From: a virus | Taxonomy: Duplodnaviria; Heunggongvirae; Uroviricota; Caudoviricetes | Reading direction: 5' to 3' (one strand) | DNA length: 43,730 nt | IMG/VR virus record: IMGVR_UViG_2617270944_000006 | Shown: piece by piece, positions 1-43,730 of the stretch | Layout of the letters: each line of letters opens with the position of its first letter | Position numbering within the stretch: the stretch's first letter is position 1 | Program-made: the position numbers and the translations under genes | Notes under the pieces: model-generated | What the model was told of the DNA's origin: nothing | What the model saw: the letters and a program-made list of their open reading frames with translations, nothing else | The model's database searches: none

Positions 1-204
1 AACGAGATGCCACGATGCCTCATCACTGTTGAAAACAGCCACGAAGCCAGCCGGAATATCTGGCGGTGCAATATCGGTACTGTTTGCTGGCAGACCTGTA
101 TGAGGCGGAATATATGCGTCACCTTCACCAATAAATTCATTAGTTCCGGCCAGCAGATTATAAATTTTTATGGTCCGTGGTTGTTCACTCATTCTGAATG
201 CCAT
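1..204 (-). CDS. Tail fiber assembly protein (Tfa), N-terminal 68 codons; gene runs off the window start
   Basis: Manual reverse-complement translation from ATG at 204-202 gives [68 protein letters not shown], matching the N-terminus of lambdoid Tfa proteins as I recall them; start overlaps the stf stop (TAATG). Not in the ORF track because no stop lies inside the window. Confidence 0.75.
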
Positions 205-3200
205 TATGCAAGCCTCACAATATAGTTAAATGCGATGTTTTTGACGGTGTTTTCCGCGTTACCAGCAGCGTTAACGGTGATGGTATGTCCATGTGAACCA
301 ATCGCAACGGAGTGCGTATGAGCACCAATACCGACAGTATGTGCGTGTGCACCTGCGCTTGCAGCAGTACCCGATACAGAGTGCGTATGAGCGCCTGCAG
401 AAGAAGTGTTAACACTGTATTTAGAATAATCAGGTGATCCACTTCCCGGAGCACCACTGGAACCACCTGAAACAAATGTCATCGAATGGGTATGTGCACC
501 GGCTGAAGCAGCCGTACCGCTAACACTGTGTGTATGTGCCCCGGTGTTATTCGTGGATTTAGTGCCGTAATCAAACGACGATGTGGTTTTCGTCCCCAAA
601 TCCGTACTGGATGCGCTGGCGCTGTGGGTATGCGATTTAATGCCGTCCTGTTCCTGAGACAATACGGCCCGACCACTGGCAGGTTTGCCCTTAATCGTCC
701 AGCCACGCATATCAGGGATCACGCCTGACGGATAAGCCGCTGCAAGTTTCGGGTATGCAGATTTGTCAAAAGTCTGCCCCTGCATCAGGGCATAGCCAGA
801 CGGAACGGTATCTGATGGCCACGGGATTGGTGCACCGACTGGATAAAACTCTGCAGGAGGATGAGCCGAGGTGTAAAGCTGCGCCCACGGCGACCAGTTT
901 GCGTCGGTCGTATCCCGTCGTGAACGAATAAATGCCGGAGCATGAGCACCGCTTGTACCACTCCAGCCGATGAGTAACTCACCTTCGCCAACGGCTGTCA
1001 TCCCTTTCAGGTGAATGATATTTCCATACGCTGTTGGATATCCGTTGTTATACACCTCGTATAACTCAAGACCTGTTGCCCCCTGCGTATTGTCTGTCAG
1101 CGCGGTTACCCGACCTTTTGAAGACAGATTAACTGATGATACTGCTGTTCCACCTGACGGTAACGCCCCGATCTCTGATGCCGTTGGCTTATTTCTGGAG
1201 TTATAGTCCCTTCGCCAGCCAGGTGAATAATCTGTTCCGTGATTAATATAGGTAAACTGGGCGTTAGTTGTTCCACCACCAGTGGAGGTGGTCGGTGTGG
1301 TAATGCGGATCGTCATCGCTGACTTTATCCCCATTACTTCAATGACAGCTCCGGCGAGATGAATATTACCGCAGTCAGTATCAGTAATGATTTTATTATT
1401 GCCATAAGACCAGGAACCCTTGCACATCCAGTAGGGATGGTTAAATGCTCCCTGAGAATCCAGCCACTCGATAAACTGTGCAGTCGTCCAGTTTCCTGTT
1501 ATTGTGCTTACTGACCCACCGAAGGCACGGCAGGCACCAATATTTTTCGTAAAGGTGTCTTTGCCAGGGATATCCGCACCGTTCTGATCTTTCTGCAGAC
1601 GTTTCTCAGCATTGTCATAGGCTGTTTTTACTGCCTTTGGTGTCGCGGCAAGCGTTTCAGATGTGCTGTTGGTCGCGCTGCTTAGCTGGATTATCCCTTT
1701 CTGTGCTGTCGTTGCATCCTGTGCGGTGTATTTCCCGTTAGCCAGGTCATACGCGGCCTTAACGGCTTTTGGCGTTGCCGCCTGTGACTCGGAAGTGCTG
1801 TTGGTCGCACTGCTGAGCTGTACTATCCCCTTTTTCGTCGTGCTCGCATCCTCAAGCGCCACGGCGGATGCAATATCCTCTGCCCGTTTTGCCGCTGTCT
1901 CGGCGCGCGTTGCCGCGGATTCCGCCGTACTTTTGCTCTGAGCTGCCGCCGTCGCACTGCCAGCTGCCTCTGTCGCCTTCGTGGATGCCGTCGTGGCGCT
2001 GCCCTTCGCTGCGGACGCTTGTCTGGTCGCCTCATCTTTTGAAGCAGACGCCGATGATGCCGATGACGCCGCCGAACTGGCGGACGATGCGGCAGCCGTT
2101 TTTGAGGATTCTGCGCTGGTTTCCGACGCTTTCGCGTTCGTCTCGGATGTCTTCGCTGCGGAAGCAGACCTCGCTGCTGCGCTGGCCTGTACAGCGGCTT
2201 CGCCAGCCTTCGTTGTGGCTGTTGAAGCGGACGATGCGGCGCTTTCTGCCGATTTTCCGGCGGCGGTGGCACTGGCTGAGGCCTGCCCGGCACTTGTTGA
2301 CGCTGCACTGGCAGACGACGCAGCCGCTGTTTTTGAGCCTGCCGCAGCCGAGGCGCTCTGTCCCGCTGCCGTTTCAGAAGACCTGGCGTTCGTCTCTGAC
2401 GTTTTTGCCGCCTTCGCGGAATTTCCTGCCGCTGTTGCCGAGGAAGCTGCGCTACTGGCGCTCGAGGATGCGTTCGTTTCTGATGATTTTGCCGCCTCTT
2501 TTGAAGCCGCCGCATCCCGGGCTGAGGTGGCAGCTTCTGACGCTTTCGTGGTCGCGGTGGATGCAGAAGTGGCGGCTGATTGTTGTGACGCTGCCGCATT
2601 CGTTTCTGACGTTTTTGCTGCACCGGCACTGGTGGCCGCCGCGCTTTTTGAGGACTCTGCAGCGGCAGCACTTTTTGATGCTTCAGTGGCCTTTGTTGAT
2701 GCCGTTCCTGCGCTGGAAGTCGCTGACTGAGCCGACGACGCGGCCTGTCCGGCTGACGTGCTGGCTGCGCGTGCTGAGCCTGCAGCATCAGTCGCATGGG
2801 TTGCCGCCTCACGGGCTGATGTGCTGGCATCACTGGCTGACTTCTTCGCGGCTGCCGTGTTCTGTGCCACCACGGACGCGTTACGCGCCACCTCTTCCAC
2901 CATCAGCTCAAAACGGCGCAGTGCCTCCGGACGGGCATCATCCTCCGTCATGGCACCGAGAAAATCATTCAGCGTACCGGGTCGGGAATCTTCATACACG
3001 GTGATGGTCCCGGCATGTGACGGCGGGAATCCTTCCACCAACAGACTGACGCTGTACTGACCGTACTCAACGTCCATACTGTAACGCCCGGCTTCATCCG
3101 GATTTTCAGATGCCAGCGTGTTCACCACCACCGTGGTACTGTTACGTTTTGCTTTCAGCTGGATTGTGCAGTTCTGTACCGGTTTTCCTGTGCCGTCTTT

Positions 3201-3233
3201 CAGTACACCTGAAATTTTTACTGCCATATTCAC
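204..3233 (-). CDS. Side tail fiber protein (Stf-like), 1009 aa
   Basis: Lies between lom and tfa; long Ala/Ser/Thr-rich low-complexity segment, two tandem tail-fiber repeat units (QKGI[VI][22 protein letters not shown]), His-rich GAHTHS repeats near the C-terminus. Confidence 0.85.
1640..1880 (-). repeat. Tandem duplication of about 100 bp inside stf encoding two tail-fiber repeat motifs
   Basis: Near-identical DNA blocks (gtgctgttggtcgc.ctgct.agctg...) appear twice; the protein shows the [18 protein letters not shown] motif twice in a row. Confidence 0.7.
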
Positions 3234-3291
3234 CCCACAAAAAAGCCCGCCTGAACCGGCGGGCTGTCATAACACTGTGTTACCTGGCTAA

Positions 3292-3891
3292 TCAGAATTT
3301 ATAACCAACACCCACGATGAATCCGTCAGTGCGCCAGTCACCACTGCCGGAGCCTTCATAAGCGACATCAATGGCCACGGATTCGGTCGGGTTAAACTGC
3401 ACGCCAGCTCCCCACGCCAGAGACGTGTTGCTGTGGCGACCGTCATCACTTCCGGTCAGCACATCGTGCTTTTTCCCCTTGTTGTCAGTTACGCGGAGAT
3501 AATCCCCGGAGAAAGTCGACACACGGCTGTAAGCCACACCCGCCATCGCATACGCGCTGAACCATTCATTCACGCGCACAGACGGCCCCGCCATTACGCT
3601 GAACCAGCGGTTACGAACGGAATCTTCATGCCAGCGGGTATCGCTGTAACGGGTAATCTGGCGATTCTTGTCTCCTGCATAGCTGAACGACGTCACCATC
3701 CCCAGTGTGTCCGTAAACTCATAACGGTATTTCACGTTAATCCCGTTCAGATCATCACCGCCGGGAACGTTCGTCCGGGCATGAAGATACCCCGCGCTCA
3801 GCGTGGACTGATGTTCAGACGCCCATGCAGGCGCACCGGATACGGCCAGACAAATGGCTGCGGACAAAATGGCGGCATAAAGTTTACGCAT
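3292..3891 (-). CDS. lom: Outer membrane protein Lom (Ail/PagC/OmpX family beta-barrel)
   Basis: 199-aa protein with N-terminal signal peptide ([24 protein letters not shown]), aromatic-rich beta-strand pattern and C-terminal GVGYKF; lambda position between J and stf. Confidence 0.85.
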
Positions 3892-3957
3892 AATTACCTC
3901 TCGCTTTTCTGCAATAAAAAAGGCGTCATTTCTGACGCCCGTTCTGGGTTATAAAAT

Positions 3958-7359
<3,402 letters not shown>

Positions 7360-7416
7360 TCATGCTCCATAAACGATAAAACCGCCCGCAGGCGGTTTCA
7401 CATAAAACATTTTGCA

Positions 7417-8064
7417 TCAGCGGCCAATCACCACAACCTGACCACCGTCCCCTTCATCTGCCGTGCTGATCTCCTGAGAAACCACACGAGACCCCACACG
7501 CATTTCACCGTACAGAACAGGCAGAACATTGCCCTGGGCAACCATGTTATCCAGTGACGAGAAATACGTGTTCTGTTTGCCGTTATCTGTACTGGCTGCC
7601 GTGGGCGTCCTGGCTTTCGGTGCCAGCATCTGCGCCACACCACCCAGGATCATACTGGCCCCTGCTGCATACAGACCCGATACAGCCGCGGCCCCCAGCC
7701 AGCCAACAGGGTTCCACCATGCCACCGCAATCAGCGCCGCACCCAGCACCGCCTGAAACACACCGCCACTTTTGGCACCCGCCAGACGCGGAACGACGTG
7801 GATCACGGCACCATTTGCCAGCGGTTCATTAAGACGGGCAGATAATTCATTTTCGCCTGCATCACGCCCGGAAATGCGCACCTGATACCAGCCCTCATTC
7901 AGTTTCTGGCGAAACGACGGAAGCTGTGTGGCCAGCGCCCGGATGGCTTCAGCCCCCGTTTTCACACGAAGGTCGATGCGGCGGCCAAATCGTTGTAAAT
8001 CCCCGTAAAGGCAGATGCGTGCCATGCCCGGTGACGCCAGAGGGAGTGTGTGCGTCGCTGCCAT
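7417..8064 (-). CDS. I: Tail assembly protein I
   Basis: 215 aa, ubiquitin-like N-terminus plus hydrophobic C-terminal half; overlaps the 3' end of K as in lambda. Confidence 0.8.
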   Translation of the reverse strand: MAATHTLPLASPGMARICLYGDLQRFGRRIDLRVKTGAEAIRALATQLPSFRQKLNEGWYQVRISGRDAGENELSARLNEPLANGAVIHVVPRLAGAKSGGVFQAVLGAALIAVAWWNPVGWLGAAAVSGLYAAGASMILGGVAQMLAPKARTPTAASTDNGKQNTYFSSLDNMVAQGNVLPVLYGEMRVGSRVVSQEISTADEGDGGQVVVIGR

Positions 8065-8705
8065 TTGTCGGTATACCTCTCTCGTTTGCTCAGTTGTTCA
8101 GGAATATGGTGCAGCAGCTCGCCGTCACCACAGTAAATGGCGGCATGATTCGGCACCGATGAACCAAAACAGCACAGCAGCACATCGCCCGGCTGCGCCG
8201 CTGACAACGGCACCTGATACAGCCCTGTGGCCTCCAGATTATCCAGATAGAGATTCTGACCGTGACGCCACCAGTCATCCTCGCGATGAAAATCCGGCAT
8301 CTCAATCCCCGCCAGATGGTAAGCATCCCGGAACAGTGTGTAACAGTCCGTCACACCGTGCTCAAAGCGCCGCCCGGTAAGATGTGGCACACAGCGGAAC
8401 TTGTGAATCGCCCCCCGGCAGACCAGCCACCACGGCAAATCACTCTGCACCTGCAGCCGCCGGTCGGCCTCACTCAGCCAGGGCAGACCACCGGGGTGGC
8501 TGTGGACCAGTGCCACAATCTCACCCTGCATCTCTGCCTGCAGCCAGTCCTCCGGAGCCATCCGGAAATAATCCTCCGGCTCACCGGAAATATTCACGCA
8601 GGGAAAATATCTTTCCCCCTCCGGCGCTCTCACCACGAAGCCGCACGACTCCGCTGGCGCACATCGCCGGGCGTGCGCCAGAATCGCTGATTCTGTCTCT
8701 GTCAT
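7962..8705 (-). CDS. K: Tail assembly protein K (MPN/JAB plus NlpC/P60 domains)
   Basis: Start moved to the internal ATG (MTETESAILAHARRC...) just downstream of the L stop; HSHP JAB-like motif and Cys/His peptidase motif visible. Confidence 0.8.
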   Translation of the reverse strand: MTETESAILAHARRCAPAESCGFVVRAPEGERYFPCVNISGEPEDYFRMAPEDWLQAEMQGEIVALVHSHPGGLPWLSEADRRLQVQSDLPWWLVCRGAIHKFRCVPHLTGRRFEHGVTDCYTLFRDAYHLAGIEMPDFHREDDWWRHGQNLYLDNLEATGLYQVPLSAAQPGDVLLCCFGSSVPNHAAIYCGDGELLHHIPEQLSKRERYTDKWQRRTHSLWRHRAWHASAFTGIYNDLAAASTFV

Positions 8706-8709
8706 GGGA

Positions 8710-9408
8710 TTACTGCGAAAGTTTGTTAATGGAAAGGAAGCCGCCAAAGTTGCCGACGTTATTGCGAAACTTACAGCCGCTCAGGCATTTGCTGCATTTA
8801 TCCTTCGTGATATCGGACGTCGGCTGGTCATATTCATCCGCGACCGCCGGACCGTGATAACCGCACTCATCGCCGCGATAGGTCCAGGTGCAGGTGTTGG
8901 CCAGCATGATACGCCCCGGAAAAACAGAGCCATCCGTTTCAGTCGGTGTGGACAGTACAAAAGAGACACTGACCGCGCTCAGTTCGCTGCACTGCTCGAT
9001 GCGCCAGCGGCTGATCACCTCCTGCTCCGGATCGGCTTCGCTGTTTCCGTTGACGAAGTTCACCGCATCCAGAAAACGGGCGTAAACCTTACGCCGGACC
9101 ACCGTTCCTCCGACCAGACTCTGCAGGTCTTCCGCCATCCCGGTGACCATGCCGTGCAGGTTAGAAACCGTCAGTGTCGGACGGGCAGCACTGCCCTTGC
9201 CGTTCAGTTCAAATCCCGTCCCCTGAATGGGATACGCCTGATACTGTCGCCCCTGCCAGGTGACCGGCTCACCTTTTTCGTTCTGCTCATTACAGAAAAA
9301 ATAACGTTCTCCACCGACCACTGTCAGATCGATTTCCCAGAGCACCACCTGGGCTGACTGAGTGAGGCGTGTCGTCTCATGATGTGTTTCCTGTGGAATA
9401 TCCTGCAT
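8710..9408 (-). CDS. L: Minor tail protein L
   Basis: 232 aa, identical length to lambda L; conserved C-terminal Cys cluster (CSKCLSGC); position between M and K. Confidence 0.85.
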   Translation of the reverse strand: MQDIPQETHHETTRLTQSAQVVLWEIDLTVVGGERYFFCNEQNEKGEPVTWQGRQYQAYPIQGTGFELNGKGSAARPTLTVSNLHGMVTGMAEDLQSLVGGTVVRRKVYARFLDAVNFVNGNSEADPEQEVISRWRIEQCSELSAVSVSFVLSTPTETDGSVFPGRIMLANTCTWTYRGDECGYHGPAVADEYDQPTSDITKDKCSKCLSGCKFRNNVGNFGGFLSINKLSQ

Positions 9409-9417
9409 CAGAGACTC

Positions 9418-9747
9418 CTATGCCACGACCTGTTCAAAATCTGCCGTTATGGTTACCCACAACGCCCCCACGCTTGCCGACCATTTACGACAAACCACCC
9501 TGATCGGCTTCCAGTCATAAGGTGGCGTCCACTGAAATGCGCGGACGCCACCGTGCCGTTCCAGAAAGGCTTTTAAAGATGGGTGTTCACATTTACGAAC
9601 ACGTATCGTCACGCTGTAAGTCGACAACTGGTTATTCAGTCCCGCCGCACGACGCTGTTCATAACCATCGCCCAGCTTCACTGTCACCACTTTCGGCTCT
9701 GATACCACATTCATATCCGGGCGCACTTTCCAGTGAAACGTCTCCAT
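9418..9747 (-). CDS. M: Minor tail protein M
   Basis: 109 aa as in lambda M; placed between tape measure and L. Confidence 0.85.
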   Translation of the reverse strand: METFHWKVRPDMNVVSEPKVVTVKLGDGYEQRRAAGLNNQLSTYSVTIRVRKCEHPSLKAFLERHGGVRAFQWTPPYDWKPIRVVCRKWSASVGALWVTITADFEQVVA

Positions 9748-12700
9748 TACCGATATGCTCCACTTAACCGACCACCATCACGGGCCTGCTGTTGCATAAA
9801 GTCCGCTGCTGCTTTTTTCCCAAGGTCATAAACCACCTTCAGGGCAGCCGGACCTATCTGCCCGTTCGTGCCATCGTTATTGATCTCGATGTTGTACTGC
9901 GGGGCAAACATCGCCATACCTGAACCACCAATATCCGCCACAACCCCCAGCTTACCGTCAGCACCACGACGCAGTGGCAGAATGGCTTCAGGTCCAGCTT
10001 CCCCCATCACACCCGTGCCTTTTGCAAAAGCAAAAAACGTCGGACGGTTAACCACCGTGCCACTGTAACGACTCAAATCAGCAGACTGATAAATCCCCCC
10101 ATTGGCATTCAGGGAAAGACTGCTGAGATCAAATCCCAGTACACTGCCAATCCCTTTTATCGATTTCATCATGGTTGCCTGCGCCAGAATTTTCGCCATA
10201 TCTGACAGCACCGAAGAGGTGAAGGATTTGAAGTTGAGTTTGCCGGTAGTGACAAAAGTTGCCAGGCCATTTCCCATGTTGCTGAAGGCTGACGAGAACA
10301 CCTGTTCTGCTGTTCCTGCCGTATTGTCTGCATCCACGGTAAAATCCTGAAATGCACGCAGGACTCCGTTTTTCCAGTTACCCTGCACAACTTCAAGCTG
10401 TTGCCAGTAACGGCGATTCTCATTCAGTTGTCGGTTCAGGCTCTCCGTCAGCGCCTGCTCGGCCTTTCTGTAGTCATCCGTGTTATATGTCCCTTTCTGC
10501 TCACTATCCCGCCTCAACTGCTCCAGCTGTTGCTGGTATTTCTGGCGAAGACTCAGTTGTACCTGATATCGCTGCCGCTGCTGATCACCCATACCCACCG
10601 TGGCGATATCCAGGTCATGTTGCTGACGCTGAGCGCGCTCTTCTTCAGCCAGTTGACTGGTCAGCTGAATTGTTTTTTTCTTCAGATCGTTGAGTGCCGT
10701 CTGTTTCTGAAGCTCCTGCTGTTTTACATCCAGCAGCGTCAGTGCCTGAATCAGTTCATCTTTACGGGCCAGCACACTCTTTTCATCTGCCGTCAGTTTT
10801 TTCCCGTCCAGATCGCTGATGCGCTGCTGCAGAGCCAGAAGCTGTTTATGCGCTTCTGTCATCTTTTCAGTGGCAATGCTTGCTGACTGTCTTGCAGCAG
10901 CAATCTGTCCTTCCACCTGTGCCTGTTGCTGGCTGTACTGCAGCAATAACCGGGTGGCCTCATCATTACGGGTTTCGCGTGTTTTTTTCTTACCGGATGC
11001 CAGGGCTTTCTCGTAACGTTCATTTTCACGTTGTATCGCCGCATCCCTGACAGCCTGATCGGCGTACTGCATGGCATTAATACGCGCAATTTCACGCTGA
11101 TGTCGTGCTGCTTCCGTTTCATTCATCCGGTTCAGTGCAGCATTTTCAGCATTACGGCGTTTCTGTTGCTCCTGATAATTCCGCTCTGCCTGCTCTTTTG
11201 CATCCTGCAAATCCTTCTGGCGTTTTTTCTCCTGAAGATCGTTAAGACGCTGCTGATCGTATTCAACCTGAGAAGATGATGCCGTCCAGGGGAGTCTTTT
11301 CGCCCGCGACACTTTCTCCTGTAAAGCGGCAATCTGTTCATCCAGCGAGTCTTCACGACCAATATTCATGGCCGCATCCCAGAAACGACTCCACAAATCA
11401 GACAGATACTTCAGCGTACTGCCAAGCGCATTGAGGTTATTATCAATATCCGCAGTACGCCGACCGGTTTCCTCTGCCAGTGCAGACATGGCTATCCGTG
11501 CAGCATCACTGGACCGCCCCTGCTCCCCAAGGACGCGTATCTGCTCAAGCTGAGTGGCAGTAAGAAAATGCAGCTCATTGTCCAGAGCCTTCGCGGCATT
11601 TACAGGATCATCCTTCAGCCGCTTAAACTGATTTATGGTATCGCTGACCGACTGGCCAACCGATCGCTCCATCTGTGCGGCAGCTCTCGCCACCATACCG
11701 ATATCGTTTCCACGAAATGCACCACTCCCCACCACCTGAGCCAGCGCACCGGCTGCAGCATGTTGCGTGATACCATTCCCGGAAATAGCACGACTGAGCG
11801 TCCACAGCTGCCCGGCAGTAACTCCGGCATAATGCCCCGTCAGCGACAACTGGCGGTTAAATTCTTCCCCCTCCTTCTGACCGTCATACCAGGCTTTACC
11901 CAGACCATAGACGGCCGCGGCAATACCGCCAATAACCCCGCCAAGCATCATGCCTTTCGGTGACATCAGTGTGTCTATCCATCCGGCACGGTTAGCCAGC
12001 GTTATCCCGGATCCCCTCAGCGCCCCTAAATTGCCGCGGGCCAGTTCACCTATCAGAACGCCTATCTCCTGGCGGGCTGCTGCACTTTTCAGACCCAGCG
12101 AATGCGTGGCTTTTCCTGCCTGCTCCATTTTGCGGATATACACTTCTGCAGCACTGCTTACCCCCAGCTGGGCTGCCTTAGCACGAAGCAACTCAGAAGA
12201 TGAAAGATTCTGGCGGGTTGCCTGCTCTTTAAGCTGACGGATAAACGCCACTTTCTGTCGGGTAGCCTCTTCCTCAGCCTGTGTAAGAACACGGGTTTTC
12301 GCCGTAACCTCAGAAATCAGCGCCAGATAATCCTGCTGACCAATCCCGCCACTGTTTCTGGCCTGTCGGATCTGCTGCTGAATACGCTGTAATTCCTGCA
12401 GCCCCGCACTGGCCTGTTTCACACTGTCAATCTGACGATAAAACGCAGCAGCCGCTTTATCCTGAGCCTCCGCCAGAGCCATGGCCTGCGCCTGTTCATC
12501 GCGCATTTTCTGGCTCAGCGCCTCCATGCGCTGGCGGGTTTTCTCCACCTCGCGGGCCATGCGTTCATGAGCCTGTGCGTTCTTCTCCACCGTCTGCGCA
12601 TGGACGGAGGCGGCTGTTGCAGCCGAAGAAGCCGCCTGCGTTGTCTGCCGGGCGGCCTGAGTCTGACGCTCCATAAAACGCTGCATACGGGCAGAAGACC

Positions 12701-12812
12701 GTTCTGCATCGCTGGCGGCACCATTCAGAAGGTTTTTGATACGGGGAATTTCATTTTTAAACTCTGCCGCATCAATCCCCAAATCAATGACCAGGTTGGC
12801 TATCTGGTCCAT
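9747..12812 (-). CDS. H: Tail tape measure protein (H-like)
   Basis: About 1020 aa, coiled-coil and Gln/Ala-rich; start placed at the internal ATG (MDQIANLVIDLG) preceded by GGAGGTG; lies between G/T and M. Confidence 0.85.
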   Translation of the reverse strand: MDQIANLVIDLGIDAAEFKNEIPRIKNLLNGAASDAERSSARMQRFMERQTQAARQTTQAASSAATAASVHAQTVEKNAQAHERMAREVEKTRQRMEALSQKMRDEQAQAMALAEAQDKAAAAFYRQIDSVKQASAGLQELQRIQQQIRQARNSGGIGQQDYLALISEVTAKTRVLTQAEEEATRQKVAFIRQLKEQATRQNLSSSELLRAKAAQLGVSSAAEVYIRKMEQAGKATHSLGLKSAAARQEIGVLIGELARGNLGALRGSGITLANRAGWIDTLMSPKGMMLGGVIGGIAAAVYGLGKAWYDGQKEGEEFNRQLSLTGHYAGVTAGQLWTLSRAISGNGITQHAAAGALAQVVGSGAFRGNDIGMVARAAAQMERSVGQSVSDTINQFKRLKDDPVNAAKALDNELHFLTATQLEQIRVLGEQGRSSDAARIAMSALAEETGRRTADIDNNLNALGSTLKYLSDLWSRFWDAAMNIGREDSLDEQIAALQEKVSRAKRLPWTASSSQVEYDQQRLNDLQEKKRQKDLQDAKEQAERNYQEQQKRRNAENAALNRMNETEAARHQREIARINAMQYADQAVRDAAIQRENERYEKALASGKKKTRETRNDEATRLLLQYSQQQAQVEGQIAAARQSASIATEKMTEAHKQLLALQQRISDLDGKKLTADEKSVLARKDELIQALTLLDVKQQELQKQTALNDLKKKTIQLTSQLAEEERAQRQQHDLDIATVGMGDQQRQRYQVQLSLRQKYQQQLEQLRRDSEQKGTYNTDDYRKAEQALTESLNRQLNENRRYWQQLEVVQGNWKNGVLRAFQDFTVDADNTAGTAEQVFSSAFSNMGNGLATFVTTGKLNFKSFTSSVLSDMAKILAQATMMKSIKGIGSVLGFDLSSLSLNANGGIYQSADLSRYSGTVVNRPTFFAFAKGTGVMGEAGPEAILPLRRGADGKLGVVADIGGSGMAMFAPQYNIEINNDGTNGQIGPAALKVVYDLGKKAAADFMQQQARDGGRLSGAYR

Positions 12813-13113
12813 AACGCACACCTCCGGAAATACCTTCTCCAAGATGCATCAGTTCTTCGTCCGTTCGCTCCGGTATCCCGTTCTCTTCCGGTAAAAGGCT
12901 GAAATCAGCCACCGCAGCATCACTGCTGCCGGACACCATTCTCACGATCAATGCCTTCAGCGAGGCAAACTGCGCATCCATCCACACATCACTGAAGCTC
13001 TGCATCCGGAAATAATCGCCCCACTCACCAAGCTCAGTGGCCGACATTTCCGACAGCATCCGCCGCCAGTCTGCCCGCCGGAACTCCCGGGCAAGCCGCA
13101 TGACAAACTGCAT
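12784..13113 (-). CDS. T: Tail assembly chaperone T segment, expressed as a G-T fusion by -1 ribosomal frameshift
   Basis: ORF in the -1 frame relative to G, overlapping the G 3' end and the H start; the -1 frame is open only across the last 8 codons of G. Confidence 0.7.
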   Translation of the reverse strand: MQFVMRLAREFRRADWRRMLSEMSATELGEWGDYFRMQSFSDVWMDAQFASLKALIVRMVSGSSDAAVADFSLLPEENGIPERTDEELMHLGEGISGGVRYGPDSQPGH

Positions 13114-13121
13114 TTCCCGCG

Positions 13122-13508
13122 TCAGGACTTTTCCGGCGTCAGCGCCTCATGCTCATCATCCCCGGCATTATCAATGGCCCCCATACCGCTCAGCGACAGA
13201 ACCATCTCCGCCCCCGCACCCAGGGCATCATACGACCATGTTGTAATAACGGATGCGCAAAGCGTCTCTACATCCTTAGACTGATCCGCATTCCACAGTG
13301 AGCGGGAAACCAGCCAGGCATTGATATCCATCCCCATCCGCAGAAAAGCAATCTGTCGTTCAGCCTCCGGCAGTTCTCCCTCCCCGGCATCAAACTTTGC
13401 CGTTCGCTGCTGAACAAACGCCAGATATTCAATTCTCTGCAGCCCGGACAGCTCACTGAGCACCACGGACTGTTTTTCATAATTAAACGTGCCCTGTTTC
13501 AGAAACAT
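13122..13508 (-). CDS. G: Tail assembly chaperone G
   Basis: Starts MFLKQGTF... (lambda G starts MFLK); acidic C-terminus; immediately downstream of V. Confidence 0.8.
   Translation of the reverse strand: MFLKQGTFNYEKQSVVLSELSGLQRIEYLAFVQQRTAKFDAGEGELPEAERQIAFLRMGMDINAWLVSRSLWNADQSKDVETLCASVITTWSYDALGAGAEMVLSLSGMGAIDNAGDDEHEALTPEKS
13128..13134 (-). promoter_or_regulatory. Candidate -1 frameshift slippery heptamer GGAAAAG (lambda uses GGGAAAG) at the G 3' end
   Basis: Minus-strand sequence ..ACG CCG GAA AAG TCC TGA; a shift at G GAA AAG enters the T frame (..GGA AAA GTC CTG..). Confidence 0.5.
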
Positions 13509-13568
13509 CATGTTCTCCACCTGCAAAAAAGCCCCGGATAACCGGGGCAAATGATGAGTATCGTCCTG

Positions 13569-14318
13569 TTAACCTGCGGCGCTGACAGCCACCGCAGCCA
13601 CGGCCACAAAATCGCCGTCAGAAGTCATGCCCACAATGCTGACACTGCCCTGCTTCACGCCTTTCACCGTGGCCACAAGCCCGTTCAGGGTCACCGTGGC
13701 AGTCTGTGGATCTGTCGAATGTACACTGATCGCTTTGTCACTGGCTCCGTCAGGTTTTACTGTAAAGGTCAGCGTGGTGGTTGCTCCCACTTTTACACTG
13801 GCAGATGCTGGTGCCACCGTCAGCCCGGTAACGCTCACTGTTTCAGTGCCTTCCTCTGCCAGATGCGGACGCCCCACACCGCTGATTTTCACTGTGCGGG
13901 TCATCACGTCTTTTGAGGCAATGGTTTTACCCAGTGAGCTCAGCCAGCCACGGAAAACATCAACAGTGCCGTTGGGATATTTGATACGAAACGCGCAGAC
14001 TTCACCGGAGTCGAACAACTGAACCAGTTTTTTCTGCCCGCTGTCACCCGGACGCCAGGCCAGCGTCGCCGAAGTATCACCGACGGATTTCTGCCCCTGG
14101 GTTGTCGTTTTCCAGTCTGCATCTTCATCATCGAGATAAGTGTCATCTTCTGCATCAGCGGTCATTTCGCCAGGTTGCAGATCCTTCACCATCGCAAGAC
14201 GCAGCCAGTCAGTGTCCGATAAAGGGTTCGCAAACGCATCGCCCTTGCCGGTGTACATCCAGAACGTCGTTCCCGCACCTTTCGTTTTTGCCAGTGGATT
14301 TGGTGTGGTCATTGCCAC
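13569..14318 (-). CDS. V: Major tail tube protein V with C-terminal Ig-like (Big_2) domain
   Basis: 249 aa; strong similarity to lambda V as recalled (KGAGTT.W.Y.G.GD..ANPLSD.DW, YLDDEDADW, NGTVDVFRGW). Confidence 0.9.
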   Translation of the reverse strand: MAMTTPNPLAKTKGAGTTFWMYTGKGDAFANPLSDTDWLRLAMVKDLQPGEMTADAEDDTYLDDEDADWKTTTQGQKSVGDTSATLAWRPGDSGQKKLVQLFDSGEVCAFRIKYPNGTVDVFRGWLSSLGKTIASKDVMTRTVKISGVGRPHLAEEGTETVSVTGLTVAPASASVKVGATTTLTFTVKPDGASDKAISVHSTDPQTATVTLNGLVATVKGVKQGSVSIVGMTSDGDFVAVAAVAVSAAG

Positions 14319-14323
14319 CTCCT

Positions 14324-14725
14324 TTAATTCGTGTACGTGATCTGGTACGTGATTTCCGCCATCGCCCAGGTGGCCATCTCATTATCACGTTGATAGTTAA
14401 AACCGAGAGGGATCAGGGTGTCGATGAGTCCGGAAAGTGCCGGTATATCATTCAGAGCCGGGAAAATGGTGCTCTCCATCCACATATCCAGCTCTGAATC
14501 CGGTGCCTGTGCCCGGATGAAGACAGCAATATGCAGAACAGCCTGCCAGTCATCTTCATCCGTCATTTTTCCGGTGTACTGAGCATCACTCAGCCACACC
14601 GCCACGGCAGGCAGTTCCTGCGCATCAATAAATGCCGGAAGCCCGTCAAAAAACGTGGCGCTGTCTCCACACTGTTCCCGAAGGCGTGCCAGTACGGCCT
14701 GGCGGATTTGTGTATGTCGGTTCAT
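14324..14725 (-). CDS. U: Tail terminator protein U
   Basis: Motifs GATFFDG.PA, FPAVAV, DSELD.WMES, IPALS, TY.ITY match lambda U; start taken at the internal ATG overlapping the Z stop. Confidence 0.85.
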   Translation of the reverse strand: MNRHTQIRQAVLARLREQCGDSATFFDGLPAFIDAQELPAVAVWLSDAQYTGKMTDEDDWQAVLHIAVFIRAQAPDSELDMWMESTIFPALNDIPALSGLIDTLIPLGFNYQRDNEMATWAMAEITYQITYTN

Positions 14726-15300
14726 CGGGTCAGCCATAACCTCAGTTGTTGTTTCAGTGCATACCCCAGCTGTTTCGGCATTTCCGCAGCAATAATGCGG
14801 TCGCGGGCATCTTCAAATGCCTGTGTCAGCGGTCCGGACAGCGGGACTTTCACCACATCAATGGGGTAACGATTTTTGCCATCAATACGCCGCATCACAT
14901 GCCAGCGACCATTCGCCAGTTGCTGAATAAACGCATCCCGGAAAAGATATTTACCCACCTTCAGCACACTGCCACGGTACTGCAGTTTTCCACCACGCCG
15001 GGCCAGTCTGACCCGGGCTGTCCCCAGCTTAATAGCGGGCAGATTGCCCCGGTTAACGCGGATCCTGGCCGTCATTTTTCCTGACGGACTGGCTTTAAAC
15101 ACCCGGACACGCTGACGTACCAGTTTCAGGGGGATCCCTTTCACCTGGTTATCTCCCGCAACGGTATTCCCGGCAACCTGCCGGGTGGCGACCGAGACCG
15201 CTTTCTGTGCCACACGGTTTATCGCCCATGCGCTGGCCTGTGGCACCATACGGGTATCAAGGCTGTTCAGATTACGGATGGCGTTCTCAAGCCCCTTCAT
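14722..15300 (-). CDS. Z: Tail completion protein Z
   Basis: 192 aa, same as lambda Z; MKGLE.A.RNLNSL, NGRWHVM.R..GKNRYPIDVVK, ELGYAL..QLR. Confidence 0.85.
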   Translation of the reverse strand: MKGLENAIRNLNSLDTRMVPQASAWAINRVAQKAVSVATRQVAGNTVAGDNQVKGIPLKLVRQRVRVFKASPSGKMTARIRVNRGNLPAIKLGTARVRLARRGGKLQYRGSVLKVGKYLFRDAFIQQLANGRWHVMRRIDGKNRYPIDVVKVPLSGPLTQAFEDARDRIIAAEMPKQLGYALKQQLRLWLTR

Positions 15301-15311
15301 CCCACACCTCT

Positions 15312-15587
15312 TTACTCAATAAAGATCATTGGCTTACCGTTAAAACGTTCATGCCGTGTGACCGTCCATTGTTGTCCGTCATAAACAACGCGATCCCCGC
15401 GCCGTGGGCGGTATCCCGAAGAAAACACCACCAGAGAGACCGCAGGTCCGGACAGAGCATTCAGCTCTGCCAGTGTTTCTCCCGGGATCACAGTCATATC
15501 GACATCATTAATCGAGGCTGTCTTTCCCATCTTTCTGACCGTGATCGCATCCATACGCGCTGCCAGCCGGGAAAAGGGATCAGACAT
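15312..15587 (-). CDS. Head-tail joining protein (FII-like)
   Basis: 91 aa, positioned directly upstream of Z; RRGD motif and overall size resemble head-tail connector proteins. Confidence 0.55.
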   Translation of the reverse strand: MSDPFSRLAARMDAITVRKMGKTASINDVDMTVIPGETLAELNALSGPAVSLVVFSSGYRPRRGDRVVYDGQQWTVTRHERFNGKPMIFIE

Positions 15588-15903
15588 TGAGTTTTACCGG
15601 CACTTCTTCTGCACTGGTTCCGGCATCTGCCCAGACAACCCCGACCAGCGGATCAGAGCCGCTGTTAGTCAACTGAACTTTTCCGGACTTCAGATAAACC
15701 TTCTTACCCGTTTTCATGTCATCCGTTTTCAGCTTAGGCAGCATAAACACACCTTCGGTCAGGCCGTCGCCTGTTTCACCCTGTGGAATATCGGTCAGCG
15801 CTACCGCAAAAACATCACCCACCTGCACCAGATCTCCGCTGCTGATGGCTGCACTGGCAACAATCGCCACCGTTTTTCCTTCTTCTACAAAATTCTTTGC
15901 CAT
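15580..15903 (-). CDS. Small phage head-associated protein (DUF2190-like; possible head completion or decoration)
   Basis: Start at internal ATG (MAKNFVEEGK) with GGAGACAG RBS; Gly/Val-rich beta-type sequence, located just after the capsid gene. Confidence 0.5.
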   Translation of the reverse strand: MAKNFVEEGKTVAIVASAAISSGDLVQVGDVFAVALTDIPQGETGDGLTEGVFMLPKLKTDDMKTGKKVYLKSGKVQLTNSGSDPLVGVVWADAGTSAEEVPVKLNV

Positions 15904-15989
15904 AACTGTCTCCGCACAGCCCCGTTCAGGGGCTGATTTCAGGTACAAAAAAAGCCCTTACGGGCCATCAGAGTTGTTGTCTGCGACGT

Positions 15990-17948
15990 TTACGCCGTAC
16001 ATTTCACCAGACCGCGGTGATCAACTGGCGCGACACCGGCGTCAATACGCACTTTCGTTGTCACGCCATCCACACTGAAGCCCTCCATCTGATCAATATA
16101 TGGCGTATCCACACCGTTGAGATAAGCCACTTCAATCGTATCGGAGCCTTTTGACGCAGCCAGGTAGAAGGTGGTCTGGCTGTTATCATCAAGACGAGGC
16201 TCTGCAATAACGGTCGCAAAATCTTTCACCGGGTTAATAATACCGGCGTTAATGTCAGCCCCCTTGACACTTGAGGAGCGAATGACCTGGTTAGCAACAG
16301 ACTCCATCGCCGTCGGTACCAGTACGAACGCAGGACGAATATTCAGATGACGCTCCCCCTCTTTCTGAACGCGCATCAACTGGCGGGCTTTATCCAGCGA
16401 TGCCACGTCCATTGCAGCGCTCTCCAGTACGTTTGCATGTTTCGCTTTATCGAACAGACTTACATTATCTGTGGAGATTTTCGGGTTAGACGTCAGAATG
16501 GCATAAACCAGATCGGCAATAGTGGATTTCGCCGCACGGCCCAACTTCATCGGGACATCGGTCAGCATATTCAGATCATCATTGATAATGGCCTGACGGG
16601 TGATACTGAACAGCTCGCCATAGGTCGCCAGTGCAATAGTGGCCTGTTTATCTCCGGTGGTGACGTATTTATATTCCGCCCCTTCACGCACCTGACGCAG
16701 AGCACTGAAGCCCCCCATACCCACACGATGGGCAATTTTAAAATCAGACAACTGACCTGTCCGCGTCCACTGTTCATAGGTTTCAGGGGCATCTTCCCAG
16801 CCCTGCAGAATGGCTTTGTTCGCAACATCCAGCAGAATATTACCGAAGTCAGACGTACTGTGTGTGAACGCCGCACCGACCATCTGCATCGGGTTATAAC
16901 TGGAAACCCCAATACCCCGTTCAGTCAGTGACATACGGGCATATTCACGCAGGGTCATCCCGTTGTAGACATTATCACGTTCGGTTTTTTCAAATCCGGC
17001 ACGCGCCATCAGCGCCTGGCGGATCCCGTCCCCCACAAAATTACCGTTACCGGCATAAATATGAGCCGGGGTATTTTTATTGGATGGCGTGGACTCGCGC
17101 CCCATCTCGTTCAACAGCTTTTCGCGGGCCTGCTCCAGCGAACATTCAGGATCGGCAAGACACTGAGCCTGCAGCGTCTGATAACGCCCGCCAAACATGG
17201 CAAACAGATCATTAATACCGTTTACACGCGCTTTTTGCTCTGCCAGTACCTGCGCACGGATGCTGTTTTCATCCACCACGGGTGCTGCTGCCTGCACTGG
17301 CGTCCGGGAGGCTTCAGGTTCATTATCCTGTACGCGTGGAGCACTGTTGCGTGGCGGAGTAATCATGTTTCGAATGGATTCCGGCATCTTTTTAAATTCC
17401 TCTGTACGTTTTGACTGAATACATGCCATTGCCTTAACGGCTGGCGTTACCTGATCAGCAAATCCATGTGCCAGACATTCGGCACCGGACATCCAGGTCT
17501 CATCCGCCAGCATGGCAGCAATTTCATCGGTGGTTTTCCCGGTTTTCTGTGCATAAGCGGGTAACAGAACCGCCTCAACTTTATCGAGCAGGTCGGCATA
17601 GGTGCGCATGTCCTCCGCATCACCGCCCGTAAAGCCAAATGGTTTATGAATCATCATGAAGGTGTTTTCCGGCATAATGACCGGGTTTCCCACCATCGCA
17701 ATGACCGACGCCATTGATGCCGCCACACCGTCGACATAAACGGTAATGGACGCACCATGTGTTTTCAGCGCATTAAAAATGGCGATGCCTTCAAAGACAT
17801 CGCCACCCGGTGAATTGATATGGAGATTAATGTGGGTGATATCGCCCAGTGCATTCAGATCACTGATAAACTGCTTCGCTGTAACACCCCAGAAACCAAT
17901 CTCGTCATAAATATAAATATCCGCGTCACTCTGGTGACCAGCCTGCAT
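15990..17948 (-). CDS. Prohead protease (ClpP-like, S14) fused to major capsid protein (HK97 fold)
   Basis: N-terminal region has the ClpP-like signature (IYIYDEIGFWG..INSPGGDVFEGIAIFNAL..MASVIAMVG); long C-terminal region typical of a major capsid protein. The tracked ORF starts at 18209 but overlaps the portal; start placed at an internal ATG (MQAGHQSD), alternative starts possible. Confidence 0.7.
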   Translation of the reverse strand: MQAGHQSDADIYIYDEIGFWGVTAKQFISDLNALGDITHINLHINSPGGDVFEGIAIFNALKTHGASITVYVDGVAASMASVIAMVGNPVIMPENTFMMIHKPFGFTGGDAEDMRTYADLLDKVEAVLLPAYAQKTGKTTDEIAAMLADETWMSGAECLAHGFADQVTPAVKAMACIQSKRTEEFKKMPESIRNMITPPRNSAPRVQDNEPEASRTPVQAAAPVVDENSIRAQVLAEQKARVNGINDLFAMFGGRYQTLQAQCLADPECSLEQAREKLLNEMGRESTPSNKNTPAHIYAGNGNFVGDGIRQALMARAGFEKTERDNVYNGMTLREYARMSLTERGIGVSSYNPMQMVGAAFTHSTSDFGNILLDVANKAILQGWEDAPETYEQWTRTGQLSDFKIAHRVGMGGFSALRQVREGAEYKYVTTGDKQATIALATYGELFSITRQAIINDDLNMLTDVPMKLGRAAKSTIADLVYAILTSNPKISTDNVSLFDKAKHANVLESAAMDVASLDKARQLMRVQKEGERHLNIRPAFVLVPTAMESVANQVIRSSSVKGADINAGIINPVKDFATVIAEPRLDDNSQTTFYLAASKGSDTIEVAYLNGVDTPYIDQMEGFSVDGVTTKVRIDAGVAPVDHRGLVKCTA

Positions 17949-17994
17949 CCTGAACCAGGAATTATTCTTCGGACTGGTCGTCGGTGTACTGCGG

Positions 17995-19470
17995 CTACTG
18001 TCGTTTCGTTGCGGCACTGCTGCCTCCTTTATCACTGGCCGGATCGGTATCAAATACCAGGTCCAGCTTGCGGTTTTCATCAATTTCGGCCTTGCGCCGA
18101 CGTTTGACATCATCCGGATTACGACCACCTGCACGTACCCAGTCTGATTCTGTCGCCGCTCCACCACGAATCTGGATTTTCCAGGCCTCAGCCTCCTTAA
18201 CAGGGTCAATCCACGGCATCACCGGTCCGGAATACACCGCGGTATACAGTGAAGAACGGTCAAGATCGCGGGGTAGCCTGATAACACCGGATGCCACAGC
18301 CTGTTTCAGCCAGGCACGATACATCGGGCGGGTGACGGCACCAATAAACCAGTCCTGCAGGATCAGGTAGCCATCAGTGGATTCAACCAGCTCCTGACGC
18401 TGGGCGCTGTAAGTGCCGTTATAGTTGCGCGCTGTACTGGAAAAACTCAGACGACTGCCCGCCGCCACGGCACGCAACTGAGCATTACGAAAAGTTTCAA
18501 GGTTAGGATTTGGGCGATCCGACTTCACCATTCCGATTTCTTCGCCGGGTTTCAGATCGTCGTAAATAATGCCTGGCTGAATGGTAAGCTCGCGTTCATT
18601 CTCCTTGCTGTCATTACCATCCGTTTCATAGCTCTGTCCGTCGCCTTTGCGGATGTACATCCCCAGAGCAGCGGCGACCCTTGCTGCAGTCAGCTCAGAA
18701 TCTTCATACTCTTTCAGGGCGCTGAGGCGGATCAGCACACCGGACAATAAAGACGTCCCGCGCATCTGGTGCAGACGGCGAACAAATTTAAGATGCAGCA
18801 TTCGCTCTGCATCCACTTCTTTGGTTTCCATCTGCCGTCCGGATACAGGACGACTTTTATACACCAGATATTTTTCGGGACGCCCCCAGTCATCAACAAA
18901 CACGCCCTGATTCAGCCTGTTGCTCTCATCACTGGTCATGGGAATAAAGTCCGGCTCGAGCGCCTCCAGCCAGAAATGAACACCGGCAGAAGGCGTCAGG
19001 CTGTTTATGCGCCCGGAAACCATCTGGGCAAACACCTCACCATCGCGCAGCCAGGTACGAAGCATCAGACGTTCCAGCATCGGACGGGTAAACTGCCCGG
19101 TGACTTCCGGGCTGACAGACCATTCACTCCATCGGGTGCGAATCTCCGCAGCCAGGTCACGGGCAATGGCCCCATTGCGTAATACCGGATGTGGCTCGAC
19201 AATAATCCCGTTTTTCCCCACCACCCGTTCTTCCAGCTTGTCAAATACACCAATAACCAGATCGTGGTTGTTATCAAGGTAACGGGCCTGCTCACGTAAC
19301 GACACGGCCCCGTACTGGCTTAACTGGTCGGCAGTTCGGTTCTCCCGTCGGGCTTTGTGTGTCCGCGTCGTTTTTACGGCCTCATAAGCCTGGATCACCG
19401 CACGGGAACGCAGCCTTGCCGCTTTCCATCCTGGTGAAAAAACGCCAATCACATCATCAAGAATTGCCAT
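17995..19470 (-). CDS. Portal protein
   Basis: About 490 aa between W and the protease-capsid gene; start at internal ATG (MAILDDVIGV) overlapping the W stop (TGATG). Confidence 0.75.
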   Translation of the reverse strand: MAILDDVIGVFSPGWKAARLRSRAVIQAYEAVKTTRTHKARRENRTADQLSQYGAVSLREQARYLDNNHDLVIGVFDKLEERVVGKNGIIVEPHPVLRNGAIARDLAAEIRTRWSEWSVSPEVTGQFTRPMLERLMLRTWLRDGEVFAQMVSGRINSLTPSAGVHFWLEALEPDFIPMTSDESNRLNQGVFVDDWGRPEKYLVYKSRPVSGRQMETKEVDAERMLHLKFVRRLHQMRGTSLLSGVLIRLSALKEYEDSELTAARVAAALGMYIRKGDGQSYETDGNDSKENERELTIQPGIIYDDLKPGEEIGMVKSDRPNPNLETFRNAQLRAVAAGSRLSFSSTARNYNGTYSAQRQELVESTDGYLILQDWFIGAVTRPMYRAWLKQAVASGVIRLPRDLDRSSLYTAVYSGPVMPWIDPVKEAEAWKIQIRGGAATESDWVRAGGRNPDDVKRRRKAEIDENRKLDLVFDTDPASDKGGSSAATKRQ

Positions 19471-19682
19471 CAGAACCTCGCCAGCCGATACCCGGGATGC
19501 CCCCGTCGTCGTGTAATCAGAGCCGCAAGGCGGCGCTCCCACTCCTGCCGTCCCTGCCTGATCTCAGATAAGTTTTCCATGGTCATCTGCTGACCATTAA
19601 AGGTGACGGATTTTCCGTCCAGCACCGCCATTTCAGCTTCCGTATAACGCTGAATCATGGCTTCGATATCATTCTGGTTCAT
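19470..19682 (-). CDS. W: Head-tail joining protein W (gpW-like)
   Basis: About 70 aa, C-terminal RRRGHPGY resembles the lambda W C-terminus (RRRGPAGF); GGAGG RBS 6 nt upstream of ATG; overlaps the terminase stop. Confidence 0.7.
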   Translation of the reverse strand: MNQNDIEAMIQRYTEAEMAVLDGKSVTFNGQQMTMENLSEIRQGRQEWERRLAALITRRRGHPGYRLARF

Positions 19683-21778
19683 AACCATCCTCCGGAAGTC
19701 AGCCAGGGGTTAACATCGTCAGTTACTGTTTTCTTCCGTTTTTGTTTTTTAACAGGCGTGGATACCGGTTCCGGTGAGGATGACGGTTCGGTACTGTCCG
19801 GGACACACTCCAGCCAGGTTTCCCGGCTCGCCCACTCCGGTGCATCCGGCCAGCGGATCTTTTCGTATCCATGCAGAATGACCAGAGCCTCGGCATACAC
19901 CATCAGGTCAAAAGCTTCGTTGGCACCGCGACCCGGCTTACTCCATTTCCCGTCACTGCTCCGCTCTTCATACGTCAGTTCGTCGTAAAACCAGCTCCCC
20001 AGCCAGTCAGGGAAATGCACATAGCCGGGACCTGGCGAGTCACGCCATAACGCGTTATTCACCCGGTCTTTCAGTGCATCCGTCTGAAGAAGCCAGAGCG
20101 GCACATCACCTGCGGCCTGCGCCCGTCGGCCCGTTCGTCCGGTGTTATCAGGGAATGTACGGGTGATCAGTTTTGCGCGCCGGATGCTGTCGCCCTTAAA
20201 CAGGTAAATACGTTTACCAAGGCCATCACGACGGCAACGACGCCAGAATTTATAGGCATTATCAGTGACCCCGTCTTCACCGCCGGAGTCCACCGCCATT
20301 GCCATCAGTCGCATTTGTTGAGAAGGATCGGAGGCCAGCGGCCAGCTTTTATGAAAAACATCCGTCAGCAGGACATCCCAGTCTTCCGGATAGCTGGCCG
20401 GATCAATTCGCTGGCTCTCCCCGTCGCTGTCACCGCGCAATGACTGCGTGATGTTGTAACGATCAATAATCCAGCGTTCGCCACGGCTGCCATAGCCCGT
20501 TACCTGAACCACAAAACGGCGATGACGTCCCGCCTGCACATCCACTGTCGCCACAAGAAAATTAACGCCATCTGGCACACTGCGGGAAGGAACTGGCTCT
20601 GCCCGCTGCTCAAGCAGTTCACTTTTTCGTTGCTCCATGCTGGCGCGGGGAAGATAAGGTAATCCCCAGTCGGTGTTGATAACCGCCCTGAGTGTTTCTT
20701 CACTTCCTGTCGCTTCATACTCCTGTTCTGCAGTCAGTAATTTGTAAACCAGTTGCGCCCAGGTCTGATACGCAGCAGCTGGCCCTTCCATCCAGAAACT
20801 GGCGATACGGGAGCGGCGCGGTTCACCGGAAACGTTGCCGTTACAATCAATGACCTGACCTTCACGCAACCAGACTCCTGCACTATTGAGCTCACGCTTT
20901 TTCTCCGCAGTGATAATGCCGCTGCAGTGCGGGCAAAGTAGATACGCCGCCTCACTGGCTTTAAAGGGATCCGGTTCATTACGGTAGCCGGTCATGGCAT
21001 CCATGGCTGGCTGAAAATATTCACCGCAGTGCGGACATGGCCAGTACCAGCGGCGGCGGTCACCACGATTGTAAAGGGAAAGAATACCAGTCGTCGGTGG
21101 CGCTTCATGAGGCGACTTACGTCGCCATTTGCTGTCGCAGATGTCACGTCCCGGCGAGCTCTCCACCAGAGTCATCCCGGCGGACATAAATGTGGTGGTA
21201 CGTTTTGAGGCCAGGGAGAAACCATCACCCTCGCTGTCGATATTCTCCGGAAAACGGTCGTAATCGGTTAAGGCGACAAACCGGTAATCCGACGACGACA
21301 TAATGTTGACCGAGGGCCAACCAATTTTAAGGAACGAGCCATCCCTGAACGTCTTATCATGGACATTATTGTCATTACGACGTGGACTCATTCTTTTCTT
21401 TACCGCCGCACTGCTTCTGAACGTTCTGTCGAGGCGCTTTTTTGAATGCTCGCGGGCCTTATCTTCGGTCATCTGCACAACGAGCATGTCCGAAGGATCG
21501 CAAACGATGGTATAGACAATCCATCCATCGATCAGACCAATGGTCTTCCCTGTTCGCGCAGGACCAACAAAAATCACCGCATCGTATTCACGCGATGCCA
21601 GGCAGTTCATGGGCTCAATGATGTAGGGTGTCAGTTCAGGATCCCATGGCACCGAGTTACCAGCCCCCTTGGGAACACGCATGAATTTTTTAACAGCCTC
21701 CGAAATCGGCATGCGACGTGGTGGGGAAAATCCTGCCGATATGTCCCTTCCCAAATTTCGGGCTGATGAAAAACCCAT
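19679..21778 (-). CDS. Terminase large subunit (lambda gpA family)
   Basis: 699 aa; Walker A-like GPARTGKT; strong RBS TAGGAGGAATA before ATG; follows the small subunit. Confidence 0.85.
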   Translation of the reverse strand: MGFSSARNLGRDISAGFSPPRRMPISEAVKKFMRVPKGAGNSVPWDPELTPYIIEPMNCLASREYDAVIFVGPARTGKTIGLIDGWIVYTIVCDPSDMLVVQMTEDKAREHSKKRLDRTFRSSAAVKKRMSPRRNDNNVHDKTFRDGSFLKIGWPSVNIMSSSDYRFVALTDYDRFPENIDSEGDGFSLASKRTTTFMSAGMTLVESSPGRDICDSKWRRKSPHEAPPTTGILSLYNRGDRRRWYWPCPHCGEYFQPAMDAMTGYRNEPDPFKASEAAYLLCPHCSGIITAEKKRELNSAGVWLREGQVIDCNGNVSGEPRRSRIASFWMEGPAAAYQTWAQLVYKLLTAEQEYEATGSEETLRAVINTDWGLPYLPRASMEQRKSELLEQRAEPVPSRSVPDGVNFLVATVDVQAGRHRRFVVQVTGYGSRGERWIIDRYNITQSLRGDSDGESQRIDPASYPEDWDVLLTDVFHKSWPLASDPSQQMRLMAMAVDSGGEDGVTDNAYKFWRRCRRDGLGKRIYLFKGDSIRRAKLITRTFPDNTGRTGRRAQAAGDVPLWLLQTDALKDRVNNALWRDSPGPGYVHFPDWLGSWFYDELTYEERSSDGKWSKPGRGANEAFDLMVYAEALVILHGYEKIRWPDAPEWASRETWLECVPDSTEPSSSPEPVSTPVKKQKRKKTVTDDVNPWLTSGGWL

Positions 21779-21786
21779 TATTCCTC

Positions 21787-22326
21787 CTAGAGACTCTCTC
21801 CTTCCTCATCAGGAATTAATTCAGCAGCACAAGCCTCGTAGGATTTTTCCTGAAGAGTGTATCGCAGGTCATCAATGGCCTGCTGTACAACGCCAACGGC
21901 CTGAGGAGTCAGGGCGCAATCGCGTTCAAGAACATCCGGAATTGTCTCCAGAACCTGGACGACAGCCTTTCTCATGGACGAATAGACGATGACTACTTCA
22001 TCAACGGGGATGAGTTTTCGCTGCTCCTTTTCCAACTTGATCCTTTCATTTTCCGACTGGTACCAGTCCTTTCTCTCTTTCGGCTCCATACGGGATGGAT
22101 CATGAACAGAGTCTGCTGCCTCATGCTTCACACTAAACAGGGCAGGCCCGACATGCTGCAGGGCGTAAACGGGGTTCCCCCTGACAGTCGCAGCCACAGG
22201 AGTGTTGGCCGCGAGGAGCCGTTTTTTTACTGTGTCCCGGTGAAGCCCAAAGGCCTCGGCGATTTTAAAAACACTCCAGTAATAAGCATCACCGATCCCG
22301 CTCACATTTGACATAAGCAACTCCAT
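21787..22326 (-). CDS. Terminase small subunit (Nu1/NohA-like, winged HTH)
   Basis: 179 aa with N-terminal HTH (WSVFKIAEAFGLHRDTVKKRL), directly upstream of the large subunit. Confidence 0.7.
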   Translation of the reverse strand: MELLMSNVSGIGDAYYWSVFKIAEAFGLHRDTVKKRLLAANTPVAATVRGNPVYALQHVGPALFSVKHEAADSVHDPSRMEPKERKDWYQSENERIKLEKEQRKLIPVDEVVIVYSSMRKAVVQVLETIPDVLERDCALTPQAVGVVQQAIDDLRYTLQEKSYEACAAELIPDEEGESL

Positions 22327-22479
22327 CTGGCAGGTGAAAATCAGGTTTATTTATATATTTCAATTAATTGCAAACTAGTCTAATGACAGGGAGAAAAAAA
22401 TATTGTACAGCTGAAAAGAGAAATAACTTTTAATTATCAATAAATTACCAAACATGCTGCCGCCACCATGGAAATGCAA

Positions 22480-22560
22480 AAACTAGCCTTTTTCCGCGAC
22501 GCTCCCGCCCCGTGGCAGGGCCCCCCACTGGGAGGACCCGACAGCCTGACAACCGTGACG
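22480..22560. other. Candidate cos region: GC-rich island in AT-rich DNA upstream of the terminase small subunit gene
   Basis: Sequence ccgcgacgctcccgccccgtggcagggccccccactgggaggacccgacagcc stands out from flanking AT-rich sequence; position is as for lambda cos relative to Nu1. The exact lambda cosN 12-mer is not present. Confidence 0.3.
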
Positions 22561-22876
22561 AGCATCTGTAACAGAGCTTTACATAATGGCATGGGGATAA
22601 TTCAGAAGGACATCACAGCATGCCCACACAAATTAGTGTGAGTGTCCTGTCTCTTACTACGCGCAGGACTGACGAGCATGAGGGGAAAATACGAGAACCG
22701 AAATGCCTTATCTTCAGAAATGCAGCCGGCATCCGAACTGGACGATATTGTAAATTCACCTAAATACGAGGCATTGCTGTAGTTGAATTGCATTGCTGTA
22801 TTAGCCTGACAGTGACAGAATACGATATTGACTCTGTCACTTGTGAAATGGTCAGAATGGTTAGCAGTTATGGTGA

Positions 22877-23083
22877 TCAGTCAACCACCAGGGAATAATC
22901 CTTCGTATTCTTATCGTGCTTTACTAACGCGGCCTCAATTGCCCTGAATGCTTCCAGAGACACTTGATGTTCTATACATGCAATTACAACATCCGGGTAA
23001 CCCATCGAAATGGTGCTATTAAGCATAGTTTTTACACGAACCTGCTCCTGGGAGGGGGCATCAGTGTATTGATCTTTATGCAT
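22877..23083 (-). CDS. Hypothetical small protein (68 aa)
   Basis: ORF only; lies between the terminase and gnsB-like gene. Confidence 0.35.
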
Positions 23084-23378
23084 TTTGTCGCTCCATGCGT
23101 TTGCTCTTCACTTACGGCTAAAAATATAACGTCAAATCACTCAGCATGAAAGAGTGAAAGATTCAGCGCGTTTCCCTTACATAATCTGTCGTTTGTATTC
23201 TCTTCAGGCATACCGAAAAGACTAGGTATTGTCACACAACCAATACCATCGACAATCGAGATTTATACCTATTCGGTAATGTTTAAATATAACAAAACCC
23301 CGTAAAAACGAGGTTTATGGGTAATTTGTATTGTTGAATAGCATCTGATGAGAAATTGATGCTAATGCTATAAACAGA

Positions 23379-23552
23379 CTAGATTAAATCAATCTTGATA
23401 TCATAGCTTTCAAGACCAGTCATTTTTTCCCGTGCAGTAAACTGGATACTGGTAACTTCTTTCCCGGTCTTTTTCTTAAGCTCAATGATTTTTTTTGTTA
23501 TATATTCAGAAATATCTGCTTCTGTTTTTGTTTTTAACTCTTCAATGTTCAT
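23379..23552 (-). CDS. gnsB: GnsA/GnsB family protein (57 aa)
   Basis: MNIEELKTKTEADISEYITKKIIELKKKTGKEVTSIQFTAREKMTGLESYDIKIDLI matches the GnsA/GnsB family closely as recalled; AGAGGAA RBS. Confidence 0.75.
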   Translation of the reverse strand: MNIEELKTKTEADISEYITKKIIELKKKTGKEVTSIQFTAREKMTGLESYDIKIDLI

Positions 23553-23724
23553 CATTTCCTCTTTTAGTCTGTTATGACTTTCCTGGTACACAGTAGTGTC
23601 AATTATATGGAGCAAGCGTATAAAAGATAAGATGAAACATCGCAATAATCAACATACGACGGTCTAAATTTCACACAAACAGATAAAGATGATTATCATT
23701 TATTATCAATGCATTAGAATCAAA

Positions 23725-23955
23725 TCAATTCAAGAGTCTCATTGCTGCTTCCAGAATTTCTTCTGAAGTTACATGCCGATCCGCTGCTACATAAATGACT
23801 TTATGATCTCCGGTCAGAGATGGAAACCCTGCAGCCATTACAGTGAGGTGTGTTGTTTCGCCATTTGGATATTCACGCATGATGGTGTTAACTCCGGTCA
23901 TCACTGGCACTACCATTGCTGGTTCAGAGTTAAAAAAAACTATTATTTTTTTCAT
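23725..23955 (-). CDS. Hypothetical small protein (about 76 aa)
   Basis: ORF MKKIIVFFNSEPAMVV...; no family recognised. Confidence 0.4.
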   Translation of the reverse strand: MKKIIVFFNSEPAMVVPVMTGVNTIMREYPNGETTHLTVMAAGFPSLTGDHKVIYVAADRHVTSEEILEAAMRLLN

Positions 23956-24226
23956 AATGTTACCGTAATATGTGAGTATCCATCGACTAGACACTAAGCA
24001 AAAAAGCTCCCGAAGGAGCCTTCATTTTCACTTTCTTAAATCTAACGACAGACGGCTAACATTTAAGTATTGTGAAATATTATCAAATGTAATCATCATT
24101 GATTTACAAAAGATACATTTTGCCCCGAAAGGATTCCTGTCAGAAACATCAAAAGATGATGTTCTATACTGAGAACCATGGCAACACGGGCATCTAAAGT
24201 GAATATGGTTTGTAATATTTTCTACC

Positions 24227-24439
24227 TCAAAGTGCCACAACATGAACAGCCGCGGGGCCTTTAGGTCCGTTCTCAATACCAAATTCGACTTCCTGATTCT
24301 CAGTTAACGTTTTGAAATCGTTGCTCTGAATAGCTGAGAAATGGACAAACACATCTTTGCTACCATCTTTCGGCGTGATGAAACCAAAACCTTTTTCAGG
24401 GTTAAACCATTTCACTAAACCAGTCATTTTGTTAGACAT
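24227..24439 (-). CDS. cspI: Cold-shock protein, CspA family (CspI-like, 70 aa)
   Basis: [34 protein letters not shown] cold-shock domain with RNP motifs; adjacent to Rz as cspI is in Qin. Confidence 0.8.
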
Positions 24440-24802
24440 CATTATTACCTTTTGAAGAAGTTAGCCCTTGGGCAGAATGGTCCGAAAAAAAATATCAGAG
24501 AGAAAAACCAACAAGGAAATCTCAAGAGGTACAAATAATAAAATTATAACAATGACTGCTTCAGATAATTTTGTAACAAACCAGAACACCATTAACGCAT
24601 GATTAACCAACCATAGCAAGGATTACTTTTGTAAAGAAAAACACACGAATGAAACAATATCTTTATTTATTAATAAAACGTGTCATTCTGTCTAATGACC
24701 TTTTATCTTACCCTTAAGATTTCAAGGATTTTGACTCATGGAAGAGTCCTTTTTATTTAAATTTCACATTCAGCGCTAAAAATAATCCGATTTAATATTA
24801 AT

Positions 24803-25830
<1,028 letters not shown>

Positions 25831-25957
25831 GGATATTTATCAGGATTTATCAGTTTCTAATCTCTAGATATGTTAAGCACTCAGCCCGTCAGTGGTGGAT
25901 ACTGGCGTGTGTAATAAAGGGGGGATGGCTGATTACCTCTGATAAGGGAATGTAACT

Positions 25958-26167
25958 ATGAACGGTATAGATCCATTCAAACCAATCAGTAAGCAACTTG
26001 ATGTGGTATTACCACAACTGACAAAACACAACGACCTTCTGGATAAAGTGTTGCCTTTTTATATTGCTGTTACCGCAAAATTATCAGGTAAAACTCGAGA
26101 AGAGGTTCTCAAATATAACATGCTGGCTTTAGAAACAATTTTTGGCTCAGAAAAAGCGGGAAAATAA
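25958..26167 (+). CDS. Hypothetical 69-aa protein encoded antisense to the lysis cassette, between R and ydfR-like
   Basis: ORF with AAGGGAA 7 nt upstream of ATG; followed about 95 nt downstream by a plus-strand rho-independent terminator. Confidence 0.45.
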   Translation: MNGIDPFKPISKQLDVVLPQLTKHNDLLDKVLPFYIAVTAKLSGKTREEVLKYNMLALETIFGSEKAGK

Positions 26168-26258
26168 CCCAAAGAGCTGGCAGAATCTCAATTTGCTTAT
26201 ATGACAAATATAAGAGTATCCGAAATCTTTGATAAGCTACCAGACATTGAATAATTTC

Positions 26259-26290
26259 TAAGCGGCAGTAATGCCGCTTTATATTTTTTC
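26259..26290 (+). terminator. Rho-independent terminator (hairpin agcggca-gtaa-tgccgct followed by a T-tract)
   Basis: GC stem directly followed by tttatattttttc on the plus strand; overlaps the stop codon of the ydfR-like gene. Confidence 0.6.
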
Positions 26291-26497
26291 AGCCAAATCT
26301 CTCAAGAACTGTTTGGCATGTTTTACCGCAGTAACTTCATAATAATCCAAACCAGCTCCTTCAAGTCGCTCAAGGTTGATGTTCAGATCAAAAATTTCAC
26401 CGGCAAAACGTTCTTTGTCCTGTAACGTTAAGATTACCGTAACTTTATTCTCAAAATTGCGGGTCCCTTTCACAATCAGTTCATAGTTTTTAGTCAT
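26279..26497 (-). CDS. YdfR-like small protein (lysis-cassette accessory protein)
   Basis: 72-aa ORF between holin and endolysin, the position of ydfR in Qin. Confidence 0.5.
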   Translation of the reverse strand: MTKNYELIVKGTRNFENKVTVILTLQDKERFAGEIFDLNINLERLEGAGLDYYEVTAVKHAKQFLRDLAEKI

Positions 26498-26501
26498 TGT
26501 C

Positions 26502-26717
26502 TTACTCTCCTCTCGCAGCCTTACGCCTGTCTTCTTTAATCTTGAAATAAAGGTTTGTCAGATACGTCAGCATGCCAAATACCAGACTACCCAATACACC
26601 TATTGCCGCCCACTGTGAGGGTGTGACTTTATCGAGCAACTGTAAAAACCAGTAGCCAGCACTGCCTGCAGAGGTGCTGTAGGCGATGCCCGTTGTTAAC
26701 TTATCCATGGATTTCAT
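26502..26717 (-). CDS. Holin, S21/EssD-like class II (pinholin-type), 71 aa
   Basis: [71 protein letters not shown]: two TM segments plus charged C-terminus; GGAGGTG RBS. Confidence 0.85.
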
Positions 26718-26805
26718 AGCCTCACCTCCGCAGATAACGGATGGTGTACACGGTTTGGTTCGAAGAAGGAAAGAAGTTACATTAGCGTAAGGCCCGAACA
26801 TCTAT

Positions 26806-26839
26806 TCAAAAAGAAAAACGCCAGCAATTATTCTGGCGT
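26806..26839 (-). terminator. Rho-independent terminator downstream of the AraC-family gene, upstream of the holin
   Basis: Minus-strand hairpin acgccag-aataattg-ctggcgt followed by tttttctttttg. Confidence 0.6.
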
Positions 26840-26907
26840 AGCTAAAAATATCGTATAATCTTACACTTCAAAAAATAACTTTATAAAATGCCATCACATC
26901 ATATCTT

Positions 26908-27630
26908 CTAAGAAAATCTTGATAAATATTGGTGCGGAGGCACACCAAAATATCTTCTAAAAACACTTACAAAATATGATGCATTGTCATACCCGCATAT
27001 TCCCGCCACCTTGCCGACAGTATGGTTACTGTAGATCAATAATCTTTGCGCCATCATCATTCGTTCTTCAAGAATTAATTTACTAAACGATAATCCTTCG
27101 TCTTTTAATTTTCTTTTTAACAAACTCTCGCTCATATATAATCTTGAAGATATATCACAAAGTCTCCATGACGCTGAGATATCCGAGTGAATAATAGCCT
27201 TAACTTTACAACCTAAGCTATTAAGACTTCCGAACAAAAAACTTTGCACTATTTTCTCTGAAGATAAGACAGCAAGACATGCAAGTGATATTTGATTTCT
27301 AACTACATCCACGGTTTTGCTATCACAATTCAAGCATGCAACCAAGTTCTTTAACAATGAAAAATCTTCACATTCTACTATCAAGTATGACGGATAAAAC
27401 CTTCTTACAGAAAAAGGTGAGAGTGTGTAGTTTTTAAAGAAATCATTAACTGTTTTCTCCTCAACATCTACGATCATTAGATGATCTGTATTTGACGAAA
27501 AAAGATCTTTTAAATTGTATTCAATGAGGACAGCATTTCCTTTTTTAAACAAAATATCTTCTTTACCAATTCGGACACCAAACGAGTTCAACACCAAAAT
27601 GATAGAACATATGTATGGCATATTATCCAC
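26908..27630 (-). CDS. AraC/XylS-family transcriptional regulator (AppY-like architecture), AT-rich cargo gene
   Basis: 240 aa; C-terminal dual-HTH AraC signature (LLIYSNHTVGKVAGICGYDNASYFVSVFRRYFGVPPHQY); strongly AT-rich coding sequence. Confidence 0.75.
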   Translation of the reverse strand: MDNMPYICSIILVLNSFGVRIGKEDILFKKGNAVLIEYNLKDLFSSNTDHLMIVDVEEKTVNDFFKNYTLSPFSVRRFYPSYLIVECEDFSLLKNLVACLNCDSKTVDVVRNQISLACLAVLSSEKIVQSFLFGSLNSLGCKVKAIIHSDISASWRLCDISSRLYMSESLLKRKLKDEGLSFSKLILEERMMMAQRLLIYSNHTVGKVAGICGYDNASYFVSVFRRYFGVPPHQYLSRFS

Positions 27631-28027
27631 CTGATATCATTGGGGTTACACCAGGTAAGTATAGGTGGAAAATCAATATTCGCCAGTTCAACAATAAGGA
27701 AAATCTCATTGCATCACAACTATAAAACCATGTGTTTAACTCACAAAAAACAAATCATTAAACTAATCTGTTATATTATAATAGCTGCGTGCAATAATAA
27801 TATTATATGCTCTTAATATTCACTTGAAATATCTTCATATAAAAACAGATTGAATAAAATCGTTTGGGGCTGGTATGTTTACCAACATTAAATTGCATCT
27901 CAATGTTTTCTTTAGCGTGAACAGGATTTTTATAAAAACTGACACTATGAGCATCATAGCGTAGTTTTTACGATTGTAAATATCCTGCATACAGGAACTC
28001 ATCACTTTCAGATGATATCGCATACAG

Positions 28028-28987
28028 TTAATTCACCATCAGTCTTAGAGCCAGTTCTTCCGGATAGGGATCGAAGTAATTCTGTGTAAGCAAGTAATCA
28101 TTAGGATACTCACCCAGATAATGCTTCAGCAGAGTCAACGGCGCAAGAAGAGGCAATGTGCCAAAGCGATAGTTAAGTATAACCTCGCTCAACTCTTTAC
28201 GCTGGCGTGTACTTAAGTAATTACTAAAATACCCCTGTATATGCATCAGCACATTCGTGTGATTTTTACGTGATGCTGGTTTTCTGAGAATCGCCATCAG
28301 ATTATCACGATACACCTCAAAGTATGATTCAAGGTCCGCCCACTCGTGTATTGCAGCCACAAATGGTCCCATATCTTTATAGCCTGCCTGGCTATGCGCC
28401 AACAACTGAAGCTTATAACGACTATGAAAAGCTAATAACTCTCTTCTTGATAATTTCTCCTTGTAAAGGTGATTGAGCTCATGCAAAGCAAAAACTCTTT
28501 CAATAAAATTCTCACGAAGCACTGGATCATGTAATCGCCCATCCTCTTCAACCGGTAGCCAGGAAAACTTTTCCATCAAAGTGCTCGTAAATAGTCCCAC
28601 TCCATCTTTACGACCTCGATTACCATTTTCATCATAGACACGCACGCGCTCCATGCCACAGCTGGGAGATTTAGCACAAACCACAAACCCCGATACATCC
28701 TTTAATTTGTCCATATAAGAACGACTAAACTCTGTCATTCTCTCTGTCACATCCTCATTCTGGTCGTGGCTGAAACACATCCGTATATTTCCTTGCTTCG
28801 AGCGCACAAGTCGTAGAGCAGGACGCGGAACTGGCAGCCCTATAGCCATTTCCGGACATACTGGTCTGAATGTTACCCATTCCACTAATTTGTCCATTAA
28901 AAAGTCATCTCTTTTGTGACCACCATCAAAACGAACAGCAGAACCGCCCAAACAACCGCTGATCCCAATCACAGGTTTTTTTATCAT
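28028..28987 (-). CDS. DUF523 (TudS-like, putative 4Fe-4S thiouracil desulfidase) fused to DUF1722 (YbgA-like)
   Basis: 319 aa; N-terminus MIKKPVIGISGCLGG..RFDGGHKRD..CPE..GLPVPRP is the DUF523 pattern with candidate cluster cysteines; C-terminal half resembles YbgA/DUF1722. Confidence 0.6.
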   Translation of the reverse strand: MIKKPVIGISGCLGGSAVRFDGGHKRDDFLMDKLVEWVTFRPVCPEMAIGLPVPRPALRLVRSKQGNIRMCFSHDQNEDVTERMTEFSRSYMDKLKDVSGFVVCAKSPSCGMERVRVYDENGNRGRKDGVGLFTSTLMEKFSWLPVEEDGRLHDPVLRENFIERVFALHELNHLYKEKLSRRELLAFHSRYKLQLLAHSQAGYKDMGPFVAAIHEWADLESYFEVYRDNLMAILRKPASRKNHTNVLMHIQGYFSNYLSTRQRKELSEVILNYRFGTLPLLAPLTLLKHYLGEYPNDYLLTQNYFDPYPEELALRLMVN

Positions 28988-29179
28988 ATTCTCCCCCTTG
29001 ACTAATTCATTAACACATAAACTGTGTAGTGCACGGAATAAATTGCCTTTCTGGCGTCATCACTGACAATTTTTCTGTTATGGACTATTCCTAATATAGT
29101 ATGAAAGTTCTTTAAGTGATCGGTCGTACTCATCTATCTTTCATACTTACTCTCAACTATCAAAAGTACAGGATTTATT

Positions 29180-29704
29180 ATGAAGTTATGGCCTGTGTTG
29201 ACTGGCATTGCACTCTCTTTCACTCTTATAGCATGTAAGGCCCCGACACCACCTAAAGGTGTGCAGCCGATTACAAATTTTGACGCCAACCGCTACCTCG
29301 GAAAATGGTATGAAATAGCTCGCCTCGAGAACTGGTTCGAACGTGGTCTGGAACAGGTCAGCGCTACTTATGAAAAACGGAACGACGGAGGGATTCGCGT
29401 ACTTAACCGTGGATACGATCCAACGAAAAACAAATGGAGCGAGAGCGAAGGTAAAGCATACTTTACTGGAGATACTAAAACTGCAGCGTTGAAAGTTTCG
29501 TTTTTTGGCCCCTTCTATGGTGGCTATAATGTAATCAAGCTGGATGATGAGTATAAGTATGCTCTTGTCAGTGGTCCGAACAGAGAATACCTATGGATTC
29601 TGGCAAGGACCCAAACTATTCCAGATAATGTAAAAGTAGACTATGTGCGTACCGCTCAAAAGTTGGGATTCAATGTCAATGAACTATTATGGGTTAAACA
29701 ATAA
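29180..29704 (+). CDS. Lipocalin family outer-membrane lipoprotein (Blc-like)
   Basis: 174 aa; lipoprotein signal (LIAC); motifs NFD..RYLG.WYEIAR, FERGLE, SEGKAYFTG, AALKVSFFGPFYGGYNVI, YLWIL.RT match E. coli Blc as recalled. Confidence 0.85.
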   Translation: MKLWPVLTGIALSFTLIACKAPTPPKGVQPITNFDANRYLGKWYEIARLENWFERGLEQVSATYEKRNDGGIRVLNRGYDPTKNKWSESEGKAYFTGDTKTAALKVSFFGPFYGGYNVIKLDDEYKYALVSGPNREYLWILARTQTIPDNVKVDYVRTAQKLGFNVNELLWVKQ

Positions 29705-29730
29705 AATCCCCACCCGAAATGATACTTATT

Positions 29731-29761
29731 AGAAAAAAACCAGCCTTTGGGGAGGCTGGCT
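29731..29761 (-). terminator. Rho-independent terminator on the minus strand between IS5 and the blc-like gene (tR'-like candidate)
   Basis: Minus-strand hairpin gccagcc-tccccaaa-ggctggt followed by ttttttt. Confidence 0.55.
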
Positions 29762-29825
29762 AAATCAGGAAACAAGCTGTTATATGATAATAACTACGTT
29801 GCGATTCCAACATTTAAAATGTTAG

Positions 29826-31020
<1,195 letters not shown>

Positions 31021-31058
31021 TTAGACTAATGAAAATCAGACAGCAACTTTTCCTTTAA

Positions 31059-31451
31059 TTATTTCGAACAATCAGCATCCATCTCCAATCGGAGATCCAA
31101 CACCATCAGCATGCCCTCCACTACGCCCTCAGCTTTCTGGAGCATCCTGCCAACCCAACAATCAGATCGCCCATGCTTACGTGCAAGCGCCATAAAAGTC
31201 ATGCCGCCGACATAATAGTCCACCAATAAATCATGTAAATCGCTGTTGTTTTTTTTCAGGCGAGCCATACATTCACAAATGATCATCGCGTCATCGTCAC
31301 AGCATTGCGGACGAGATCTTACTTTTGAAGGAATTAATCCCTTAAAACCGGCGGCAATGGACGACCAGGTCACATCTTCATGATTATTAGCCGCCCATGC
31401 CCCCCAACGCTCAAGAACCATCTGAATATCACGCATCAACTTACTCCACAA
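31059..31451 (-). CDS. Late-gene antiterminator Q (QuuD-like, about 130 aa)
   Basis: Small Cys-containing protein ([13 protein letters not shown]) upstream of the lysis region and downstream of ydfU-like, the Q position in lambdoid phages; size matches the short Q family. Confidence 0.65.
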
Positions 31452-31453
31452 AA

Positions 31454-32503
31454 TTAGGCCAGCACACCAATTGCCAGCGCGCGATCGATAAATCGAAAAA
31501 TCAGCTCCAGTTGGGAGCCATACTTCTCTTCAAATGCCACGGTATCCGTATGCAACTCGTCGTGATGCTTTCTGCACAAAGGCAACACAAAGAGATCATG
31601 TGCTTTGGTTCCCATTCCGCCCTGCCCGTGACCAATCAGATGATGCGGATCGTCGGCTGGCATACCGCAGCAAGCACACGGCTGTGTCTTAACCCAGCGT
31701 GTGTATTTCTCCTTAACCCAACGGTGACGTTTAGGCAGCTTCATGAAAGATTCCGGAGACTCTGGATCAACGGTGATGCTTACCACCGTCTTTTCCTGTG
31801 ATGGGTTTTGTTGCTGGTGGGCGTGAGGCAACGGTGCAAGATTTTTTGTGCGCTGTTTCAATATGCTGGTGGCGGTCTGCTCTCCCGGTACGATGTCGCT
31901 TTCGCGGTACACCGAGCAGTTTTTTTCCGCTGGTAATCCCAGCGAGCGACGTAATACCACTTCCGGTAGCGCGTCCGCCACCTGATTGCGGACCGCCCAC
32001 CAGGATAATTCAGCCAGAGATAATTCACGCTCCTGCGTACCGCTTATTGCGTGACCGATGACGTCAATCATCCATGCTGACAGGTTTTGATGAGCAAGTT
32101 GCTCGAGTGATTCGGATGTCTGGTCACGCAGCTGGTTGTCGCAGTGCCAGCACAACACCATTGCGCCGGTACCATAACGGTGAATAACGGTTTCGCTGTG
32201 ATGATAATCGCCGTGTGGCCACTGGCAGGATTTAATATGGCGCAACAGCCAGTCAGACAATGCACCAGCACCACCAGCAGCACGAATTACCCGTGCGTTA
32301 CTGAAAAACGGCAGCAATGTTTTGTCTTCCACCAGCGGCTGGCGAACGGCAGGAACGACCCCGGACGGCAGATTACGCATGCTTTTCGGTTCCGGCTCCA
32401 CCAGTACCCGGGTATTGTGGAATACCGGCATGGATTCACGGCCCGGCTTAACGACCACCAGCCCGAGTTCCGGTACCAGAACAGGTCGAAGTAATACCCG
32501 CAC
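31454..32503 (-). CDS. YdfU-like protein (DUF968) with C-terminal HNH-like His/Cys motif
   Basis: 349 aa, same length as K-12 YdfU; C-terminal [34 protein letters not shown]; lies immediately upstream of Q. Confidence 0.65.
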
Positions 32504-32504
32504 G

Positions 32505-32783
32505 TTACCTCCAGATGCGTTGCTGGAATGTACGGGACGGACGCGGTGGGCGTTCGGAGTAAGGCAATCTGACTGAGATTATCCAGTGACGGTAGTCGAG
32601 ACTAAGAGCTTTCTTAACCTCGTATCCGCGCCTGCGGTAACACTGAATTATCCATTCAGCCTGCTCTTCAGTGCATGGAGGGTGCTGGAACCATTCAGAC
32701 TTGAATGCGTGAGAATACCGCTCGTGCGTGCAGGCAAGAACGGGCGAATTATCAGAATTGTAATATTTTACGTTGCGTGCCAT
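32505..32783 (-). CDS. Hypothetical protein (92 aa)
   Basis: ORF ending at the ydfU-like start; no family recognised. Confidence 0.35.
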   Translation of the reverse strand: MARNVKYYNSDNSPVLACTHERYSHAFKSEWFQHPPCTEEQAEWIIQCYRRRGYEVKKALSLDYRHWIISVRLPYSERPPRPSRTFQQRIWR

Positions 32784-32849
32784 CGGTTTTCTCCGGTGGC
32801 ACGGTGTTACTCAGCGGGAGTTCAGCCCCGCGCAAGATTGTAGATGAGT

Positions 32850-33101
32850 TTATTCTTCTGCAAAAGCTGAAAAGCCTGCTTTTATTCCGATCTCTTTCAG
32901 TGCCTGTAATGAAGTGACAAACTCACCTTCGCGCAAGATAAATCCGTCTGTCACTCGACCATCCACAAAATTAATTAACGCAGCCCCATTCTTTCGCAAA
33001 CACATAATGCGGTAATGACTAACAAGATTTCCATTTTCAACGCACACAGCATAGAGGCCATCTTCACAAAAAATTTTACGCAGTTCTTCGATGTTCATCA
33101 T
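32850..33101 (-). CDS. Hypothetical small protein (83 aa), possibly Rem-like by position and length
   Basis: 83-aa ORF between hok and ydfU-like, where rem (83 aa) sits in Qin; sequence identity not verified. Confidence 0.4.
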   Translation of the reverse strand: MMNIEELRKIFCEDGLYAVCVENGNLVSHYRIMCLRKNGAALINFVDGRVTDGFILREGEFVTSLQALKEIGIKAGFSAFAEE

Positions 33102-33218
33102 CAGAATCCTTCCGGATAATTAGCTCTCCCCTTTAAGGGACCATCCCTCTTATCCCTGCGCGCTACTTAAGTATTTTTGATTCTATTCCGGCACCGTCCA
33201 GAACTTCAAACGCGTTGA

Positions 33219-33249
33219 AAATAAAAACAAAAACCCGCCGAAGCGGGTT
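33219..33249 (-). terminator. Rho-independent terminator downstream of hok
   Basis: Minus-strand hairpin cccgc-ttcg-gcggg followed by tttttgtttttatttt. Confidence 0.7.
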
Positions 33250-33317
33250 AAGTGCGGGTGCGTTGAGGATGCCTGCCACATCAGAGGTGGCGAGGGATTT
33301 CTCCCTCGCCGGGTCTC

Positions 33318-33473
33318 TTACTCCTCAGGTTCGTAAGCTGTGAAGACAGCGACCTCCGTCTGGCCGGTTCGGATTCGTACCTCGCAGAGGTCTTTCCTCG
33401 TTACCAGTGCCGTCACTATGACGGTTAAACAGATGACGATCAGGGCGATTAACATCGCCTTTTGCTGCTTCAT
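33318..33473 (-). CDS. hokD: Hok/Gef family small membrane toxin (type I toxin-antitoxin), 51 aa
   Basis: MKQQKAMLIALIVICLTVIVTALVTRKDLCEVRIRTGQTEVAVFTAYEPEE matches HokD as recalled; the in-frame upstream extension gives a 70-aa ORF (33318-33530). Confidence 0.85.
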   Translation of the reverse strand: MKQQKAMLIALIVICLTVIVTALVTRKDLCEVRIRTGQTEVAVFTAYEPEE

Positions 33474-33730
33474 AGCCTGCTTCTCCTTGCCTTTCGGCAC
33501 GTAAGAGGCTAACCTACATGTGTCTAGCATGAAATTGGCCTCAGATTAATGTTAAGCGTCTTGCAGGACGCGTAATGTTAACTGGGGCTTTTCTCTACCT
33601 GCCGTTGGTGTTCGTGCCCGAGGCAGATAGCCTCAAGCACCCGCAGTCATTCTACTTAACTAAGATTTCCCCGCAAACCGTTTTGTCCAGCACAGTAAAT
33701 ATCCAACTAAACCAATGGAGTTCGCTGTAT

Positions 33731-33949
33731 TTACCGCCAGTATTCAATGCACATGACCGCCATGAACACCCCTAAAAAAAGGGCATTTATATATCCAAAT
33801 ATTAATATCAAAACATCAACTTTTTCCATATACCTTGCTGTGAAGATGATGGGCATACATGATGCGAACAACCAGAACGCAACAAACAAAAACTGCAATG
33901 CGTTTTTCATTATTCCCCCTACAATCAATGTGCAATAACATTTAAACAC
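33731..33949 (-). CDS. Hypothetical small hydrophobic membrane protein in an AT-rich island
   Basis: 72-aa ORF (or about 59 aa from MKNALQFLF) with two predicted TM helices; very AT-rich. Confidence 0.35.
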   Translation of the reverse strand: MFKCYCTLIVGGIMKNALQFLFVAFWLFASCMPIIFTARYMEKVDVLILIFGYINALFLGVFMAVMCIEYWR

Positions 33950-34382
33950 ACCTCAATTTAGCCGGACATATAAATATCTAAACCAGAAAAAATCACTTAC
34001 ATAGCGTTACAAACTCTTTAGTCTAAATATTCATCGTAAAACATTCCCCATACTTATCAGCCCGTTCTGCGCCAGGTAGCTCATTGCCTTATCTGGGAAC
34101 CTGTAATCAGGTTTCCGGATGCTGGTGGATTTTCGCGTTTTAGTTGTTCATAAAAGTGCACAGCTTTAACCAGTTCTTCTGATGTAACCGGGACTGGCGG
34201 GGCAGTGAATAAGGCCTGAATTTCATAGTTCGGCCTATCGTTACAATCCTCTTTTTTCGGTACATATTTCCAGTCACCAGACCACTACTTCCCCTGAAAG
34301 TCCGTAACGCCTTTTTTTCACGTAGCGATATCGCCATGCCACTGTTTTTGCTTGCCCCGCCGTTTCATGCCCTTCCTGATAA

Positions 34383-34568
34383 TTAACCTCGCTCATTCAT
34401 CGCCCACTCATCACAATATGCTTCGACCGGAGTTTTTCCTGCTTCATAATCATCACGCCATGCTTCAGCATCAGCAGCACTGCCACCACGTAACTCTGCA
34501 TAGTCCATTAACAGTTCATGCCATTCTTCAAAACCGACGTTGTATTTAGTTGAACCAAAATCAGCCAT
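34383..34568 (-). CDS. Hypothetical small acidic protein (61 aa)
   Basis: ORF with GAGGAAG RBS upstream of ATG; acidic, Trp-containing. Confidence 0.45.
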   Translation of the reverse strand: MADFGSTKYNVGFEEWHELLMDYAELRGGSAADAEAWRDDYEAGKTPVEAYCDEWAMNERG

Positions 34569-35250
34569 TTTGTTCTTCCTCTTCGTCTTTTATTTCGTGA
34601 TATGATTAATTGCAGTAGTTAAAGAAAATATCTTTTGCTTCGTCATGTATTTCATCAGGCGTCGCATCATTATCCACTTCGAATTCATCCTCGAAATCTC
34701 CACCGGCTATTCCCGTTTCAATAATTATTTTAAACTTTCGCATTTAACTACCGCCCTTTCGGGCGGCCTCCTGATGTTCTGAGGGTGCAGAAATCCCTCC
34801 GGTTAAGGATTAAATTTTTAACAGTGCTAAATTTAATTATTCAGTTCTGGATTTTGTCACCCTGCGTATCCGCGCTTTCCCGTTACGCTCAATCTGAATT
34901 AGCTTTTCTATATTTTTTCGTCTTTCCCGTTCCTCCTGGCGCAAGAGCCTTACATCATCTGCCAGTCTGGTTTCTCTTTTCGCCACAGAGAGCATCCAGT
35001 CAAATGGCTCCACAACTGCACCTCAGATTTTACAGCGGACCTGACGCTCTTTTTCGTCAACCCGGACAGAAGCGTGATGGCAATATGGTCTTTCCGATGG
35101 CTCATAAAGAAAATTAACCTGATTACGAGGGTCATCCTCTTTTATCGGAAATAAAACGATATTGCTTAACTAATCCTCTGGTTTTATTTCCATGCTCCTC
35201 TCCTTTGATGCGAATGCCAGCGGTAATTGAAGCCTGATAGCTAATTTCAC

Positions 35251-35673
35251 TCACAGTACCGCCTCCTGAAAATTACCCTGATAGAAAGCCAGTACACGCT
35301 GCATAGCTTCACTCTTCCGGCACTCGCGACAGATTATGTTTAGACGACTGTCGTAGCGACGTATTTCTCCATCAGGTAGTGACCAGATAAGGTCCGGATC
35401 AACCACAGCGGGTTTCTTCACCTTCGCCCTAGAGAGTTTTTTGCGGGCATTTTGCCAGTCCTTTCGTGCCTGTTCAGACGGGAATAACCCGTAGCCGGAG
35501 TTGTATACATAACCACTGGCAACCAGCTCTCTGGCAAGAATGCTCATCAGATATCTTGTCGCACCTGTTTTAGCTTCCAACTGTCGTAATGTCTCGCGAC
35601 CGCTCTGGCGCACAAGTTCGACCACCTGCTCTTTAATTTTTTCCCGCTCTTCCTGTGTAAAAACTTTTGCCAC
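35251..35673 (-). CDS. Hypothetical phage early protein (140 aa), downstream of the replication initiator
   Basis: ORF only; basic C-terminal half with CxxC (CRECRK). Confidence 0.45.
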   Translation of the reverse strand: MAKVFTQEEREKIKEQVVELVRQSGRETLRQLEAKTGATRYLMSILARELVASGYVYNSGYGLFPSEQARKDWQNARKKLSRAKVKKPAVVDPDLIWSLPDGEIRRYDSRLNIICRECRKSEAMQRVLAFYQGNFQEAVL

Positions 35674-35713
35674 AAGTCCTCCTTAAAATTACCTCATGAC
35701 CTGAAATCAACAC

Positions 35714-36679
35714 TTATCCCCTGAAACCAGGCGGAATTTCTGTATCCGGTTCAGAAATATGATTCACACAACGCTGTACAGGTGAACGTCCCAAGCGGAT
35801 GACCAGTTCGTCCCATTTTTCGCGGAGTTTTGACGGGCTCATGATGTTTTTTACCCAGAATGGATCTCGCTGTACCCGACCAAACATTTCGCAAATTTGT
35901 CTGTGGCTTCTGCCATCCAGCATCCGCATTGTGCGCACGTCATTGGCCCAGGCTGTCCAGTTAGGCTCTTTTGGTCGCATGATCTCTCCATCGTCGCTGG
36001 CAGCCTGTTCGTAAAGGTTCACGATCCGTCCCCAAATCCACTGCGCACACGCCAAATCCTCCCTGCTACCCCACTGGCGTTTTTTCGCACTAAACACAAC
36101 CGCGTCGGGGTTCCGGATTAAAAAATCCTGTTCAGCGGTCTGCGGGTCCGGTTGCGAAGCTTCCGGACGAAAAGTGTTTTTATTCTCTGTAGTAATCTCT
36201 GTTGTATTCTCTGTAAGATCATCAGGCCATTTTGACCCGATGACATTGGGTCGTTTTGAACCAATGGAGCGTTTCATTTTGACCTCTTCCATCGTGTCAT
36301 TTTGACCTGATGGAGCGGCGCATTTTGAACCGATGGATTCGTTCAATTTGCCACCATCTAAAAGCTCGCTCCCATAGTTGATCGTGTAGAAATTGGTCAT
36401 ATCGCGCTTTGATTTATTGAGCTTTTCACAACGCAAAAGCCCCAGCGTTTTCAGACTTGCAAACGCGCGCTTTAACGTTGACTCTGACCAGAATGGGAAC
36501 TGTTCCAGCCATTGTTCCGTTGTGTTGTAAATCCAGCGAACACCATCACATTCCATGCCGGAATTGGTATCTCTCAACCAGTAATGCAGTTGTTGCAAAA
36601 CAATGGCTTCGTTTAAGCCAATTTTCATTGCCAGCTGCGTGTTTATAACCAGTGGGCGTTCAGCAAAAAGAAGGCTCAT
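35714..36679 (-). CDS. Replication initiator (lambda O-like, replisome organiser) with internal iteron array
   Basis: N-terminal HTH-like region; the central part is encoded by directly repeated DNA (protein repeats SIGSK..); sits after the cro-like dicC and a cII-position gene. The start is uncertain; the tracked ORF extends to a TTG at 36733. Confidence 0.65.
   Translation of the reverse strand: MSLLFAERPLVINTQLAMKIGLNEAIVLQQLHYWLRDTNSGMECDGVRWIYNTTEQWLEQFPFWSESTLKRAFASLKTLGLLRCEKLNKSKRDMTNFYTINYGSELLDGGKLNESIGSKCAAPSGQNDTMEEVKMKRSIGSKRPNVIGSKWPDDLTENTTEITTENKNTFRPEASQPDPQTAEQDFLIRNPDAVVFSAKKRQWGSREDLACAQWIWGRIVNLYEQAASDDGEIMRPKEPNWTAWANDVRTMRMLDGRSHRQICEMFGRVQRDPFWVKNIMSPSKLREKWDELVIRLGRSPVQRCVNHISEPDTEIPPGFRG
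36228..36350. repeat. Iteron array: 5-6 direct repeats of cattttgaMC(n)gatgg with roughly 23-24 bp spacing (candidate origin of replication)
   Basis: Direct repeats ttttgaccc, ttttgaacc, ttttgacct, ttttgacct, ttttgaacc at approximately 36230, 36254, 36277, 36300 and 36324. Confidence 0.65.
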
Positions 36680-37181
36680 AATTCCATCCAGCTTTTTGTT
36701 GGTATTGCTGTCGATACGCAAGCTTGAAAGCAATTGCTTTTTCTATAAGTTCGTCAGTTTCACGATCCACTACGGCAGGATCAGCAAAAAGCAGTCCGGA
36801 CTCCACCACATCGCCATATTCTTTGTTTAACCCGGCGATCATGCACGTGATGCTTTTTCCGTCAGTAATTTCACGATACAACCTGAAATCACTAATCCGG
36901 ATAGCCTCCATAATCGCAGGCACTAGCGCCGTGAACTTTTCACGCTTATCCCTGGTGTCGATAGCCTTCCAGCGTTCGAATATCTTCACTCGATTAACAC
37001 CAAGCGCTCGCTGATCAACCGCGCCACCTTCATCTGTGACACGCTGAACATCGATGTTCGGGCGCTCTTTCAAAGCCCAGAATGCTTCAGTGATTAATAT
37101 CGTCGCCTGCTCCTGTGTCATTCCTGGTCGACATATCCAGGCATCCAGAGCCTCACGAGCCTGTTCAGGAGTGATTTTCAT
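36660..37181 (-). CDS. Hypothetical early-right protein at the cII position (173 aa)
   Basis: ORF directly downstream of dicC, overlapping its 3' end; no family recognised. Confidence 0.45.
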   Translation of the reverse strand: MKITPEQAREALDAWICRPGMTQEQATILITEAFWALKERPNIDVQRVTDEGGAVDQRALGVNRVKIFERWKAIDTRDKREKFTALVPAIMEAIRISDFRLYREITDGKSITCMIAGLNKEYGDVVESGLLFADPAVVDRETDELIEKAIAFKLAYRQQYQQKAGWNYEPSFC

Positions 37182-37395
37182 TGTTCAACCGCCCCGCCCG
37201 CTTCGTCTTACGATATTCATCATAAACTTTGGGATCATACTGAAGCTCCCCGCCAGATGCCTCCTGTAGACGCATCGCGCGACCTTCAGGAACCAGTATC
37301 CCCCAAGCAGCAACACTTGCCAGCCTCACTCCTGCGGCATTGGCAAGCTTTGTTTTGCTGCCAAAAAAAGTAATTGCGTCAACTTTAAGCATCAA
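37165..37395 (-). CDS. dicC: Cro-like repressor DicC
   Basis: 76 aa, ...FGSKTKLANAAGVRLASVAAW...LVPEGRAMRLQEASGGELQYDPKVYDEYRK matches DicC as recalled; divergent from dicA. Confidence 0.8.
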   Translation of the reverse strand: MMLKVDAITFFGSKTKLANAAGVRLASVAAWGILVPEGRAMRLQEASGGELQYDPKVYDEYRKTKRAGRLNNENHS

Positions 37396-37405
37396 AGCCC
37401 CCTCT

Positions 37406-37423
37406 TGTTAGACTTTTCTAACA
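37406..37423. promoter_or_regulatory. Operator palindrome TGTTAGActtttTCTAACA in the dicC-dicA intergenic region
   Basis: Perfect inverted repeat TGTTAGA/TCTAACA between the divergent repressor genes. Confidence 0.65.
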
Positions 37424-37472
37424 TTATTGTGCGCGGGATACCTAAGTCAAGAAAAATTAGAATTACCTAACT

Positions 37473-37880
37473 ATGGATACAAGAACCCTGGGCCAGCGAG
37501 TTCTGGCGCGACGAAAAGAATTACGCTTAACACAACGAGAAGCCGCGCGCCTCGCTGGAGTTGCTCACGTCACAATTTCACAATGGGAAAGAGACGAAAC
37601 CCAGCCAGTCGGAAAACGATTGTTTGCTTTAGCGGATGCTCTGAAGTGCTCACCTACATGGCTAATGTTTGGTGACGAAGACAAGGCACCAGTGCCTGCA
37701 CAAGAACTTCATGTGGAAACAGAGCTAACTCCCAACCACAAAGAATTGATCGAATTATTCGATGCTCTTCCATCTTCCGAGCAGGAAGCCTTGCTGTCTG
37801 AAATGCGCGCAAGAGTAGAAAACTTCAACAAACTCTTCGAAGAAATGCTTAAAGCGCGTAAAAATAAATCAATAAAATAA
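37473..37880 (+). CDS. dicA: CI-like repressor DicA (XRE-family HTH)
   Basis: 135 aa; HTH LTQREAARLAGVAHVTISQWERDETQP and C-terminal ...CSPTWLMFGDEDK...EMRARVENFNKLFEEMLKAR match DicA as recalled. Confidence 0.85.
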   Translation: MDTRTLGQRVLARRKELRLTQREAARLAGVAHVTISQWERDETQPVGKRLFALADALKCSPTWLMFGDEDKAPVPAQELHVETELTPNHKELIELFDALPSSEQEALLSEMRARVENFNKLFEEMLKARKNKSIK

Positions 37881-37915
37881 CATTCTTTTCAAGTGATTAG
37901 TTGCGCCCACCCTTT

Positions 37916-37935
37916 TTGTTAGATCAATCTAACAA
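37916..37935. promoter_or_regulatory. Second operator palindrome TTGTTAGAtcaaTCTAACAA upstream of ydfA (dicB operon promoter region)
   Basis: Same half-sites as the dicA/dicC operator; an imperfect third copy (tgttaggttattctaaa) lies about 20 bp downstream. Confidence 0.65.
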
Positions 37936-38048
37936 AAAACACTTGCCTCTCATGTTAGGTTATTCTAAATTATTTTCCATCAAGACACCGCACGGTGTTC
38001 TCAGCAAACAGTTCCGCTACCCCGGCGTTAAGGGGAAATGAGGTCAGC

Positions 38049-38204
38049 ATGGATACTATCGATCTTGGCAACAGCGAATCTCTGGTATGTGGCGTGTTCC
38101 CCAACCAGGACGGTACGTTCACCGCGATGACGTATACCAAAAGCAAAACGTTTAAAACCGAAAATGGTGCCCGTCGCTGGCTGGAAAGAAACCCAGGTGA
38201 GTGA
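38049..38204 (+). CDS. ydfA: YdfA (DUF1391), 51 aa
   Basis: MDTIDLGNSESLVCGVFPNQDGTFTAMTYTKSKTFKTENGARRWLERNPGE; GAGG RBS. Confidence 0.8.
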   Translation: MDTIDLGNSESLVCGVFPNQDGTFTAMTYTKSKTFKTENGARRWLERNPGE

Positions 38205-38205
38205 T

Positions 38206-38334
38206 ATGGATTTCGACACAATCATGGAAAAGGCTTACGAAGAATACTTCGAAGGTCTTGCCGACGGCGAAGAAGCTCTCAGCTTCAACGAATTTAAACA
38301 GGCGCTTTCCAGTTCGGCAAAATCTAACGGCTGA
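38206..38334 (+). CDS. ydfB: YdfB, 42 aa
   Basis: Manual translation MDFDTIMEKAYEEYFEGLADGEEALSFNEFKQALSSSAKSNG; starts 1 nt after the ydfA stop; below the ORF-track size cutoff. Confidence 0.7.
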   Translation: MDFDTIMEKAYEEYFEGLADGEEALSFNEFKQALSSSAKSNG

Positions 38335-38363
38335 TAAGCGAAACAGCACCGCGAGGAATCAGT

Positions 38364-38582
38364 ATGCAGAAACGAGAACCCGTCATCATCGCGCCAGACT
38401 ATACCGATGATGAACTTTATGAGTGGATGCGCCAGAAAATTAATGCAGCGCAGGATTTGAAATGGGCCAATGAAACCAGGGCTAAGCAGGCTGAAAATCT
38501 GTCCGCTCTGGAGCAGGATATCACCAATCTGGAAAAAGCAGCGGCATTAAGCATTGCCAGAATGATTACATACCCGCGTTAG
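38364..38582 (+). CDS. ydfC: YdfC, 72 aa
   Basis: 72-aa ORF in the Qin ydfC position between ydfB and dicF; sequence identity not independently recalled. Confidence 0.75.
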   Translation: MQKREPVIIAPDYTDDELYEWMRQKINAAQDLKWANETRAKQAENLSALEQDITNLEKAAALSIARMITYPR

Positions 38583-38922
38583 TAGCTAATCAACAAAGCT
38601 AAGGTTAGTAATTAAGGAGTTCTCCACGGGTGAGGTGGAGTGTGTGCGCCGGACACGGGTGAGCATCCGGCACTGACAGTTTACTGAAAGGATATTTCCC
38701 TGAAAAGTCAGACCATAACGCGAAAGCGCACGGCGAGGTAGCTGGTTCATAGATAGCCTGTCGTTAAATTTTCGTCGACCGTGCGCTTCCGGTTGTGGCA
38801 ACCCGCGAAATGGCGCGGCGGTAAGTATGGCGGGGTTATTCCTTCCCCGTTGAGGACACCGGGTTGTCAGGTTGACCATACGCTTAAGTGACAACCCCGC
38901 TGCAACGCCCTCTGTTATCAAT

Positions 38923-38980
38923 TTTCTGGTGACGTTTGGCGGTATCAGTTTTACTCCGTGACTGCTCTGCCGCCCTTTTT
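38923..38980 (+). ncRNA. dicF: DicF small regulatory RNA (Hfq-dependent sRNA that represses ftsZ), including its terminator hairpin
   Basis: Sequence tttctggtgacgtttggcggtatcagttttactccgtgactgctctgccgccc followed by ttttt matches DicF as I recall it; located between ydfC and dicB. Confidence 0.85.
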
Positions 38981-39149
38981 AAAGTGAATTTTGTGATGTG
39001 GTGAATGCGGCTGAGCGCACGCGGAACAGATAAAACCAAAAACAGTGTTATGGGTGGATTCTCTGTATCCGGCGTTAATTGTTAACTGGTTAACGTCACC
39101 TGGAGGCACCAGGCACTGCATCACAAAATTCATTGTTGAGGACGCGATA

Positions 39150-39338
39150 ATGAAAACGTTATTACCAAACGTTAATACGTCTGAAGGTTGTTTTGAAATT
39201 GGTGTCACTATCAGTAACCCAGTATTTACTGAAGATGCCATTAACAAGAGAAAACAAGAACGGGAGCTATTAAATAAAATATGCATTGTTTCAATGCTGG
39301 CTCGTTTACGTCTGATGCCAAAAGGATGTGCACAATGA
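39150..39338 (+). CDS. dicB: Cell division inhibitor DicB (acts with MinC), 62 aa
   Basis: MKTLLPNVNTSEGCFEIGVTISNPVFTEDAINKRKQERELLNKICIVSMLARLRLMPKGCAQ. Confidence 0.85.
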   Translation: MKTLLPNVNTSEGCFEIGVTISNPVFTEDAINKRKQERELLNKICIVSMLARLRLMPKGCAQ

Positions 39339-39526
39339 ATTCAGCATTTGTGCTTGTTCTGACAGTTTTTCTTGTTTCCGGAGAGCCAGTTGATATTGCA
39401 GTCAGTGTGCACAGGACAATGCAGGAGTGTATGACTGCAGCAACCGAACAGAAAATTCCCGGTAACTGTTACCCGGTCGATAAAGTTATTCACCAGGATA
39501 ATATCGAAATCCCGGCAGGTCTTTAA
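39335..39526 (+). CDS. ydfD: YdfD small membrane lysis protein, 63 aa
   Basis: MNSAFVLVLTVFLVSGEPVDIAVSV...; ATGA overlap with the dicB stop; N-terminal TM helix. Confidence 0.7.
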   Translation: MNSAFVLVLTVFLVSGEPVDIAVSVHRTMQECMTAATEQKIPGNCYPVDKVIHQDNIEIPAGL

Positions 39527-39619
39527 AACAGTTCCGTAATAAATATCCGGTTTCATTCTTATATGCCAGCAATGGCAGGGATTTGTTCATCCTTAAATCT
39601 GTCATGAGGTTAAAACAAA

Positions 39620-42091
39620 ATGAGTAAAGTCTTTATTTGCGCCGCTATTCCTGACGAACTGGCAACAAGGGAAGAAGGCGCTGTGGCTGTAGCCACAGCC
39701 ATTGAAGCTGGCGACGAACGCCGTGCTCGAGCAAAATTTCACTGGCAGTTCCTGGAACATTATCCGGCTGCTCAGGACTGCGCTTATAAATTTATTGTCT
39801 GCGAGGATAAACCTGGCATACCCCGCCCTGCCCTCGATTCATGGGATGCTGAATATATGCAGGAAAACCGCTGGGATGAGGAGTCTGCTTCTTTTGTCCC
39901 GGTTGAGACTGAATCCGATCCGATGAACGTCACTTTTGACAAGCTGGCCCCTGAAGTACAGAACGCTGTCATGGTTAAGTTCGACACATGTGAAAACATC
40001 ACCGTTGATATGGTTATTAGCGCACAGGAATTGTTGCAGGAAGACATGGCAACATTCGACGGACATATCGTTGAAGCGTTGATGAAAATGCCAGAAGTTA
40101 ACGCCATGTATCCGGAGCTTAAGTTGCACGCCATTGGGTGGGTTAAGCATAAATGTATTCCTGGTGCTAAATGGCCCGAAATTCAGGCAGAGATGCGCAT
40201 CTGGAAAAAACGTCGCGAAGGTGAACGCAAGGAAACCGGAAAATACACGTCTGTTGTTGATCTCGCCCGCGCCAGAACCAATCAACAGTACACTGAAAAT
40301 TCAACAGGAAAAATCAACCCGGTCATTGCTGCCATTCATCGCGAATACAAGCAGACATGGAAAACACTGGATGACGAACTGGCCTACGCTCTCTGGCCTG
40401 GTGATGTGGATGCCGGAAACATTGACGGCAGCATCCATCGCTGGGCAAAAAAAGAAGTTATCGACAACGACCGCGAAGACTGGAAGCGTATCTCGGCATC
40501 AATGCGCAAACAGCCTGATGCCCTTCGCTACGACCGCCAGACTATTTTTGGCCTTGTCCGTGAGCGTCCGATCGACATTCACAAAGATCCCATAGCACTG
40601 AACAAATATATCTGCGAATACCTGACGACAAAGGGCGTGTTTGAGAATGAAGAAACAGACCTGGGCACTGTTGATGTTCTCCAGTCATCAGAAACACAAA
40701 CTGATGCAGTGGAAACTGAGGTATCTGATATCCCAAAAAATGAAACCGCGCCGGAAGCTGAACCATCTGTAGAGCGTGAGGGGCCGTTCTATTTCCTCTT
40801 CGCAGATAAGGACGGAGAAAAATACGGTCGCGCAAACAAACTTTCTGGTCTGGATAAGGCACTGGCTGCTGGCGCCACTGAAATCACAAAAGAAGAATAT
40901 TTTGCCCGAAAAAATGGCACATACACGGGCTTACCGCAAAATGTAGATACCGCTGAAGATTCAGAACAACCAGAGCCGATAAAAGTTACCGCTGACGAAG
41001 TAAACAAAATTATGCAGGCAGCCAATATCAGCCAGCCTGACGCCGATAAGTTGCTTGCTGCATCACGTGGTGAATTTGTTGAAGGGATTAGTGACCCGAA
41101 TGATCCGAAATGGGTTAAGGGGATCCAGACCCGCGATTCTGTGAACCAGAACCAGCATGAATCGGAACGGAACTACCAAAAAGCGGAACAAAACAGCACA
41201 AATGCGTTACAAAACGAGCCAGAAACGAAACAGCCTGAACCAGTGGCGCAACTGGAAGTGGAAAAAGTCTGCACCGCCTGCGGTCAGACCGGCGGCGGCA
41301 ACTGCCCTGATTGTGGCGCGGTGATGGGCGACGCAACATACCAGGAAACATTCGATGAAGAGTATCAGGTTGAAGTTCAGGAAGATGATCTGGAGGAAAT
41401 GGAAGGCGCTGAACATCCACACAAGGAGAACACTGGCGGCAATCAGCATCACAATAGCGATAATGAAACTGGCGAGACGGCAGATCACTCAATTAAGGTG
41501 AACGGTCATCACGAAATCACATCCACCAGCAGGACGTGTGACCATCTAATGATCGACCTTGAAACCATGGGAAAAAATCCTGATGCCCCGATCATCTCAA
41601 TAGGTGCAATATTTTTCGATCCGCAAACCGGAGATATGGGACCGGAATTTAGTAAGACTATCGATCTGGAAACTGCTGGCGGAGTCATTGATCGGGACAC
41701 CATTAAATGGTGGCTTAAGCAATCACGCGAAGCGCAATCTGCCATTATGACCGATGAAATCCCGTTAGATGATGCACTGTTACAATTGCGGGAATTTATC
41801 GACGAAAACTCCGGTGAATTTTTTGTTCAGGTTTGGGGAAATGGAGCCAACTTCGACAACACGATTTTGCGCCGTTCATACGAACGGCAGGGGATCCCCT
41901 GCCCGTGGCGTTACTACAACGATCGCGATGTACGCACAATCGTTGAGCTGGGGAAAGCCATAGACTTCGATGCCAGAACGGCTATTCCATTCGAAGGTGA
42001 GCGCCATAATGCACTTGATGACGCCCGTTACCAGGCAAAATACGTTTCAGTTATCTGGCAAAAACTGATCCCGAGTCAGGCTGATTCTTAA
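39620..42091 (+). CDS. Large early-left protein (823 aa): acidic N-terminal region of unknown function, CxxC-x10-CxxC zinc ribbon, C-terminal DnaQ-like DEDDh 3'-5' exonuclease domain (intact YdfE-like)
   Basis: C-terminal motifs MIDLETMG (Exo I), WGNGANFD (Exo II), HNALDDARYQ (Exo III, H-x4-D); zinc ribbon CTACGQTGGGNCPDCG; occupies the ydfE position between ydfD and xis/int. Confidence 0.65.
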   Translation: MSKVFICAAIPDELATREEGAVAVATAIEAGDERRARAKFHWQFLEHYPAAQDCAYKFIVCEDKPGIPRPALDSWDAEYMQENRWDEESASFVPVETESDPMNVTFDKLAPEVQNAVMVKFDTCENITVDMVISAQELLQEDMATFDGHIVEALMKMPEVNAMYPELKLHAIGWVKHKCIPGAKWPEIQAEMRIWKKRREGERKETGKYTSVVDLARARTNQQYTENSTGKINPVIAAIHREYKQTWKTLDDELAYALWPGDVDAGNIDGSIHRWAKKEVIDNDREDWKRISASMRKQPDALRYDRQTIFGLVRERPIDIHKDPIALNKYICEYLTTKGVFENEETDLGTVDVLQSSETQTDAVETEVSDIPKNETAPEAEPSVEREGPFYFLFADKDGEKYGRANKLSGLDKALAAGATEITKEEYFARKNGTYTGLPQNVDTAEDSEQPEPIKVTADEVNKIMQAANISQPDADKLLAASRGEFVEGISDPNDPKWVKGIQTRDSVNQNQHESERNYQKAEQNSTNALQNEPETKQPEPVAQLEVEKVCTACGQTGGGNCPDCGAVMGDATYQETFDEEYQVEVQEDDLEEMEGAEHPHKENTGGNQHHNSDNETGETADHSIKVNGHHEITSTSRTCDHLMIDLETMGKNPDAPIISIGAIFFDPQTGDMGPEFSKTIDLETAGGVIDRDTIKWWLKQSREAQSAIMTDEIPLDDALLQLREFIDENSGEFFVQVWGNGANFDNTILRRSYERQGIPCPWRYYNDRDVRTIVELGKAIDFDARTAIPFEGERHNALDDARYQAKYVSVIWQKLIPSQADS

Positions 42092-42163
42092 TGTTCAACT
42101 GTCGCCGGTTGTGACTGGTATTCTGCAACCGGCGCTCGTCTAATGTAAGAGATAAAGAAATCG

Positions 42164-42415
42164 ATGAGCGAAGTAATCATGATTGTCTCTCCCGGCAAAT
42201 GGGTATCCGAAGAGCAGTTAATTGCGCTGAAAGGAATAAAAAAAGGTACGTTAAAAAAGGCCCGGGAAAAATCGTTTATGGAAGGAAGGGAATATAAGCA
42301 TGTCGCTCATGACGGTATGCCATGGGATAACAGCCCATGCTTTTACAACCTGGAAGAAATTGATCGCTGGATTGAGCGCCAGGCATCAGCGAGACCAAGA
42401 CGTCATCTTACTTGA
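42164..42415 (+). CDS. Excisionase-like protein (Xis)
   Basis: 83-aa ORF immediately upstream of the integrase gene on the same strand. Confidence 0.55.
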   Translation: MSEVIMIVSPGKWVSEEQLIALKGIKKGTLKKAREKSFMEGREYKHVAHDGMPWDNSPCFYNLEEIDRWIERQASARPRRHLT

Positions 42416-42434
42416 CTAAAAGCCACACTAACTA

Positions 42435-43730
42435 ATGAGAGAAGTTGAAATGAAATATCCGACAGGCGTGGAAAACCATGGAGGGAAATTACGTATCTGG
42501 TTTGTTTATAAAGGCGTAAGAGTCAGGGAAAATCTGGGGGTTCCTGACACAGCAAAAAACAGGCGCGTTGCAGGTGAACTACGCGCCTCTGTTTGTTACG
42601 CAATAAAAACTGGTGTTTTCGACTATGCAAAACAGTTTCCCTCCTCACGCAATCTGGAAAAATTTGGTGAGGCCCGACAAGATTTAACCATAAAAGAACT
42701 GGCTGAAAAATTTCTGGCACTGAAAGAAACTGAAGTCGCAAAAACATCACTCAACACATACCGTGCCGTCATCAAAAATATCCTGAGCATAATCGGTGAA
42801 AAAAATCTTGCCTCATCGATTAATAAAGAAAAATTACTGGAGGTTCGTAAAGAGCTACTGACTGGATACCAGATCCCCAAAAGTAACTATATTGTTACAC
42901 AACCAGGGAGATCGGCTGTAACTGTAAATAATTACATGACAAATCTTAACGCCGTGTTCCAGTTTGGTGTTGATAACGGTTACTTGGCAGATAACCCGTT
43001 TAAGGGGATCTCGCCATTAAAGGAATCAAGAACCATTCCGGATCCTCTTTCGCGGGAGGAATTCATCCGTCTTATCGATGCGTGCAGAAATCAGCAAGCC
43101 AAAAATTTATGGTGTGTTTCTGTTTATACTGGCGTTCGCCCTGGTGAGCTGTGTGCACTTGGATGGGAGGACATAGATCTGAAAAATGGAACAATGATGA
43201 TCAGGAGAAATTTAGCAAAAGACCGTTTCACGGTACCAAAAACACAGGCGGGAACCAATCGGGTCATTCATCTTATTAAGCCAGCAATCGACGCTCTCCG
43301 GAGTCAGATGACATTAACGAGACTGAGCAAAGAGCATATCATTGATGTTCACCTCAGAGAGTATGGCAGAACAGAAAAACAAAAATGCACCTTTGTTTTT
43401 CAACCTGAAGTGTCAGCGAGAGTAAAAAATTATGGTGACCATTTTACCGTTGACTCAATAAGGCAGATGTGGGACGCAGCGATAAAACGTGCCGGACTCC
43501 GCCATCGAAAATCATATCAGTCGAGACATACTTATGCCTGCTGGTCGCTGACAGCTGGTGCTAACCCGGCATTTATAGCAAACCAGATGGGCCATGCAGA
43601 TGCGCAAATGGTATTTCAGGTATACGGAAAATGGATGTCTGAAAACAATAATGCACAGGTAGCTTTGTTAAATACACAGTTAAGCGAGTTTGCCCCAACC
43701 ATGCCCCATAACGAAGCAATGAAAAATTAA
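42435..43730 (+). CDS. Tyrosine site-specific recombinase (phage integrase)
   Basis: 431 aa; C-terminal catalytic region with conserved Arg, H-x-x-R (SRHTYACW) and Tyr (VYGKWM); the stop is the last codon in the window, so the attachment site lies beyond the window. Confidence 0.85.
   Translation: MREVEMKYPTGVENHGGKLRIWFVYKGVRVRENLGVPDTAKNRRVAGELRASVCYAIKTGVFDYAKQFPSSRNLEKFGEARQDLTIKELAEKFLALKETEVAKTSLNTYRAVIKNILSIIGEKNLASSINKEKLLEVRKELLTGYQIPKSNYIVTQPGRSAVTVNNYMTNLNAVFQFGVDNGYLADNPFKGISPLKESRTIPDPLSREEFIRLIDACRNQQAKNLWCVSVYTGVRPGELCALGWEDIDLKNGTMMIRRNLAKDRFTVPKTQAGTNRVIHLIKPAIDALRSQMTLTRLSKEHIIDVHLREYGRTEKQKCTFVFQPEVSARVKNYGDHFTVDSIRQMWDAAIKRAGLRHRKSYQSRHTYACWSLTAGANPAFIANQMGHADAQMVFQVYGKWMSENNNAQVALLNTQLSEFAPTMPHNEAMKN

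Follow-up and report, generated by a model that had tools for sequence, protein, structure and literature searches.

A lipocalin gene, a RudS-type gene and a PatE-like regulator gene as a probable composite moron cassette between Q and the holin gene of lambdoid coliphages

Gene content of the region between Q and the holin gene

The window, by which we mean the whole stretch of 43,730 nucleotides that was analysed, is one contiguous prophage running from the tail fibres to the integrase. At 26802-29825 it carries three cargo genes, encoding an AraC-type regulator, a DUF523+DUF1722 protein and a lipocalin of the Blc subfamily, and all three open reading frames were confirmed. A previous reading of the sequence alone had described them as genes outside the core phage functions, and profile searches with Pfam and NCBIfam showed that its domain calls were correct. 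Q forms the upstream edge of this late-region cargo site and the holin gene its downstream edge, with the following features in order:

26502-26717/26801, minus strand: S21-type class II holin gene, essD/essQ-like, dual start MKSM (Phage_holin_2_1, 116 bits, Pfam; sequence)
26818-26839, minus strand: terminator-like hairpin separating the stop codon of the AraC gene from the holin start (scan: 7-bp stem, 5 GC pairs, T-run)
26908-27621, minus strand: gene of a PatE-like AraC/XylS-family regulator, 237 aa, 33% GC (HTH_18, 63.8 bits)
27622-28027, minus strand: AT-rich spacer 5' of the AraC gene (sequence; promoter scan)
28028-28987, minus strand: gene of a RudS-type protein, DUF523+DUF1722, 319 aa (Pfam, 137 and 136 bits)
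28988-29179, no strand: 192-bp intergenic region of the divergent lipocalin and RudS genes, presumed site of both promoters (sequence)
29180-29704, plus strand: gene of a Blc-subfamily lipocalin lipoprotein, 174 aa (Lipocalin_2, 145.9 bits; NCBIfam Blc, 311 bits)
29738-29761, no strand: strong hairpin, T-run on the minus and A-run on the plus strand (scan: 9-bp stem, 5 GC pairs, T7 tail)
29762-29825, minus strand: rest of the Q/lipocalin spacer, presumed pR' and pause region (read from the sequence; promoter inferred)
29826-31020, minus strand: IS5, 1195 bp (alignment with IS-free copies; DDE_Tnp_1 and DUF772 transposase, Pfam)
31059-31451, minus strand: Q antiterminator gene, likely start 31436 (PF06530 Phage_antitermQ, 171 bits, Pfam)

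Q is 86% identical to K-12 QuuD and distantly related to Q21 (PDB 6p18, E 5e-9), and the holin gene is annotated as essD in locus L001. The GC content is about 32-37% across the AraC part, compared with 50-60% in the structural genes; the cassette genes themselves span 33-44%, with 33% for the AraC gene and 43-44% for the lipocalin and RudS genes. No known RNA lies within the cassette, as the Rfam matches above the gathering threshold (cspA thermoregulator, sok, DicF) fall elsewhere, and ARAGORN found no tRNA. PADLOC gave no anti-phage defence match for any of the three proteins, and no known function is attached to their PHROG families.

The complete IS5, which separates the lipocalin gene from Q, was missed in the sequence-only reading, and the end that this reading gave for the cargo, 29825, is exactly the edge of the element. 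The terminal repeats of IS5 were located, and the element is flanked by a 4-bp target duplication, TTAG, at 29822-29825 and 31021-31024. It is absent from L001, L002 and L004, and the other aligned or annotated copies also lack it except for one viral contig (L092), which has an IS5 upstream of the lipocalin gene at the corresponding position; the element is a secondary insertion here. Between the stop codons of Q and the lipocalin gene lies a spacer of 155 bp which presumably houses pR', the promoter of the late genes, together with the pause region. Two candidate promoters for pR' were seen in it, and one, read from the sequence as -35 TTGCTG, 17 nt and -10 TAACAT, is split by IS5. The spacer has the motif ATATAACAG in common with DLP12 and is otherwise different. 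The hairpin at 29738-29761 is kept in every aligned copy and likely acts both as tR' of a short pR' transcript and as terminator of the convergent lipocalin gene, so that terminator-like hairpins are found on both sides of the cassette.

A promoter scan gave promoter-like sites 5' of the AraC gene at 27980-27953 and 27746-27719, and no convincing sigma-70 promoter for rudS or the lipocalin gene in the 192-bp intergenic region, which shows essentially no conservation with chromosomal loci. A perfect 10-nt inverted repeat at 29098-29147 was considered as an operator and rejected as a chance occurrence, since in phage 1H12 it is neither kept nor compensated.

The three encoded proteins

The RudS-type protein has an N-terminal TudS/DUF523 domain (PF04463, 137 bits, residues 7-149) and a C-terminal DUF1722 domain (PF08349, 136 bits, residues 192-309), which is the two-domain architecture of RudS; DUF1722 has been assigned to tRNA binding in the RudS paper (PMC11417400). 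It is 92% identical to RudS_vir, gp66 of phage 1H12, which has been cloned and assayed (PMC11417400). Both have the same two domains, 319 aa, the same Cys ligands and the same catalytic Glu/Arg/Ser/Ser, with the cassette protein being another allele that differs in 26 amino acids. The [4Fe-4S] cluster ligands C12, C44 and C110 are invariant across four RudS alleles and match the positions given for the cluster cysteines of RudS_vir and RudS_ST (PMC11417400). Judged by their spacing from the Cys ligands (C+2, C+11, C-3 and C-1), E46, R55, S107 and S109 represent the catalytic E51, R60, S111 and S113 of RudS_KT, and all seven positions (C12, C44, E46, R55, S107, S109 and C110) correspond to residues essential in that enzyme. 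Overexpression of RudS_vir in E. coli lowers the 4-thiouridine (s4U) content of tRNA (Jamontas et al., NAR 2024, PMC11417400). Its tRNA activity was weaker among the RudS proteins tested, although it was well expressed, and it gave the shortest lag on 4-thiouracil among them, while growth on thiouracil of the kind that TudS allows was seen with none of them (PMC11417400). Overexpression of RudS_KT shortens the UVA growth delay (PMC11417400). From its domains, its residues and its 92% identity, the cassette protein is predicted to be a RudS-type s4U desulfidase, s4U removal itself being known for RudS_vir. The earlier suggestion that a desulfidase encoded here could act on tRNA is thus borne out through this close relative.

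The lipocalin passes the cutoff of the NCBIfam Blc subfamily NF007786 (311 bits, cutoff 267) and matches Lipocalin_2 (PF08212) with 145.9 bits. Its translated N-terminus, MKLWPVLTGIALSFTLIAC, contains the lipobox LIAC with Cys18 and a Lys at +2, and the protein is therefore a predicted Blc-type outer-membrane lipoprotein. It agrees with E. coli Blc (b4149, beside ampC) in NCBIfam subfamily, length and lipoprotein signal with lipobox cysteine, but is only 59% identical to K-12 Blc and represents a paralogue that groups with RudS-linked chromosomal lipocalins (75-80% identity). A 97%-identical allele has been detected as a protein in a proteome study, where it was classed as an outer-membrane protein and was 2-3 fold up with meropenem. 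The lipocalin is the only one of the three for which expression in lysogens is documented. Its transcription opposes that of the late operon, whereas rudS is co-directional with late transcription and lies 3' of the presumed pR' and tR'.

The AraC open reading frame extends over 26908-27630 on the minus strand, and ATG 27621 is the likely true start, giving 237 aa as in homologues. Residues 161-237 match HTH_18 (63.8 bits, Pfam cutoff 33.6), and the protein belongs to phrog_1450 (328 bits). An assignment as YdeO was rejected: the match to the YdeO equivalog NF007407 is full-length and reaches 113.8 bits, far below the cutoff of 348, and identity to K-12 YdeO is 28%, making it a relative instead. 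Identity to YdeO and AppY is 28-30%, with 30% for AppY, compared with 48% over the full length to PatE (Sakai ECs_0287 / Z0321), with which it also has N-terminal motifs in common. The C-terminal double helix-turn-helix and the clade's N-terminal domain, alignable from end to end, place it with the PatE/AppY-like regulators. These prophage AraC regulators (PatE, PsrA/B, AppY) form a described class, of which PatE and PsrB are the members known to activate host acid-resistance or stress promoters (gadE, hdeA). With them the cassette regulator has in common that it is prophage-borne, about 240 aa long and AT-rich and that it ends in an AraC double helix-turn-helix; the comparison by alignment covered PatE, YdeO and AppY. 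PatE and its close relatives are placed after tail-fibre genes, whereas the cassette regulator lies between Q and S. Salmonella SPI-2 orf242 was rejected as an orthologue of the 240-aa regulator; the neighbours in Salmonella and E. cloacae are of the MerR family (PMC11417400), and the Enterobacter RudS neighbour is an MlrA-like MerR protein.

Distribution and origin of the cassette

The order Q, lipocalin (minus, i.e. against the other genes), RudS, AraC, holin was found in three E. coli chromosomes whose prophage backbones differ and in two kinds of isolated phage, and it was unchanged, wherever the contig reaches, in 80 IMG/VR contigs; the block was present in all 80 of the viral contigs sampled. 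Isolated phages with the cassette are 1H12, which has all five genes as in the window, Lambda_ev* and IdasGreatGrand. Upstream modules differ between the viral contigs, with ydfU, rusA or a ydfU-like gene of 57% identity, and their lysozymes are of the RrrQ or the RrrD type. In every copy, Q and the holin vary along with the cassette, at 96-99% and 85-100% identity, respectively. Prophages as well as isolated phages, the latter with genomes of 46-48 kb, have copies of at least 90% DNA identity between Q and S, and 1154 of the 5426 complete E. coli genomes (about 21%) match the cassette. The lipocalin gene is intact at 78 of the 80 viral loci and rudS at 79. For the AraC gene, which is the part of the cassette most often broken, the count is only 65, about 16% being truncated, interrupted or missing, and a truncated allele of 195 aa represents 623 database sequences. 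All three genes have dN/dS values of 0.10-0.24. From the genome and contig counts and these dN/dS values, the block is not a product of chance, and the genes do travel together, which was the check suggested with the earlier reading; the frequent damage to the AraC gene shows at the same time that they are not an obligate unit.

The site itself also takes other cargo, in agreement with the earlier recognition of the Q-to-S interval as a moron site. K-12 DLP12 carries nmpC and Qin carries cspB/cspF at this place, with the same insertion site 3' of Q and a different gene content. DLP12 resembles the window further in that a reverse-oriented outer-membrane protein gene directly follows the hairpin and that IS5 is found there too. 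The stx genes of Stx phages occupy the same Q-to-S cargo site.

Outside phages, the lipocalin and RudS genes are neighbours in chromosomes of Enterobacter, Leclercia and some Citrobacter. The genes between them are usually an MlrA-like MerR regulator and a transthyretin-like gene, and the order lipocalin, MlrA-like MerR, transthyretin-like, RudS occurs at 36 of the 62 chromosomal RudS loci. In C. sedlakii both genes are directly divergent with a gap of 188 bp, as in the phage. The divergent pair of the Enterobacter/Leclercia/C. sedlakii cluster encodes lipocalins 75-80% and RudS proteins 66-76% identical to those of the phage, which lacks the MerR and transthyretin-like genes and has the unrelated AraC gene instead. 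Bacterial RudS genes have been described beside photolyase or light-responsive regulators of the MerR/LitR type (PMC11417400); the phage copy has no such regulator close by. The linkage is limited to one enterobacterial group; Pectobacterium, Dickeya, Klebsiella oxytoca and the majority of Citrobacter lack it, and it may reflect shared descent only; the best 120 hits of the RudS homologue search were all from Enterobacterales, with at least 69% identity. Probably, the lipocalin and RudS genes were captured together as a pair. The AraC gene is a separate addition to the cassette, as judged from its absence from all 62 chromosomal RudS loci, its 33% GC, a dS between alleles larger than for the lipocalin and RudS genes, named database matches exclusively from E. 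coli and its 48% identity to PatE.

Interpretation and alternatives

From gene order, distribution, sequence divergence and site, we consider it probable that lambdoid coliphages carry the three genes as a moron cassette which is fixed in their Q-to-holin module and composed of two acquisitions. A divergent lipocalin and RudS pair would have come from the enterobacterial cluster lipocalin, MlrA-like MerR, transthyretin-like, RudS, with loss of the MerR regulator in the phage copy, and a low-GC PatE-like AraC regulator would have been inserted downstream. RudS would act as an iron-sulfur desulfidase that converts 4-thiouridine to uridine at tRNA position 8, as for RudS_vir, and might thereby blunt the s4U-dependent near-UV (UVA) response, i.e. 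tRNA cross-linking, uncharged tRNA, ppGpp and growth delay. The lipocalin may bind lipids in the outer membrane during envelope stress, and the regulator may target AT-rich, H-NS-silenced host promoters, like PatE, PsrB and AppY do at acid-resistance genes. As the cassette is placed just 3' of the presumed pR' and tR', each gene would need its own promoter in a lysogen; after induction, rudS and the AraC gene would be read in sense by Q-modified polymerase, which would cross the lipocalin gene in antisense, in an stx-like wiring. In the present copy, with IS5 in or beside the presumed pR', both the cassette and the late genes may be uncoupled from Q. The low dN/dS and the detection of the 97%-identical lipocalin allele as a protein indicate that function has been retained.

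That independent morons have merely piled up at a permissive hot spot, without a common function and hitch-hiking with Q, pR' and the holin gene, has a little less than an even chance. It would explain the co-variation of Q and holin with the cassette and the unrelated cargo in DLP12 and Qin, and it agrees with the deviating GC and history of the often lost AraC gene as well as with the lack of PADLOC hits and of known functions among the PHROG families. However, lipocalin and RudS are neighbours in many chromosomes too, with variable genes between them, both are intact at nearly all viral loci, and purifying selection acts on each of the three genes. Nothing that we found shows joint action of the three genes as one system. 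The case in which ordinary chromosomal genes were caught between two prophage remnants, named beforehand as the one that would overturn the reading, draws on the chromosomal homologues in other Enterobacteriaceae. These are only 66-80% identical, whereas prophages and isolated phage genomes have copies of at least 90% DNA identity at the Q-to-S site, and the window is a single prophage; this explanation is refuted.

Two further explanations concern RudS. It might serve the lytic cycle, with s4U being stripped from tRNA by the product of the Q-dependent late transcript and near-UV then causing no translation arrest or stringent response during late synthesis; near-UV might then also induce SOS and the prophage. 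The direction of rudS, its place 3' of the presumed pR' and tR' and the shortened UVA growth delay upon RudS overexpression speak for this idea, which is also supported by the s4U-dependent growth delay reportedly found by Caldeira de Araujo and Favre to suppress near-UV SOS induction. Still, we regard it as rather unlikely: erasure of s4U late in infection cannot reverse existing cross-links, and rudS is intact in many defective-looking prophages including this IS5-carrying one, which fits a benefit to the lysogen. Very unlikely is a main role in salvage or detoxification of free thiolated bases and nucleotides (4-thiouracil, 4-thio-UMP) like that of stand-alone TudS, instead of tRNA editing. 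The short lag on 4-thiouracil and the comparatively weak tRNA desulfidation by RudS_vir would fit, but this enzyme did lower tRNA s4U, TudS-like growth on thiouracil was given by no RudS protein, and DUF1722 with its assigned tRNA binding has been retained. An unlikely extension would make the locus a late-operon epitranscriptomic eraser, in which loss of s4U disables the light-triggered arrest, sunlight induces the prophage and the lytic programme is completed while the lipocalin guards against photo-oxidised lipids, the whole being a mobile sunlight-response module.

Biological significance

The composite cassette that we favour is built from known families, without signs of a system of a new kind, and the biological role described for it is an inferred one. 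Although no report of the combination of lipocalin, RudS and AraC was found in the literature, the novelty implied by the sequence-only reading has to be toned down. The central enzyme had already been cloned from 1H12 and tested (PMC11417400), blc is a listed lambda moron, with presence in over half of a set of 19 lambda phages from the gut (PMC6969025), and prophage AraC regulators of the PatE clade had been described. E. coli has been stated to be without RudS (PMC11417400), which is true of K-12. As about 21% of the complete E. coli genomes match the cassette, tRNA s4U content and UVA physiology may differ between strains by lysogeny, and its location at the Stx toxin site means that prophage induction should strongly affect its expression. 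The conserved lipocalin-RudS neighbourhood provides a lead on bacterial lipocalins, which are poorly understood, and the cassette offers a tractable natural system for asking why a virus should remove a modification from the tRNA of its host. If the idea of a sunlight-response module were true, such a module would be gained by lysogeny in about one in five E. coli strains.

Gene content of the Q-to-holin interval

A single lambdoid prophage fills the window on the minus strand, in the order tail fibres, head genes, terminase, lysis genes, Q, ydfU, hokD/sok, replication genes, DicF immunity region and integrase. The three ORFs that the sequence-only reading had recognised in the interval 26802-29825 are present, and Pfam and NCBIfam scores bear out their domains as called:

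26502-26717: S21-type holin, flanking the three genes on one side
26908-27630, minus strand: ORF of the AraC-type regulator (Pfam HTH_18, 63.8 bits)
28028-28987, minus strand: DUF523+DUF1722 protein (RudS), 319 aa (PF04463, 2-thiouracil desulfurase, DUF523, 137 bits; DUF1722, 136 bits)
29180-29704, plus strand: lipocalin, 174 aa (Lipocalin_2, 145.9 bits)
31059-31451: Q antiterminator, flanking the three genes on the other side

With 311 bits the lipocalin also exceeds the Blc subfamily cutoff of NCBIfam (267 bits), and the regulator probably starts at ATG 27621, the start used in all homologues, which gives 237 aa.

Elsewhere in the prophage, sok antitoxin RNA of the hokD/sok module (33468-33642, minus strand) and DicF sRNA (38924-38975, plus strand) mark a Qin-like early/immunity region. 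Downstream of the lysis genes, a second cargo region holds a cspI-like cold-shock gene (24227-24442), preceded by the Rfam cspA thermoregulator 5' UTR (24181-24597, minus strand; 109.8 bits). The interval from the lysozyme gene to the DUF1327 (ydfR-like) gene, 25831-26278, exceeds that of strain VCSW8 by about 360 bp and contains a 69-aa ORF (25958-26167, plus strand) with no Pfam match; because the holin-to-lysozyme distance differs between viral contigs (about 530, 590, 890 and 1090 bp), this interval is another variable spot.

Prevalence and linkage of the cassette

Megablast with the 3-kb interval matched 1154 of 5426 complete E. coli genomes, nearly always in the chromosome, and the match spans at least 80% of the interval in 884 of the 1154; where coverage is about 63%, the usual reason is greater divergence of the AraC allele, strain M12 and phage 1H12 being examples. 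Comparison of the Q-to-S interval in related prophages, as the sequence-only reading had proposed, showed that the three genes travel together. The order Q, lipocalin (on the opposite strand), RudS, AraC and holin is invariable in three chromosomes with differing prophage backbones (one Qin-like with ydfU, two lambda/DLP12-like with rusA, ylcG and nin genes), is identical in the isolated phages 1H12 and Lambda_ev series (infant gut) and IdasGreatGrand, and is unchanged in 80 IMG/VR viral contigs as far as each contig extends, among whose flanks three types of upstream module and two of lysozyme occur. Therefore, from the constant order and the varying flanks, Q, the cassette and the holin constitute one recombining module. 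That the genes are chromosomal and lie between two prophage remnants is excluded by their presence inside isolated phages and, in constant order, in the 80 contigs.

Two short contigs (L058 and L063) of the MAG 'Candidatus Nanosynbacter sp.' D148_maxbin.008 (Saccharibacteria) also bear Q, lipocalin, RudS, AraC and holin; their cassette proteins are 92-97% identical to those of the E. coli prophage cassette, and their assignment to this MAG is almost certainly binning contamination. In E. coli Rosetta2(DE3), a B-strain derivative, the match (H29, NZ_CP083274.1 101-1085) is limited to the lipocalin end of the cassette and the adjacent gene is annotated '2-thiouracil desulfurase family protein', which suggests that BL21-type strains carry a truncated rudS. 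BL21(DE3) was the host of the published UVA experiment (PMC11417400).

The RudS enzyme

RudS, defined as the fusion of a TudS desulfidase with DUF1722, strips 4-thiouridine (s4U) from tRNA (Jamontas et al., NAR 2024, PMC11417400), and one of the six RudS proteins tested was RudS_vir, gp66 of Escherichia phage 1H12. The RudS_vir gene resides in the same cassette of that phage. RudS of the window is 92% identical to RudS_vir and 97% identical to both the IdasGreatGrand allele and the chromosomal allele of E. coli RIVM_C037166. C12, C44 and C110, the ligands of the cluster, do not vary among the alleles compared, and E46, R55, S107 and S109 match by spacing residues E51, R60, S111 and S113 of RudS_KT, another tested RudS, the mutation of which abolishes activity (PMC11417400). 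When overexpressed in E. coli, RudS_vir reduced tRNA s4U less than other orthologues did, and on 4-thiouracil its lag was the shortest; with RudS_KT the growth delay caused by UVA fell to about 60 minutes, against about 105 minutes otherwise (PMC11417400). The sequence-only reading had implied that the combination of genes was novel, but its central enzyme had already been tested from a sister phage and its components all belong to described families. The statement that E. coli lacks RudS (PMC11417400) is right for K-12 and wrong for the roughly one-fifth of strains that match the cassette.

A database protein from E. coli (P0030, 403 aa) shows 98% identity to RudS across 92% of the query and has an additional GGDEF domain (PF00990), which probably results from fusion during a rearrangement or from an artefact of assembly or annotation.

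Origin and integrity of the cassette genes

A scan of one genome per species detected 62 chromosomal RudS loci in Enterobacterales with 66-76% identity; two more loci, the E. coli prophage fragments in the Nanosynbacter MAG, were kept outside the 62. Of the 62, 43 have a lipocalin gene upstream of RudS on the other strand, no more than 2.5 kb away except in one locus; the identity of these lipocalins to that of the phage is 68-80%, whereas E. coli Blc reaches only 59%. Between lipocalin and RudS, 36 loci have an MlrA-like MerR regulator followed by a transthyretin-like protein. One of the two intervening genes is missing from some genomes, and in Citrobacter sedlakii and Citrobacter sp. JGM124 lipocalin and RudS are directly divergent, with a gap of 188 bp in C. 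sedlakii compared to 192 bp in the phage. On the simplest interpretation, the pair was taken jointly from such a chromosomal locus, without the MerR regulator. As the nearest chromosomal RudS among the matches listed is only 76% identical, the donor lies outside the sample. The MerR neighbour of RudS in E. cloacae had been noted and light-inducible expression proposed, with the lipocalin unmentioned (PMC11417400). The conserved protein between the MlrA-like regulator and RudS in the 36 loci is of the transthyretin/HIUase family (136 aa; 5488-5898 in locus L027), and its hosts are Enterobacter, Leclercia and relatives.

The AraC regulator is a separate addition to the cassette. It is missing from all 62 chromosomal RudS loci, its gene has 33% GC against 43-44% for the lipocalin and RudS genes, its alleles differ by a dS of 0.33-0.59 against 0.04-0.29 for the other two, and every named match in the homologue search was from E. 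coli. The best NCBIfam match, YdeO, is full-length and below threshold (114 bits vs a cutoff of 348). Full-length identity is 48% to PatE (Sakai ECs_0287, Z0321), compared to 28% to YdeO, 30% to AppY and 26% to EnvY. PatE and PsrB activate gadE and hdeA and repress LEE genes, and AppY is a further prophage regulator of the PatE clade. PatE and its close relatives are positioned after tail-fibre genes, whereas the cassette regulator lies between Q and S.

Among the 80 IMG/VR contigs the lipocalin ORF is intact in 78, that of RudS in 79 and that of AraC in 65, the remaining AraC ORFs being truncated (10, one of them interrupted by IS5), truly absent (2) or clipped by contig ends (3). An AraC allele of 195 aa that is truncated or frameshifted (P0012; L002 12105-12829) represents 623 database sequences and occurs in strain RIVM_C037166 and six of the 80 contigs, so at least one successful lineage can do without the regulator. 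Comparison of alleles gives a dN/dS of 0.10-0.24 for each of the three genes.

Proposed transcription and the IS5 insertion

A 155-bp spacer separates the stop codons of Q and lipocalin. It is conserved among copies downstream of Q, and its end is formed by a strong T-run hairpin (29761-29738). The hairpin would both act as tR' for a short transcript from pR' and terminate the convergent lipocalin gene. Past it, Q-modified polymerase would cross the lipocalin gene in antisense and rudS and the AraC gene in sense, and pass a second hairpin (26839-26818) before reaching the holin. The arrangement of stx is like the one proposed here, and DLP12 offers a parallel, with a Q 86% identical to that of the window followed by a hairpin and the reverse-oriented outer-membrane gene nmpC. 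A promoter scan gave promoter-like sites upstream of the AraC gene and nothing convincing for rudS or lipocalin. The proteome of a clinical strain included a lipocalin allele (WP_000780581, 97% identical) that increased 2-3 fold with meropenem.

In the window this spacer contains a complete IS5 (29826-31020) with a TTAG target duplication. Its edge coincides exactly with position 29825, at which the sequence-only reading had ended the cassette without mentioning IS5. The element presumably lies in or next to the late promoter: it splits the best pR' candidate (TTGCTG, 17 nt, TAACAT), and an alternative candidate is within about 15 bp of it. Judged from the sequence, late transcription may be impaired in this copy. 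A single viral contig (L092) has IS5 at the corresponding site upstream of lipocalin, and in DLP12 of K-12 an IS5 likewise sits in the Q-to-S cargo, inside nmpC.

Significance of the cassette

The cassette is a very common lambdoid Q-to-S moron cassette built from known families. More than half of 19 gut lambda phages had been reported to carry blc as a moron (PMC6969025), and PHROGs enters all three families as function unknown. We found no paper treating the three genes jointly or asking why a phage carries RudS, and PADLOC gave no match of the cassette proteins to known defence families. This analysis adds the shared ancestry of the lipocalin and RudS genes as a pair, the independent origin of the AraC gene and how often it decays, the cassette's prevalence and the IS5 insertion. 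As to its role, we infer that the cassette might shield the lysogen from UVA growth delay or might aid late protein synthesis or induction under sunlight, or that its genes may have no common role.

Follow-up and report, generated by a model that had tools for sequence, protein, structure and literature searches.

In the Qin prophage of Escherichia coli K-12, the toxin gene hokD lies downstream of relBE. The window analysed here, a Caudoviricetes sequence of 43 730 nt (IMG/VR record IMGVR_UViG_2617270944_000006), carries a Hok open reading frame (ORF) on its minus strand for which a sequence-only reading had claimed an absence of relB and relE, an in-frame upstream extension to 70 codons and a strong terminator of its own, and had taken the arrangement to be unusual. 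We asked whether this locus is a self-contained type I toxin-antitoxin module, how it is related to the K-12 form and what it may do for its prophage.

Identity and coding content of the locus

The product of the hok reading frame was 100% identical to HokD WP_000813254.1, the RefSeq protein of K-12, BL21 and many other strains, and the 70-aa product of the longer frame matched the Pfam family HOK_GEF (PF01848) with an E-value of 3e-23 and 81.6 bits against a cut-off of 22. The Rfam scan returned an end-to-end match to RF01794 at 33468-33642 on the minus strand with 107.8 bits and an E-value of 1e-23, and the match is therefore far beyond chance. RF01794 bears the name 'sok' but, as we take it, in fact models the hok mRNA leader. 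The fold-back elements tac/fbi, ucb and sokT, which the scan had been suggested to look for, were all present. With every canonical hok/sok element in place (Table 1), the expectation of a self-contained hok locus without relBE was borne out, and the locus very probably represents a complete hok/mok/sok module (type I toxin-antitoxin) that belongs to the hokD/hokW subfamily and lies in the early-right region (cro to O to Q) of a Qin-like lambdoid prophage. The module extends over ~33222-33676; the span of 33219-33600 first given for it was too short, missing the first 42 nt of the hok mRNA, which include tac, together with the hok promoter.

At E <= 10, the 43.7-kb window gave no RelE homologue. 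Its single RelB match (tblastn, 1741-1857, E = 0.008) was discarded as an artefact inside a low-complexity Ala/Ser-rich tail-fibre ORF, and the Hok ORF thus indeed stands without relB and relE.

In 22 related loci the mok and hok start codons were 57 nt apart, in frame, whereas in another 8 the distance was 58 nt, which places mok in the +1 frame; the mok Shine-Dalgarno (SD) sequence, the mok ATG and the offset were conserved in 30 loci. The in-frame offset of 57 nt is common to the window, mokC/hokC of K-12 and mokW/hokW of phage 933W. Because both of these pairs are annotated in the same arrangement, with a common stop codon and a 19-codon extension, the 70-codon in-frame ORF is mok, as had been supposed from its length, in the version usual for the hokC/hokD/hokW branch. 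The same annotated arrangement ruled out a new, longer isoform of Hok. A decayed locus was likewise ruled out, as frameshifts, IS elements and missing elements were all absent.

The module is an ordinary, intact copy of a type and organisation already known, as very nearly is its sequence, and its best name is full-length hokD locus, close kin of hokW-sokW. RefSeq annotates the hokD coding sequence (CDS) alone at this locus, with no entry for mok, Sok or the mRNA elements, and a reader may therefore easily take the relBE-hokD arrangement of K-12 as the standard one. The value of the result lies mainly in annotation and little in discovery, and experiments that are impossible in K-12 could use the window copy as a natural hokD/sokD of full length.

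Codon 47 of hok (Tyr47) is a TAC within a TACG motif at 33333-33336. TACG is the TadA A-to-I editing motif, and Tyr to Cys recoding has been reported in hokD mRNA (PMC5630033).

Table 1. Features of the hok/mok/sok locus and their positions in the window
Feature	Position	Strand	Sequence, extent and basis
hok promoter	33649-33676	minus	-35-like TTGCGG (33671-33676), 16-bp spacer, -10 TAGAAT (33649-33654)
Full-length hok (mok-hok) mRNA	33222-33642	minus	~420 nt; 5' end from the RF01794 model start, 3' end from the terminator
tac (translational activator)	33631-33642	minus	GGGUGCUUGAGG; mRNA 5' end; pairs with fbi in the full-length MFE fold
ucb / anti-SD box	33584-33591	minus	AAGCCCC; alternative partner of tac and mok SD; full-length fold, Rfam consensus
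mok Shine-Dalgarno	33539-33542	minus	GAGG; 8 nt 5' of the mok ATG; invariant in the alignment
sokT target hairpin	33505-33542	minus	GAGGCC...CAUG-CUAGACA-CAUG...AGCCUC; Rfam consensus helix 3; constrained fold
mok ORF	33318-33530	minus	70 codons; ATG at 33530; in frame with hok, 19 extra N-terminal codons
hok Shine-Dalgarno region	33480-33488	minus	AAGGAGAAG; sequence, alignment
hok toxin CDS	33318-33473	minus	51 codons, 51 aa; ORF list, Pfam, protein identity
3' UTR stem-loop	33289-33310	minus	GGCGAGGGA-GAAA-UCCCUCGCC; fold
fbi (fold-back inhibitory)	33256-33268	minus	CCUCAACGCACCC; full-length fold, alignment
Intrinsic terminator	33222-33249	minus	AACCCGC-UUCG-GCGGGUU then UUUGUUUUUA; stem 33232-33249, T-run to ~33222; generic terminator scan
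Sok promoter	33487-33515	plus	-35 TTGCCT (33487-33492), 17-bp spacer, -10 TAACCT (33510-33515)
Sok antisense RNA (predicted)	~33522-33595	plus	~71-77 nt, 3' end ~33592-33598; ends by alignment to annotated sokW (933W, 71 nt) and sokC (K-12)

Elements of the hok mRNA

In a generic sigma-70 scan of the locus, neither the hok nor the Sok promoter exceeded the threshold, and both were therefore placed by homology and conserved position. The hok promoter escaped the consensus scan because its -35 element is weak. Its -10 element lies 6 nt from the 5' G of the mRNA (33642), and the position of this element relative to the GGG start was kept with diverging flanks as TATAAT in Escherichia, TAGAAT in Kluyvera, TATATT in Photorhabdus and TATTAT in Pantoea. 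The generic promoter/terminator scan did find the hok terminator. Its single promoter-like match, at 33180-33209 on the minus strand, was set aside as unrelated, being downstream of that terminator.

The 3' arm AGCCUC of the sokT hairpin constitutes dcb, and the loop sequence CUAG presumably fits the YUNR U-turn. The terminator sequence was identical in K-12 and BL21, and the strong terminator is accordingly present as had been noticed but is not special to the window copy; the copies of 933W, Rac-SA53 and the P1-like phage diverge directly after fbi. The 3' UTR stem-loop was paired in 97% of cases with three compensatory pairs among 34 aligned loci. We adopted the definitions of tac, ucb, mok SD, sokT, dcb and fbi from work on plasmid R1, by analogy with which the 3' UTR stem-loop is predicted to act as the hairpin that protects the 3' end of the processed mRNA (PMC9841398).

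Folding and structural conservation

The full-length mRNA folded with a minimum free energy (MFE) of -172.7 kcal/mol (z = -6.9 against shuffles). In this fold tac and fbi formed a 12-bp helix, and in both the MFE and centroid folds of the full-length RNA the mok SD GAGG was paired with CCCC of ucb. In R1, tac/fbi closure and mok SD sequestration define the closed, untranslatable hok mRNA (PMC9841398).

We then mapped the full-length fold of the window onto an alignment of 34 loci. Besides the window itself, 30 of these came from GTDB species-representative genomes and three from records of phages (933W, Stx2_14040 and a P1-like phage), and together they cover Escherichia species, Shigella, Kluyvera, Citrobacter, Pseudocitrobacter, Photorhabdus and Pantoea. 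Across the 34 loci, counted as 6 genera, standard pairs were found in 87.9% of the cells, compared with 37-44% (about 41%) when the partners were slid by 1-3 columns, a paired fraction that is inflated by taking the structure from one member of the alignment. The compensatory changes are independent of that choice: pairs changed on both sides numbered 37, against 12-18 in the slid controls, and none of 500 shuffles reached the observed covariation score.

The pairs between ucb and the mok SD were invariant in the 34 loci. The tac/fbi duplex was kept in all 32 rows that retained both ends (two of the 34, both phage rows, were mis-trimmed), including Citrobacter, and this helix (helix 1) was 92% paired with four pairs changed on both sides. 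Among its compensatory changes, U4-A had become C-G in Photorhabdus and Pantoea, and G12-C had become A-U in Kluyvera.

The Rfam consensus represents the open form, made up of a stem between tac and ucb, the sokT hairpin and the complement of the Sok terminator, and the window sequence fits it. When this open fold was imposed on the 175-nt leader, its energy was -48.2 kcal/mol compared with -62.2 for the leader MFE, placing the open form 14 kcal/mol higher. In thermodynamic folding, 3'-truncated RNAs adopted a 5' metastable hairpin instead of the tac/ucb open form, and for this reason the refolding step was not reproduced in silico; a refolding step after 3' processing is nevertheless plausible.

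The predicted Sok antisense RNA

An antisense RNA had been expected on the plus strand at around 33480-33570. A putative cis-antisense Sok gene that has its own promoter and a terminator hairpin does overlap the mok start on that strand, although the predicted RNA and its promoter occupy the positions of Table 1 rather than that interval. A plus-strand sigma-70 promoter, which had been proposed as a check, can be recognised as TTGCCT/TAACCT. Its -10 element matches only 3 of the 6 consensus positions, and the site lies below the threshold of the generic scan; over its full length, however, it is identical to the sokW promoter of 933W. Inactivation of the sokW -10 element by mutation abolished antitoxin activity (PMC8621323).

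The predicted start, G33522, aligns with the annotated 5' ends of both sokW and sokC, and the predicted Sok was identical to sokW at 67 of 74 aligned columns. Its predicted shape is a single-stranded 5' tail followed by a long hairpin ending in GGGGCUUUUCUCU, the base of the hairpin being formed by GGCCUCAG and CUGGGGCU and followed by the U-run UUUUCUCU. The plus strand of this region folded to -30.4 kcal/mol (z = -4.7), compared with -22.8 for its complement.

The hairpin at 33544-33580 carries an extra inner stem-loop of 18-21 nt, ACGCGUCCUGCAAGACGC, relative to the Rfam consensus and to the hokC and Photorhabdus copies. The 933W, Kluyvera and P1-like copies have this stem-loop as well, whereas Stx2_14040 does not.

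Among eight hokD/hokW-like copies, the 12 nt at 33523-33534 were the most variable stretch of the whole mRNA. This stretch corresponds to the 5' tail of Sok, some of the sokT loop, and mok codons 1-3 plus the preceding 4 nt. Such variability of the Sok 5' tail between near-identical paralogues might point to selection for non-cross-reacting copies within one genome, and the divergence may represent shifted Sok specificity between paralogous copies. A literature search for the name 'sokD' found no paper using it.

Comparison with K-12 hokD, distribution and prophage setting

The K-12 Qin locus relBE-hokD (relF) shares with the window an identical Hok protein, the 3' UTR, fbi and the terminator, with rem, ydfU and Q downstream. 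The alignment was identical from the hok SD through the terminator into rem and broke exactly 5' of AGGAGAAGCAGGC, where K-12 carries the 3' end of relE directly upstream of the hok SD, confirming the placement of hokD downstream of relBE in that strain. Because homology stops at the hok SD, K-12 hokD is without the hok promoter, tac, ucb, the mok start, sokT and Sok, all of which are present in the window, and has relB-relE in their place.

Among 5426 complete E. coli genomes, the intact leader was detected in 4301, counted as at least 80% of a 221-nt leader query that extended over the hok promoter and 34 nt at the start of hok, while the K-12-type relE-hokD junction was detected in 1165. 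The stand-alone, leader-containing form is therefore the common one in E. coli, and the K-12 form is leaderless and truncated. With these counts, and with an in-frame mok being normal for the subfamily, the view of the window arrangement as unusual did not hold. A 100% identical sequence was present in several unrelated strains, and near-identical copies occurred at a median of two and up to nine places per genome.

A relBE junction was also found outside E. coli. In Kluyvera sp. CHPC 1.2972 (L035:100-760), relB (98.7% aa identity) and relE (96.8% aa identity) lie directly 5' of a different hok allele, which is 70% identical to HokD and closely resembles a Citrobacter youngae allele that has the full leader. 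At the relE-hok junction, GTTGACAG is followed by ATGTTAGCC in this Kluyvera genome and by GAGAAGCAGGC in K-12, from which it follows that either two hok lineages carry relBE instead of the leader, joined at one and the same point, or recombination took place within hok. Hok sequences 96-100% identical to HokD were also found on tiny contigs (275-2995 nt) assigned to Acinetobacter idrijaensis (L025), Xanthomonas pisi (L030) and a metagenome-assembled genome (L063); such HokD-like contigs in non-enterobacterial assemblies are most likely E. coli contamination.

The neighbouring genes of the window locus included Cro/CI-like, YdaT, O and DUF977 genes and small ORFs, followed by hok, rem, ydfU and Q, with DicF, dicB and cspI farther away. 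This gene set identifies a Qin-like lambdoid prophage. Rfam matches were further obtained for the cspA thermoregulator at 24181-24597 on the minus strand (109.8 bits), upstream of a prophage cold-shock gene, and for the DicF sRNA at 38924-38975 on the plus strand (76.7 bits), both of which we take to be typical Qin cargo. Just 5' of the hok promoter, a 72-codon ORF at 33731-33949 on the minus strand encodes a predicted hydrophobic small protein with no Pfam match, and in related genomes RefSeq treats this region as a hypothetical pseudogene with a frameshift.

Other closely related systems

The closest characterised system is mokW/hokW/sokW of the Stx2 phage 933W and the Sakai prophage Sp5, with 92.4% nucleotide identity over 95% of a 456-nt query. 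Like the window, it has a 70-codon in-frame mok, a 51-aa Hok and an extended Sok hairpin, and resides in a lambdoid prophage. As translated from the nucleotide alignment, the two Hok proteins differ at four of the last eight residues (FVDYESEK in HokW and FTAYEPEE in the window). The 933W locus further differs in the Sok 5' tail and mok codons 3-4 and, diverging right after fbi, is without the terminator of the window, and in 933W and Sp5 hokW lies near the genome end, in a position and with neighbours unlike those of the window. In Sp5, hokW-sokW is a type I toxin-antitoxin system in which HokW is toxic and sokW RNA counteracts it, partly in an RNase III- and Hfq-dependent manner (PMC8621323).

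The chromosomal E. coli locus hokC/mokC/sokC (gef) has the same element order, an in-frame mok with a 19-codon extension, and the same tac and fbi sequences. K-12 SokC is annotated as 59 nt long with a 9-nt overlap with the mok start. The hokC locus differs from the window in its Hok (~82% identity), in a shorter Sok hairpin without the 18-nt insertion and in a Sok -10 of CACTCT, and it occupies a chromosomal non-prophage site, where the K-12 copy is disrupted by IS186.

The mok of R1 is in the +1 frame relative to hok, an arrangement whose 58-nt offset also occurs in the P1-like and Kluyvera loci, whereas mok of the window is in frame, and R1 is a plasmid system whereas the window is a prophage system. 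In R1 hok/mok/sok (parB), tac, ucb, mok SD, sokT, dcb, fbi, the 70-codon mok and the ~65-70 nt Sok are collinear with those of the window (PMC9841398). HokW, the close relative of the window Hok, is 44% identical to R1 Hok (PMC8621323). E. coli O157 Sakai carries 14 Hok/Gef genes (PMC2887945).

Proposed mechanism and possible roles

Exonucleolytic 3' processing, RNase III cleavage of the duplex and toxicity on loss of Sok have been shown for R1 (PMC9841398) and hokW-sokW (PMC8621323), and by homology to these systems we propose how expression, processing, toxicity and the physiological trigger of the window copy would be organised. A weak constitutive promoter would yield a stable ~420-nt mRNA in which tac at the 5' end is paired with fbi at the 3' end and the mok SD is masked by ucb, and by these pairings the full-length RNA would be neither translated nor bound by Sok. 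Slow 3' trimming would remove fbi, whereupon the 5' end would refold into tac/ucb, the sokT hairpin would form and mok would become translatable. Translation of mok, in this locus an in-frame N-terminal extension of Hok, would open the hok start site and allow the membrane toxin to be made. The short-lived plus-strand Sok would pair with the mok start/sokT region, block mok and direct RNase III cleavage; Hok would therefore appear only once Sok synthesis stops or is outrun.

One possible role of such a module, which we hold short of probable, is that the intact module serves the phage lytic programme, with Sok falling and Hok rising upon induction to give early membrane damage and more phage release, as for hokW-sokW of Sp5. 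After mitomycin C treatment of Sp5, sokW decreased, HokW increased, lysis occurred earlier and the phage yield was about twice that of the deletion mutant (PMC8621323). The near-identity of the window locus to hokW-sokW and the identical Sok promoter argue for this role, as does the orientation of hok on the strand of the cro-O-Q early operon, where induced read-through would oppose the Sok promoter. On the other hand, a Qin-like prophage may be defective, with IS elements and pseudogenes nearby in the window and in related genomes, and the position of hokW near the genome end is a different one. Under this reading the machine itself would be unchanged and only its role would differ.

A classical addiction module that penalises prophage loss by post-segregational killing, as the sequence-only reading had envisaged, is unlikely. 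The architecture is that of R1 hok/sok, the paradigm of post-segregational killing (PMC9841398), and the enrichment of hok genes in prophages is about four-fold (10.1101/2025.08.07.668861). Against it, the citing passage of the latter work refers to Pedersen and Gerdes 1999 for chromosomal hok loci without post-segregational killing, the closest studied relative, hokW-sokW, promotes phage release (PMC8621323), K-12 lost sok and the leader without consequence, and the Sok RNAs of several near-identical copies in one genome could cross-protect.

Least probable among these roles is a sequence-intact but functionally silent relic, transcribed with Hok never at toxic levels: Hok would require TadA editing of Tyr47 for a second cysteine if the hokB model applies (PMC5630033), but the regulatory elements are all intact with their structure kept by compensatory changes, an identical sequence persists in unrelated strains, the 92% identical hokW is toxic (PMC8621323), and the K-12 copies are inactive through IS insertions or rearrangement, of which the window copy bears no such lesion.

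The complete hok/mok/sok module is co-oriented with the early operon cro-YdaT-O-...-rem-ydfU-Q (window 31000-37500), and early read-through would therefore oppose the Sok promoter. A speculative and rather unlikely extension of the lytic role is thus an induction-coupled switch, in which read-through upon derepression would hit the Sok promoter head-on, make hok RNAs without the tac 5' end and free Hok as an early lysis aid. By the same co-orientation, the strong hok terminator sits between the replication genes and Q, and it might gate transcription towards Q.

Follow-up and report, generated by a model that had tools for sequence, protein, structure and literature searches.

Positions 37165 to 39526 of the window (i.e., the whole 43,730-nucleotide stretch of DNA that was analyzed) hold the known DicA/DicC repressor switch and the dicF-dicB cell-division-inhibitor operon in an intact and ordinary form. 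The parts listed in an earlier note on this DNA (i.e., dicC, dicA, the operators, ydfA, ydfB, ydfC, dicF, dicB, and ydfD) were all found intact where that note had placed them. The gene dicC (37165 to 37392, minus strand) encodes a Cro-like regulator of 75 amino acids (aa) that matches the Pfam family P22_Cro (E = 4.9e-12) and PHROG 409 (transcription regulator); PGAP and the homologues place its start at an ATG (37392), versus a TTG (37395) in the open reading frame list. It heads the operon dicC-ydaT-O-..., overlapping the ydaT-like gene by 17 nt. In alignments, DicC is 87% identical to its K-12 counterpart, and its C-terminal 43 residues are invariant among alleles. The divergent gene dicA (37473 to 37880, plus strand) encodes a CI-like repressor of 135 aa with an HTH_3 domain at residues 12 to 64 (E = 1.5e-14), and this allele is 56% identical to K-12 DicA. 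A Cro-like gene diverging from a gene for an HTH repressor of about 135 aa is what defines a Qin-type module, and the CI/Cro analogy that had been drawn for DicA and DicC holds.

The remaining genes of the module lie downstream of dicA on the plus strand. They begin with ydfA (38049 to 38204; DUF1391), ydfB (38206 to 38334), and ydfC (38364 to 38582), whose products share 48 of 51, 40 of 42, and 71 of 72 residues, respectively, with those of K-12 (the start positions of ydfA, ydfB, and dicB were corrected to 38049, 38206, and 39150). No N-like protein was seen among YdfA, YdfB, and YdfC when their sequences were read by eye. An untranslated spacer (38583 to 38922) that is near-identical to that of K-12 precedes dicF; RNase III and RNase E cut the corresponding RNA upstream of DicF and thereby release this small RNA (PMC10448788). 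The dicF sequence itself (38923 to 38975; 53 nt, ending in a terminator hairpin and a T-run) matches Rfam family RF00039 over model positions 1 to 52 of 52 (76.7 bits; E = 2.5e-15; gathering score, 48); a permissive Rfam search contributed nothing further except an STnc100 match below threshold. The alignment with K-12 that the earlier note had proposed revealed no inactivating change: dicF is base-for-base identical to b1574, as are about 220 nt upstream of it, and the dicF-dicB spacer departs from K-12 by a single A/T difference. The operon continues with dicB (39150 to 39338; 62 aa; Pfam DicB [PF05358], E = 1.9e-40), which encodes the MinC-dependent division inhibitor, and ydfD (39335 to 39526; 63 aa; DUF1482, E = 3.9e-26), the start of which overlaps the dicB stop (ATGA); both products are 100% identical to those of K-12. 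In K-12, DicA represses dicBp and dicCp, and filamentation results from DicF and DicB (PMC10448788, PMC3441716).

The claim that TGTTAGA-TCTAACA operators recur at both promoters was borne out by two perfect TGTTAGA-N4-TCTAACA palindromes and two degenerate copies. Exact matches to TGTTAGANNNNTCTAACA occur twice in the window (37406 to 37423 and 37917 to 37934) and were absent from 100 shuffles. The relaxed core GTTAG-N6-CTAA has four exact sites in the 43.7-kb window, all within the two intergenic regions, and two of the four (37456 to 37471 and 37953 to 37970) are imperfect sites of the GTTAGG-TWAT-TCTAA type. On the dicC side, the predicted operator Oc (37406 to 37423; TGTTAGA-CTTT-TCTAACA) abuts the −10 element of a dicC promoter-like site on the minus strand (37423 to 37450; TTGACT, 16 nt, AATAAT; 10 of 12 consensus matches), the counterpart of which was underlined in K-12 as the putative −35/−10 of dicC (PMC3441716). 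The position of Oc is orthologous to that of K-12 Oc, TTGTTAGTCATAACTAACAA, to which DicA binds in vivo and which loses activity when CTAACA becomes CTCACA (PMC3441716); the critical A of CTAACA is kept here. A second, imperfect operator is predicted at 37456 to 37471 (GTTAGGTAATTCTAA on the minus strand), 2 nt before the dicA ATG. It overlaps a TAGAAT hexamer, a candidate for the −10 element of dicA, and the allele of strain 442/2 carries an identical site.

On the dicB side, the predicted operator OB1 (37917 to 37934; TGTTAGA-TCAA-TCTAACA) lies just upstream of the −35 of the putative dicBp, the analogue of PL (37943 to 37971, plus strand; TTGCCT, 17 nt, TAAATT). We placed dicBp by alignment to the K-12 dicA-ydfA intergenic sequence TTGACC...TAATCT, which was read as the putative K-12 dicBp; the site is missing from the promoter scan listing because it has only 8 of 12 consensus matches. 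The imperfect predicted operator OB2 (37953 to 37970; GTTAGGTTATTCTAA) falls within the dicBp spacer. Since K-12 DicA did not bind the weaker operator-like sites Om and Oa (PMC3441716), OB2 and the site at 37456 to 37471 may serve DicC or nothing. The operators covary with the HTH, with the mEp460/S171-1 allele having TTGAG-N4-CTCAA at the same positions, and the DicA allele of the window would presumably use the four sites described here. An 18-bp palindrome with 7-4-7 geometry is also the operator of phage P22.

The 5′ leader of the dicBF operon (37975 to 38048, plus strand) is invariant across three immunity alleles and yielded no fold signal (z = 0.50). Antiterminator put RNAs of the HK022 type are about 70 nt long and form two long stem-loops directly after an early promoter. 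The leader was rejected as such an RNA on the basis of its z value, the absence of HK022 from the BLAST matches, and a comparison with the HK022 PL-PR immunity region, which gave only chance 7- to 10-mers and no putL or putR similarity. Its position in conserved sequence flanking the immunity cassette is a simpler explanation of its invariance.

The window as a whole is a structurally complete Qin-family lambdoid prophage of Escherichia coli. As the earlier note had stated, the module is attached to intact genes: those for replication, lysis, packaging, head, tail, xis, and int are all full length. A relative that is 99.6% identical (i.e., the S171-1 prophage) has 51 annotated genes, all 51 of which are full length in the window, including those for terminase, portal, capsid, tail, lysis, Q, O, Xis, and Int. 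The genes for an exonuclease (39620 to 42091; 823 aa; C-terminus PF16473), xis (42164 to 42415), and int (42450 to 43730), all on the plus strand and full length relative to S171-1, form the remainder of the leftward-type early operon (39620 to 43730). The att sites lie outside the window. On the minus strand, beyond dicC, are a ydaT-like CII analogue (36660 to 37181; PHROG 163, CII-like, E = 2.6e-40), an O-like replication initiator gene (35714 to 36679; PHROG 391, E = 2.7e-92), and a DUF977/Ren-like gene (35251 to 35673; PHROG 142), which are 98 to 100% identical to those of mEp460_ev081. Farther along this strand, the Q antiterminator gene (31062 to 31436; stop codon near 31059 to 31061) matches Phage_antitermQ over profile positions 1 to 118 of 118 (E = 6.9e-51). 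An IS5 element (29826 to 31020; CTAA duplication; transposase 100% identical; ends read from the sequence) is inserted 37 bp after Q, at the junction of Q and the late operon, where a late-promoter scan found only a weak candidate overlapping the 3′ end of Q.

The closest well-studied counterpart is the K-12 Qin dicAC-dicBF region (b1569 to b1576), which matches the module in gene content and gene order and occupies the same position in the chromosome, beside rspB. The sequences of dicF, dicB, and ydfD are identical between the two, ydfABC are near-identical (1 to 3 substitutions), and the antirepressor gene rem is 96% identical. Operator positions and the outer half-sites (TGTTAG/CTAACA) are likewise shared, while the operator centers (T-CATA-A in K-12 and A-CTTT-T in the window), DicA, and DicC differ. 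In addition, the ydaT, O, exonuclease, xis, int, and structural genes are intact in the window, whereas K-12 Qin retains the remnants ydfX, ydfW, ydfE′, and intQ′; conversely, relBE, flxA, and ydfV of K-12 Qin are absent from the window. The module and its regulation have been described in print before (Bejar 1986; Yun 2012; Lemire 2011; Ragunathan 2023), and the earlier note had presented as inference what the literature already contained. A literature search on PhiR42_1 found nothing.

The window and the S171-1 prophage are 99.6% identical over 37.3 kb and differ only at 37297 to 38702. The exchanged segment covers the DicC N-terminus, dicA, the operators, and ydfABC, and its right end (near 38703) falls inside the pre-dicF spacer. 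The DicA and DicC proteins of S171-1 are 100% identical to those of mEp460_ev081 (LR597641), a plaque-forming phage (PMC6969025) that has the same gene order as the window from int to Q. The immunity cassette of mEp460_ev081 and S171-1 is distinct from that of the window (DicA, 50 to 52% identity; DicC, 76% identity), with its own operators as noted above and another gene in place of ydfB/ydfC. Because the swap is limited to 37297 to 38702 and the same architecture is present in a plaque-forming phage, the identification of the DicA/DicC region as an exchangeable, true immunity region is well supported by these comparisons.

An alternative is that the prophage is no longer viable and that the module survives only as a domesticated device through which the host controls cell division and phage exclusion (the situation in K-12 Qin), with DicA/DicC acting as a bistable switch for DicF/DicB output rather than as a working phage immunity region. 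The locus is carried by 4,768 genomes. Among 168 records with a near-identical region, the DicA allele of the window was 100% identical in all five other genomes checked, and, in line with domestication, the same DicA/DicC allele resides in plainly decayed Qin remnants that carry IS elements and pseudogenes (17MR471, SC407, CFSAN064036, E275a, and S51). The IS5 element, possibly within the short late-leader transcript, points the same way, as do two pseudogenes between DUF977 and hokD in the S171-1 prophage and the finding that none of the collection genomes covers the right half of the window to more than 95%. However, the full-length state of all 51 annotated genes argues against decay, most of the corresponding genes being gone in K-12, where ydfE and intQ are pseudogenes, and so does the near identity of the early-region proteins to those of a plaque-forming phage. 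Q-modified RNA polymerase is terminator resistant, as is known for lambda, and an IS element between Q and the late genes therefore need not be inactivating. The prophage is probably viable, and we regard domestication as possible but rather unlikely.

The earlier note had described the switch as the true immunity region of an inducible phage. The immunity part of this description stands, given the cassette swap and mEp460_ev081, but inducibility by SOS or mitomycin C does not, since neither an S24 domain nor a LexA box above chance was found. That note had also made its reading depend on DicA having cleavable and DNA-binding domains; the HTH is present, and the S24/cleavage domain is absent. 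Residues 1 to 71 of DicA match the DNA-binding domain of P22 C2 (1adr; E = 1.3e-18), nothing in the PDB matched the C-terminal half, and Pfam gave no match at E ≤ 0.01 to Peptidase_S24, the C-terminal domain that bears the Ser/Lys dyad of self-cleaving repressors. Judging from this domain content, DicA is not a repressor of the SOS-cleavable kind. Lambda-type induction would require RecA-stimulated self-cleavage of DicA in the SOS response, with mitomycin C acting directly. The homology of the DicA N-terminal domain to the cleavable repressors P22 C2 and phage 21 CI is compatible with this mechanism, as is the recovery of a DicA-family phage, phiES15, through UV induction (host line of its record), but with only 135 aa, DicA loses similarity to C2 and to LexA-family cleavable repressors at residue 80. 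Furthermore, Gifsy repressors of the DicA class are not cleaved (PMC3121763), and DicA is devoid of the Ala-Gly cleavage site (PMC10448788). We thus consider direct cleavage exceedingly improbable; prophages with DicA-type repressors should not be presumed inducible by mitomycin C or SOS.

The published derepression route for DicA is the antirepressor Rem, whose activity was shown for the K-12 protein (PMC10448788). An intact rem gene (32850 to 33101, minus strand; 83 aa) lies in the window, outside the coordinates covered by the earlier note, with its own promoter-like site (33180 to 33209) behind the hokD terminator (33232 to 33249). Its product is 100% identical to Rem of mEp460_ev081 and of HannyBb and 96% identical to K-12 Rem, and by analogy, the DicA allele of the window probably responds to it. 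A mismatch between DicA and Rem arising from the cassette swap was suggested by strain 442/2, in which a DicA of 94% identity coexists with a Rem of only 60 to 63% identity; this suggestion was weakened by the four further genomes sampled, all of which pair the identical DicA allele with a K-12-type Rem (90 to 100% identity).

In Gifsy-type induction, LexA would repress the antirepressor gene, and SOS would act via Rem. The gene rem does occupy the gfoA/gftA slot, which follows the replication genes and precedes irsA or ydfU and Q, and Rem was discovered by PSI-BLAST starting from GfoA (PMC10448788). Against LexA control, no perfect LexA box (CTGT-N8-ACAG) is present in the window, and a graded scan of the window found two weak sites, not above chance (shuffle mean, 1.0) and neither adjoining rem. 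Moreover, hokD/sok stands in place of the dinI/LexA-box unit, and the signal for Rem was called unknown by the authors who described it (PMC10448788). LexA-controlled induction through Rem is accordingly very unlikely in our estimation.

The evidence instead favors, with high probability, the interpretation that 37165 to 39526 serves for immunity and early-left control in a Qin-family lambdoid prophage whose repressor is short and noncleavable, with an organization like that of lambda cI-PRM/PR-cro plus OL/PL. The presence, intactness, positions, and homology of the parts and the cassette swap were observed in the window, while binding, repression, antirepression, and RNA processing are taken from K-12 and O157 experiments on parts that are 56 to 100% identical; the regulatory logic follows published work (PMC10448788, PMC3441716). 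In lysogeny, DicA dimers would occupy the 7-4-7 palindromes. At Oc, DicA would cover the −10/+1 of the dicC promoter, turning off dicC-ydaT-O-...-rem-...-Q, and would also sustain its own weak promoter; at OB1/OB2, it would bracket the −35 and fill the dicBp spacer, turning off ydfABC-dicF-dicB-ydfD-exonuclease-xis-int. Once DicA is inactivated (the known routes being Rem, heat or urea, and stochastic loss), DicC would be made and would repress dicA, locking the lytic state. Cleavage of the dicBp transcript by RNase III and RNase E would then release DicF, which would block ftsZ translation; read-through would yield DicB (MinC-dependent Z-ring block; ManXYZ inhibition), YdfD, the exonuclease, Xis, and Int; and the dicC-side transcript would yield the CII-like YdaT, the O-like initiator, and Q.

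This organization resembles those of P22 C2/Cro and lambda CI/Cro in that the repressor and cro genes diverge and each early promoter has operators, and the P22 likeness extends to the DicA DNA-binding domain and to DicC. It differs from both in that DicA has no C-terminal S24 self-cleavage domain and in that two operators per promoter, rather than three, are recognizable. A CI-like, noncleavable repressor of about 135 aa and a small antirepressor encoded beyond the replication genes and apart from the immunity region are shared with Gifsy-1, -2, and -3 of Salmonella (GfoR/GtgR with GfoA/GftA), and DicA was named as a member of the Gifsy repressor group (PMC3121763); unlike those phages, the window has hokD/sok, not a LexA box or dinI, before the antirepressor gene. 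The window is a clean example of K-12 cryptic Qin before decay, with its value lying mainly in annotation: the "cell-division toxin" operon dicBF is nothing more than a PL-type early operon, belonging to a lambdoid phage and comparable to the lambda kil region, and DicA/DicC is the immunity switch of that phage.

Antirepressor cross-induction of heteroimmune prophages occurs in Gifsy phages. In the present comparison, two DicA alleles with 50% mutual identity come with the very same 83-aa Rem, and a third, that of K-12, comes with a Rem of 96% identity. Tentatively, these pairings suggest that cassettes could be swapped among Qin-family phages without rematching the antirepressor and that heteroimmune Qin-type prophages sharing a cell could be cross-induced by a single Rem, although we hold this to be somewhat short of an even chance. 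The natural occurrence of a single Rem alongside several DicA alleles provides a simple genetic handle on antirepressor target recognition and on the rem-inducing signal. A 237-aa HTH protein near the lysis genes, considered as a second regulator or antirepressor, proved instead to be an AraC-family moron.

The cell division inhibition module at positions 37165 to 39526 is correctly and completely described by the parts list of the earlier note and is well annotated. ORF calling and searches against Pfam and Rfam recovered dicC (37165 to 37392, minus strand; P22_Cro family), dicA (37473 to 37880; HTH_3; 135 amino acids), ydfA (DUF1391), ydfB, ydfC, the small RNA DicF (38924 to 38975; full-length Rfam match, 76.7 bits; gathering score, 48), dicB (PF05358; E = 1.9e-40), and ydfD (DUF1482). 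DicB and YdfD are each 100% identical to their K-12 counterparts, and YdfA, YdfB, and YdfC differ from theirs at 3, 2, and 1 residues, respectively. In the alignment to K-12 that the note had proposed as a check, dicF and the ~220 nt 5' of it show no differences from the MG1655 copy, and the spacer between dicF and dicB differs by one base. This spacer and the start of dicB (38973 to 39182) gave a subthreshold Rfam match (34.1 bits; gathering score, 47; E = 4.4e-5) to STnc100, a Salmonella sRNA family, which suggests homology between the spacer and a stable transcript known from Salmonella prophages.

Such a module is already known. According to PMC10448788, Béjar et al. (1986) likened dicAC to a lambdoid immunity region, and Ragunathan et al. 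(2023; PMC10448788) showed its bistable behavior and pointed out a functional phage with dicAC, dicBF, and rem. The locus or parts of it are present in 4,768 of 5,426 complete E. coli genomes; with positions 36600 to 39700 as the query, 787 genomes contain at least 80% of this region at a single location, and 168 records reach an identity of at least 99% to it. Deposited phage genomes with the locus include PhiR42_1, HannyBb, mEp460_ev081, Tritos, and the PPompW set.

The whole window is an E. coli prophage of the lambdoid Qin family. It spans from the tail fiber genes (position 1) to the stop codon of the integrase gene (43730), which lies next to rspB, where Qin is integrated in K-12. The attachment of the module to intact replication and structural genes was confirmed by comparison with the prophage of strain S171-1 (99.6% identity over 37.3 kb), since all 51 of its annotated proteins (including terminase, portal, protease-capsid fusion, tail, lysis, Q, O-like initiator, exonuclease, Xis, and Int) are full length and stop-free in the window; tfaQ is clipped by the window edge. 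In K-12 Qin, the structural genes have been lost and ydfE (truncated by IS2) and intQ are pseudogenes, whereas the counterparts in the window are intact. The only conspicuous imperfection is an IS5 element (29826 to 31020; 1,195 bp; CTAA target duplication) inserted 37 bp past the stop codon of Q; a strong terminator hairpin (29761 to 29738, late-gene strand) follows ~60 bp farther on. The element may lie inside a short leader transcript of the late promoter, which our scan did not place confidently. In strain CFSAN064036, the same Q lacks the IS5 and is separated from the lipocalin gene by 155 bp. The window has three cargo genes in the interval from Q to the lysis cassette (26911 to 29704); they encode a lipocalin (opposite strand), a protein of the YbgA family, and a 237-amino-acid regulator of the AraC family (HTH_18; E = 1.8e-17). 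The intact ydfE counterpart (39620 to 42091) encodes an 823-amino-acid "exonuclease / exodeoxyribonuclease VIII," the sole recognized domain of which is C-terminal and Rv2179c-like (3'-5' exoribonuclease; PF16473; E = 2.3e-67), not a RecE fold; its first ~640 residues have no Pfam match, and no annealing-protein partner gene adjoins it. Full-length Rfam matches were also obtained for the cspA thermoregulator (cspI leader and coding sequence; 24181 to 24597, minus strand; 109.8 bits) and for sok, the hokD antisense RNA (33468 to 33642, minus strand; 107.8 bits). In K-12 Qin, hokD is preceded by a relBE-ydfV-flxA block, which the window lacks.

The proposal that the switch is the true immunity region of an inducible phage is partly supported: the immunity region reading holds, on the basis of a cassette swap, a plaque-forming relative, and operator covariation, while SOS-type inducibility does not. 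The differences between the window and S171-1 are confined to a 1.4-kb exchanged cassette (37297 to 38702) comprising the N-terminal DNA-binding half of DicC, the whole of dicA, both operator clusters, and ydfABC. The cassette ends inside the dicC coding sequence (around codon 32) and ~220 nt 5' of dicF, and colinear identity to S171-1 is 99 to 99.6% on both flanks. Among the complete genomes of our collection, coverage of the right half of the window does not exceed 95%; this exact mosaic therefore appears to have no counterpart there. The S171-1 DicA and DicC proteins are 100% identical to those of mEp460_ev081, a temperate phage from a study of infant stool isolates and viromes in which plaque-forming temperate coliphages were cultured (PMC6969025). 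Its gene order is that of the window (i.e., int-xis-exonuclease-ydfD-dicB-dicF through to the repressor, then dicC-ydaT-O-DUF977 and, farther on, hok-rem-ydfU-Q). A YdaT-like protein occupies the CII position (PHROG "CII-like"; E = 2.6e-40) and is followed by the O-like initiator. With DicA equivalent to CI, DicC to Cro, dicCp to PR, and dicBp (the promoter of the ydfABC-dicF-dicB-ydfD operon) to PL, the gene order and the operator and promoter positions reproduce the layout of lambda.

The operator palindromes noted in both promoter regions are present as exactly two copies of TGTTAGA-N4-TCTAACA (37406 to 37423 and 37917 to 37934; 0 matches in 100 shuffles). The relaxed core GTTAG-N6-CTAA has four exact matches in the whole 43.7-kb window, two per intergenic region and none elsewhere, and each region contains one perfect palindrome and one GTTAGG-TWAT-TCTAA site. 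Oc, the palindrome at the dicC promoter, is orthologous to K-12 Oc (TTGTTAGTCATAACTAACAA), which is bound by DicA in vivo and loses binding upon a single A>C change (PMC3441716); the critical A is kept in the window. Oc abuts the -10 element of a well-matched dicC promoter (TTGACT-16-AATAAT), and the second cluster brackets the -35 element and occupies the spacer of the sequence aligned to K-12 dicBp. The outer half-sites (TGTTAG/CTAACA) and a similar recognition helix are common to the window and K-12, and TTGAG-N4-CTCAA occupies these positions in the mEp460/S171-1 allele. On this sequence evidence, the operators covary with the repressor allele. The dicA gene is without a Shine-Dalgarno sequence (37456 to 37475), and a TAnnAT hexamer lies 8 to 9 nt 5' of its ATG in all three alleles (TAGAAT in the window, TAGCAT in K-12, and TAAGAT in S171-1), a position that would give a leaderless or near-leaderless mRNA. 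The lambda cI mRNA from PRM is leaderless or near-leaderless. Reg-Seq reported no dicA start site in the region studied (PMC7567609). The 5' leader of the dicBF operon (37975 to 38048) is invariant in three immunity alleles that diverge elsewhere, and was therefore tested as a put-like antiterminator RNA. Its conservation in Cronobacter phage phiES15 is ~80%. The put-like candidate was rejected, as the leader folds no better than shuffled sequences (z = 0.50), has no significant predicted structure, and lacks similarity to the HK022 put region.

Lambda-like SOS induction is at odds with the features of DicA. Residues 1 to 71 correspond to the DNA-binding domain of P22 C2, whose structure is solved (E = 1.3e-18), the likeness to cleavable repressors ends at residue 80, and Pfam detected no Peptidase_S24 domain in the 135-residue protein; DicA thus lacks the cleavable domain, a finding that the earlier note had named as counting against its reading. 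DicA is a member of the Gifsy class of short repressors, uncleaved proteins that small antirepressors inactivate (PMC3121763). Gifsy has dinI and a LexA box, whereas the window has neither: CTGT-N8-ACAG is absent from it, and weaker LexA box matches do not exceed chance. Given a noncleavable DicA and no LexA box, a response to mitomycin C is not predicted from the sequence. The known inputs in K-12 are Rem, DicC-dependent stochastic switching, heat, and urea (PMC10448788), and DicA binding is temperature dependent (PMC3441716). Ectopic Rem, the Qin antirepressor, derepresses dicBp 165-fold and causes DicF/DicB-dependent filamentation (PMC10448788). In the window, rem is intact (32850 to 33101) and lies behind the hokD terminator with its own promoter-like site; the protein is 100% identical to Rem of mEp460_ev081 and 96% identical to that of K-12.

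The window DicA is 56% identical to the K-12 protein, 50% to the mEp460 allele, and 94% to that of E. coli 442/2. Rem of 442/2 is only 60 to 63% identical to the window Rem, which raised the possibility that a cassette swap had uncoupled repressor and antirepressor. Four further genomes combine 100% identical DicA and DicC with a K-12-type Rem (90 to 100% identity) at the same locus, which makes this a common pairing. At least two DicA alleles with a mutual identity of 50% thus occur together with the same Rem. Between DicA alleles, the N-terminal domains are 44 to 49% identical and the C-terminal halves 54 to 65% identical, with two strongly conserved motifs. These patterns suggest that Rem may recognize conserved features of DicA and could act across immunity types. 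The 442/2 sequence is a deposited "phage Rac" fragment (MN652886.1) in which the annotation of dicA reads "prophage repressor" and that of rem "prophage antirepressor"; the fragment's replication module (ydaU/ydaV/ydaW) is unlike that of the window.
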